Part shown: one piece after another, positions 1 to 64,000 of the stretch
Layout of the letters: every line of letters begins with the position of its first letter
Numbering within the stretch: position 1 is the first letter of the stretch
Source of the DNA: Vicugna vicugna
Taxonomy: Eukaryota
Length of the DNA: 64,000 nucleotides
Direction: 5' to 3'
NCBI GenBank assembly: GCA_013265495.1
Contig: MU057711.1
Location: forward strand, 248,001 to 312,000
Notes under the pieces: generated by a model
The model's database searches: none
Told to the model about the DNA's origin: nothing
The model's input: the letters and a program-made list of their open reading frames with translations, nothing else
Made by a program: the position numbers and the translations under genes

Positions 1-49
1 AAACTGTTTCTTTGGGGACAAGCCCTTTATGTCATTGCAAAACTCCTGG
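1..49 (+). CDS. PHKB: PHKB coding exon, 3' part only (runs off window start): KLFLWGQALYVIAKLL + 1 nt
   Basis: Translation matches the recalled PHKB segment KLFLWGQALYIIAKLL. Donor G|GTAAGT at 50, phase 1. Confidence 0.95.
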
Positions 50-2922
50 GTAAGTGAAGAAGATTGGAAACTTTTTTTTTCCCCTTGTCATCAAGTCTTT
101 AGAAATAAGTATGTTTTTGGTGACGTTCTTCTTAAATTTGGGTGTTGTTTCATGCTGTTAAGAGGTCTTGAGGGAGTTTCTTAGCAGGTAAAAGTATATT
201 AATATGTCTGTTTCACTGAATGATGATGGCAAGTTTTGGGGTGAAAGTCCAATAGGTGTGGGTACCATTATGATCATTTGGAGGCTGCATTCAGCTTCGT
301 GGATAGGTTTCTAGCAGAAGGCCATGGGAACTTTGAGTCTCTTTTATTAATGTAATAAAATTCTGATTTAATGTAACAATCATGCTTATGCATAGCTTTA
401 GTAAACCAGTTGACAAAAAGAATAGGTTATGTCAGAGTTCTCTTTCTGTTAAATACACGTTGGCATTTTACTCAGTTAGGTGGAAGCTTACTGGGACCAT
501 TATTCATAATGCTTTGAAGAATTATTTTTCAACTTCTCCTAAAACTTCAGCTGAAGTGTTTACGAACACACTGAAATGAAGGCTAATTTAATGAACACAA
601 AAAAGCATTGTACCTCTTTCTGCACCATTCCTTGCTAAAATTTTAAATGCTATTAGCATTTCCATCAGAGAGGCTATCATATTAGTCAGAATTCTTTTAT
701 GGCAAACAGATTATGAAACAGGCTGATTGTAAAAACTACCTTCACTAAAAGCTGTGTGAAATACTGTTACTGTCTTTGTTGTTCTTACTATTACTGCATA
801 AATGCTAAATTTGTTGGTGTTGTTAGAGTAATCATCTTTGGTTCCTTTTTTTTTTTATATTCCACTAAAGAAGAATATTTCAAAGTCTAGATATCCGGTT
901 TAAGCTTTACACAAATGATGTAAAAAAGCAGACAGAAGCTAACCAAAAAAGAAAATTAAGCTAATGTTGTTTTCAGTTTGCTCCTTTACTTTCTGTGTTT
1001 TCTGGGTCTCCATATACACTTAATGCCAATTGAACAAGCCTGTAGAAAAATTTTCTCCTTCAAAGGAACGGCTCTTTGATAAGGAGTTGATACTATTTAT
1101 ACAGGTTTTGCTTTAAGATTTTCCAAAAGAATAAATATATATACACAAAGTACGTTTCTTAGAATCAAGCAGTAAGCTTATCTCTGGTTAGAATTTTATT
1201 TCCATCTCATTAGCATGAATACAGAGAACCCTTGTTGATACTCAGTTCAATAAAACATATTTTCGTAGAGGAGTAGTTAACCTATCTACAGACAAGAATT
1301 TTAACATCAGAATCGTACATTTCTGTAAACTACACTTGGAAATTACAAATGAGCATGATGAAATTTTTCAGTGGTTCTGAGACTGAAAACTGGTACCTGG
1401 GATATGGGATTTGAGATCTAAGCCTTCCTCATCCTGTTTTTTGCTATATATCCAGCCTGGGGTTGATAACAGCTGGAAAGATTGCTATTTGAGCTAAGCC
1501 TCTGGATAAAATTTAGAAGGCTAATGAATTGGGAATGCAGAATTAGCTATTCTACATAAGCAGACTGAGCTTTTTTTTTTTTTAAACAAAGAAAAAGACT
1601 GAAAACAGAATCAGTTAGTAAAAAAACATTGGACCTCCCTGATTCCAAAATAAATGTATTGAATGTAGATAGATTTTGAGTGTAGATAGCATTTTCTTAT
1701 ATTATGACCAGAATGAACAGAAATAGTCCAGGTCATGCCTTCACCCCTGTTTCATGACCAAAAAGAATAAGAAAGAGCCTTCAATTCTCTTCAAGAAAGA
1801 GTCAATTTCTCTTTTGCCTGCTGTGCTTCTGAAAAGGCATTGGAGAACATGCAGAAGGTGTGTGCAAACTGAAACCATGTACTTATCTCCTACTGAAAAA
1901 GGAGATGCTGCCTATTAATTAGCACTCTGACCTAACTGAGTGTCATCTGGTTAACAGCTCACTGGTTAAAATGAATAAGATCTCAGAAGACTGAATCATT
2001 TTAGTTGCTCTTGACTATTGCATACTTGTCCCGCAAGGACCATTAAATGTCTATGGATGTTCTGAAGATTCCACATACCATGTTTACTAACAAAGTATTA
2101 TTTGTTCATTAAAAGAGCCTCAGTTGGGTATCCGCTTAACAGCATTTTATGGACAATTAATTGGAGTTACAAGAAAATAATAGAACAGTAAATCTCTAAT
2201 AATATTCTGTAATATATGGCTTTCACTAATTTAGTCTAGTTTCTATCCAGTAAAATTTAATAGGAATATTTTGCTCTATGTATGCCTTAGTGAGTAATTA
2301 TACAACAAAGCTATGGGAATTTTATTGCATTGTTAGAGCTGAAAGACTCAACATGCTATTTCCTGGCCCAAGGCCTGAACTACCCACTGTGTCCTTAGAA
2401 AATAGTTAATTACTACAGTATTTTTTTTTCTTTAGAAAATTTAGACTTTTAGAAAATCAGTGTTGGCTATAAAATATGTAAATAAATTATAAACATGTTT
2501 ATTTTAAATTAGATAAGATATATTTTAAGATACAACATTGGACCTGTCTTAGAATAGAACAACCATTAGTTATACTTTTAATTGTTATTTTAATTTGGAA
2601 GTTTAGAAACTAACCATGTAAGAGATGATCAGTCTGCAGAAAGCAGTGTACCTTTTGAGTTCTCTGGAAAATCATGTTAAAAGTATTTATCACATAAAAG
2701 TCACTTGAAAATCATGATCTTTGGATTGAATTTTTTTGAGGTTGAATTAGAGAGTATAACATAAGGTTAATGATAACTTTAATAAAACCTCTCCAAAGCC
2801 AATACTTAACTTTAATGTATTTCCTTGTTCATTGTTTTTTAAAAAAGAGAAGCTAGTATATCAGTTGTTTACCTTAAAAAAAAATCTAACTTCCAAAAGT
2901 TAGCTTGTCTTTTTAATATATA

Positions 2923-3586
2923 TAGCTCCCCCTTATCCATGGGGATACATTCCAAGACACCCCAGTGGATGCCTGAAACCACAGATAGTACCAAACCCTA
3001 TATATATACTATATATTTTCCTATACATACATATCTGTGATAAGCTCTAATTTATAAATCAGACATAGTAAGAGATTAACAATTAATGATAGAATAGTTT
3101 AACAATATACTGTAATAAAAATTATGTGACTGTGGTCTCTCTCTCTCCAAAAGAAGAAATCTCGCACTGTGCTCACCCCTCTTCTTGCGATGATGTGAGA
3201 TAATAAAATGCCTACACAATGAGACGAAGTATGTGCATGACGCAGGCATAGTGATGTAGCATTAAGCTACTCTTGACCTTCTGGGGAAATATCAGAAGGA
3301 GGATCATCTGCTTCTGGTGATCCTGAATCATGGAGTCCTGACAGTATCGATGGTCGGATGTCAGGAGCAGACCATGTCTGTGATTAGAGATCCCAGGATG
3401 GTTGGGGATACCGAGTGGGACAGAGCCAGAGGCTGTGAGATTTTATCATGTTACTCAGAACGGCACACAATTTAAACCTTATGAATTGTTTATTTGTGGA
3501 ATTTTCCATTTAATATTTTTGGACTGTGATTGTAGGTAACTGAATTTGCAGAAAATGAAACTGTGGATGGTGGTGGGGGACGACTG
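2923..3586 (-). mobile_element. MER44/Tigger7-type non-autonomous TcMar-Tigger DNA transposon
   Basis: Imperfect inverted ends (CTCCCCCTTATCCA ... TGGAT..GGGGGACGACTG) with TA flanks. Interior resembles the recalled MER44 consensus. Confidence 0.75.
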
Positions 3587-6500
3587 TATATGTAACTAAT
3601 TTTCCTTACCCTTTTCATCAGACATTCACAGTGCTGATCTTCATTTAGGTACTACTGTAAGATCCCAGATCATTAAAAATTAGAACTTTTGTATAGTGTA
3701 AAACTTAAGGTAGGTAAATAGAAGAATTTTTTTAGGATGGATGCTTTGAAAGCATTATTAGTAAATGTCAAGAGTTAAAACAAGGAATATTTGATTAAGC
3801 TTGAACTACTGAGCAGTTTTAATTAACTATAGCTTTCTCTCCCATGTACATAAACTCCCCAGATGTTCAGGTGAATGAAAATTTTCTTGAATTTCATGAA
3901 GGATTCTTTTCTTTTGAGGATGAGTGTTTTTTAATTTCCTAGGAATGTTAATAGGAGACTTTTATAAATATTGAAGTACTTTAAAGTAGTTAATATGAAT
4001 TTCCCAACTTCATTTCTTGGGTTCCCAGAGTTCCTCAGTAAGTCATTATTTGGAACTCAGTTTGTTTTCCAGTAGAAACTATATTTTTAATGATTATTAA
4101 CAGCTAGCAAACTTGTAACCATGTGATATAGATTATTTCTCTGGCATTATCATCTTTTTCCTCTGCTGCTTCCTCCACTAGTTCCTCTTCCTTTTTTTTT
4201 TTTTTTTTATGTTTTTCTTGGACTGCAGTGGAAAGATCAAGAGTTTGGGGGCTATGAACTTAGGAATTCATGGTTTGACAATAAGTCCTACCACTTTCTA
4301 CTTACATGACTTGAATCTTCTTAACTTCCATGATGATCAGTTTCTTTATTTTTATGTTATAAGGACTAACTGATGAGAAAATACATTTAAGCATTTACTG
4401 GGGGACAGATACATACTTCACTGGTTCTTCTACTTCGTGCCCTTCCTTCTACCCTCCCTCCTCCTGCCAGCCACTATCTAGGGGATAATATTTATGACAG
4501 TGCGTTTCATAGTTCTTGATAACAAGGTAACTCAGGATGCTTATGGGCTCTCCTTGCAGGTAGCCCCATAGCCACAAAATATCACAAGAAGAAAATGCTT
4601 CTCAAGTTTCTCCTTAACTATTTATCTACTCAGTGGTCCAGCTGGTATCTGTAGAGTTCTGCTCTGTGCTAGTCACTGTGGCTGATATCCAGTAGCTTTA
4701 CAGCAAGAATTGAATATGACAACCTAGGAAATATTTCTGCCTCTCTGAGGGCAGCTTAGTTATTCTGATACACTGCTTCTTCACTCCAATGTCTGTAACT
4801 AAGATAAGTCCAATTGCATTTGATTTTGTTCATGATATTTCTTGTCTAATTGACCTCAAATATAAAAGCCCCTGATTAAGCCTGGAAATCTAATGTATTT
4901 TAAAGTTACAGTCAATGGTCAAGTGCCCCCTAGTGTGTATGAGAACATAAGAAACTGAGGTATTGATTTTCATTGGTTTGTTGATTTCAGATGCAGTTAC
5001 CTTTCTCAGTATGGCACACGGTTTTCTTACTGATCAGTTAAAGGTAAACTATATAGATAAGAGCATACAGGTATATTTCTACATGGTGGTTGCTAAGAGA
5101 TTTGCCAGCTGTCACACTTCAAGAAACTTCAAGCAGAAATACATCAATTTCTGAACACTTCTGTTATCTTTTTTGTGGTATCCATGTGATTGCTAGTGAC
5201 CTGAAGTAGGATTTCTGTGCAGCGGGCATTATAAATATCTTGAGAGCACATGTGTCCAGTATTACTTTAAAAGCTTCACCTAGGAAGATTTTTCTTCCTT
5301 ATTGAACAAATGACTGGCTTTCTTAAAACTAAAAATTTTAGGTGAATTGCTTCTAGGGCTAGAAAACTTGCATAAAAGAATTTAAGATCCTACCCTCAAA
5401 TATATTAGTAAAATTGGGTATGAAAGCAGTGATGCCTCAAGTCTGAGAAGACTCTATATACATATTGTTAGACTTTTTCCCAGAAATAAAACCTACCTGA
5501 AAACGTGTCATAGTCTGTGCATTGTCCTTTACAGATATCATCCTAAGTGATCCTCCTAGCTGCTCTGTGAAATGTGTATTACATGTTGTAACTGAGGCTC
5601 AGAAGAGTTTAGCAACTCACTCAAGGTCACACAGCCTGTGGCTCAAAGAGATTTTATTGATTTATTCAGAAGTCTCCAGGGTGACTGTGTTAACCATAGT
5701 CTTTGTGGCATTAAATATGCTCATTAAAAGTAGAAATTTTGCTAACCTAATAAGATACTATTTTGTGTCCTATTTTTATTTGCATACTGATTGTCAAAAA
5801 TATATTTCTTAGTCATTTCTGTGTCCTCTATGAGTTGTCTAGTTATTTGCCCATTTAACCTTGGTTTTGTGGTTTTTCTTATCAGTCTGCATGAATGTTT
5901 TATACCTTAGGTGTACTTAACCTCTCTATATTTTCCTATTTTGTTTTACCCCTAAACTTTGCTTGTGCTGTTTTTTGATGAAGGAAATTTAAAATCTTTA
6001 TATATTTAGATGTCATCCCTGTTAATCAGTTGAGTTAAAAACATATAAATTTGGAATTTTTTGGTAAAATATATGGGGGTGAGGATCTACATTTTCTTTT
6101 TTTCCATAGCTCATTTCTTAATACATGTTTTACTAATGTGTGTCACTGCAGCTAAGAATCAGTTAGGCTTTGAAGCACATAATTTTACCCCATAAATTAT
6201 CTGCTGAGCCCATTTTAGTGTGTCCTGTGTAATTTTGGTGTCATGATAAAAAAAAAATTACTTTCTCTGTTAGATTTCCTTTAAATGGTCATTTCATTAA
6301 AGAACCAAAAATTATTTTTAATATTTTCTTTTTATCCTCAACAATTAATTATTTGAGGTAAACCCAGGTTATGTTTAATAAACCTTTCTGTACATAAAAA
6401 TGCAAATACTTATGAACCTAATCTGTCTTCTGAGGGTTTTAAGACAGCTGTCCCTATTTATAGGAATGCTTGATTATCTGTGAAGTTTGGTACCGTATTG

Positions 6501-7514
6501 TGAAATGTGGAAAGCCATTGCTTTTTTATCCTTGTTTCTTTATTTTTGCTTTAAATATTCTGTGGTTGGTCAGCTGTGAGTTCTTTCAGGTCTGTCAGTC
6601 TTCACCAGAAACCAAGTGCCTTGGAATTGGCACAGTGAAGAGCTCTGTTTTTGCCTCCTGAATGATAAAAATCAGTGCAGTGGGGGAAGAAAATGTCTGT
6701 TAACTTGACCTTTTAAAGTATTTGTCACTTTTACCATTATGGAAATTAAAGTAATGATTATGGCCAATAATACATCCAAATTTGCTAACCCACCAATTTA
6801 TTATTTTATTTACTGAGTCTCTTGAATGCCTACTATATGCCCGGTGCTGTGCTAGGTGGTGGGGTATAGCCAAGAATAAGAGGCATACAGCCTGTGGTTA
6901 CAGATGAGCGCGTGGTGTAAGTTGATACTCAAGCTAGATATACAGGTGTAGTGCAAAGAGGGAAATAAGAAAGTGCAAAGAAATAAGCTTTTTCAAAAGA
7001 TTCGGTTAACTGTTTGATTCATATCAATGTTAATAGTTTGGCCTTTATGCTTTCCAAGAATATAAGGTTTCTTAATTTATCTGTCATTATTTATAAATAA
7101 CAAAATAATAAAGATACAATTTTATTTCTATAGAATAACAGTGAAACATTAGTTATGTACAACACTTGTTGGTAGTGAAAATTTTTTCACATCTCAATGA
7201 TCAGACAATTGAGATAGGGAAATAATTTGCTGCTATTTATAATATCACTGTACTAATAACCCTGCATCATAAGATAAACTGAATTGAAATTATATGTCGA
7301 TATTTGCCATAATCAAGCCTTTGTTGGTTTGGTTTAAATTTTGCAAAAGTATTTTTTTTTTCCAGAGAGAGAGAAGAATGTTCTATAATGTGCCTCCCTG
7401 ATTTGGGTAGGAAAAAGATAACATATCAAGGTCTAAATTGTTTTATCATTTCCTCCTCCTGATTATCTTTTCCGTCTGTTGTATAGAATGTCAGTGTTCT
7501 TAAAGGGCAAGATT

Positions 7515-7700
7515 AGTATGTGGTTAAGAGCCCAGGCTCCAGAGAGAGACTACTAAGAATCTAAGCAAAGTCCTTTTCTAGCCGTGTGCAAATTGCTTAA
7601 CCACTCAGTGTCTTCATTTCATCATCTGTAAAATGATAAGGGCGTTGTGAGGATTAATGTATGTGAAGTGCTCAATGCCGGGAACATGGGCAGTGAATAT
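7515..7700 (+). mobile_element. MIR SINE
   Basis: GTGGTTAAGAGC start, followed by the core CTTAACCACTCAGTGTCTTCATTTCATCATCTGTAAAATG ... GTTGTGAGGATTAA. Confidence 0.75.
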
Positions 7701-8395
7701 AGGAGTGCTGCCACAGCCGCTGTTGCAGAGGCAGCAGTGTGGCTGTGCTACTTTTTTTCCTCGTTATTCTATTATTATCCACTTTTTATTATTATAGAAA
7801 ACATCTTCCAAGAGTTACTGAAACCACCTTTGGTGATTCTGTCTATTGGATAACATTGCACATGTGCCCTGAAGTTACCCCAGCATAGAAATACAGTAAG
7901 AAACATTCCAGAAGCTGCAAAGAATTTGCAAATGCTGGGTCAGATTGTGCTTGCCTTAAATTTGCATAGATACTGCCAACTTGCGCTCTAAAGAGGTTAC
8001 ACAGAATTACATTTCAGGGTTTTCCCCCACCGCCATCCCTTCCCAGCATAGCCACCTCCAGGCGCATGGAGAATCCCTGCTACAGTGAGCCTCAGGTGTC
8101 AGTGGGTCTCTCTGAGGTATGTTAGAGCAAAAACAGCAGAGAACCAGACTTAGTACCTTCTTCTCACCCTCCCCTTCCAAACACTGTAAATTGCCTTCCT
8201 TGTTATATCCTCGGATTTTATCAAAAGTGACCACAAGGAACTACCACGTGGAAAGGGCTTCCGTGTGTATAGCACAGCAGCAGTTGAAGTCAGTGCCCCA
8301 TAGAAAACACTCCGTTATCAGACATCTCTTTAGTTTTAGGAAATACTTTGTCTTCCCTCAGTGAACTGATTTCCTTCCTTGAGGATTCAAACACA

Positions 8396-11300
8396 TTATT
8401 TTTAGAGCAGCTTTACTGAGGTATAATTTATACATATCTCACCTATTTAAAGTTTGCAATTTGATGGTTTTTAGCCTATTCACAAAGAGTTGTGCAACCA
8501 TAACCACATCAAATTTAGAATATTTTCATAAACCCCACAAGAAATCTATACCCTTTAGCGGTCACTGCCTGCTTACCTCTTAATCACTTCCCCTTTCCCC
8601 CGGCACGAGACAATCATTAATCTACTTTCTATTTCTATAGATTTGCCTATTCTGGACATTTCATATACCTCAGATCATATAATGTATTGCCTTTATGACT
8701 GACTCTTCGCTTAGCCTGCCTTCAAGGTTCATCCATGTATTAGCACTTTGTTCTTTTTTAATGGCAAAATAGCATTCCATTGTATGGATATGTCACCTTT
8801 TGATTATCTGTTCATCAGGTAATGGACATTTACGTTGTTTCCTCTTTTTGGCTGAATAATGCTGCTATAACTTTTCATGTACAAGTTATTATTGTTTGGC
8901 ATGTATTTTTACTTCCCTTAGGTATATACCTAGGGGTGGAACTGCTGAGTTAATATGGTAACTCTGTGTTTAACATCTGAGATAATTCCAGACTGTTTTC
9001 CAAAGGAGCTGTATCATTCTGCCTTCCAACCAGCGATGTATAAGGGTTCTAATTTCTCTACATCTCTCCAATCCTTATTCTTGTCTGTTTTTTGATTAAA
9101 GCCATCCTAATGGGTATGAGGTTCTCTCATTGTGGTTTTAATAAGCACTTCCCAAATGCCTAGTGTTGTTGAGCATTTTTCCATGTGCTTATTGGTTATC
9201 AGTGTATCTTTTTGGAGAAATGTCTATTAGCTCTGTAGCCATTTTTAAATTGGGTTATTTGTCTTTTTATTATGGAGTTGTAAGAGTTCTTTACGTATTC
9301 AAGATACAAGTCCCTTACAAGATACATGATTTGCAAATATTTTCTCCCATTCTGTGGGCTTTTTGCTTTCTTGATTGTGTCCTTTGAGACATAAAAGGTT
9401 GTAATTTGGTAAAGTCCAGTTTATCTCATTTTTTCTTTTGTTACTTACAATTTGATGTCATAATTCAAAGTCACAAAGATTTACTCATATTTTCTTGAAA
9501 CAGATTTGTATTTTTAGCTCTTAACATTTAATCCATTGATCCATTTTGAGTTAATTTTTATTGATGGCATAAGGAAGAGGTTCAACTTCATTTTTTTTTT
9601 CTGCATTTGGATATTCACTATTTGTGGGGGAAGAAAACCATTCTTTTCCCTATTGAATTGTTTTGGCACCCTTGTCAAAAATCAGTTGACCATAATGTAA
9701 GGGTTTATTTCTGGACTCTCAGTTCTGTTCCATTGATCTCTATCTTTATGCCAGTACCATGTTGTCTTAATTACTGTAGTTTCTTCCTGTCAATCTGGAT
9801 GCTCTTTATTAATTTTTCTTGCCAAATTTTTCTTACTGGGACCTCTAGTACGATGTTGAATAGAAGTGGCGAGAGTGGACATCTTTGTCTCGGTTCCTGA
9901 TCTTTGGGGCAGAGCATTCCATGTTTTACCACTGAGTATGACATTAGCCATGGCTTTTTTTTTTTTAACATTTTTTATTGATTTATAATCATTTTACAAT
10001 GTTGTGTCAAATTCCAGTGTAGAGCACAATTTTTCAGTTATACATGAACATATATATATTTATTGTCACATTTTTTTCTCTGTGAGCTACCACAAGATCT
10101 TGTATATATTTCCCTGTGCTATACAGTATAATCTTATTTATCTATTCTACAGTTCTGAAATCCCAATCTATCTCTTCCCACCCCCCGCCCCCTTGGCGAC
10201 CACAAGTTTGTATTCTGTGTCTGTGAGTCTATTTCTGTTTTGTATTTACGCTTTGTTTGTTTTTGTTTTTGTTTTTGTTTTTTAGATTCCACATATAAGC
10301 TATCTCATATGGTATTTTTCTTTCTCTTTCTGGCTTACTTCACTTAGAATGACATTCTCCAGGAGCATCCATGTTGCTGCAAATGGCGTTATGTTGTTGG
10401 TTTTTATGGCTGAGTAGTATTCCACTGTATAAATATACCACATCTTCTTTATCCAGTCATCTGTTGATGGACATTTAGGCTGTTTCCATGTCTTGGCTAT
10501 TGTAAATAATGCTGCTATGAACATTGGGATGCAAGTGTCATCCTGAAGTAGGGTTCCTTCTGGATATATGCCCAGGAGTGGGATTCCTGGGTCATATGGT
10601 AAGTCTATTCCTAGTCTTTTGAGGAATCTCCATAGTGTTTTCCACAGTGGCTGTACCAGACTGCATTCCCACCAGCAGTGAAGGAGGGTTCCCTTTTCTC
10701 CACAGCCTCTCCAGCATTTGTCATTTGTGGACTTTTGAATGATGGCCATTCTGACTGGTGTGAGGTGATACCTCATCGTAGTTTTGATTTGCATTTCCCT
10801 GATAATTAGTGATACTGAGCATTTTTTTTCATGTAGCCATGACTTTTTATAGTTGCCCTTTATCAGGCTGAGGAAGTTCCCATCTATCCCTAGTTTATCA
10901 TCATGAAAGAATGTTGAATTTTGTCAGAAATTTTTTTCTGTGTCTACTGAGATGATCCTGTAGTTTTTATGTCCTTTATTCAATAGATATAGTGTATTAC
11001 AGTAATTGATTTTGAGATGTTAATCCATTCTTGCATTTGTGGAATAAATCCAACTTGGTCATGGTGTGCAATCATTTTTGTATATCACTGGATTTGGTTT
11101 GCTAGTGTTTCTATTGAGGAGTTTTGTGTCTGTATTCAGAAAAAAATTTGGTTTGTGATTTTCTTTTCTTGTGGTGTCTTTGATTTGGTATTAGGGTAAT
11201 ACTGGCCTCTTAGAATGAGTTAGGAAGTGTTCCTCTACTATTTTTTGGAAAATTTTGTGAAAGATTTAATTCTTCTTTAACTGTTTGGCAGAATTCATCA

Positions 11301-12110
11301 ATGAATTCATTTGGTCCTGAATTTTTTTTGCATGAAAGGTTTTAGTCACTACTTGTTACACATTTATTCATATTTTCTATCCATTCTTGAGTCAGTTTTG
11401 GTAAAGTATGTATTTCTAGGAATTTGTCCATATTATCTAGGTTATCTAAATTGTTGTGATACATTTGTTCAGAGTATTCTCTTATAACCCTCAAGGTCCA
11501 TAGTTATGTTCCAAGTTACATTCCTGATTTAATAATTTGAGTCTTCCTTCTTTTTTTCTTGGTCAGTCTAGCTTAAGGTCTGTAAACTTTTGAGTTTTTC
11601 AAGAATCTGCCTGGTTTCATTTATATTCTCTGTTGTTTTTTCTATACTCTATTTCATTAATTTCCACTTTACTTTTCCTTCCTTCTGCTTGCTTTTGATT
11701 TGTTCTTTTTCATCTGCAATCTTAATGTGGAATGGAGGTTATTGACTTAAGAATTTTCTTCTATTTTAATGTAAGCATTTACAGCTGTGAATTTCCTTCT
11801 GAGCATTGCTTTACCTACATCCCCTAGGTTTTGGTATGTTGTGTCTTCATTTTCAATCATCTCATCAGAAAGCATATTAGAAAGTATTTTCTAATTTCCC
11901 TTTTGATTTCTTCTTTGACCCATGGGCTGTTTGGAAGTGTGTTGTTTAATTTCAATATATTTGTGAATTTCTAATTTGTTATTGATTTCTAATTTCATTC
12001 TGTTGTGGTCAGAGAACATACCTTGTATGATTTTAATCCTTTTAAATTTATTGAGGCTTATTTTATGGCCTAGCATATGAAAGATGTTTCATGTGCCTTG
12101 GAGTGTGCTA
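8396..12110 (-). mobile_element. Old L1M-type LINE-1 (3'UTR plus ORF2 remnants), interrupted by a younger L1
   Basis: T-rich antisense L1 3' end at 8396. Minus-strand ORF2 peptides include [17 protein letters not shown] (RT) and LGHKISLNKFKRIKIIQGMFSDHN (EN). Confidence 0.9.
9960..10833 (-). mobile_element. Young lineage-specific 5'-truncated L1 nested in an older L1
   Basis: Open ORF2 C-terminus at 10300..10794 ([14 protein letters not shown]...CWWEC...) and poly(T) at ~9955-9966. 15-bp TSD TAGCCATG(G/A)CTTTTT at 9945-9959 and 10834-10848. Confidence 0.93.
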
Positions 12111-12180
12111 TATCTTCTAGGTAATGGATTACAGTGTTGTACAGCTGCGTTTCTGATGTCATTAACTTTCTTTTTTTCAG

Positions 12181-12275
12181 CTGATGAATTAATCAGTCCT
12201 AAAGACATTGATCCCGTTCATCGTTATGTTTCACTACAGAATCAACGTAACGTGAGCATGAGGTTTTCCAATCAG
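12181..12275 (+). CDS. PHKB: PHKB exon, 95 nt: (A)[31 protein letters not shown]
   Basis: Polypyrimidine tract with TTCAG acceptor and CAG|GTAAAG donor. Phase 1 to 0 fits both neighbours, and the peptide matches PHKB. Confidence 0.97.
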
Positions 12276-13049
12276 GTAAAGATATTTTATTTCTTAATTT
12301 AGACTCATCCAAAGACATTTAAACTTTAATTGAAGAAGAAATTTTATTTCAAATCAGTTTTTATTGTTTCTTTGAGGGTGAGGCTTTTCTGTCTTCTGGT
12401 TAGTTAAGATTTACTTGTGGTAAAGGGCTATTTGTTAATGAGGAAGTATGAGTCAGATGTGTCCAACAAGATGTCTCCCAAATAAATGTTTTCATCCTCA
12501 CAGTGGTTGATTTTAAGGTGTCAAATGTCTTTGAGAAGATGTGGTATGGATGGGTAGCATGGGGATAGAGGAGACGGCACTGTTACTGAAGGGAGTGGTG
12601 TACCATGAAAGGCCCTGTACTTGACGTCTGTCCAGTGCTGTGTCTCCATGACAGCACTGAGTGACTGACAGAGTTGTTCTTAGTACTCAGTGATGTGTCG
12701 GGTGAAGGAATAGTTTTTAATTTTTTTATATTTAGTAGCTATAGGTTCAGACTATGTTTTGTCAACAAAATAAGTGTTTGCAGGATCAGCAAGATTGATG
12801 TTGACTTGAATAAACCCTCAAGTATTAAATACCAGTAATGAGGACTATTAAAATGAAAATGTTGTGGATTGTGGAAACTGCCTGAGGAGAGAGGGAATGA
12901 ATCTGAGTGTGTGCCTGGGATTCCAAGCACTTTACGCTTATTTAATAAGAATAACATCAGCACTTACAGAATATATGCTTACAGAATTGAAATGCTCCTT
13001 TTACTTTAAAAATATACATATAACACACACAGATGAATGCTTGGTGGTT

Positions 13050-13109
13050 TTTAAAAATTTTTTTTTACAGTTTAATTTTTGGAGGGGGAGGTTATTATTA
13101 TTATCATCA

Positions 13110-13147
<38 letters not shown>

Positions 13148-13226
13148 TAATGGAGGTACTGGGGATTGAACCCAGGAACTTGTGCATGGGAAGCATGTGT
13201 TCTACCACTGAGCTGTACCCTCCCCT
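13050..13226 (-). mobile_element. tRNA-Ala-derived camelid SINE (vic-1-like) with internal (ATT/ATC)n microsatellite
   Basis: Minus strand reads GGGGAGGGTACAGCTCAGTGGTAGA...GGTTCAATCCCCAGTACCTCCA (A and B boxes), then an AT-rich tail. (TTA)n at ~13093-13147. Confidence 0.85.
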
Positions 13227-14509
13227 CAGTGCTTGTTTTAATCAGTGAAGGGAGAGCCAGTTAACCTCATTACTAGGTTCTGTCATACTATTTTTCTGAA
13301 TCTTTTGTTGGTCCTCGACAAAACATGTAGTTACTCTGAGGCGTTTATAGATGAGAAGCTCTTTGGGAAACTTGTAAATACACGTTAAGATTTTCTCAGG
13401 AACATAAAATGCCTATGTTATATGTGATAGAAATTTTACACTGGCCTTTTAGCTCTCATATAAGCAGGGATTTGGCCTTTATCTTAGTCTCAGTGCAGTA
13501 CAAGTGTACCTTCTGTACAAATTTGAGACATGTGGTTTCACTGAAAGAAATGGTAATGTAGAGAATACAGTTAACTTCCTATTACCCAGGGCTGTGACCC
13601 TGAGCCATTTTAAGATTAGTATATATTGTTTACAGAGCATTTCACATGTGTGACCCACTTCTCTAGGTTGATGAAATCTCAAAGCCTTTTCTTAGAAAAT
13701 AAAGTGACCTCTTGGTCACAGATTTGAGATGTTGGGGCGGGAACCAGAGAACATCAAAGCACATGGCTCACGAAGTCAACAATGTAAGCGCTTACTTCGT
13801 GTTTGACACATGTAAGGAGGGCTGTGGGTTATGTGTAATTTTTGACATACAGTATACTTGCAGCTCTTTATCGCCTATGCAAGAAAGCTTGTCGGAATTC
13901 AAGTGAGTGAGAGTGAATTTTATAGAGCATTTACTGTAGGTGTATTTTTTATGTTAAAATCATTTTCTGATGTTGCTCCTGCTGCTGTCTGTTGCATCCC
14001 TCCCAGGCAGAGCCACATCCTAGCTAAAGACTTGTTCTAGGTTAAGGACAGGTGCTTCTCTCCTGTAGCCGTGTGGGCATTACATCTGTGCATAGTTGTG
14101 TACTGTTGGTGAGAGGGAGATGACGAGAGGGTTGGCAGCAGAAAATTGCTGGGTGCTGTTATTGCCCCACCCTCTGGCAGCTTGACTGCAGTGGTGTCTA
14201 AAATGAGGAGGTGCCTTTGCCACTTTCTCAGCTGGTTAAGCAGTAGCCATGACCTGGCATGGCCACGTCCATCGTTGGGGCTGGATGACACAGCCTGTTG
14301 AGATATGGAGGTCAGACATGGCCCTCCACTTAAAATGCTGGTGTCAGTGGCCTCTCAGTCATGACTGACCTGGTCAGATCCTACCATTAACTGATCTGTG
14401 GGGATTGACCAGATGCTTTAAACCCTGCCAAATGTTGGAAAAAGTAAATAGAGTAGTAAATTTCAGGCGTTTCCTCAAAACAAGAGAAATCCCTGCCTTT
14501 GAAGGAAGA

Positions 14510-15065
14510 TGTATCGGGGTCCCCTCAACCACCCTTAGCCCCAGTGACCACTGGAAGGACTCACAGGACTCAAAAGGTGCTCTACTTACAGTTTATTACA
14601 GGGAAATTGTACAGGATAAAATCAGTGCAGGCACATGGGGCAAGCCCTGAGGATACCAAGCACAAGCTTCTGTCCCAGTAGAGCCATGTAAGACAGCTGC
14701 CCAGCAGTGACGTGTGACAGCACATGCACAGTGCTGCCAGCCACGGAAGCTTTCTCAGGCTTGACTGTCCAGGGTTTTCATCCAGGGTCAGTCCTGGAAG
14801 CCTTTTTTGTGACACCTACATGATTGACCTTGGTTATTTAAGCTCTAGCCCCGCCAGAGGAAAAGCAGATGTCCACCATAAATCACACTGTTAGCATAGA
14901 CCGTTGGGTCAAACGGTACAAAGTGGCTCAAGGCCTTAGGCACACAGATACACTCTTACCTGACAGAACATTCCAAGAAACCAGACAAGGGCCCATCCAT
15001 GCCTTTCTTGGGAATTTTCAGGCTATAAACAACCCAGGCCTCCTGAATCAACTGATTCCTACACA
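14510..15065. mobile_element. Solo LTR, MER21-like (ERVL)
   Basis: TG...CA termini with 5-bp flanks GAAGA/GAAGG. Interior resembles recalled MER21 (GGAAGGACTCACAGGACTCA, CACCATAAATCACACTGTTAGCATAGAC). Confidence 0.75.
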
Positions 15066-15561
15066 GAAGGGTTATGGCAGAAGGAAATTTCAAGAAACCA
15101 GAAAACAGGGAGTATGCCAGAACCGTAGAAAGGCCCTCTCCTTCAAGTATGCGTCGGGCTGTTGACACATTACAGACCCAAGACATTGAGGACTAAATTG
15201 AGAGCTGTTGATTTTCTCAACTTTACCCGTAGCAAATTCACTTCAGGAAAAGGGAGGTGCTTTTGTACCTGGGGGTAAGACTGAGGTTGAAAAAGTGTGG
15301 TATCATCTGGGATGACCCTTCTCACTACTCTCTCACTTGTCAAATATTGCTTAGGATATTACTTAGAGAATAAAACAAATCCCCTGTTATAAATAACGTT
15401 TAGAGGAGTAGAAAGAAACTCATTGTAAGCAATAGTAGATACACTTTATAGTACTGTGAGATTTTGAACAAAACAAAATCAAACAAAAAATCTTTGGGGA
15501 CCTTAGAATGTGAGTTCCTGGAGATCTTTGGCCCAAGAGAACAGACATCTATTGTTTTCAT

Positions 15562-15624
15562 GGGTTTTGTTTTTTGGGTTTTGGTTGGTTTTTTTGTTTT
15601 TTGTTTTTTGTTTTTTTGTTTGGT

Positions 15625-15655
<31 letters not shown>

Positions 15656-15713
15656 NNNNNNNNNNNNNNNNNNNNNNNNNNNNNNNNNNNNNNTTTTTTT
15701 TTTTTTTTTTTTT
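15562..15713. repeat. T-rich low-complexity/poly(T) tract containing a 38-N assembly gap (15656-15693)
   Basis: Seen directly. Confidence 0.95.
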
Positions 15714-16089
15714 GGTCTATGCCTGTTGGTTGTTTTGGGCTACAGGACTCTCTGGTGCTCAGCCCAGCACATTGGGATCTCAGAAATCTCACCACATTGC
15801 CATTCTTCAGGTCCTGAGGGTGGTTCTCAACCAGCCCAGTTTACTGCCTTCTTTTCAGCTCTCAGAGTCCTTTACTCATTATCCATTGAATTATCCCCAG
15901 GGTAAATAATTACACTTAGAGCAGGAAGGAAAACTGAGTCCAGGATATCTTGCTCCTACTTAGTCTTTTTTTTTCATTGATAATTTATCTTCATAAGTCT
16001 ATCTATGAATGAAAATTAAGGTTAGATCTCTTCTGTTCCTTAAATAGTCTTTTTTTCTGTAATTTTAAAAATAATACTTGCTATCATTT

Positions 16090-17745
16090 ATTGAGCATGT
16101 ATATATTTAATAGAAACTTTATTGAGATATAATTTACATCCTATATAATTTATTCATTTAAAGTGTAAAAATTCAATGGTTTTTAATATATTCACCACAA
16201 TTAATTTTAGAATAGTTTCACAACTCCCAAAAGAGACTGCTGTAGCTTTTAGCAGTCACTCTCCATTTTCTTCAGCCTTTCTCTCTCTCCCCATCACAGC
16301 CCTAGGCAACTACTGTCTACTTTCTGTCTATATGAATTTTCCTGTTCTGGATGTATCATATAAATGGTTTCATATAATATGTGGTATTTTGTGAATGGCT
16401 GTTTTCAGAGTTCATCAGTGGTTTAGCATGTATCAGTATTTTAGTCCTTTTTATGGCTAAATAACATTCCATTGTGTGTATATACCACATTTTATTTATC
16501 CATTCTTCTGGTGATAGACACTTGAGTTTTTTCCACTTTTTGGCTGTTGTGACTAATGCTACTGTGAAATTTTGTGTACAGATTTTTGTGATGTATTTTC
16601 ATTTTCCTTGGATATGACAGAATTGCTGAGTCATATGCTGACTCTGTGTTTAACATTTTGCAGACTGCAGGCTGTTTTTCAAAGTGAATGCACAATTTTG
16701 CGCTCCTATCAGCAATATATGAGGGTTCCAATTTCTCTACATTTTTGTCAACACTTGTTATTAGCCTTTGTTTTGATTATAGCCATTCTTGTGTGTAAGA
16801 AGTGGTATATATCATTGTGGTTTTGATTTGCATTTCCCTAGTTACTCTAGTTACTAAAGTCACTGAGCATCCCTTCATGTATTTATTGGGTGGATGGATA
16901 TGTATACTCGTCTTTGGGCAAATGTCTGTTAAGATATTGTGCTCATTTTTAAATTGGGTTCTTTGTTTTCTTATTATTGTGTTGTAAGGGTTCTTCATGT
17001 GTTCTACACATGAGTCCTTTCTGTGATTTGTAAATATTTTCTCCCATTTAGTAAAGTGTCATTCCAATTTGTTGATGGTGTCATTTGAAGCACAGACATT
17101 TTCCATTTCAATTAAGTTTAATTTAGCTTTTTTTTTTATTTGATTGCTGTGCTTTTGGTGTCATATCTAAGAAACTGTTGTTTAACCAGGATCACAAAGA
17201 TTTATGCCTATGTTTTCTTCTAAGAAATTTATAGGATTAGCTCTTAAATTTAAGTCTCTGTTCCATTTTGAGTTAACTTTTGTATATGGCAGGCATTCAA
17301 CTTCATTCTTTACGTGTGAATATCTGATTGTCACAGCACCATTTCTTGAATTTCCTGAGTGCTCTTTTTGCTTTTATTATTGTGGTAAAAATATGCATTA
17401 TATATTTATCATTTTAACCATTCATAAGTGTACAATTCAGTGGTGCTAAATACATTTACAGTGTTGTATAACCACTGCTGCTATCGACACTCAAAACTTT
17501 TTTGTCATCCCGAACAAAAACTCTATCCAGTAACCAGTGACTCCCCCGACTCCCCTCCCTCCAGGTCCTAGTAACCTTTATTCTGCTTTCTGTATCTATG
17601 AAATTATGTGTTTATATGTACATAATATGTACATACATTTATGTGTGGATTTATGCATTTATATGAATTTATTTGTACCTCATATAAGTACAATACAGTA
17701 TTTGCCATTCTGTGTCTGGCTTATTTCACTTAGCATAATAACCAA
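16090..17745 (-). mobile_element. Old L1M 3'-end fragments (at least two, the second from ~17370)
   Basis: Antisense L1 3'UTR and ORF2-end sequence (TTTATTGAGATATAATTTACA; ATTGTGGTTTTGATTTGCATTTCCCT). Confidence 0.85.
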
Positions 17746-20389
17746 GGTAATTTTTGTGTTTTGTTAATGTGGTGTTTCTCTTTCTTTCTTTGGTTATGCT
17801 GTCACATATTTGGTGATCCTCAAATATTAGGTGATAGATGGTCTGATTTTCTCAGTGTATTAAGTAAGTCTCCTCACCCCCTGCCCTGACCCGAACAGGA
17901 GGTGAGGAAGATGTGATTGAGAGTTTTGTTTCTTGGGGATCTGGTGGGGAACAGACAAGATACTCATCACCCTTGCCAAATGCCAGAATGTGAAGGGCTT
18001 TACTTTGAGGCACCTGTTACCAACACTGGAAACATTAACTGCCCCAGCCAGTTTGTTCAATCCATTAGGAGAAAAACCCCATTTTATTCCTGACTGTGGC
18101 TCCCTGTGTGGGGCCTGCGGCCGGCCACTGTGGCCTTTAATCGGTTCTGTGTCATGCCCTACTTCTCCCAAATGCCCTCCTTGAAATCTTCAAACCAGGT
18201 GACCCTCAGGGTCACCCTGTTTGGTGGCAGCATTATGGTCATTCTCTGATTATATAAGCTTCCTCTGCTCTGCTTTATTCATTAATGCACTTCTATTTGC
18301 CATCTTTTACACTGGAAATGTGCTGAAATACCTTATTTAATGTGGCCCTTTTTCTCCTTTTCTTTATTCCCAAGGTTTTAGTCTTTTTGGTCTATTTTTA
18401 ACAACTCTATGGCCATTTCTGTGGGGTCTGGAGAGGAGTGAGAATTGAGTGCACTCTGCTTTCTAGAACTAGAAGCCCGGGCCTCACTCTCCACACTGGA
18501 GTCTTAGCTCTTTGTTTCTGTTAAATTTCTTTTCTCCAGCCACACTCTTACGCTTCTTCAGATGCTGGTTGATGAACCTAACACTAGGATTTGAGCAGAG
18601 TAGATATTCATTAAACAGTTGTGATGTCCCCAACTAGGTGCAGACCAAGTAAATTAAATGCCAAAATTATTCAAATTGTCTGGTAAAGACACATGTGAAA
18701 GAAAATAATTTTTACCAAACTCTGACATTAATCTGCCCTTTATTCTTATACATAGGATAACAATGCCTGCTCCACTTACCCCCACTTTCTTATGTCACAT
18801 TTGATTTGAAAAAGATAAATTATACAAAAGACCATATTATCCAGTCATCCTATACATTACTTCCTGAGAACAAGTCTTGTGGGTTTAGAAGCTGTGACAG
18901 TAAGGCTGCTTTCCTGTAGCCCTTTGCATCCTCCATGTTACACTTGTCACTCTGTTGTAGTTGTTGGTTTACATGCCTGCCTCTGGCCAGGTCCTCAGAG
19001 CAGGGAATGTCTTATTCTTCTTTGTCTTCTATCCGTCTAGTTTGGCATTTGACAGGGCCAGAGAAAGGAAGTGAGAGAAAATAAGAATAACCATTACTGA
19101 GTGTGCTCCTGATGCTTATAGGCACTGCACAAACTATTTAATATGTATTATGTCTGATTTTAACACTTCTCTGAAATAAATGCTATCATGCTGATTTACA
19201 GATAGATAATGCAAATCTTGAACAGTTGAGTAATTTTTCAAAGGTCACACAGTTGTCAAGAGGTAGAATGAATATGAAGTGTTAACTGAAGGAGAGGGGG
19301 AAGGGCTGGCAGACATGGAAGCAGTGATTCGTAATGGTATGAAGGGGTTAACAGAGGAAATGGCTTGCTTCCTGAACAGCCTGATTCAATACTAAATCAC
19401 AGATGCACCTGTGCCTTAGAACACTGAGAGGCCTGTGGAAAGGATCTGAAAAATTAAATGCAAAGATGTCACATCAGTACAAAATGTATGCTTGGGATTC
19501 ATTATATATACCATTTATCACGTTAAAAGGGTCTAATGGTTACTTTCTTCTCTGTTAGCACTAGGATGAGGCCAAGTCCACAAATCTAACAATCTAATTT
19601 TATTATGGAGTTCCTTCTTCCTTATCCAAAGAAAAATACTGTTCAGACACTGGCAGGCTTCTTTATTTGGGCATTTACACCCCTGTTTCTTTCACCCTAA
19701 CTTGTTCCTGTTAGGGAGTCCATCGTTCTCTGTTGCCCAGGAGACTCTGGTGCTGATTACCTGCTGATTGTCCCTGAGTGAGACTTACCCTGTTCGCAGT
19801 GCAGAGCCTCTGCCCTGTTAGTGTGAGATAGGTTGCTTGAAGACTGTGTTTGCTTCCAGCCTTTGCTACTCATTCATACTTGGAAGCAACTGTATGCAGC
19901 TGACCATGTACATTTCACGGATTCATTCATTTCTGTATTACAGTTGTCCACTGGGGATAAGTGACCTTATAGAGGACATTCTTTTATAGCACCTGGGAGC
20001 TTTCTGGAGTTCTAGAGCAAATGGACTTTATTTTAAAATGTGTGTTATATACTAATCAACCTACAGAAGATTCCTGGTTCAATGGGAAGACAAACTGAAT
20101 ACTGTCTTAAATTTTGCAGAATTCTGTCTGAAAGTAACATATTTAACAGGCAATAGCAAAAGACTGGCCAGGAATTGGGTTTCTTTTCTTTATTTATAAA
20201 GCAATTTGCAAAAAATTGAACTTGTTTCTTGAAATAGATGTTGAATGCAAGATAAGTTTTACATAAATAAATCCATCTCATATCAAAGGAAAAGTCATAG
20301 GAAAAAACACTCTGATATGAAAATGCTATTTTAATATTCAAGAATATAAATAGTAGAGACTTTATGAAGCTGGACATTCTGCCTAGCAA

Positions 20390-20602
20390 AACATTTAAGA
20401 GCACAGGCTCTGGAGGCACACTGTATGGGTTTGAATCGAAGCATGGGCAAGCTGATTAACCTCTGTGTGCCTTTGTTTCCTCACATGTAAAATCAGAGTA
20501 ATAGCTCATAGAGTTGCTGAGGATTTAAATGAGTTAATACAGGTAAAGAGCTTAGAAGAGCTCCTAGGTCATAGTTTATCACTCAACAAACGTTAGCTAT
20601 TA
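20390..20602 (+). mobile_element. MIR SINE
   Basis: TTAAGAGCACAGGCTCTGGAG ... TTAACCTCTGTGTGCCTTTGTTTCCTCACATGTAAAAT ... GAGGATTTAAATGAGTTAATA. Confidence 0.8.
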
Positions 20603-22035
20603 TTACTTGCGTTTTGATAGTTCCAATGCAGGCAGGCTAGTTAACTGAGGCACCCAGCAGTTAATGAAAAGAAAAGCTGCAGGTCCTGTTGCTCTTGAAC
20701 ATGGCTCATTTGAAACAAAGAGAGCAGACAATTTTGGAAGGCTAGGCTCGAGACTTAGTTTTTTGCCAGGATACAGGTAATGCAGATGGTGGAATAAAGG
20801 GATGTTCAAGGAAAGGCAGGAGAAAAGAATCTAGCAGGAATGTAGAATAGTATCATTGGATTGAACATATGGAGAATTTTGACTTTGAGACAGTGGTTCA
20901 AGACAGCTGACTACCTAGCTGGCTGGCGGGAACAGTATGGCACAGGAAGAAACTCAGATGCAGGTGCCTTGACCTCGCATGGTTCACCACATTGTAATCT
21001 GGGGAAGATCTTCTTAACGTTTATGGAGTGTAGTTCTCTAATCTATAAAATTATTTGGCTGGATTTGATTCATGAATCTCCTTCTAGCACTTTTGCTGCT
21101 GGCTTCCATGATCTAGGTTATTGGTAACCTTTGAGTGATTTTAGTGGGTAGTGTGCCCAGAAGCCAGATTGTAGGAAGTTAAAGAGTGATTAAATGGTGG
21201 GAGACCATCTGTTCAGGAAGTGAATTTGCTGCAGTCCAAGACAGGTTATAAGCCTCTCCTAATTTAGTAGATGTGGTACATAGCAGTCCTAGAATATGGA
21301 TTTATACTGTCTTTCCTTTTTATATTCTTGTTTCATATCTGTTCACAGTTTTTAAAGATTTATTAATCTTAGGTGATTTAAGGAAATTTTGCATGAGGCT
21401 CAGTTTTATTTGTTCATTCTAATGCTCTGAAATAGTTTAACTAGTTTGAGACATAATTTCTACTTAAAGGATTAAAAGAAACTCTACTTCATTAGCTTGG
21501 CAAAAAAAGAAAGTGTTTGTGTGGGACCAAAAAGCCAAATTTATCTACAAGCATGGGAATGAATTTGAGTACTGAACAGAAGTTCTTATGATTATCGTAA
21601 TAAAACAATAAAATAGTCAAGGCATCAAAAATGCTTCTGAAAGCCTGGCCTGCATATGCCACAGCTACACAGAGGGCCTCATCAGAATACTGTCTGCAGT
21701 CTTTAAGAGAAATGAGAGTCTCCTATCAACTAATATTTATACCAGAGCCAATGAAAATTAAATGCCTTGATCTCAAATATCTAGAACTGGGAAAAGTTAA
21801 ACTTGAAGTTAAAAAAAAAGAGCTTATACAAATTTAATAGCACCATTCTAATTAACCCACTAAACTTACTAAAATGAAAATTTCTAATAATAGGCATGTA
21901 ATATAATATTTCATCTACAAGATGAAAGCTTCTTATAGTCATGGCTGAAATAGAGAGGAAGAATAGATCCAAGTGAGAAAACAAGGGTTTTTGTCCAGAG
22001 GAAAGATGTACGAGGAATATTATGATCAAGTATTG

Positions 22036-22171
22036 GGGTTTTTTTCTGGAGGGAGGGGAAGGTAATTAGGTTAGTTTGTTTGTTTGTTTATTTAATGGAG
22101 GTGCTGGGGATTGAACCCAGGACCTTGTGTGTGCTAAGCATGCGCTCTACCAATGAGCTATACCCTCCCCC
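22036..22171 (-). mobile_element. tRNA-Ala-derived camelid SINE (vic-1-like)
   Basis: Minus strand GGGGAGGGTATAGCTCATTGGTAGAGCGCATGCTTAGC...GGTTCAATCCCCAGCACCTCCA. TSD CAAGTATTG at 22027-22035 and 22172-22180. Confidence 0.88.
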
Positions 22172-23074
22172 CAAGTATTGTTTTAATGAACCCACTATGA
22201 GTCTCAATTTGTGCCCCTGTTCTGGTTCAACCCACTGAGCCAACTTATATTCTGGCATTTTACTCTGAGAAAAGAATCCTATTTATTCATAAATATAAAT
22301 AAATTTCTGAATTTAATAGAACTTCCCTACTTCCCTTTTTTTCCCCTTATTTTGAATCTACTAACAGTTTTTAAAGGTCTGTTGATCTTTGAAGAAAAAC
22401 CTATCCTTTATTTCTACTCTGACCTCCTCATACTTAATGATACATATTACAAGGAGCTGCCAACCAGAGGACTGGGCTTTGGGAGCCCCACCGCTGAGGA
22501 ACAGTGTACTCTCATGAAATCCTTAGAGAGTCCCAGGTCTTTTTGCCATCATTCTGAATAAAATACGAGTATTTTTGGTTACCTACTTGAAGTGGTATTT
22601 TACATTTATGGCATAATCATCGTGGTAGAGCAGATCATGTATGTTGAAGCACCCTTGAGAGAATCCAATTTCATGTTTATCATTTTCAGTGACACCCAAG
22701 CTTTGAATCTGAGAAGTAGATTAGCACATTTAATATGCAAATTAAAATGAATTGATCTACTTTGACAGTCTTTGGAGAAAAGGCCAATATGAAAAGAATT
22801 CTTTTTGGTCATAAGAGCTTATTTTCCAAGCTGCAAAGATTCTAAATTTAGGATGAAAGTCAGTATTTACTAAATCATGTACATATTTATACAGATCTGG
22901 GTTAAAAAACATACATACTTGTTGGTCTCTCATTTTTCAAATTAATGAAGAAAGAGGGATTTCATACTTTGTTTTCTGAAAATACAGGTGCATAAAATTT
23001 TGTACAAATTATTTTCCTGAAGATTAAAGAATACCACATATATGTAATAAATTTTTATTTTTAAGAAGGTGACA

Positions 23075-23290
23075 TAGTATAGCGGCTTTGCATCATACAG
23101 ACCTAGCTATAAAACAGATTTCTTCTCCTGACTAACTCTGTGACCTTGGACAATTTAATTAATCTCTCTAGACCTCACTGTCTTCATCTCTTAACTAGGG
23201 ATAATACTTCCCAACTCATGGTGGTCATGTATGATTAAATGGCGATCTGTGTATGTAAAGCTCTTAAATGTCTGATACATTTAGGTTATA
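23075..23290 (+). mobile_element. MIR SINE
   Basis: Core CTGTGACCTTGGACAATTTAATTAATCTCTCTAGACCTCACTGTCTTCATCT. Confidence 0.7.
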
Positions 23291-23504
23291 AGGCCTAAAT
23301 GAATATTGTGGCAATTTTTACTTTATTCCAAATAACTTATTTTACAAATAATACTACTTTCTCATTAATGAGAATGAGAAAAATCCTAAAAAGTCTGGAG
23401 AAAAACATTATATTTTCAACATTTGGCTATTACTATGCATTACAGCCTTATTTGATATTCATTTTTACATAATTACTTTTCATATTATTTCTATTTATTA
23501 AAAA

Positions 23505-23948
23505 TGATAAGCCAGACTATTCAGCACCGTCATACTAGGTATAGGTACCACTGCAGTGGGATTTTACATGGGGAAGAGAGATTGGACTCAACTCCAAATA
23601 CAGCATTGGCATGAAGGAATTTATAGCCAAGGAGCAGGGTGAGGGTCGGTGGGTGGAAAATTACTAAGAGGAAATATCACAGATGAGGGGCATTCTGGCT
23701 AAACCAACCAATAGGATTCTTTGCTGAAGACAGGCCAGGATGATAAACTATCTCTTGGGGGATTGAGGGTGAATGAGGAACCCGATCAGTTATGGAGGAT
23801 GAACAGATAGATACTGAGTGTGTGGGTTCTGCTTAAATGGAGTTACAGCATTCTTGCTAAAACAGAACTTACAAGGAAGCACCAAGATGAGCCTAGGAGA
23901 AGCTTCCGGAGCCTGACTGAAGTTTGAGTAGGTGAAGAATCTTTGTCA
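23505..23948 (-). mobile_element. Solo LTR, MER31/MER67-like (ERV1)
   Basis: Minus strand begins TGACAAAGATTCTTCACC...AAACTTCAGTCAGGCTCC and has repeated AGCAAGAAT/GAATCC motifs, as in the recalled MER31 consensus. Confidence 0.7.
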
Positions 23949-25200
23949 GTGGGACTTATATTATTAATGCCATTGTCCTAGGTTCTCATCATCCCTAAAT
24001 TATGACTAAGGCAGGTAGTCATGACCAGCATGTCTTTTATTATTGCATCTCCCACACAACTAGCACAGTGCTTCCCACCCAGGCCATCAAGTAATCTCTT
24101 ATCAACCAATCATGTACCAGTAGGAATGTGAAACCACCGTTAGTTTGTCGTTCCTTCGTTTTCTCTTACACTGGAAAATTTTTCTTTTCTTTCTTTCTTT
24201 TTTTTTTCAGGTTTGAGGGCGTTTGCCCTTATTAATGATCATTATATATTAAAATACCTCTTATAGAAACTTTTATAACTCCTGTTTGATTAAATATTAT
24301 AGTTGGGCTGTTTTGCAGAAGATAAGATTTGAATTTGCAAAGGATTGGAAAGGATATAAAGGAAGGATTAGCTTTATTAAGTAAGGAGCCATTTGAATAT
24401 ATATCTTAGGTTATATTCAACTTAAAAAAATTAAATTTTGAGTATTTGACCTTTTGTCTTGTATGTCTTTGATTGACTGTCCCCTATGCATATATAAGCC
24501 AGTGTTTTAATTTGGACAGGGGCTTTTGTTAAAATCTGGAATGTAGTTCCACTTTAAAATTTAGCCCTATATTGATAGGTTTCATTTGGCCTAAATACAA
24601 CTTAACTGTCTATTGTATGTTCTCGAATTACATTATCCTGTTGCATCCCATACTTCGTAAGAATGGTACTGACTCAGAACTCTCAGAATATAATGCCTAA
24701 GAAGTGTATCTTTTGAAGTCACTTTCAGAGTTTTAGGAGAAGACCATATTCATATAGTGCAGATAATTTTGATATAACTTTATAAATAATTTTCATAAAT
24801 TTTATGAATTTTCATGAGAAAATCTTCATATTTTATAGTTCTCCTTAATTAATTTTGTGAGCATCTTATTATTTCCCCAGTCTTATTTAAAATGTCTTCC
24901 ATTGTGGGAGCCTGTGGCTTGGACAGCAAGATAGTTTATTGAGATGAAAGGGACACTGTTGCATGATCAGATAACTGAACCTGATTATGACTCTTCTAAT
25001 CACATCATTAATCAGAGACTGAAGGAACTAATAAAGTTAGCCCAAGAGTATGTAAATGTGGCAATGAAGAATAAATAACCCTATGTGATACAGCATGAGT
25101 CCTCACTTGCACTAGGTCAAAATTGTTAAAAGTGGGAGATAGAGTTTTAAGTTCTCAGAAGGGTCTATAAAAATAAAGATTAAAACTATGCTAATGGAGG

Positions 25201-25395
25201 TCAGGAATTAGGAGTTACAGACTCAGGAATTAGGAGTTACAAACTACTATGTATAAAATAAATAAGCTACAAGTATATGTTGTACAGCACAAGGAAGATG
25301 GCCAATATTTTATAGTAACTTTAAATGAGTATAAATGTTTTTCAACCACTGTGTTGTACACCTGAAACTAATATAACATTGTAAGATCCATCTAA
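25201..25395 (+). mobile_element. Short L1 3'UTR fragment with a 22-bp tandem duplication at its 5' edge
   Basis: TCAGGAATTAGGAGTTACA(G/A)AC occurs twice (25201-25244), followed by L1 3' sequence GTTGTACACCTGAAACTAATATAACATTGTAA. Confidence 0.75.
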
Positions 25396-25599
25396 TGAAT
25401 CTTTTTTTTTTAATCCCACGCAGTGATGAAAACTCCTCATTCCTAGGCACTAACTCACCCAACTTTTTTCCTTCCACCTTTTTCCTCTTCTGCTTTGATA
25501 TCCATTCTTTCTTCTGTATGTCAACCTCTTCTCTACTTACTTCTTCCACTGAATCTGTAGAGATGTTTAATTGTCCCCTGACAAAACAAAACAAAACAA

Positions 25600-26695
25600 A
25601 ACAAAAACCTTCCTCAACTGTGCCCTTCTCTCAGGGCCCTCTCTCATGTTCCCATTTTTCTTTCCCTTTCAAACATCTTAGAAAAATGCTTGACCATCAC
25701 CATTTCCTCAAGTTCTGGGCACTCCTTACTGTGTGCAGTCTGACTGCTTATACCACCACTCTACTAAAACCACACGTGAGAGGATACTGATGACCTCCTA
25801 ATTGCTAAATCCATCAATCTCTCTTCAGACTTTAATCTGCTTGACTTCAAAGATATTCAGCAGCCTTGAGCACTCCCTTTTCCTTCATACTCTGTAAAAA
25901 CACAGCAGTAATCTTTGATTCCTCTGTACCTGTATGCTTCTTCCCTTCCCAATCCAGTCCTGTCATTGTTGTTTCCTAAATATTCCTGAAATCTTTTTGC
26001 TTGCTCCTCCTTCATTCCCACCACCATAGCCCAGGCCACCATCATCTCTCGGCTGTGCCCTCCAACTAATCTCCTTGTGTCCAGTCTGCCTTCTGCAAAC
26101 CACGCCTGTACGGCAGCCATCATAACAGAAGTTAATATATATAAAATTCTTGGGCAGAACCTGACCCATAAGAAGTACTATGTATGCATTTATTACTATT
26201 GTTCTAAAAGTGTAAATTACCTTGAGTCTTTTCCCCTTAGATGAAAGCCAAATGCTTTGTTGCCTGAGAAACCACCCTCATCTCTTACCATTCTTTTGCT
26301 TGCCTATTATGCTCCTGATACATTGGTCTCCCCTTAGTTCCTCAGACACCTGAAGTCTTTTCCTCTCAGGGCCTTGGCTGTTCCTTCTGAGTGTTTGTTA
26401 CTAGATCTTGTTCCTTTTTGTTGTTGAATTCAGTCTCAGATTTAATGGCACCTGCTGAGAGAATTATTTTCTGACCATCAATCTAAAATAGCCCTGCCTC
26501 TAGCTACTCTATTAGATCACCCTTTACATTTATTATGGTATTTATCACTTTTAAGTTATTTAATTATTTGTGTATTTTATTTACTTACTTGTATTCATCT
26601 GTCTCCCCAACCCCCACTGAAATGTAAGTTTCATGGGAGGACTTTGTCTTATTTGTCTGACACATAGTAGGTAAGATAATAATTTACTGAATAAA
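25600..26695 (+). mobile_element. L2 LINE fragments
   Basis: Pyrimidine-rich L2-like sequence (TGACCTCCTAATTGCTAAATCCA; GCCCAGGCCACCATCATCTCTC) ending ACATAGTAGG...TTTACTGAATAAAT. Confidence 0.65.
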
Positions 26696-29406
26696 TTCAT
26701 TAGTGGTGAGTTTTTATTCTTATAGCTCAGATACCTTTTTCTATAAAGTCCTCCTCAATTCTCTGAAACTAAATTAAATGCTCTCTCCCTTGCCCTTAAA
26801 GTACCCGTTAGGGGCATTGTATTTATAGCCCCCCAAACTCCATGTATAGTTTGTCTTCTCTGTTATATAGTGAGTTCCTCAAGAATAGGGATAATGTTTC
26901 ATCTACCTTTCTATTCCGCCTGGTGTCTACCATGATGTCTGGACGAATGAACAGCTGAACAAGCCCTCAAAGGCAGAAGCGTTCCTAGTACACAAATCTG
27001 TTGAATTGTGATCTCATCAGTTTGGAAGACATTTAGGTTTTTTCTACTAAAAGCGACAGTCGCCTGTCTCCTCTGAATTCAGGTCCTCAGTGAGAATACA
27101 CGCTAGGAACAATTTGGCCTCAACCAGGGAAGTTGGCTCTACATAGTTAAACACTCATTTGAGCCTGGAGCTTGCTGGGTTCCTCTGTAACTGTCTGGTC
27201 TCTAACGCAGCGGCTGTAGATCTTGCCACAGGTTCTCCCTTGTACTGTCTAATTAGCCCAGTCTTTTTATACTTGGGAAGAGCCTTTAGTGCTGAAAGAG
27301 AAAGTGGCACAGGCTTTTGTCCTTTAACCCCTGCGAAACCGCTCTTCTTAGGTGGCGTTCACATTGTGGCAACTGCACGTGTCCTGTCCACTCATTTGCA
27401 CTAATCATTGGAGCCATGCACTTGGCAGTTCTCTAGGGCACTGAAAAGTTTACTGTACAGCTGGTAAGATGAAGCAGTCTGACGTAGCAGAGTGAACTCT
27501 AGACCAAATTAGTCCAGAGACCTGGACTCAATTTCTGGGTCTGCCACTAACTTGCTACAGGACCTGGACCATTTCCCCTATCTGGACCTCAGACTTCTCA
27601 TCCTTCAGGTGGGTTACTGATTTTTATCAGGGAAACCCATTTTTCAGACAAAGTCTTAGGCAGAATTTCAGCATAAAAACTAGTTCAAACTTGTGCCACC
27701 CTGACTAAACTGGAATCCTGCCACCAAGTCTTTCTTGTGGACTCTTCACACCAGATGATTAAAATGGCCCCTGCCACCTCTGACATTTCAACCCAGACAC
27801 CAGAGAACTGATGTAGTCAGTACAAGCATCCAAAGAGAAAAACCAAAAATAAGTTGGCTTGCTGTAACTTGCTTCCATTTCTCCCATGATTCTCAACAGC
27901 TGGTTTCTGCTTGTTTCCCACTGGAGGCCTTTCACGGGTGGCATCCCAACACCTGGGGTCCTCTGAAATGACACAGAAGCCCTAGAGGGAAACGACTAGA
28001 CTTGTCGAACCTGTGCTCTACCTGCTGCCTCTGCCTTCCCGTCTCACCCTCATTTTACCAGTCTTTCCCAGTGTTTGATCATTCCTGTTGTGTTTCTGGA
28101 AATTTCTCATCATTTGTTCTTCCCGATGGCTGTGACTAAAGCTGAGTGAGCACCATGAGTCAGGGTTTCTCCTGGTGCTCACATAGTCGTTTTAGCATTG
28201 TTTCCAGGAAATAGACAAGACCTTTAGCACAGTCACCTCTTTAAGATAAAAATATAGAAACATCCAGTTACAGCAAGTGCTTAAAAAGGAGTAAAAACAG
28301 TGTTACAAGTCAATTTATTGTGCCAAAGTGCTGATCAGTATCCTTTTCCAAGATAATTGTAGTCATTGAAAGGATTGCTTTCAAAAATACATTACCTGAT
28401 GTATGTGTTCGGGCATTTGAAACTGTGTGTCTGAGGTCTGGGAATATTTTTCAAAAATTCATCTGTTTTCCTCTTAAATAGAAAGCTTATGTAGTCACTA
28501 ATGCAGCGTATAAATGCAGGGACCCTAAAGGGCCAATTTCTCCCGGGCCACCTCTACTCCTCAGCTGCGTTTTGTGTTTTAACCGTACTTCTTGTTGTTA
28601 TTCCTCAGATATTTCTACTTACCTTTCCTCTGCTTCTGTATTAATTTTCTCCACGGTGCTGCTTTGGCTTGGTTGGAAATGTCAGAACGAGATGCCAGTG
28701 TGTTCCAGTCAGGATGTGCCTGTGTTCAAACTGCCGTAGCCTGTTACTTGGGTCTAGCAGGAAAAATACTCTGGGTATGGTGTCTCCAGTTGGAATTGAG
28801 ATATATAAAGCATCTGCCTGGTTTCTTCAGCTAATGAGGTTTCGCTGAAAAATGAGTGTAATGAAAAAATGCTGGATGTTGGCAAGAGCTACTGATGAAG
28901 GCTAATGAGCATAAATGAGTTTCTGTAAGGCCCTAGGAGCAGAGGCAAAGAATGTTTCAAATGCACTGCCCTTGAGGCAGGCCAAGCTTTGGGTGGGGTG
29001 TGACCTGTTTATTTGTTGGCTTCTTTCTTCTTTCCTTCTCTCGCTCCTCCTTTGCCTTTTCTTCGGTAAAAGACCTATTCAAGATAGCCACCATAGATTA
29101 TTCCGTGCAGCGTAGGGCATAGTAAAAATGAAGCTGCTTAAACCAGGGCTTAATACAATATTGCAAAAATAAGAATTAGGAGTTTTGCATACTGTATACA
29201 TTATTTAATAGAAGAGGTAATTTTTAAATTCAATTGCCAAGAACTTAAGAACTATATTCTGTCAAAAAGCAGATAAGAAAATGAGTGTTTCGTAGACAAC
29301 ACATGGAGTTCAGTTTTCTGCAAACCTGATGTCAGGGGGACGGAGTGTAGACTACGGGGAGGACACAAAGGCTGTACTCCCCGTGATGGTAACACACTCC
29401 TACAAC

Positions 29407-29813
29407 TGTGTGTTCGTTAATTTTGTGTCCACCCAACTGGAACACAGAGTACCCAAATATTTCACTCTGGATGAGGGTGAAGATGTTTTTGGATGAGATT
29501 AACCTAGCAGGTCAGATTGCCCTCCCTGACGTGGGAGGACCTCATCTGTGAAGGCCTGAATAGAACAAAAGGGCTGGCCCTCTGCCAAGTAAGAGAGGAT
29601 TCTCCCTGCCTAACGGCCTTCAAACTGGGATATTTTGCTTTTTCCCTGCCTTTGGACTGGAACTGGGTCTTGAGCCTCCTGGCCTTTGAATTGGAACTAG
29701 ACCACCAGCTCTCCCGAGTCTCCACCTTGCTGACTCACCCTGCAGACTGTGGGACTTGCCAGACTCTGACTGCCTGCGTCAGTTCTTTACAGTAAATCTC
29801 TTTCTACTCTGTA

Positions 29814-29852
<39 letters not shown>

Positions 29853-29938
29853 TCTCTCTCACACACTCACACACTCACACTCACATTCACATGCCTACCC
29901 TGCTGGTTCTGTTTCTCTGGAGGACCCTGACGGATACA
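29407..29938. mobile_element. MLT2-type LTR (ERVL) with internal (CA)n microsatellite (~29819-29890)
   Basis: TG...CA termini, with TTTTTGGATGAGATTAAC, GAAGGCCTGAATAGAACAAAA and the end GGTTCTGTTTCTCTGGAGGACCCTGAC..ATACA typical of MLT2. Confidence 0.85.
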
Positions 29939-31767
29939 AACCACAGCAGCAAGCCGCACATAATCTGTGAACTACATACAGCACGGTATGTGCACCATAG
30001 GACTTTAGACTTAGACATCTGCAGTCAGGTTGAAGCTCTGCCACTGACTTCCTGTATGCCCTCTGACAAATTATTTCACCTTTCTTCACCTCACTTTCCT
30101 GACCTTTAAAACTGGAAGTTTTGTGACAGTATGTAACATAGTGCTTAAAGAACACATGGCACATGGCAGGCTCTCCAGAGAGAACGATTCTTTGACATTC
30201 TAAACTGGACTACAAAGCAAATGTAATCAATAAAATAATATATAAGTCTTATTAATAAGCTGTCGTGTTATTTCCATGAATAAGTTGTAAATGGACATCT
30301 GTACATCTTTCTGTGCCATTCTCCTCGAAAAGATTCACACTCTTCCCACCGCCTCATCCCCAAATCCAGTCCTACTGACCTTCTCTAATAACAGTCTTCT
30401 AGTGACCACATAATCCAGCAGCAGTTATGCCTCTGAATGACTTAGCTTGAGTGCTTGTTTTACTCTTATAAGCAAACTAAAAACCTGATATTTAATGTTT
30501 CCACTATTTAACTAACCACGTCCAGAGATTTCAGTGCAAAAAGTTGACTAACCTTAAATGATAAAAGAGATGATGTTAATAAGTATGGTGCATATACAAA
30601 ATAGAGTATACTAAGCGGTTATAATAAAAAGGAGGGCATGTTCTGTGTACCAATATAGGAAAACACCATTCTATATAAGTAAGTGGAGGAAAGTACTGAC
30701 AATATGTTACCTTTTGTCCGAAATGTGAGAAAATAAGAGTATAGATTCTTGTTTGCTTTTATACACAAGAGGAGGCTCTGGAAAGAGCTAATCCCAGCAG
30801 CCACCTGGTCGGTGGACGGTGCATGGGCCACAAATGGGCGGAGACACTTCACTGAAAACTTTTTCATAATTAAAAAATTTTTGAACCATATGAATTAATT
30901 ATCTGTTAAAATTTAAATAAAAAAAGACCAAGAGGAAGGAAAACCATTAGGATGCATTCACATTTAAGTTTCTCTATATACTCTTTGAAATTATTTATAA
31001 CTCCCAGCTGCAAATCTCCTCGCCTCGCTACTTTGACCTGATTTGGGTAATTTGAAAACTAAGATCTAGACAGATGTACATGCAGTGTTTTAATTACCAT
31101 AATTTTAAATTTTGAGCGAGATGGTTTAGAATATTAATACAAGTAGTGCCCAGCTAGCTCGTGGGCAAGTTATGCTATCAAGTTCCTCTTCTGGTGTATA
31201 CTTAAAAATGATTAAAATGGTAAGTTTTATGTTGTGTGGTTTTTCTTTTTTATCTCAATAAAAAATGTTTTTAAAAACCTGACTTTATTCATTTATAGAA
31301 ATGAAAGTTTTAAATCAGAATATTTTCAACTACAGTTTGTTGGTCTTCAAACATGTGATTAAAGTGACTTGCACATCCCTTGATAGCATATAAAAATGTG
31401 TCCTTTTAGTTATGATTCTTCTTGTTCGTTAAAAATATCCTGTTTATGTTTGCAAATATTTGACCTTTATGCTCGAGGGAAGATGTGTGTATTGCTAATA
31501 AAAATGTAACAATACTTAAAAAAAAATATTCTTCCAGACCTTTAAGCGAGGTGCTGTGTATATGCTGAGAAAAGAGCATGAGGGGCTCTGCAGGGAGGGG
31601 GTGCACACTGTATTATACAGACCACTCATGAGCATGCAAAAAGGCCTTTCAGAGAAATGGCAGGTGACATACAGACAGCAGTTTGCTGATGGAGACAGAA
31701 GACTTCTGGACAGCCTGATCTTTGCACAACTTCATAGAGGAGATTAGGTTGAAAGAGCAAGTCAGGC

Positions 31768-32354
31768 CTGCACCCCAGTGTTCACAGCAGCACTATTTAC
31801 AACAGCCAAGACATGGAAACAGCCTTAACGTCCATCCACAGATGACTGGATAAAGAAGATGTGGTATATTTATACATGGAATACTATTCAGCCATAAAAA
31901 AGACAATGTAACACCATTTGCAGCAACATGGATGTCCCTGGAGAATGTCATTCTAAGTGAAGTAGGCCAGAAAGAGAAAGAAAAATACCATATGAGATCG
32001 CTCATATGTGGAATTTTTGAAAAGAAAAGAAAAAGACAAATGAACATAAATACAAAACAGAAACCGACTCATAGACTTAGAATACAAACTTGTGGTTGCC
32101 AGGGGGGAAGGGGGTAGGAAGGGATAGACTGGGAGTTCAAAATTTGTAGATACTGACAGGCATATATAGAATAGATAAACAAGATTATACTGTATAACAC
32201 AGGGAAGTATATACAAGATCTTGTAGCTCATGGTGAAAAGGAATGTGACAATGAATATATGTATGTTCATGTATAGCTGAAAAATTGTGCTCTACACTGG
32301 AAATTGACATAACATTGCAAACTGACTGTAACTCAATAAAATAAAATTTAAAAA
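31768..32354 (+). mobile_element. Young lineage-specific 5'-truncated L1 (same family as 9960-10833)
   Basis: ORF2 end ([25 protein letters not shown]), 3'UTR, AATAAA and A tail. 16-bp TSD AAAGAG(CA/TG)AGTCAGGC at 31752-31767 and 32355-32370. Confidence 0.92.
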
Positions 32355-33139
32355 AAAGAGTGAGTCAGGCATGGGACAGACAGAAAGGAACAGAAGGAGT
32401 GGTCCAAATGTAGGACAGCAGACAGACACTTGAGATGGACGTGAGTGAACTGGTACTTTCAGTGGAGTGTTCTAAGGAAACAGGGGGACCAACTAGGAAC
32501 CACAGATGACAGTGAAGTTATAAAGGCCCTTGGAAGCTGGGGCTTTATTTGGGAAGCACTGGTTTTGGAGTATTAAAGTGATGTCCTGAATATGACATAC
32601 ATATGTCTGTTTACTCACTGACCCTACCTCCCTTCTTCATTCATTCAACAAATATTTTTTGAGCCTCTCCTTTGTAAAAATCACTCGCACAGGAAAAGTA
32701 GCCCAACTGTAAAGAATGTGAGATGAGCAGAGGCAAGTCTGAACCAGAAAGCCCAGGAAGCCTGTAACAGTGATCCAGGATTGTGGTTGTGTTACTGGAT
32801 TGATAAAAAGGCTGTTTTTTTAAAAAAAAAACACTTAGGAATATATGCCAGACACTGTGTTAAATGCTTATATATGTTACGTATTATCCTCATAACCCTA
32901 TGAAATAGATACTTTTATTATTCCAGTTTACCAGTGAAGAAACTGAGGCTCAGCGAGGTTCATTGCTATAATCACACAACAAACAATAGTGTAACTATCA
33001 CTTGTTTAGCAGCTCAAAGCTTGTAAATATTTTTATAGGCCCTCTTTTGTTTGCTCCTCCCCCTATGTGGTAGGCATCTCAGATATCATTATTCCTATTT
33101 TATAGGTAAGCCCAGAAGAACATAGAGAAACTTGCCTGG

Positions 33140-33960
33140 GCGGTCATTCATCAATAGTAAGCACCTACTGTGTGCCAGGCATTCTTCTAGGCAATGGGGA
33201 CATAGCAGTGGACAAGGTAGATCAGAGTCCCGGTCCTCAGGGAGTTACTTTCTGGTGGGAATGAATAACAATGGACATAAAAGTAAATAATGTCAAATAA
33301 TCTGGAGCTGACAGGTACTATGATGTAGGCAAAATAAAGTAAGAGAGAGAGGCTGGCCATGGTAGGGAGGGAAGGCCTTTTTGAGAAAGGGATGGTGGTT
33401 GAAACCTGCATAACAAGAGGGCCTCGTGCAACAATCTGAATGAGAAACATTCCAAACAGAAATGTGCCAAGTACAAAGGCCCTGGGATAGGAACACAGTT
33501 GACATGTTCAAGGGACAGAGGGAACCCAGTGTGACTGAAACATGGTGAAGAAGAGGAGGGAGAATGAGAAAGAAGAGGCAGGCTGGAGCTAGATCGTGTA
33601 GGGCCTTGGAGGCCATGGCGAGCAGTTTGGTTCCTATTCTCCGGGTGATGGGAAGACACTGGAGACTTTTAAGCAGGGTGTCTATGTGTGCGTGCAGGTG
33701 GGGGTGGGGTGGTGAGGTGGTCTGATGTATACTTTTTGAAAAAACCATCCTCATTACTATCTGGAGGATGGACTGTTGGGAGCGGTGGGATAAGACTGAG
33801 GCAGGTAGGACAGATAGTTGACTGAGTGAAAGAGGATGGTGACTTTGAGCAGGGTGATAGTAGCAGTAGAGGTGGAGAGAAGTGGCATGTTTGATTCATG
33901 CCAAAGCTCGGAGAGGTAGAGCCAGTGGGACTCACTGGTGAGTTAGCAGCACGCTAGAGA
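33140..33960 (-). mobile_element. L2 LINE 3' region
   Basis: TCATTCATCAATAGTAAGCACCTACTGTGTGCCAGGCATT is the antisense L2 3' end, followed by a purine-rich L2 body. Confidence 0.8.
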
Positions 33961-33964
33961 GGCA

Positions 33965-34560
33965 CACAGGATGCTATAATGTTTAAGAGATAGATGAGGT
34001 TGGCCATATTTGGATCCCCACTTTGCCACGTATTAGCTATAAGATGTTTAAGTAAGTTTTTTAATCACTGTGTGCCTCTGTTTTCTCATCAGTAAATGAA
34101 AATAATTATAGTAGCCTACCTGAGAGGGGTGTGTTAATGAGTAAGTAGTATCAGTGGTGCTTAGTACGTGCTGTCTTTTTTTTTTTAAGCTGTTACTTGT
34201 TATAAGAAATATTTTAAGGGTGAGTGAATTTGAGGAAGTCAGTAGTTCAGTTTTGTCCATGTTAAGTTGAAGGCACCTATTAGATGACCAGGATCATGAG
34301 ACAGAGTGACAAGATGGAACTTGTATGTGGGTCCTTCGCTTCTAAAACTTGCCCTCTTTCCACTCTTTGAGAGGCAAAATAACTGAGTGATTATGAGCAC
34401 AGACTGCTTGGATGTGAATTCCAGCTCTGCTATTTACTAGCTCTGTGACCTTGGATAAATTACTTAAGCTTTCTGTGCCTCATTTTTGTTACCTGTAAAA
34501 TGAAATAATTGTTTGTTAAAGCACTTGGAACAGTGCCTCCTCGCATATGGAATGTAGAAA
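33965..34560 (+). mobile_element. Two MIR SINEs (~33965-34175 and ~34375-34560)
   Basis: MIR cores CTGTGTGCCTCTGTTTTCTCATCAGTAAATG and CTGTGACCTTGGATAAATTACTTAAGCTTTCTGTGCCTCATTTT. Confidence 0.75.
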
Positions 34561-37411
34561 GTTATGTAAAGTGTTTATTGTTGTTGTTGCTTTTCAATCC
34601 TGAATGTTACTATACAAATGAAAAGAGAACATGTTTCAAGATACTTTATGAAAAAGGGATTAACAGAATTTCAGTGACAAATTGAATATGGAGGGTGAAA
34701 GGGAGGCATCCAAGATGGTTCTGAGGTTCTCAGCTGGAGTGAGCCTGTTTGGTGTGGAGGTAGGGTTGATAAGGAGTTGAGTGTCCTTGAAGTGTGAAGA
34801 CTTCATCTCAAAGGCAAAGCAGATTAGATGGCAGAGCACAGAGTTAACTGAGGCAAGGAAGGAAAGGAAATAGTGATGCTCTATGTTTGAGGAAGTGAGA
34901 GAAAACTAGGAAGGTGGTAAGTCACTTGCGGATTTCTTTTAAAAGATGTTTGGAATTCTTTGGAGGAAGAACTAGTCATGAAAGGGGGGTTGTGGATGGT
35001 TCTAATGTCTTAGAATGGTGGAAGCCAATGGGACCAAGGGCCACATAGATATTACAGCAAATCTCAGCAAGGAAGAGAGGAACAACTCTGCTAGGATAGG
35101 TGTGAAAACTCTAAGTACAACTGCCGGAAGTATGAGTGTCCTTTATGGCTGCTGTGTTTCCAGTACCGTGCTTAAGCACTCTGTGCTCTCCCTAAATCCT
35201 CAGGATTCTCGGAAATTTTGGAAACCACCTAAGTGTTATCACAAGAAACATTCCTCGAACAAATTATGATACATCCATAAAATGTAATGCCTTGCAGCCG
35301 TTGTTGTTTTTTTTTTTAATAGGGTAGATCTATACTGCCCAAAGAGAGATATCAGTGGAATACTTTCCCATTATAATAAACACATTTGAAAACATTGCTT
35401 GTACATCTGTCCCAGTAGACTCTGAACTCGAGGGACACTGGGTTGTATTCATCTTGTAACACTGGGGTGTAGTATGGAGCCTTGTGTGTGAGTGTGCCTT
35501 AAATATTGGTCAAATGAATGAGTACATAAATGCGCCTAAAATGCAGAGCTCCAGCACCACACTGGGCTTGGTATGTGTATGTACGTGTGTGTGCGTGTGT
35601 GCTTTGTGAACCTTGAAGCAGAAAATACTACAGTGTTATTAAGGAAAGCACCACTCAGAAATAGACGATATTAATTACTATCAGGAAGTTTTCAGAGAGA
35701 CTTCGCTGATTCAGACAGCAGTTTGGGTGCTTTGGAGAAAATGGTGAAAATAGAGAAAAGATAATTCCAATGTTGCCAGTGAAAGAGGATTGTTGGGGGA
35801 GGGACTGACCGTGGTGAAGTCCTTCTGTGGGTGGAAATGGAGGGAAGGTCTCACTTGGGCTAGGGTTAGAGGCCTCAGCTCATTGTGGTAGATGGCTTGT
35901 GATTTGGAACTTTATGAAATGCCGAGTTTTCACAATGAAAGAATTCTTCAGCCATCTGGTCATCCCCTAACCGCATGCCGTTGTGATTCAACATGTGTAG
36001 TGGGCATTTTAGATTTAGAATACTCTATCATACAAATGCAAACAGCATTGTTCTAAACAGACCTGTGATTATACCAATTTGCCAACTAGGATCTGTCAGC
36101 TGCCTTATTTGTTGTCACTGAAATATCATCTGTATTCTAATATATGTATTCATTTTTTTTTAATTTAAGAGCACTAATTGTCCTGAAGAGTGTAGATAAG
36201 GGCCCACTCTCAAGTCACCCCTCCTCTTGATGAATAGGAGATTTCATCCAAGAAAAATCAAGGCTAACACTTTCATTTGTTAGAACTCTTGGTGAGACTC
36301 TGAATAATGACTTTTTCTCATCCTTTTGAGTAACATCAACTGTAAAGTCTTTATCAACTAAAGATAAAATTTATAGTATTTTTAATGTGTATTTACTTTT
36401 AGTGGGGTTGTTACATCGTATTTTATGTATTCATTTAAATCACACGGAAGACGGCCTGAAATGGCATTTTCACGATGATTCTGGGAACCATCCTTTGACT
36501 GTAAGTTATTTACTGCTGGTATATGTATTCTGGTGTTTCTTGCCTTCCATCATACATAAATTCTAGTGGCATATTGAATACCATATCAAGGAGCTGACTG
36601 ATTGTAAATCAAACGTTTTAGAGCATACTATTGGGAATGTTGGATTCATTACTATAAAGAAATTATATTTAATCAGTATTTTCACAGCCTCCTAATAGTG
36701 TAATTTATTGGTGCTTCTTAATGTTCTGTGTTAATTATAAACAGGGTCAAAATTGGGTTTACTCTAACAATGCATAATATGTTATAGTGAATGTTTTCCA
36801 CCCAGAAAAAGAGTAGCAGATATCCAGCACTATCTTGTTTAGAACTGTTAAGCCCAACAGCTTGTATTTAATGAACACAGTGCTAATTATATAGTCAACT
36901 GGGTGGTTCATTCTCTACCATAGATGCTATATATTAGAATAAAGCTACTTTGATGTGTAAGGTGCGGAAGGAAAGTTGGCTAACAGGAAGGGGAATAGCT
37001 TCATGTAGTGAAGATGTCAGATGAACAATTTTAACTCACAATCATTTTTTTTTTTTAGAGAATACATAAATTGGGCCTTTATTTTTAGTTCCTACTCTTC
37101 CCTTCATAGTTAAATGATGGAAAATGACTCTTGGTCCCCAAACTACTCTTTTGCATCATTCAAAGCAGCCTGACAGGCCAGCCCCTCTGGTAGTGGTGAG
37201 ATTTATGTCTTTCCATTCCTTGGTGTTCCATTACTCTGTCTGCACCATCAGATTGATTGGTCGGCAGTGGAGAGCAAGGAAAGAGAGGCGACTGCTTAGA
37301 GTCGGCTGGTGTCCATCATTTTAATGAACTGCTTAGAGATGGTTCTCATTGTAGCTGATGATGACCAGATCTTTTCAAATGTTTTCCCCCATCCCTTATT
37401 CTGTATTGCAG

Positions 37412-37467
37412 GGCCCACTGGAAAATGATTTGGTCGTTTACGTAGCGCTAATAGCAGAAAGTCAACG
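37412..37467 (+). CDS. PHKB: PHKB exon, 56 nt: GPLENDLVVYVALIAESQ(R)
   Basis: TTGCAG acceptor, CG|GTATGA donor, phase 0 to 2. Follows a ~25.1-kb intron. Confidence 0.96.
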
Positions 37468-37978
37468 GTATGAAATCCAGATGGGTGGTATGTTCTTCTG
37501 GGGGCTGAGGGAGGGAGGCTGATTGCATTATGCTTACAATATTGAACGTGGTGGTAGAAATTAACTCATAGACTCATTGACAGGGTTTCAAGGATGTCAC
37601 TAATGTCACTTTAAGTGCCAGGACAACATTCTTTTCATGTTTAAAAATAATTTTGTTTTAGTTGGTGTGAATATTAAAGACCATGACCAGTGCCAGTGTT
37701 GCCTGGTGTGTAGTTTTGAGAAATTAATGCAGACAGATTATGGGGATTCCCAGAGTCGGTACTTAACCTCTGCCAGCTCCCAAAGCTCCCATCTGATGCT
37801 TTATGAAGAGCCCAACAGGGCCTCTGGATTCCAGTGCAGATGACATACTGCTGACATTATAAAAATTACTAACTCCAAGTTAGCGTGGTCTTTTCCCTTT
37901 TCTCATCCTCATTCACCATTGCCCAAACTATAAATGGATTATCTTAAAATGTCTCTGTTTTTTCCCTGTGTTCTTCAG

Positions 37979-38072
37979 CCTTCAAGTTTTTCTCAACACA
38001 TACGGTATTCAGACTCAAACTCCTCAACAGGTAGAACCCATTCAGATATGGGCCCAGCAGGAGCTTGTGAAA
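37979..38072 (+). CDS. PHKB: PHKB exon, 94 nt: [31 protein letters not shown]
   Basis: TTCTTCAG acceptor, AAA|GTAAGT donor, phase 2 to 0. Confidence 0.97.
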
Positions 38073-40859
38073 GTAAGTGTGATTCTGTTTCTTTCCTGTC
38101 TGCTTTATGGAGGTACTAGAGCGTGAAGATTAAACTTAGTTTACAGTCAAGAAGCATATTTAAAATCCAGTTCTGAGATAGAGTCATTAATCCAAAAGCC
38201 TTTCTAATTAAGTTGAGAGACCCACTCTATCAGACTTTGTTACTAAAACACAACTGCAATGTGTGTGTACATCATAGTCATAGGTCTTGTTGATTTCTAC
38301 TCCTTGCTAAAGTCTATTACTAACCTGGACTGATCACTTAAATAACAAATTGGCTTTAATTTTAGTAGTTGTTTAAAAAATTAACCTTTACATTTGATTT
38401 GATTGTTTTTCCCTTTTATTAACTATTAAAGAAACTCTCTCATCTAAATATCATTGGTAATAACTACTTCTCTTTTTCTCTTGACTTAACTGTTTGGCAT
38501 CTGACATAGTTTCTACCCCTTTTGTTTGCTGGGTCTCAAAATAATTACAAAGTGACATCCAAATTTATCTTTGGTACAGTTACATACCTATGAGGTTGAA
38601 TTAAAAGGTAACTTTTGAGGTCTTTTGCATGCACTCGTCTACAGATGAATCCGGCAGTGTCTGAGCTTAGGCATATTCTTGCTCATTAGGGACGGGAAAT
38701 TGTTGATTTTCACTAATTATTTATAAACCACTGGTTTTATTTGGTAATTGTTAAAAAACAGTACAGGAACAAACTCTGCAGTATTTGGTGGAAGTGTTTA
38801 GAGTAGTCTCTCTCAAGTGATCAAGATTAAGTCATTAAGTTGATACAAATGTTTTTGATCAAAGCCTTGATGCTACATGAAGAATAACAGCCTAGAGAAG
38901 TGAGATGCACATTGCAGGGAAAGTGCAGGGCCCCAGAGTTACTGCTAATCAGACTGGACCTTAGAACCTGGATGTCAGGTCACACAGACCACCAGCCCTT
39001 CGAAAGTCCGTAAACCTCCCCTAACCGATTTACAGCTCTTCCCCACCCCCACCCTCCAATTAAAGAGACACAGCTGAAAATGCAAGGAACCCTAGAGTGG
39101 GTAAGAGTTTAAAATCACACTAAGAAGCAAATGTTGGAAAATTGGGTTTCATGGTAGAAGAGGTAAAATGAGGCCAGAGGGGAGGTAAGAATTCACAAGG
39201 CAGAAAGAGGGGGCAAAAATCTAAGGTGTAACACTGTGCACTTATCATTCAGGTGAGCTGTGTTTGCTGAGACATTTTTATGGTCTCTCACTGAAAGCTG
39301 CAGGGAATGATAACAAAGGTTATTATTCTTTGATAAACATACTCTCAAAGCAAATTAACCCAAATCTGTTTTTTTTAAGGCCTAATTTATATTAGAATCT
39401 ATATTCTACCAGACAACTCACAGCTAAGGTTTAAAAGACCAACGTGACTCCGGATGACTTAAATGTGGCATTTTATTCATTCATTCATCAGTGAACACCA
39501 TTCTTTGCAGAGCACTGTGTGGGGCACACAGATAAAGTGACTCTATCCCTGTTCTCAGTCAGTGACCTCTGAGTCTGGTGGTGTGGGAGAAAAAACAGTT
39601 GATTACAATCCACTTTGATCAGTCCTATAATAGACATTAGGAGGGGGTGCTAAGGAATCACAGAGGTGGTGGGAAGCATCCTGCCACAGAGTAAAGCGAA
39701 GACTTAACAACAACAGGTTCTGACTTATTTTAAATTTTGTTGTTTTAAAGATGATGTTAACTCATGATTAACAATTTGGGTGTGTGGCATGGCTAAAAAG
39801 ACGGATCTGCGACCAGGAGCCCAGCTTCCCTGGGCACATGTCATACAGAAGATTCTCTGTGACTGTAGCCTCTATGTTCCAGGCCAGCTGCTCTTTGAGA
39901 TTCATCCTTAAGATATACTGCCTAGTACATTGCTTCTTGTAGTCTACCTTCTAAGAGTGAAAGTGTTCCCTTAGTTAATACACATATTCTTATGCCAGTG
40001 GCTGAGCATCCTCTTCTGAGAAGCTGCTCCCTCCTTCGGCCCACTGAGAAGGATGTGAGGGCAGACAGCTGGGGGCAGGGCTTTCCCTGTGCGTAGCTGG
40101 TGTTTCAGGATGTAGTAACTGTGGTGTGATTGGCCTCAGATCTGAATACAGTGCAGATCTAGAATGAAGAACTTCTGTACTTCTGGATGGTTTGGTCACT
40201 ACTGTATATTTCGGAGGATAGAGTGGTGTGAATGTGTACAGAGTGGGGACAGTATCGTCTGCACCCTGGAATGCAGCGAGTATTCTGTGCCTGATTACCT
40301 CATTGTTGTAGACCTGTTCTACCATGAGTCAGAGAGGTAAGGACAGTCCCTTTATTGTCATAGAGTAGTACTTAAAGATTTTCTCTAGATCTCCCTAGAT
40401 CAGTACATTTCAGCTTGTGCATGGTTGATTAATATGATCATTTGTCTAAAAGAAGAAATCTGAAGTATTTTAGTGTATACTTATTTCTGAAAAATTGAAA
40501 ATATTTAAGGGAAGGAGGGGGTCTCCTAAGTGCTGTGCGCTGTAGTTCTGGTGCAGCTATACAACACAATGCTTAGAGTACTTTTTCTGGCCTGTTAACT
40601 TTGTCTAAAAGCACTGCTGTTACAGATTTAATATGCTCAGCACCTGTGGCTCATGAGGTCTTACAGATGCTGCCTCATTCATCCATCAAGCATTTCCTGA
40701 GCACCAGCTTTATGCTAGGCACAGTGCCTACTCAGGGTATGTTCTCTAGGAACACACGATGCAGGAGAAAGAGACACAGGGATAACTCTGACGTAGATGT
40801 GGGCACCATGGCAGAACAAACAAAGAGCTCTGGTGATGACATTAATTTTGTATACGATG

Positions 40860-41640
40860 AGGTTCGTATTTGAAATCAGTTTAAATCATAATCAGTAGAT
40901 TGTTTAGAGACAGTTGGTTTGATTTTCATTTTGGAAAATTTAAGTTTGATTTCTACTTCTCATCAGATACAAAAATAAATTTCAGACAGATGAAAGATTT
41001 AAACATTTTAAAAAATGATTTAAATATAAAAATCACTAAATATATCAAGATCTCTTACAAATGAAGAGAATGACAAATGCCCAGTAGAGAAGGGGAAAGA
41101 AAATGAAAAAAATGTATGGGATATACAAATAGCCATTAAATATATGGGAAAATGGTCAGCCACAAAATATTTGAATATGATAGTTTAAAACTAAAATGAA
41201 ATACTGTGACCCAAGAGAGTGACAAAAAAAGGCCTGTGTACTATTAATGTCAGTGTAAATTGGCCCATTACTTCTGGAGGGTGACCAACCTGGCATTAGG
41301 TTTCAAAGAGAACATATAGTCTCTTTGGTCCATCTAGTCTAGGAAATTATCCTACAGATATAATAGCATGCTGTCCAGAGATGGTTACTGAATTAATTTT
41401 TAACTTATAAAGGATTGGGAGCTACCTTCATCAGGGGATAGATGTTAAATAGGGTAAGGGGGCTTTTTGATTGGATTAGGTGCTCAGCTTATCAGAGCTG
41501 ATTGACTCCTAGTTCACTCCAAGTCTGTTTTTACTTTGTAGAAAAATAATATTAAGTTAAAAAAATGAGGTACCAAGCCCATTATATAGTATATGAACCC
41601 ACTTATGTAAATATATACCCGTATTGATTTATGTGTGTGT
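40860..41640 (+). mobile_element. Highly decayed L1ME-type fragment
   Basis: A-rich, with L1 ORF2-end remnants (CAAAAATAAATTTCAGACAGATGAAAGATTTAAA; CTAGGAAATTATCCTACAGATATA). Confidence 0.55.
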
Positions 41641-42276
41641 ATTCATCGGTGTACTTTTAAAAATCTATAACCCTGTCTTATACTTCTGGTTTTTTTCAGG
41701 GATCACACAATCAATTACATTCCTTTCAACACATACCAAAGTGAAATTGTTACTAGCTAAGGAGTAATGAGAATAACTGGACCATTCACTTGTAGCATAT
41801 GGATTAAATTTTTCGTAAAATTCGTATCATCAGAAGAATCAATAAGATTTGTCCATGCTGGTGGGAAATACTTGAGGGTGGAAGTCTAGTAGAAGTTATG
41901 GGGCCCTGTTTTTTAAAACTTTTAAATAGCCAAATTTTTTTTATCACATAGGAAGCATTTCACTCTCTCTGTTCTTACATGAATCAGAGAGAGCTATACA
42001 AATTGTAAATTTATAAAGCGTAAGAACAATCTTAGAATGTTACTAAGTGAATCTGTAAAAGTTTTGTTCTCAAATCTCCCAGTGCCCCCAAGTCTAAGTT
42101 AATGGTACTGACTGGCTTGTTTTCCTACAAGTTCACTGAGTAAAGTTTCCCTGGCCTCTTTTTCTCTGGGAAGATCAGAAATTAGCAGGGCAGTAGTCAA
42201 GGGGGAAAAAAATGGGACAAAAAAGGAAAAGCATGGGTTCTTGACTGACTCTGATTTACAAATTTGTGTCTTACAG

Positions 42277-42360
42277 GCTTATTTCCATCTGGGTATAAAT
42301 GAAAAATTAGGACTCTCCGGAAGGCCAGATAGGCCCATTGGCTGCCTCGGTACATCAAAG
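42277..42360 (+). CDS. PHKB: PHKB exon, 84 nt: [28 protein letters not shown]
   Basis: TTACAG acceptor and a weak AAG|GTGCTC donor. Carries the LGLSGRP motif shared by the PhK alpha and beta subunits. Confidence 0.96.
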
Positions 42361-42819
42361 GTGCTCATGAAACTTCCTTGTAGAGCAGTGTTCAGACTGT
42401 AATACCACAGACTGAAATGATGTTTGACCTGCTATACGTCCATTCTCACGTTTCCTTAAATAGTTATCTGAATTATTATTTTCTTCAAGAAAATAATTTG
42501 TTTGGTTTGATATCACAGAAGTCTTCTAGGAATAAGTCAGCAACTTACTGCTATGTTATTTCCAAGCTTTCTGAGATATCTGATAATAATAGTAATTTAC
42601 TCAGAGGCTTTTTCCTTTATAGTAGAGGTGGACTACTGTAAGTTCATTAGCATACTGATTCAATCAAGAAACAACCATTTTCTGATGTTATGCAGATTTT
42701 AGAAGATGTTATTTGCTTATTCAGAATTAAACGTCAGTTTTAAGTTTTACTAGGGCTTGTATTACTGTACCTTTGCCTTTGGTCTCTCTTGTATTTTTTT
42801 TTTTAATTATCTCCCACAG

Positions 42820-42924
42820 ATTTATCGCATTCTAGGAAAGACTGTGGTTTGTTACCCTATTATCTTCGACCTAAGTGATTTCTACATGTCTCAAGATGTT
42901 TTACTGCTGATAGATGACATAAAG
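42820..42924 (+). CDS. PHKB: PHKB exon, 105 nt: [35 protein letters not shown]
   Basis: CCCACAG acceptor, AAG|GTAGCT donor, phase 0 to 0. Lies inside supplied ORF 42757..42960. Confidence 0.97.
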
Positions 42925-43354
42925 GTAGCTTCAGAACACTTTTTTATTGAAAAGGGATGACTTTGTTTCTACTGATTCTACTGTGTTATTAAATTGAATG
43001 CCCCTAGGTCTGTGACACTGGGTTAACGCAGTATCAAATACGAAAGTAAAACAGCGTCTGCCAATACTTGCAACAGTAGAATAATAGGTGTATTGTTTTC
43101 TTTAAAGTTGTATGACTTGACTTGTTCCACCTTCTACAAATGGAGTGAAAGGATATACAGTATAGTTTGTAAAAGCAGAAGGGGAACTGTTTCCGAAACC
43201 ACGTTCATATGACAGCAAGGTTCTCTCTTTTTGAGCAAAAGTTGAGTTAGCAAAATGATTTTATGAAGGATTTTCAAGTAAAACCTCATCTAATTCATAA
43301 CACCTGTCAGTTAAACTCCCCTTTACTCCCTTTTCCATTCAGAATAGAGAAGCT

Positions 43355-43580
43355 TAGAGTCATGGCCCAGAGCATGGAGTCTGGAGCCAAATTTCATTTA
43401 TTAAAACCTTGGCTCCACTATTTACCAGCTGTGTGATCTTGGACAAGTTACTTCACTTCTCTGAGTCCCTGTTTTCTCATCCTTATTGCTGAATAGGGCT
43501 GTCTTGAGAATTATAAGTGAATAAATGCAAAGCGCTCAGAATAGTGCCTGGCACATGGGGAAGTGTTACATAAGTCTTTG
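43355..43580 (+). mobile_element. MIR SINE
   Basis: GCTGTGTGATCTTGGACAAGTTACTTCACTTCTCTGAGTCCCTGTTTTCTCATC ... AGTGCCTGGCACAT. Confidence 0.8.
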
Positions 43581-43789
43581 ATGTGATAATGATGATTATG
43601 ATGACAATAGAAATTGAGTCAAATAAGGAATTCTCCATGTTTCTGGTGATCTGTGTAGATCGCGTCCAGTGTCCTCTACCTGCTGTAATACAAATCTGCA
43701 GTTATGTGGAGTGAGAATTAATCTTCTAGGTGACAACCCTGGGTTGATCTTCCCTCCCTGGGACCATTCTGGAGCTTTGTTTATTAAGC

Positions 43790-43815
43790 CACACACACGC
43801 GCGCGCGCGCACACA

Positions 43816-43847
<32 letters not shown>
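43790..43847. repeat. Compound (CA)n(CG)n(CA)n microsatellite
   Basis: Seen directly. Confidence 0.95.
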
Positions 43848-43848
<1 letters not shown>

Positions 43849-44092
43849 CAGCCTTAAAACAAGTGTGATCTGATTACTTTTAAGAACAAAGTTTAAAATC
43901 ACAATGGTTTCTAGCTTAACTTGTGTGTATGAGAACATTTCTACCCCTAAGTAGTCTGTATTATCCACGGTTTGATTGTGAATTGTCTTTCTATGTAAGA
44001 GTATTGTTGGCTTTTTGCCTCTAATGGTTAAGCATCCTTATCAGCTCAGATACTGTTCCATTACATCCTACCTCATTCTTATGTTTTGATAG

Positions 44093-44175
44093 AATGCACT
44101 ACAGTTCATTAAGCAATACTGGAAAATGCACGGACGTCCACTTTTCCTTGTCCTCATCCGGGAAGACAATATAAG
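44093..44175 (+). CDS. PHKB: PHKB exon, 83 nt: NALQFIKQYWKMHGRPLFLVLIREDNI(R)
   Basis: GATAG acceptor, AG|GTAGGT donor, phase 0 to 2. Confidence 0.97.
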
Positions 44176-44380
44176 GTAGGTTGATAAAAGAAGTGTGATG
44201 CGTGCACGTCACCACAGTAACACTGAATGCTTTGGAAGCAGGGCCTCTTTGTATTTTTTTTTATCCATCTCAGCAGATGGCAGAGTGCTTTGCATATGTA
44301 GAGGGCACTTGGTATTAGATTATTAATTTCTCTTTCTGTTGTTAATATGCACATTTTGTTTATCTGTTTATATTTTTCAG

Positions 44381-44471
44381 AGGTAGCCGATTCAATCCCA
44401 TATTAGATATGCTGGCAGCTTTTAAAAAAGGAATAGTTGGAGGAGTCAAAGTTCATGTTGATCGTCTACAG
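44381..44471 (+). CDS. PHKB: PHKB exon, 91 nt: [30 protein letters not shown]
   Basis: TTTTTCAG acceptor, CAG|GTAGTC donor, phase 2 to 0. Confidence 0.97.
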
Positions 44472-45987
44472 GTAGTCTTCTGAATTTCAGTGTATTTCTA
44501 TTCTCAACACAATCCACAGATACAGCTATATTTCTTAATATATGTTCTATGTAAGGTTTTTGTCTGATGGTTTTACTCTGTCTACCTTCCTATTCCTGTT
44601 GTCACCACCCTATTTATCTGATTCCTCCAATCTGATGCTTGAGCAGTTGCAGAGATTTCCCACCAGAATTTTAGACTTTAAGAGCTCAACTCCAACCTCA
44701 GTTTTGCATTTGAGGAAGCTGGGGTCCAGAGTGATGAAGCGACCTGCTGTATAACCTCAGGTTGCTTAGTTCCCTGGTCCAGAACCCTCTTCCCTACCCA
44801 CCCCAGTAACATCCAATCTGGAAATAATCGTAGTTCCATTTAGAATCTTTCAAGGTTATTTACACAGCTTCTAAATCACAGAAGCCCTTTGTGGTTCCCT
44901 ATTAGTCAGTGCAGCCTCTCTACCATGGTTATCTCCTACTAAACGCTCTTTCTGCTTCAGCCGATATGGATGAATTACTGTGTTCTGAACTCTGTGCGGT
45001 TCTGCCCCCTCCTGCTCATACCATTTCCTCCGCCTGGAGTAGCTGTCCTTCCTTCAGCATCTCTGGACTTTGACGTCTTGCCAGACTTTGACAGCCAGTT
45101 CTGCAAAATCACTCAGACCAGATATGAGACTTTTTTAAACATCCTTTTATGACCTTTAATGTAAACTAACTCAAATTGTAGTTCATTATGGACTTAAATG
45201 CCTTATTTCCATACAGTCCTTTATGTAGTAGGTGCTCAATACTGAGTAAGAAAGAGGAACATTTATAAAGAGGGACCTATGTCGGGAGTATGGTAAATGG
45301 CATGTTTACATACTCATTCACTGGTGCTTGTGTTTTGCATATTTAATTGATGTTTGTATTTTACATACTTGGTTGATTTTTATCTAAGTTTTTCTTTTTC
45401 CTTTATTTTTTATTGTTTTGTCTTATTGTTAAACTTCCTGGGGCAAATTCTTTGATATTTATCATGCCAGCTCCTTTATTCAATTTAGTATTTTAACTAT
45501 CATGCTTTTAATTTTCCCTTTTCATAGTATCTTATTCTTATTTTTTGTATCGTATTTTGCCTTATCTCTGAGAATATTAACTAGAGAGTTTTTGAAATTT
45601 TTCCTTTTTACGTGATGTCTTTCGGGTTTCTTTTCTGTTTTGGGGGGGTCAGTCTTTCAAATTGGAGACATTTTTTAGATGTCTGATAATCTTTAGCTAT
45701 CCATTCATTTTTAAGAGTGAAAGAGAAAAAGCTTATTGGAAGCTGTGTGTTTGAGAACAAGGATCCTAGTCATGATGGGTTCACCTATAAGATGGCGTGA
45801 TGACAGGAGCTCTTTTTGTTGGGGAAACCCCAGGTGCTGATACCTGGAGATTTTTTTTCTCTTGGGCTCTTCAGTTTCCCCGGAAAATAAGCATGTAGCC
45901 TTCTGCTTGAAGGACATATATTTTGCTTGCATTGTCCTGAGAGCAGGGTTGGGGAGGGCAGTCAGGGAGGTCCCACTGTGCAGTGTA

Positions 45988-46299
45988 TTATCAGAATCAT
46001 CTCTTACTGGGACACCTGTTTTGAAAGTTGTCTCTACTGATGCAGATTCAAAAGACAATAAAACGGTACATTATCAGATTGTCCAGGATGCTTAACAACA
46101 ACAGATTAATTTCACATAGACAGTACAAGTGTCTTAATCCTGACGGGACGGATGCTGGAACATGAGTTAGTGCAACAGTCTGAAAGTTAGAGCAACAAAT
46201 AATGGCTTCCCATCACTGAGCACCGAGGTCCTTGTCCGTATCTACATCTTGGAAATGAATGACACCTCTCCAGTTTTTAATCAGCTCATTTATGAGTCT
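45988..46299 (+). pseudogene. Decayed cadherin-repeat fragment, most similar to FAT3 (FAT atypical cadherin), inside a PHKB intron
   Basis: Across two frameshifts it reads [35 protein letters not shown] / [23 protein letters not shown] / [40 protein letters not shown]. Cadherin DxD, LDxE-like and DxNDNxPxF-like motifs are present. Stops at 46093 and 46107. Confidence 0.88.
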
Positions 46300-47380
46300 T
46301 TCACCTAATCAGTTGTTTAATCTTTCTATCTGTTGGTCTCTGCTATGCTCTGTACCCCTGAGTATAGAGTCTTAACCAGATAATAAGCCTGTTTTCATCT
46401 TGCAGTACTGAAACTCTATACCCAGTAGACAAACTCTCATTCCCCCAAACCACCTTTTGTCTTCTCTTTATTATAGTAAATGAAAATGGCACCTGTGTAC
46501 TTCTCTGGGCTTTATTTCAAGCCCTTTTAAATGTCCTTAGCCCATGGTCCACAGTCTCTCTCCTCACTGGGCCCCAGCGTCACTTCCTGACTTCATCACC
46601 CAAGACGTCTCTTCATGCAGTTCATTCCCAGCCCTGCTTGCCACTCCCCAAGTGTGCTGGGTACTTTGCAAAATCTTTAGTGTAATTAAATTTAGTTTTT
46701 TTGGCTCTTGCTGTCACTCTATTCTAGAGTTGCCTTTTTCTTTTTTATGCTTTTAATTTTATAACTTTAATTTTATAACTTAGGTCAGTGTCACCTCTTT
46801 AGTGACGTCTCCAAAACTGGAATTAATTTCTCCTTCCAGTGTGTTTCTGTGGCATTTTCCTTGAACTTTTGCTATAGCTCTTATTTTAGGTATAGCTCGT
46901 TTCTTGTGTCTGCATCTCTGTGTGGATTAAGAACTCTATCAGGCCGAGCTTTACTCATCTCTGCATTCCCACAGTACTCTGCTTACTGTTATTCTCTCTG
47001 TAGGAAATATGTGAATATTGGTTCATTGATTCAACAATTATTTATTGATTTCCGTCTTGAGGCACTGGAGATATAGTAGTGAAAAATATGTATACAAGGT
47101 CCCTGATCTCATGGGAATTATTCCAGTGAGGGGGCCGAACCAAAAGTAAGGCCAGGGAGGGATGCACATTGATGGGATGCAGCAGTCTCGAGTAGGGTGT
47201 GCAGCTGGTGAGGACCTGGTGGAATATAACTGAGTATCGCTGAGCAGAATACCTTTTTGAATATTACATTGCATTTGACATATGTATAACAATATGAAGT
47301 TATTTGATTACCATCAGAACTAAGTAAGGTATTAATGCCTAGCAAATTGATTATAGTATTTTTTTTATAAAACTAATTTA

Positions 47381-47494
47381 TCTAAAATTTTATAATGACT
47401 GTAGGTGGAATATAGCCTTTAAAAATTGTGAATCACTATATTGTACATGTGTAACTTAGATAACATTGTACATCAACTATTCTTCAATTTTAAA
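47381..47494 (+). mobile_element. Very short L1 3'-end insertion
   Basis: L1 3' terminus (ATTGTACATCAACTATTCTTCAAT + A run). TSD AAAAC(T/G)AATTTA at 47369-47380 and 47495-47506. Confidence 0.75.
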
Positions 47495-47699
47495 AAAACG
47501 AATTTAGGAGCCCCTGCAACCAACTAAATTTTTTTAATCAAAAGCTCTAAAGACTATTAATGGAATTCAGAACTAACCTGTAATCTCAGATTAAACATTT
47601 CCTTTATGGACTGAATTAGTGTGTTAAGGTGGGTAGGCTAATAAAAATTTAAATGTTTAATCAAAATTATTTTTATGTTTTCAGTATTAGCTATCAGCT

Positions 47700-48540
47700 T
47701 TGAGAATTAAAAATTCTTGACTCTTTCTTTCATATCCCACATTACAATCCATTATCAAATCTAGTTTTCTCTACCCTCAGATTATGTCCAGAATCTAACC
47801 ACTTCCCTTCATCTCCAGCACTATCGTCATGGTCCACGCAGCCACTGTCTCTCTCCTAGATTTTTATAGCTGTCTTCTGAGTTCCTAATGGCTGTTACAG
47901 TTATTAGCCTCTTCCTACTCTACCTAGTTATAGGGCAGTTAGATCATGTCACAGATCATAAACCTCCAATGGCCTCTTCTCTCCCACTGAAGTGCAATCC
48001 AGAGTCCTTCTAGTAGTGCCATCTATGACCTGGACCTTCTTCTCTGACCTCATCTCCTACCATTCTCCCCTGTCTACTCTACTCAACCACACTGTCCTCC
48101 TTACTGCCCCTAAAACACACCCAGCGTGCTCCTGCCTCAGGACCTGTACGCTTGCTATCCCCTCAGCCCTATACACTCTTCTCTCAGATCCATATTGTTG
48201 TCTGGTCCTCCCTTTGGTCTCTACTTACATGTCACCCTATTAGAGAAGTCTTTTTTAATCACCTATATAAAGTGGCAAACATGCCTCCTCCACCTCTGCC
48301 CCAGCACTCCCCGTCCCCACCTTTCACATTTCAACTTTGCACTTACCATCTGATGTAACATATTTAGGTTTTTGTTTGTTTGCTTGCTTATCGTCTGCTT
48401 CTTACACACACCTGAGGTTCAGTTTCAAGAGGGCAAGGGTTTTGTGTGGTTTTTCTCCCATGCTGTATCCTCATACCTAGCATAGTACCTGGCACATACT
48501 GCCTGCACAGGTGTTCAGTAAATATTTGTCTAACAAATTA
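47700..48540 (+). mobile_element. L2 LINE 3' region
   Basis: CCAGAATCTAACCACTTCCCTTCATCTCC ... TAGTACCTGGCACATA ... CAGTAAATATTTGT. Confidence 0.8.
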
Positions 48541-49706
48541 GTTAGATAGCCAGCAAGATGTGTAGATGTAGCCTGCATCTTAGGAAGTGTCACTCAGCAG
48601 ACTTGTGCTGGGCACTGCCGTCTGCCCAGGCATAGACTCTGCTTTCAGACCCCTGCTGACTGTGACTGGACCACATAAAAATGTGTCCATCAGTTGCATG
48701 TCTGGTCTTTCTCACTCAGACTCTGCAAGGAGGCTTTGGTACCATTGCTGGTAACATGTCCACACCCTGCCATTTGTAGTAGGTATTTGTTGATGTGCTA
48801 CTTTATGAGTTTTCACTAGAGAAGAAGACGGCAGGACTCTGGGTGGTTAGCCAACAAGAGCAACATTCCCCACATCCTGTTGCTTCACTTTTGAAATGAA
48901 CAGTGAGAAGACAGAGAAAATAATACATTGAAGACAGTTCTGACTGAAGAGTTGCCTTATATTTAAAATAATAATTAATGTGTGGCTTGTTTTTTGTGAG
49001 GTACGTATCTCACTTTTATCTGACAATTCAGCAGATAATTAGAAGTGACAGTGCTAAGAATCGTGAGTTATCGTTATCATTCACTGGGAACCACCGACAA
49101 ACAAAAACTGTGTTCAAGTTTGATCTCATTTCATTTGCTAAAGCTACACTCAGGAACGAATGGAAAATAAAATGACCAAATATTGGTTGCCAGAATATAG
49201 AGAAGCATTGGCCGAGATAATCAACACCTTCATAATCCTGAAAAATGAAGACTGGGCAGTATCTCATCATTGGCTAGGTCTGAAATGTATTACGGTAGCA
49301 AAATCCAAAGCTTAATTTTACATTACCTTTTCCCAAAACAGCTTTAGTATTTCATGGGGTTTTTTTTTTCCCCAAAATATTTTGAATATTCTGATGAGTA
49401 CTGGATTTTAATTCCAGCTTAAAAATAAACAAGAGAACAGAGGGGAAAAAATCAGTTCATCTCATGTTGATTCTATTTATGATGATTCATGAACTTGTAG
49501 CTTGATGTGTATTTTCTATGTCAGGGGTGTTGCATCTGAAATCCTGTCTGATTTTAGAATGTTCATTTAAAGATTACCTAAGAATCGTGTATAAATTTTA
49601 AGTAAACTTTTTTTTAAGTATTATGCGCTTACAGGAAAGTATACGCAAAGGTCACAAGGGCTTGATACATTTAAGAGCTGTGAATCTTTTTTCAATCACG
49701 TTTCAG

Positions 49707-49768
49707 ACGTTAATATCCGGAGCTGTGGTGGAACAACTTGACTTCTTACGAATCAGTGACACAGAAGA
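49707..49768 (+). CDS. PHKB: PHKB exon, 62 nt: [20 protein letters not shown](E)
   Basis: TTTCAG acceptor, GA|GTAAGT donor. Followed by an 84-nt intron. Confidence 0.97.
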
Positions 49769-49852
49769 GTAAGTTCCTTTGGGGTATTATTGTGTTTCTT
49801 GAGATTACATTAGGAATTCAGGCAATCTGAAAGCTTTTCTTTTAAATTCTAG

Positions 49853-50015
49853 GCTTCCAGAATTTAAGAGTTTTGAGGAACTACAAGTTCCCAAACATTC
49901 AAAAGTCAAACGACAAAGCAGCACCTCCAATGCTCCTGAACGGGAACAGCAGCCAGATGTCGCCGTTACTGAGTGGAGAAACAAGCCCACCCACGAAATT
50001 ATTCAAAAACTGAAT
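49853..50015 (+). CDS. PHKB: PHKB exon, 163 nt: [54 protein letters not shown]; includes the KRQSS phosphorylation motif
   Basis: TTCTAG acceptor, AAT|GTGAGG donor, phase 2 to 0. KRQSS at 49908-49922 corresponds to the known PKA site near Ser700/701 of mammalian PhK beta. Confidence 0.97.
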
Positions 50016-50864
50016 GTGAGGAAGATGCAGTTCCCACATGGTCCTGAGTCAGGCTGGCAGAGCAGGGACTCCCAGGGGCAAACCTTATTTCTTTTTGTCC
50101 TCCCAGAGAAGGTAGCAGCTCATCAGCCTGGGGGTAGCTGGTCTGTCTGTACCCGAGGCAGGAAATGAGGTTCTTCTCATTTGCTAGTATTAGCACGGAT
50201 GTCCTAAAGATGCTTAAGGAGTGGGGATATGAATTGGCTTGTCTTGAGTATGAAAGTGTTACATGGCCCATTAAAGAAGTTGTGTCAGTGACAGTTGCCT
50301 TTGGGATCTCTAGATTTCTCTTCCAGTGCCCTTTCTCTGCTTTTCTTAGCCTGAGTCTTCTCTCCTGTCCCAGTGTTTAGGTCTAATGCTTGCTTTGAGT
50401 CTCTCCAGTCACTGAGGAAAACAATCCCATGACTACAGCCATACGAATATTACATTAGCAGCCTAGTATTTCCCCTTCCCTAAGGTTATTTGCAATTTAA
50501 AAGAAGAGGGGTGGGGGTGGGGGTAGTACTTACCAAAGGAAATGGCATTCCGATAGTAGAGCTATAAACACAGTGACATCTTATTGGGCCATATAAATTT
50601 GAGCATATTGACTAAATAGATACCCTGGCAGATATCATCAGTATATAACTGATCGATATTATCTATAGATCTGCACAAGCATGAATATGATATAGTAGGC
50701 ACGGGACATATGCAATAAGTAGTCTGCATAGGTCCCCTTCTTTCATTCTTCTCTCCACAGTGGGTTGACAGCAGCGTAGTCTCTCCTTTCTGAATAAATA
50801 AAGTCAAAAAGGGAGTGACTAAATGACTTGGCCAAATCTCTCAGAGAGCATTAGAATCAGTATT

Positions 50865-51061
50865 TATTTATCTATCTAACGCCTATGTAGGAATAAAACA
50901 GATTTTTGGCGTCTTTGTCTTTTGAAGAAGACAGTGTTCTGTCGGAGTTCCGCAGGTGCTCTGGTTGGCTCAGTGGGTCCGTGGATGTGAGTCTTGGTGT
51001 ATCTGTGGGAGAGTGTGAGCCACGAGCGTCCTACTACTCCGCCGTCTTGGCCTCTTCTCCC
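50865..51061 (-). mobile_element. TSD-flanked retroposed element consisting of an L1 5'UTR start plus a short tail
   Basis: Perfect 13-bp direct repeat TAGAATCAGTATT at 50852-50864 and 51062-51074. Minus strand begins GGGAGAAGAGGCCAAGACGGCGGAGTAGTAGGACG and ends AGATAGATAAATA. Confidence 0.8.
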
Positions 51062-51374
51062 TAGAATCAGTATTAATGCTTATTAGATGACATATTTTCT
51101 ATTCATTACTTATCTTGTTTCCTGGAAAATATGTTTATTAAATCCTACTTCCCCAGGGAGCCAACTTGTCTACCCTCCATCTCTAAGATACCTAAGATAA
51201 ATAGTTGTATAATGTCATCTTGTGCTTGGTACTGTATCAGTGACATTTTATCTTTTCTCAGTTGCATAGCAGAATATTTCCTCTTTGCATCATGTGGTTT
51301 CATGATTAGTTACTCTCTGTGGTAATTTTTTTATCCATTTCATTCCAGTTACTCATAGTGATTTATATTTTCAG

Positions 51375-51456
51375 GACTGTAGTTGCCTGGCTAGCCAAGC
51401 CATCCTGCTGGGTATACTGCTCAAAAGAGAAGGCCCCAACTTCATCACAAAGGATG
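51375..51456 (+). CDS. PHKB: PHKB exon, 82 nt: [27 protein letters not shown](G)
   Basis: TTTTCAG acceptor, G|GTAAGA donor, phase 0 to 1. Confidence 0.97.
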
Positions 51457-53336
51457 GTAAGAGTACATGTCTAATGGAACATTTTTAAATACAAGGACCT
51501 CTCCGTTCTTGAACATATATCAAATATGCGTAAGGAATATCCACTAAAATGTTCCAAGTTATTTTCTCCTCAATTAAACCTGTTTTTTTTTTAACCTTTT
51601 AAGTGGAAAATGTTCACTCATGCCCCGTAGAGTGGAGTAGTCTGTTAGATGTATGAACTCCCAAATTGCTTTCATGCAGTGATGCTTGATTGTTTCTCTG
51701 TCTGAATGATATTGGAGCCTGGATTCTGCCTGTGACTGTTAACCTCCAATGACTCCATAGTTATTGATAGTTTCTGTTTCCAGTTTTATTTTCTGTATGT
51801 TTTCAAGAACAGTACAGAATCATTATAGCTATAAAAATTAGCTCCTTTATGGTCTGCGGAAGCCATTTGGAAAGGAACATGACATTTAATAGAATTGTGC
51901 TCTAAAGACTGTTTACAAAAATAGATCATTTCTAATTGTGTTCATGTCTACTCTGCATTAAGGATGAAACCCAGTCATATCTGAAATCCATCCTTGTATG
52001 TTGAGGAATCTTTGAATTCTACATCACGGTCTACTTCTAGCATTGTATAATATAGAATAATGTAGAATATATTTCAAGTATTTAATGTCTAGCTACTCAA
52101 AGTTTTTGGCTCATCTGAAAATCCTCTATTGAGAGAGGCATATTGATTTGGTTAAAATTGAAATTGAGCCATATTCTAAATAGCAATGTAATTGATAAGA
52201 TTTATAGTTCTGGTAGTAAACATAATTGTTTATTCAAATAAGATCTACTTAGTTTTTGCATTATTGTAGCTAAAGATAGGTATTATCCATGTGCATTGAA
52301 TTGTCTTAATTATTTTTAACTTAATAAAGGCAGAAGAACTCTAAGCAAATTTCAAACAGAATCTATGATTGTTTCTAATTAATCTTGAAACTGAAAGTAT
52401 AAACAGAATCCCGATTATATTGAGGACATTTATCAAAACTTGTACTTGAAAATAATAAGATCATTAAAAAGCAAACATTTCATTAAGAACCTAGAATTCA
52501 GAATGGTTATTTTAGTAATACTTTAAAATAAAGCAAAATTTATATAAAACAGTTTATAATAAATGCTGAGAGAATTATTTTTAAACCATTTTTATAAACT
52601 AAGGAATAGTATCTTTTCGTTGATATTTGAAAGACTTTAAATGTTATAAATCTGTAAAACCTTATACTGTGAAAATCATAAACATCTACAGAATTTAAAT
52701 AAAATTTTATCCAGTCTGTTATAAAGCTATAAAAATAAGTTCGGGGTAAAATGATTAAAATCTTGTTCTTTACTCATTTCCTTTTTTGGGCTCTGTCCTG
52801 TCACATGGTTAATTTATTGATAAACTAGTCATGAGGCCAGACCACGTGTAAATTGCTGCCAAAGAATGAAGCCCAGTGGTGTCTTCTGAGCCCTGGTATA
52901 TGATTGTGCACATACTAGAATCAACATAGAGTTTTTTTGAACAAATAAATGAAGAGTTATATATATTCAGAGTCTAAAGTAGTTGTTCAATTTGCTGTAT
53001 TTTGTTTTTTATTTTCTGTAGTCAATTAAAATAAGGTATTTTTATTTATTAAAAAGTTAGATTGTATGTTAATTAAGAAAACAATAAATTTCAAGAAATA
53101 AAGTACTCACCAAAATTACACTCAAACTAAGTTGTAACAAGGGCTGAGGACATTCACACTGGTATGTTTGGGTTACTTACTTAAATATGTCAGGTAGTTC
53201 AGAACACAAATGGGCAGAGGTATTAACTCTAGTAGAACAAAATGAAAATTCAAGAGTGTTTTTTTTAAAGGAGAATAAATGTTATGCACTTAATTAAAAG
53301 CTTTTTTCAACAAAGACTCTATTATCCAATGTCTAG

Positions 53337-53394
53337 GTACTGTTTCTGATCACATTGAGAGAATCTATAGAAGAGCTGGCAGCAAAAAACTTTG
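53337..53394 (+). CDS. PHKB: PHKB exon, 58 nt: (G)[18 protein letters not shown](W)
   Basis: TCTAG acceptor and a weak TG|GTTCGT donor, phase 1 to 2. Confidence 0.95.
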
Positions 53395-54509
53395 GTTCGT
53401 ATTAGCGTCCTTGTCATTCTGTTTTTTTTTTTTGTGTTGTCTTATTCTATAGCCTAAAGATAATGGACCAGTCTTAAAGATGGTTTTTCATCCTAATTTT
53501 TACTTTCAAATGCCGGGACTATAGCCCTGTGAGCCTGCCTCCATTCCATTTTATCCTAGCTCTCCCAAGATATTTAAAACATGGCTGGGAATAAAGACTT
53601 CCACAGGAAAAGAACCTGGAGAGGATGTACTGAAATGACATTCTGAGGATTCCCACCCTGCACTTCCTGTGTCCCAGCAAGTTGCTATAGGTTCTAATTT
53701 GTGTTTGGGAAACCTGTTCTGTTGTGGAAGGTCATGGAAAGAGACCAGTGTTTTGTTTAATCATGAGCGAAAAAATAATATACTTAGAAGGTAGTTCTCT
53801 TACAACTTAAATTGAATGAATCCCAGTGATTGTAATTGCTTCATAATGTATAATAACTGGTATGTTCTGCAGAGATGGTCTCTTCCAATAAAAAATTAGG
53901 TAAGTTGAGATTAAAGTGTTTAAATTCACAATGGGGTAGGTATGCCTAAATGCATGCCCTCTGTATCTTTGAAGCAATTCTAACAGTTTTACTAGCAGAA
54001 TCTAACACTTTGAAAGTGAGAGTATACATATGTATTTTTTTTTAATGATCCATTATTATCTAGTTTTGAAATAAAAAGAAGTCTGAGGCAGTGTCGTAGG
54101 AAACTCTCTTAACTTCAGCCTCAGTTTTCTAATCTCTAAAATAAGTGGATTAGACAAAACAGTCTCTTACAGTATTTCAACTCTATGATTTATAATAAAT
54201 ATACTATTCCAACCCAGAAAAAATAATGTAATAATCCTGTGGTTAAGCCTCAAATTTTCGCTGTAGATTCTCAGCACAGTAAGGCACGCAAACCAATAGC
54301 CTTTGCCTTTTAGTCAGTCAATTTCAAATGTGGGCTGTAGTCTTATTTTCAGCTAACCATACCTATTTTTGCTGTATGTTTTATACTTGCATTATAGATA
54401 AATCGTTACCAAACATTTAGAGTCCTGACTATTATGTTTAGAAGAACAAACTTCTAGAAGTTTTATTTACTGTATTTTCCCTTTCATGGCTTTCCACTGA
54501 CACACCCAG

Positions 54510-54600
54510 GTTGGCGGTGCGCTACGGGGCTGCATTTACCCAGAAATTTTCTTCCTCTATAGCCCCACACATTACTACTTTTCTGGTACATGGGAAACAG
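54510..54600 (+). CDS. PHKB: PHKB mutually exclusive exon A (muscle-type), 91 nt: [30 protein letters not shown]
   Basis: CCCAG acceptor, CAG|GTAACA donor, phase 2 to 0. Matches the recalled muscle isoform. The tissue assignment comes from the human/rabbit literature. Confidence 0.95.
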
Positions 54601-55532
54601 GTAACATGCACAAAATGTGGAAAGTCAAGCTGCTTGAAACGTGTCGGCTTATTTGCGTTCTAAGGGTTAAACATGTCTTTTGTTCTTATAGTGTGTGGGT
54701 GAAAGCTTCATAAGAAGTCTTTGTTTCACTAACTTTATCAGACATGACTAAATTTTCTACTAGTTCATCTATGTTGAGATTAAGCAGTGTAAGTGTTTCT
54801 ATAGGTCAGCTTCCATGGATGTCCTGAAATACAAGAAAACAGTTTTAAACCTGCATTTTCATTTTATTTTCTACGTCTGAAAGTTCCATATGAATTTTTA
54901 CTTTTGAGTGGAAAAAAAATGTCTTATGTATTGCATGTGCTGTGCTTAAAAATCTGTTCTCCCTACAGTTTAAGACTTTTTCAGAAATGTAAAAATAACA
55001 GTGTGAATTCCTTCCTCCAACATTCTGGCAAGAAAAAAAAATGCTGGTATTTCATTGTATCACTTCCTAAAATTGAGTACTTAGTGAGTCCTCTAATCCA
55101 GGATTTGGTTATCTAGGCCCCAAAAGAAACATGATTTAAAGTGGTTATTGGAACTGATGGTATGTACCAGTGACAGACTTAACAATGATCTATTTAATTC
55201 AGATCATTTATTAAGATTACTCATTTCTGCCTCCTGGACCGCTTCCCACCAAAGGGGTAGTTGGGAGACCTTTTCTTTATTTTTAAATTATTAATGGTAT
55301 GAATAATCTGGTGGCAGAGGTGAGGATGAGGGACCTCTCTATACTTTTAGATGGTCCTGTAGCCGAGGAGATTTTAGCTGTTAGATCCAATATCTTGGGC
55401 TCAGTGTTTCTTCCCTATTATTATGTGAGGACCTGATTGTACATATTTTTAAGTCTCCCCATTCAGGGGCTCCATTCATTCATCATCTTTTAGATTTGTC
55501 AACCTCTGGCCTGCTCTCTTCTTTGCCCCCAG

Positions 55533-55623
55533 GTCGGTGGTACGCCATGCAGCAAGTCTTTTAAGTAAACTAGTGGACAGCCTGGCCCCATCCATTACTA
55601 ATGTTTTAGTGCAGGGCAAACAG
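55533..55623 (+). CDS. PHKB: PHKB mutually exclusive exon B (non-muscle-type), 91 nt: SVVRHAASLLSKLVDSLAPSITNVLVQGKQ
   Basis: Strong pyrimidine tract with CCCCAG acceptor and CAG|GTAAGT donor. Same length and phase as exon A, and 14 of 30 aa identical to it. Confidence 0.95.
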
Positions 55624-55859
55624 GTAAGTATCTGATTTTCAGACTCTCGGTCAGTTACAGAAGTTTCTGAGTAGGACCCTGGCTTTTATGTTATTTTATT
55701 TTTGAGGTTAATTTTTACTTTTGTTTGCCAATGTAACTTAATTACAGTGGCTTGCAAACTTTTTTGACCTAAAAAATACATATTACATCACAATCCAACA
55801 AACACACATATATATGTATATAACTGAAACCAAGGTTTTGCCAAAAATGTCTACCCTGA

Positions 55860-56146
55860 GTTTTCTTGTTTTTAAGGCTTTTTTGGGGAGCATTTTTAGG
55901 TTTACAACAAAATTGACAGGAAGGTACATAAATTTCCCATATACCCCCTCTCCACTCATATGCACAGTCATTATTTTTATTTACCAGAGTGGTACTTTTT
56001 TTTTTTTTTAGCTAAGAGTGAATGTACTTTGATACATAATAATCACCAAAGTCCACAGTTCACATTAGTTTGGACAAAAGTATAATGACATAGATATCCA
56101 TTGTTACAATGTCATACAAAGTATTTTCACTGCTCTAAAAAACTCC
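55860..56146 (-). mobile_element. L1M 3'-end fragment
   Basis: GCATTTTTAGGTTTACAACAAAATTGA...AATTTCCCATATACCCC...GTATTTTCACTGCTCTAAAAA. Confidence 0.75.
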
Positions 56147-59100
56147 ACTCCAGAATGGCGTATGGAATCTCTTTCTTTTTTCCCTTGAAAAGAGGTTCAA
56201 AGCCTTCATGTCTATAAGACCACTCATGGCCCACCCACACATGGAACAGACAGGCTCTAGTTGGCCAGTTCCCCTACTAAATATTACAGCATATCTTCCA
56301 GTGTTGAGCCCTGTCCACTGGCCCTGCCCAGTGGCCATGTGGAAGTGCAGGGGGCCACATGTAGGGTATTTGTTCATAGGAAGGCCCCAAGTTTTGTGCC
56401 CCTCGTCACAATGAACCCAGATTCCTGTTGTTATAAACAAAGGATCCATTTCTTTATGCCCCTTGCTCTGAGCACACCCTAGGACTCTGGCTTTTAAATC
56501 TGGCAAGCCTGAGTGTCATAGGCCTCTCATAACCACATCAGCAATGAATGACTGAGGCATTTCTACAAAAGGCACCTTCCCCAAGCAAAATCTAGTCTAA
56601 GGATGCACAGTTACTGAATACCTGCACCTTAAAGCTTTAATTTTCAACTCCTGTGTTAACTTGAATCAGTGAAGATGCTGACAAAGAAAACTGAATGATA
56701 CCCACTGAAACACTCTAGACAGGCTTAGGATATGCAGAGCAAAGAGAGGGAGCAGTGAAGGGCACATTTTCCCTTCTGCTCCACTTAAGATTCTTCTCCC
56801 CATTAGACATGCGCTGGCTCCCCAGATCTTTAACCCTTTGAAGCACCTCTCCTTCCAGCTCCTCCCCTCCCACCAAGGCCAGCTCTTCCCAGCTCCTCCA
56901 CACAGAGCCATCTCCAGTTAGCAGTCCCTTCCTCCTCAGGGTTCTCCCAACTGGCCTGTGACACTTCTTACAATCTGCTCTGGATCCCTGTTCATTTGAA
57001 TGTGTATCTCTCACCCCAGGGTAGGCTGTGAGCCCCTGGAGGTCAGGGCCCATGTCTTGGCCAGCACCTGTCCCAGTGTGCCCAGCATGCCTTGGAGAGG
57101 CACTTGGTGAACGTGGGTTGAGTTGAGCCTCTGCATGTGGGTTTGTGGAGTGGAATGTGGTTGCTCATTTTTTGTTTTGTTTTGTTTTCCATAAGCTCTA
57201 ATTACCTGGCTAAATCATCATCATCTGTTTGGAATGAAAACCTGTTTGCTTTCTATCTGTTCTTTGCGAATACGTGTGTTCTGTTTTGTCTTCCTGACAG
57301 TTAACCTTGGAATATAATAAGCTTTAATAATACGAAATACTTTAACCCTCTTTAATGGAATCAACCCATTGCTCATATCTGAGGGCTCTTAGTTCATTAA
57401 GAGTTAAATTATTCCATCTTGACATCTAGCTCTTGAAATGCTGAAAGAATAAGTTATTTATTTTAGTCTGTAATATTTAATGACAATTTAAAAAACTCCT
57501 GAGAAAAATTTAAATTGCTTTTCACATGTTATTTTCTGTTTTCTCCAAATGACTAAGAGGTAGAATTTTCATCCTCATCCATTAACTGAATAGACCGAGG
57601 CACAGGAAATAAGTTACCCAGTGCCTTTCCTCACCGCAGCACTCATATCTCACAACAGAGTCCTTGGACTGAGCCACCTCTGAAAGAAAGTAAACAGATT
57701 TGGGGAAGCTGTCTTTCCTTGGCTTTTAGGCCTGTGTAGTATATCTGAAAATATAGTTCGTTCTGCTTCACGTGAGCATACAAGAAGGTCGTTTGCACCT
57801 GACAGGTGGGGAAGGGGTAGGTCAGAGCTGGTCATGTCCGTTCTAGGGAAGATCTGGAGTGGCTGACAGCCTGTGATGCTGAGAGTCTGCTCCTCACACC
57901 CTGAAGGCCTGGAGCCTGTCCTGAGGCTGTGGCTGGACCACTGCCTATTAGGCCGGCACGTCTCCCAGGAAAACAGTCACTTACGTGGAGCTGGGTACCT
58001 GCGAGGCTGACAGCTTCACTTTAGGTGTATGAAGTCCATTCATTGACTGCATCTTACCCCTTCACAAGAAAGAAATGAGAATGGAACATTCCAAGTTTGC
58101 TTTCACTCATTTATGAAATGCCACCCTAAGAACTGAAGCAATATTGTTTCTACGAAGCACTTTCAGATCACCGCAAGCTCTCTGGAATGAAATAGGGGTT
58201 TAGTCATCATTGCTTGCAGAGGCAATGATGTACCTTCGGTTTGTTTTTTTCTTGTAACACTGACGTTTTAATACAAGTAATCACACTTGGACTAACTGGT
58301 TGGTACCACTTGTGTTACAATAAACCAGCATTTCTCCCTCCATCACAAAGTTGGGGCAAAAGACCCACCTTCTGCTCTCTCCCCTCATCTCAGAAAACAG
58401 AAGGGCCCTTTGATCTGCTCTTCTTTCTCCTGCCTCTTATAATTGTGCACTGTCCAACGAAGAGAGCGGGAGGGAGGTAATGAGGAGGAAGGAGGGGCCG
58501 CAGACTCTTCTGGGAGGCAAAATGCTGAGGACAGAGGAGAAAGGGAGAGCAGAGTAATCCTCTTGCCCAGCTTCTACAGCACTTTCGGCTTTGAATTTTC
58601 GTTGCCATTTCCCTCTGTGCTTTCTCATTTCCCAGGCTTGTGAGCAGCCTCGTGTGTTCCCCTCCACGGGCGAGATATGCATCAACAAGCATTTTAACAC
58701 TCACTAGGTGCCTGGCACTATGCCGGGAAAAGTGAAGCTACGCTACAGCTCCAAGACCTCGCACTTGCCTTTGAAAAGGTTACAGTGTTGTTAAAGAGCA
58801 GAAAGTTCCGCATGAGGAACTGTAAAAGAAGTGAAGAATATACTCCCAGATGCTAAATTGTGTAGACCGTGCAGTAAAGTAAAACTATTCAGGGTATTCT
58901 GGTTTCTCTGGGGAGTTTCTCATATTAAAGTCATTCAGAATAATTTTATCTTAATGGTTATTTATATTCCTTCCGTGCTTTTATCCACTCTCCTCCACTC
59001 CCCTAACTGGAACCCTCACCTGCCCTTATATTTTAGACCAGACTGAACCATCATGAACTCCAGCGGGAGTCATGCTTTGAAAGCCATTTTAATAAACAGC

Positions 59101-59236
59101 AGGAACAGTTATTCCACCTAATTCTCTAGCTGGCATAGAGTAATTTCAGCCTGCCAGTCATCCTGAGCCTTGAATGTTTTTTCTTTGATCTGTTGGTAGC
59201 TAGGAAATTTTTACAATAAAATGTTGCCACCTGTAG

Positions 59237-59439
59237 GTAACTCTGGGTGCCTTTGGGCATGAAGAAGAGGTTATCTCTAATCCTTTGTCTCCAAGAGTGA
59301 TTAAGAACATCATCTATTACAAGTGTAACACCAATGATGAGAGGGAGGCGGTCCTTCAGCAAGAGCTGGTCATCCACATTGGCTGGATCATCTCCAATAA
59401 CCCTGAGTTATTCAGTGGCATGCTGAAAATACGAATTGG
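59237..59439 (+). CDS. PHKB: PHKB exon, 203 nt: [67 protein letters not shown](G)
   Basis: CTGTAG acceptor, GG|GTGAGT donor, phase 0 to 2. The gene continues beyond the window. Confidence 0.97.
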
Positions 59440-60299
59440 GTGAGTAAAGTACTTTGCATTTGCATAAAGAGAATTGTTCAGGTTGTCCTCAGCCTCTGAG
59501 TGAAGTGCTGCCCCACATCTGGTGGATATTTAGGAAAGTGCATCTTCCCTTAAGTTGTAGAGGCAATGTCTGGTAGTGTGAAGAAATACCAGTGGCCTAA
59601 AAAAATCCTCCTCTTTATTTAACTCACACGTTAGTTAGATAGAGTGAAGTAACTCTGTTCTCTGACAAAATCACATTCCAGGGATTTAAACAGCTGCATC
59701 ACGTTAAACAAGCAAACAAAACCCGCTATGTACAATACTTATGAAAATTCCTATAAAGTGGATAAGCCTTCAGACAAGAATTTTTTTTTTTTTTTTTTTT
59801 TTTATTAAAATGAGGTGTCAGGAGGACATACTCAGATAAAATTTTGGCCATTTTAAGAGTATTCTGCATCCATTTTTCTACTAAAATCTAATTTTTAATC
59901 ATTAAAATCGTAAGTGTTCTGTTTGGAGAGGAAATTGAAAGTAAGGCTCGGGTGATCTTGAATCTTCTTTATCAAGAATTGTGTGAGGCAGTGTGGTAAG
60001 GCTCTGGCCTTCAGCAGGGGTGAGTGCAGGCCCTGACTGTCACCTACCACATCAGTGACCTGGGACGGAGGGCTGAACCTCTCCCCTTGCTTTCATACCA
60101 GCCTCACTGTTTTACATGAGATGGAACGACATAGTATGTTTAAAAAGCTTACCACAGCCAAATACAGTATAAATATCGCTTTTCAGTTTTTAAACGTATT
60201 TTTGATTGTCCAAGTATCACATGAATATGTTCTCTAACGGTAAAAGAATATTCCCATAGCACAAATACACGTGAATGTGTGTGAGTGGGGAGAAGTGGA

Positions 60300-61390
60300 T
60301 GGCTTGCTAAGTGTATAATTAGTTCATCAGTATCTTTACTACTTCTGTTCTGCTGGATCCTCCACTGCTGACAAATCGTAAAATGTTCTCATGATTTCTC
60401 CTTGCATTTTTATCGGTTTTGCTTTATATACTTTGATGCTTTGTTTTTGTCCAACTACCTCATAGTTTTAACAATATATCTTCCTTTTTGTCATGTATTT
60501 TCTACTTGAGTTCTTTTAAAAAATTATTTTTAATTTCAAACAGCTACACAAGTACAGAGATTAGCATAATAAAGCCCATAATGTTATCCAGCATCAACAA
60601 CATCATCAAATGGCCAATCTCCCTTCACTCTTACCCCTACCTACTGCCCACCCCACCCACATCCCCACGCCCAGATTTAAAGCAAACCCATCGTATCATT
60701 TAATCTGTGACTACTTCAGTGTGAGTCTCTAAGAGATAAGGACTTTTTAAAACCATAACCATGACACCATTACAGCACATAAAATACAACAAGTGAATTC
60801 TTGTTGTCTGTTCCTGCCATGCCTGCTTTCTTTTCTTGTCATGATTAGCTCGGTATACTGTCTTCCATACCTTTACCTGCAGTGTTCTTTTTTCATATTG
60901 TAGAGATATGTCTTTTATATTTAACATTTATACTGTGTTTCCTTTTTTTAATTGATATGCTGCATTTTTATTCACGTTCAGTTCCAAATATTTTCTAATT
61001 TTTATTTTTATTTTTACATTGATCTAAGGGTTATTTAGAAGTGTATTATTTAGTTTCCAAATATTTGAGAATCTTCCAGAGACTGTTGAAATTTAAGTTC
61101 TTTCTAAATTGATCTATAGATTCTATGCAATCCCAGTGAAAATCCCAGCAGGCTTTCTTGGTAGAAATTGACAACTGATTTTAAAATTTTTATGGAAATG
61201 CAAAGCATTCAGAATAGACAAAGCAACTGGGGAAAAGGAGGAGAAAGCTGCAGAACTAAACAGACAGTTCTGATTTCAAGACTTAACAAAGCTATAATAA
61301 TCAAGGCAGTGTAGTACTGGCATCAAGATAGACATACGGGTCAATGGAATAGTGTATTTACTTTTAATCCAATCAGATTATCTTTTCATA

Positions 61391-61427
<37 letters not shown>

Positions 61428-61900
61428 CATATTTGTGCCATTTCATTTATATTTGGACTTATTCTTGCCATTTTATTTTGTTTCCTATTTACCAGGCTTT
61501 TTTGTTGTTACTTTTTTTCTTTCTTCTTTGTTGCTGGGTTGATTTCCCTTTCATTTCTTTTCATTTCCCTTTAATTTTGCATGTGAGTATGAAGCACGTT
61601 GTGAAAAATGATTACCCATTTTTTTTCTTCAGAAAATTACATAAAAATCTAGTTGCTTATTGGGAAGTATACGCATGCCCCTTGTTTCAACAGTTCTCGT
61701 TCTAGGAATTGTAGATATACTTTAACACGAGGCTTCATTTCAGCGTTGTTTGAAACAGTGAAACATTGGGAACAACCCAGATATCCGTCAGTAGGAAATA
61801 GTTCACATAAGTTGTTACGGCCGTGCATTAGTAAAATGCTGTGCAGCAATTACAAGTGACAAGATAAAGTCAACAGACTGACATTTATAAGTGTCCTAGG
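60300..61900. mobile_element. Mosaic of old L1M fragments in both orientations (plus-strand ORF2 piece at ~61095-61350)
   Basis: The plus-strand piece reads AAATTGATCTATAGATTCTATGCAATCCCA...AATCAAGGCAGTGTAGTACTGGCAT and sits between T-rich antisense L1 pieces. Confidence 0.7.
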
Positions 61901-63654
61901 TAAACTAAGTGCAGGAAAAGTTTCAAATATATTGTTCCATCTTTTATTAAAAAAATAATAATACTATATATACATATGTATAATGTGTGGGGGGGAATAT
62001 AGATAAAATCGGTGTCAGTTATTTTCTCTGGGAGATTTCTACTTTGTAAGTTATATTTTTCGGTTTTATTTAAATTTTTTTAGTTGAGGTTACTATTCTT
62101 TGAACTTTTTGCCTGATTTCAGCTAGAGTATATTTCAGGTGAGCTTCCATCCTTTATCTCCTCTTTCTCTTGATTGAGACATGAACTCATTCTGTGTAGA
62201 ACCTGACCTTCATTTTTATCCCTTAAAATAGTTCCTTTCAAAGCTTTAGAGTTATTCCAAATCAATTTTAAGCACTTTGAGTCATACCCTGGTTTATTCA
62301 GTCTCTGTTTGCTCTCAAATTGCCGCCTCCAACTCTTGACTACATATGAGGGTACAGAAGTGGTCTTCCATGTGAGGTGTCTCCAAATGAAAAGAAACGT
62401 GATCCTTCATATCCATACAGGCATGATGAAAAGTACTCTGTCATCACAGACTCAGGCATTTCTCTGAGGCTGACTGAGAAGGGTGGGTTATAACTCTTCC
62501 AAAGCGCATTTTTTGTAATAAATGTTCTACTCGGGAGAGCCTCTTTAAGTGATAGTCAGCCTTGCTGTGATTTAAACAAAGCCTTAGAGTGAAAGCTGAC
62601 TGTTCCCCAGGATTTTACAATGTGGTGTTTTTTAGCCTCTAGTAGGTTTTTCCTTTACTGCTTATTCAGCATTTTAGGCTAATATGTTCTCTCAAAAATC
62701 CAGTGTGATTTTCTTTCTTGAATCCGAATCTGACCTGAAACTTCTTTCTCTGCGTGGGAATGAAGTATGTTTAGTTTATTCTAAAAATCGTTTTCTCCCT
62801 GTTTTTGTGTCTGCTAGTCTATATGTTCAGTGCCTTCTGTGAGAAATAAGGCACTCTTTTTTATCTTAAGCTGTCACGCCAAATAAAAAAGCCAGGATAG
62901 AACATGTGACTTAGTGTTTTAATGATAGCAGAAACCTCCTAATGAAGAAATTTGCCAGGAAGGTTCAATTGTTCACTGTCCTGAAAGTCATCCTGGAACT
63001 CACTGTGGCATTAGATTCCAGCTGTAGGCATGAACAGTGTCCCTGCCCAACTTAATGTGTATGTTTCCCCCCATATGCTGGACTCACATGTCAGCTCTAA
63101 ACACTGGGGCATTGTCACTTGGAGAGAAGTCTAATTTTTTTTTAAATAAGCAATAATTAATTTAAGAAAGTTACTTCTGCTAAGGATAGAAACTAGACTT
63201 TGTCTTCCTGTCTGTATCATGGTCTAGCTCACAGGAGATGTTCAATGAAATTTGACAGATTGCTTAACATAGGTTATAAGTAGGTTCAGGTCGTTTGCCT
63301 TGAGCTCATGATGGGGAAGTTTAGGAAAAACACAAGCTAGCATGTCTCTCTACTCATTAGAGAAAGAAAGAAAGGGCTCTTAATTTTGGTAAATGCATTT
63401 GGTTTGTACATTTCCCTTCAGGAAATGACAAAGTTAGATAGGGGCTCGTTTATATGAAAATCTAGTCATATAGAGAGAGGATAGAAGGATGTGGCACTTT
63501 CTCCATTTATTCATTAATGTTGTACCATTAATCACATCAAAGTATGGTACAAATTGCCTTATAATGTAGCATTCCCAGTAAGGATCTAAGGGAATGCATG
63601 AATGAGTAACATGTTACTGCACTCAAAATTTCCCTCCGCCCCTCCTCCATACCA

Positions 63655-63880
63655 CAGATACAATTTATTGAACACCTTTTATATGCTAGGCAATATGCTA
63701 AAAATACTTCATATGTATTATCTGATTTAATCCATACAGCAGCCTTGAGGTAGACACTGGGACCCCCATTTTAAACAACCTGAGATTCAGAGAGCTTAGG
63801 TGACTTCTCCTAGTCAAATCAGTACATGAAAGAACTGGGGTTTATTCCCAGGACAGCCTGACTCCAGAGTTCTTGTTCTT
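63655..63880 (-). mobile_element. MIR SINE
   Basis: TTTATTGAACACC...CCCCATTTTAAACAACCTGAGATTCAGAGAGCTTAGGTGACTT...CCTGACTCCAGAG. Confidence 0.75.
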
Positions 63881-64000
63881 CAGCCTTAAGTCCTTTGTGC
63901 ATGTTTTCATGTAGGTGTACTGTCGCTCTTTTCTCAAGGAAAGAGGCCCTACTGTTTATGTCTAAAACCTTTGACCTTTATGGTCCCTCTTACATGATTT

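What the first reader, a model, noticed from the sequence alone, without database searches (positions are those of the whole stretch)
50852..51074. 'Head-only' L1 retrocopy: L1 5'UTR start plus short tail between perfect TSDs, a possible undescribed L1-derived SINE or spliced L1 product
Seen: a 197-bp insert bounded by a perfect 13-bp duplication (TAGAATCAGTATT). On the minus strand the target reads CATT|AATAC, similar to the L1 endonuclease TT|AAAA site. The insert starts GGGAGAAGAGGCCAAGACGGCGGAGTAG and keeps many CpGs in a CpG-poor intron. After ...GCCAAAAATCTG it switches to ~30 nt of AT-rich sequence ending in AGATAGATAAATA. Known: mammalian L1 5'UTRs begin with a purine run plus the YY1 motif CAAGATGGC. 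L1 copies normally lose the 5' end and keep the 3' end, and spliced or prematurely polyadenylated L1 RNAs can retrotranspose. Inference: this is the opposite of normal truncation. It is either a one-off copy of a spliced or early-terminated L1 RNA, or a member of a short non-autonomous family built from the L1 promoter. It could also act as a promoter antisense to PHKB, about 850 bp from the exon ending at 50015.
Basis: partly seen in the sequence, partly recalled or inferred. Interest (0 to 1): 0.72.

Follow-up and report, generated by a model that had tools for sequence, protein, structure and literature searches.

The report
Tailless retrocopy of spliced L1 RNA
This 197-base insert is a dead DNA copy of the front of an L1 jumping-gene RNA that had been spliced and was then apparently copied from an internal point instead of from its poly(A) tail; both processes are known from human L1, and nothing shows that it is a new SINE family.

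Summary
The insert (50865-51061, minus strand) and its exact 13-bp duplication are real. It lies in a PHKB intron of a camelid-type genome. Its first 163 nt are an L1 5' end (pig L1D1, by eye: 28/32 and 23/29 matches), a high-copy repeat in three camelid-like DNA runs. At 50899, other copies continue as CTG|GTAGGAG (a donor), and the 34-nt tail is normally preceded by a pyrimidine tract and AAG| (an acceptor), so the junction is an exact GT-AG splice. Two diverged paralogues carry the same junction, and depth suggests a few dozen, about 2-6% of heads (inferred). The tail is internal: other copies run on past it. This copy stops there with no poly(A), at a probable 4-6-nt match to its target site. 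Best reading: a SpIRE-like spliced L1 RNA copied by internal priming (a tailless retrocopy). A fixed-length family is not shown, and the intron's size and the acceptor's place in L1 are untested. The promoter idea has no support. It combines two known processes; modest interest.

The parts
51062..51074 (.). Target-site duplication copy on the element's 5' side (minus strand AATACTGATTCTA)
   Evidence: Exact 13-mer. Contigs crossing this junction into the same flank exist in DNA run X10 (1 difference in 160) and RNA run X17 (5 in 357)
50899..51061 (-). Exon 1: first 163 nt of an L1 5'UTR, CpG-rich, ending at the donor site CTG|
   Evidence: By-eye match to pig L1D1 5' end, 28/32 and 23/29. High depth, with long unlike loose ends at 51048-51058 marking a repeat's 5' end
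50899..50899 (-). Splice junction. The single G is shared by the donor exon end and the acceptor AG; the GT-AG reading is one of two registers
   Evidence: Loose ends at 50899: donor continuation in 20, 18, 27 and 10 contigs (X1, X11, X10, X17); acceptor context in 14, 16 and 8 contigs (X1, X11, X10)
50865..50898 (-). Exon 2 start: 34 nt of internal repeat sequence following the acceptor, cut off without poly(A)
   Evidence: High depth. Loose ends at 50863 (X1, 4 contigs) and 50860 (X11, 1 contig) continue into a shared CTCCTT(T)AAGGACC sequence
50870..50903 (-). Predicted stem-loop across the splice junction (AUCUGUUU paired with AGAUAGAU), directly before the single-stranded A-rich 3' end
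   Evidence: -9.0 kcal/mol, z -2.69, 1 of 200 shuffles as good; the tail without exon 1 folds at -2.1, z 0.05. Prediction only
50852..50864 (.). Target-site duplication copy on the element's 3' side. Its first bases (minus strand AATACT) probably match the L1 RNA at the cut-off point
   Evidence: Exact 13-mer. The 4-6-nt match is inferred from the loose ends and cannot be fixed exactly
50016..51374 (+). Host PHKB intron that holds the insert in antisense orientation
   Evidence: Upstream exon matches PHKB 680-732. GT and AG intron ends and the in-frame next exon read from the sequence

Best explanation
A camelid L1 transcript was spliced from a donor after nt 163 (CTG|GTAGGA) to an internal acceptor (pyrimidine tract, AAG|). 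L1 ORF2p nicked the PHKB intron at a TATT/AA site. The freed DNA end annealed to a short A-rich stretch about 35 nt past the splice junction, just after a predicted stem-loop, instead of to the poly(A) tail. Reverse transcription ran to the RNA's 5' end and left a 197-bp, 5'-complete, tailless copy between 13-bp TSDs. The same splice occurs in other, independently inserted L1 copies, but this 3' end is probably a one-off. The copy has no ATG on its sense strand and no poly(A), so it is most likely dead and neutral. Shown: TSD, high-copy head, donor and acceptor at the junction, other junction carriers, continuation of the tail in other copies.
For:: at 50899 the head runs on as a GT donor (20/18/27/10 contigs in 4 of 4 runs) and the tail is preceded by about 16 pyrimidines plus AAG (14/16/8 contigs in 3 of 3 DNA runs; no such row listed for the RNA run). 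I checked the register of the loose-end table at 50935 against the mismatch table. GT..AG by chance over two registers is about 1 in 128, before counting donor context and pyrimidine tract. Of 32 listed pieces, 2 bridge the junction without a gap: X1 record 1 (84% identical, depth 10.9, 47 unlike letters at its 5' end) and X11 record 17 (90%, depth 15.9). Orthologous-flank contigs are 99% alike, so these two are paralogues. Depth at 50901 is 2.5, 2.7, 5.7 and 6.1% of depth at 50910, near the 2% of human full-length L1s that are SpIREs (PMC5860796). Pig L1B3 has CTGG|GTAGAAC at nt 165/166, the same position (counted by eye). No A-tail and no sense ATG. Tailless, internally primed L1 copies with TSDs are described (PMC5322556).
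Against: No full-length camelid L1 could be fetched, so the acceptor's position and the intron length are untested. The tail was not found in the pig L1 library. The 3'-side loose ends (places 50863 and 50860) do not fix the microhomology, and the copy seems to carry one AATA more than a clean 6-nt priming would give. 2,481 pieces and 215 loose-end rows were not shown. The depth-based counts rest on my reading of how the tool counts near piece ends, and the tool warns that depth is no copy number. The target does not fit the tailless consensus TT/WAAAAWW well (TT/AATACTG). A later deletion between short repeats would leave the same structure.
Confidence: 0.72

Rival explanations
1. A longer spliced L1 (an ordinary SpIRE with poly(A)) inserted first. 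Almost all of it was later deleted from the DNA by joining an internal AATACT-like stretch to the same letters at the start of the 3' TSD.
For: The end product would be identical. PMC5322556 notes this ambiguity for Alu monomers. The other junction carriers appear to run on into L1.
Against: The TSD is perfect and unshortened. The match of a non-canonical nick site to the RNA beyond the A-run is expected under priming but would be a coincidence here (inference). No long allele was seen, but the left flank had zero cover in 4 of 4 runs, so this was not tested.
Confidence: 0.11
2. It is a member of a discrete short non-autonomous family, or the product of a recurrent priming hot spot: many copies of about 200 bp with this junction and this 3' end, possibly already in Repbase or Dfam under a name I could not check.
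For: The junction recurs. Splicing completes a stem-loop right before the cut-off.
Against: Both listed 3'-side loose-end rows continue into shared repeat sequence, and the two bridging contigs end at 50864 and 50861 with no unique flank. There is no poly(A) or tail repeat to propagate from, and no Rfam match at the insert. Only 1 copy in the 64-kb window. Look-ups of earlier findings by sequence gave 0 hits.
Confidence: 0.1
3. The head-tail junction came from reverse-transcriptase template switching or a DNA deletion, not from splicing.
For: Internally deleted LINE derivatives are common in other clades (PMC5786205 passages). Exon 1's last bases can pair with the tail.
Against: Only 1 nt of microhomology; the ends fall exactly on GT and on pyrimidine tract plus AG; the same junction is in paralogues 10-16% diverged.
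Confidence: 0.04
4. The RNA was prematurely polyadenylated just after the junction, and the A-tail has since shrunk.
For: An AATAAA exists at 50868-50863 on the minus strand.
Against: That AATAAA straddles the insert/TSD border. Cleavage would fall 10-30 nt further on and leave those bases plus an A-tail (established knowledge); neither is present, while the TSD is still perfect.
Confidence: 0.03

Closest known systems
Human intra-5'UTR SpIREs (SpIRE97/622, 97/790; Larson et al. 2018, PMC5860796; seen: abstract, Results part 1 of 4, Discussion part 1 of 2)
   Same: L1 5' end joined at GT-AG to a downstream L1 acceptor; recurrent junction in a few percent of copies; TSD within 6-25 bp; endonuclease-type site; intronic and antisense to the host gene
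   Different: Unrelated camelid 5'UTR with the donor after nt 163; no poly(A) tract; the copy ends 34 nt after the junction instead of holding ORF1, ORF2 and the 3'UTR
Tailless retropseudogenes, including 3'-truncated L1 (Noll et al. 2015, PMC5322556; seen: parts 1-4 of 5 of the main text)
   Same: 5'-complete, 3'-truncated, no oligo(A), perfect TSD, ending at an A-rich, predicted single-stranded stretch that seems complementary to the target
   Different: The template was a spliced L1 RNA; the target fits the TT/WAAAAWW consensus only in part; camelids were not among the genomes named in the parts I read
Cetartiodactyl L1 5'UTR, pig L1B and L1D consensus (Chen et al. 2019, PMC6501411; seen: search passages and part 7 of 56 of supplement 1, not the main text)
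   Same: Purine run, CAAGA(T/C)GGCGG, CTCTCCCACA block, and in L1B3 a G|GTAG site followed by an A-rich run at nt 165/166
   Different: The 34-nt tail and its continuation were not found in the pig library by six short motifs
Bipartite ORF-less non-autonomous LINEs (Kojima 2018, PMC5786205; seen: 12 passages)
   Same: Two distant parts of a LINE joined into a short element
   Different: Those keep the LINE's true 3' end, propagate as families, and are reported there for RTE, Ingi, Vingi and R2 only. This copy lacks the 3' end, and propagation is not shown

Membership tests
SpIRE | Derived from an L1 5' end | tested here: met
   By-eye match to pig L1D1 (28/32, 23/29) and high-copy repeat 5' end; no camelid L1 consensus was available
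SpIRE | Missing part begins with GT and ends with AG | tested here: met
   Donor and acceptor loose ends meet at 50899
SpIRE | Donor and acceptor lie in one L1, in order, in the 5'UTR or ORF1 | not testable with these tools
   No contig or locus spanning both was obtained
SpIRE | TSD of about 6-25 bp | tested here: met
   13 bp, exact
SpIRE | L1 endonuclease consensus site or variant | tested here: met
   TATT/AA, one mismatch from TTTT/AA
SpIRE | 3' poly(A) tract (general feature) | tested here: not met
   Insert ends GATAGATAAATA directly against the TSD. So: made like a SpIRE, not filed as a canonical one
Tailless retropseudogene | 5' end complete within 5 nt | tested here: met
   Starts at the same purine run as pig L1D1; other copies' unlike flanks begin at 51048-51058
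Tailless retropseudogene | 3'-truncated by at least 10 nt, no oligo(A) | tested here: met
   Source runs on for at least 30 nt (loose ends at 50860 and 50863); no A-tail
Tailless retropseudogene | TSD of 8-35 nt, at least 70% identical | tested here: met
   13 of 13
Tailless retropseudogene | Target complementary to the last 2-18 nt of the RNA | tested here: inconclusive
   A 4-6-nt match is inferred; the loose-end places (50860, 50863) do not fix it
Tailless retropseudogene | Target consensus TT/WAAAAWW | tested here: inconclusive
   TT/AATACTG fits in part; the consensus is a logo, not a strict rule
SINE or bipartite non-autonomous LINE family | Many copies with the same 5' and 3' ends and different TSDs | tested here: inconclusive
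   Junction recurs, a shared 3' end was not seen; most rows were not shown; no genome held
SINE or bipartite non-autonomous LINE family | Small-RNA (Pol III) head, or the LINE's true 3' end with a tail | tested here: not met
   No Rfam match at the insert; the tail is internal and has no poly(A)
SINE or bipartite non-autonomous LINE family | Existing Dfam or Repbase entry (the camelid name ALPINE is recalled, from no call) | not testable with these tools
   No repeat library here; paper searches for that name found nothing relevant

The most novel reading that the evidence does not exclude
Splicing itself builds the signal for short copies. Joining nt 163 to the acceptor adds four Watson-Crick pairs to a stem-loop that ends right before an A-rich single strand, making a hot spot for internal priming. 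Camelid genomes would then hold a recurrent class of about 200-bp, head-only, tailless L1 retrocopies that scatter CpG-rich promoter heads and antisense splice donors: an ORF-less L1 derivative without the L1 3' end, which the papers I saw do not describe.
Probability: 0.1. Interest if true: 0.6.

Novelty: new variant of a known kind. Interest (0 to 1): 0.3.

Why it matters
As it stands, it is a tidy fossil showing two known side routes of L1 retrotransposition, splicing and tailless internal priming, in one molecule. It adds evidence that SpIRE-like splicing happens in a non-primate 5'UTR at a donor position that pig L1B3 seems to share. It is a usable presence/absence marker in camelids. It would matter more if the same 3' end recurred, because that would tie a splice-made RNA structure to ORF2p priming and give a simple assay of poly(A)-independent priming.

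Tried and rejected
No whole genome is held, so copies could not be counted directly. Collection scans for camelid L1: tail pattern, 0 hits in metagenomes and 0 in viral contigs; head patterns, 0 in viral contigs. An 18-nt tail pattern in prokaryote genomes gave 5 loci, all limited to 19-21-nt matches, so chance. The head pattern in metagenomes gave 2 loci: L006 matches only 21 of 24 nt in GC-rich DNA (chance), and L007 is the first 75 nt of an L1 like pig L1A, cut by the contig end. No second copy, donor continuation or tail continuation in the window. 40 of 287 stop-to-stop frames were scanned against Pfam, 0 hits, so the window gave no L1 ORF as a handle. I considered a second join from the tail's continuation into the L1 3'UTR, prompted by the X1 loose end (agreement 0.68). 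A window search gave 1 match at chance level, and the consensus looks like a blend of copies offset by one base; rejected. No empty allele was seen in 4 runs, but 50560-50856 had no cover in any run, so this says nothing. The RNA contig over 50984-51340 (X17, depth 5.9) has no strand and may be pre-mRNA or DNA; it is not evidence for a promoter. The sigma-70 scan is irrelevant to a mammal. My first guess, a known camelid short family recalled as ALPINE, found no support and could not be tested against a library. Srikanta et al. 2009 on internal priming is not held; I saw only its title in a reference list. Also seen: passages of PMC13174262, PMC8605555 (its supplements could not be read, and may hold a camelid repeat library that bears on novelty), PMC6675863 and PMC3183009. 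None of these passages mentions spliced or head-only camelid L1.

Full report
Observation. The window holds TAGAATCAGTATT exactly twice, at 50852-50864 and 51062-51074, around a 197-bp insert with 9 CpGs (o/e 0.75 against about 0.18 in the flanks). Five of 20,000 random positions reached 13 bp in a comparable search box, and the insert itself was not excluded from that draw. The rebuilt empty site gives a nick of 5'-TATT/AA, one mismatch from the L1 endonuclease consensus. The upstream exon is PHKB residues 680-732, so the element lies antisense in a PHKB intron. That the host is a camelid rests on the finding, on earlier notes for this genome and on two tRNA-headed SINE-like elements in the window that I recall as the camelid Vic-1 type; I did not test it directly.

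The head is an L1 5' end. No genome was held, so I used public runs and laid three DNA runs from three coded organisms and one RNA run on 50560-51340 at 80% likeness. 741, 770, 730 and 272 contigs were laid. In the DNA runs the binned depth over the insert is about 900 to 98,000, against about 8-26 for most listed pieces. Long unlike loose ends at 51048-51058 mark the 5' end of a dispersed repeat. By eye, insert nt 1-32 and 42-70 match the pig L1D1 consensus at 28 of 32 and 23 of 29 columns (supplement 1 of PMC6501411).

The junction is a splice. At 50899 two kinds of loose end meet. Read on the element's strand, the head normally continues CTG|GTAGGAGAAAAGG (20, 18, 27 and 10 contigs in the four runs). 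The tail is normally preceded by about 16 pyrimidines and AAG| (14, 16 and 8 contigs in the three DNA runs; no row listed for the RNA run). One G is shared, so there are two registers, one of them GT-AG. Chance is about 1 in 128 before donor context and pyrimidine tract are counted. I confirmed that loose letters abut the listed place by checking 50935 against the mismatch table. Pig L1B3 has CTGG|GTAGAAC at nt 165/166 (counted by eye), so the site may be old; whether pigs use it was not tested.

The junction recurs. Two of 32 listed pieces bridge it with more than 31 letters on each side and no gap: X1 record 1 (31 differences in 190, with 47 unlike letters at the 5' end) and X11 record 17 (13 in 128). 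Contigs that share this locus's flank differ by 1 in 160 (X10) and 5 in 357 (X17), so the two are paralogues. A contig of depth 2,535 starts at 50899, yet total depth counted at 50901 in that run is 421; I infer that pieces are not counted near their ends, so this figure reflects junction carriers only. On that reading they make up 2.5, 2.7, 5.7 and 6.1% of head depth, roughly 16-55 copies per genome. The tool warns that depth is no copy number, so this is rough. Human SpIREs are about 2% of full-length L1s (PMC5860796).

The 3' end. The 34-nt tail is not an L1 3' end. The two listed loose ends on its far side (X1, 4 contigs; X11, 1 contig) both continue CTCCTT(T)AAGGACC, and the two bridging contigs stop at 50864 and 50861 without a unique flank, as expected if they merge into the common L1 path (inference). 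From memory this stretch lies shortly before ORF1 in camelid L1; no call tests that, and the pig library lacks it. This copy stops at GATAGATAAATA with no A-tail. The TSD begins AATACT on the same strand, which probably matches the RNA at that point over 4-6 nt, with one extra AATA from slippage or from the source copy. This fits the tailless retropseudogenes of PMC5322556: internal priming at A-rich single-stranded stretches, with 90 3'-truncated human L1s counted against 708 full-length. The same paper warns that later recombination between short repeats can mimic this, which is my first rival. Against a fixed-length family: no shared 3' end was listed, though 215 loose-end rows and 2,481 pieces were not shown.

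A structural aside. The whole insert folds better than 200 of 200 shuffles (z -3.28). A stem across the junction (AUCUGUUU with AGAUAGAU, -9.0 kcal/mol, z -2.69) ends just before the cut-off; the tail alone folds at background level. By hand, the unspliced acceptor context keeps only the inner four pairs. This may be chance, as the region was picked after seeing the fold, but it is the basis of the novel case.

Function. The copy has no sense ATG and no tail, so it cannot spread on its own. The YY1-like motif reads ACGG where pig L1 has ATGG; that ATGG is the needed core is my recall, and cannot say whether camelid L1s share the change. Human intra-5'UTR SpIREs have reduced promoter activity. 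No stranded RNA was available. The promoter idea is therefore unsupported, not refuted.

Comparison and verdict. It was made like a SpIRE but lacks the poly(A) and the body, so I do not file it as a canonical one. It meets the three filter criteria for tailless retropseudogenes that I could test. It is not shown to be a SINE or a bipartite LINE family (PMC5786205 passages list only RTE, Ingi, Vingi and R2 as sources). I found no paper on spliced or head-only camelid L1 in eight library searches, but most subscription papers, Dfam, Repbase and one camelid repeat supplement were out of reach. Verdict: a new variant of a known kind, interest 0.3; the hot-spot or family reading has about 10% probability and would deserve 0.6.

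Noticed in passing
window 50984-50992 and 51012-51020, + strand: Two donor-like sites on the PHKB sense strand inside the insert (GAT|GTGAGT and AGT|GTGAGC), with weak acceptors upstream at 50934 and 50955. They could allow exonisation, or resemble the antisense-promoter donors recalled from human L1. No joint was listed in the one RNA run laid.
   Followed up: partly
window 50845-50864 joined to 51075-51080 (empty site): The pre-insertion site is a 7-bp inverted repeat (AGCATTA...TAATGCT) with a 10-nt loop, spanning the two nicks (read). May be chance in AT-rich DNA.
   Followed up: no
window 56357-56475, minus strand: SNORA11 match at 104.6 bits, antisense to PHKB. No poly(A) or clear TSD seen by eye; probably a snoRNA-derived copy.
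   Followed up: partly
window 13151-13222 and 22096-22167, minus strand: Two tRNA-headed SINE-like elements (Rfam tRNA 36-38 bits). The second is flanked by an apparent duplication CAATACTTG, whose start resembles this insert's target; the first has a (TAA)n tail.
   Followed up: partly
window 15552-15710: T-rich run around a 38-N assembly gap at 15656-15693; probably a retroelement tail at a scaffold join.
   Followed up: no
window 50929-50934 and 51049-51061: This copy differs from the depth-weighted majority at a cluster of four sites (69-97% of depth shows the other letter) and in its first dozen bases, so it seems to belong to a minority L1 subfamily.
   Followed up: partly
L007:2560-2730: A metagenome contig ends in a SINE-like stretch followed directly by the 5' end of an L1 like pig L1A: host DNA in a metagenome assembly.
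   Followed up: no
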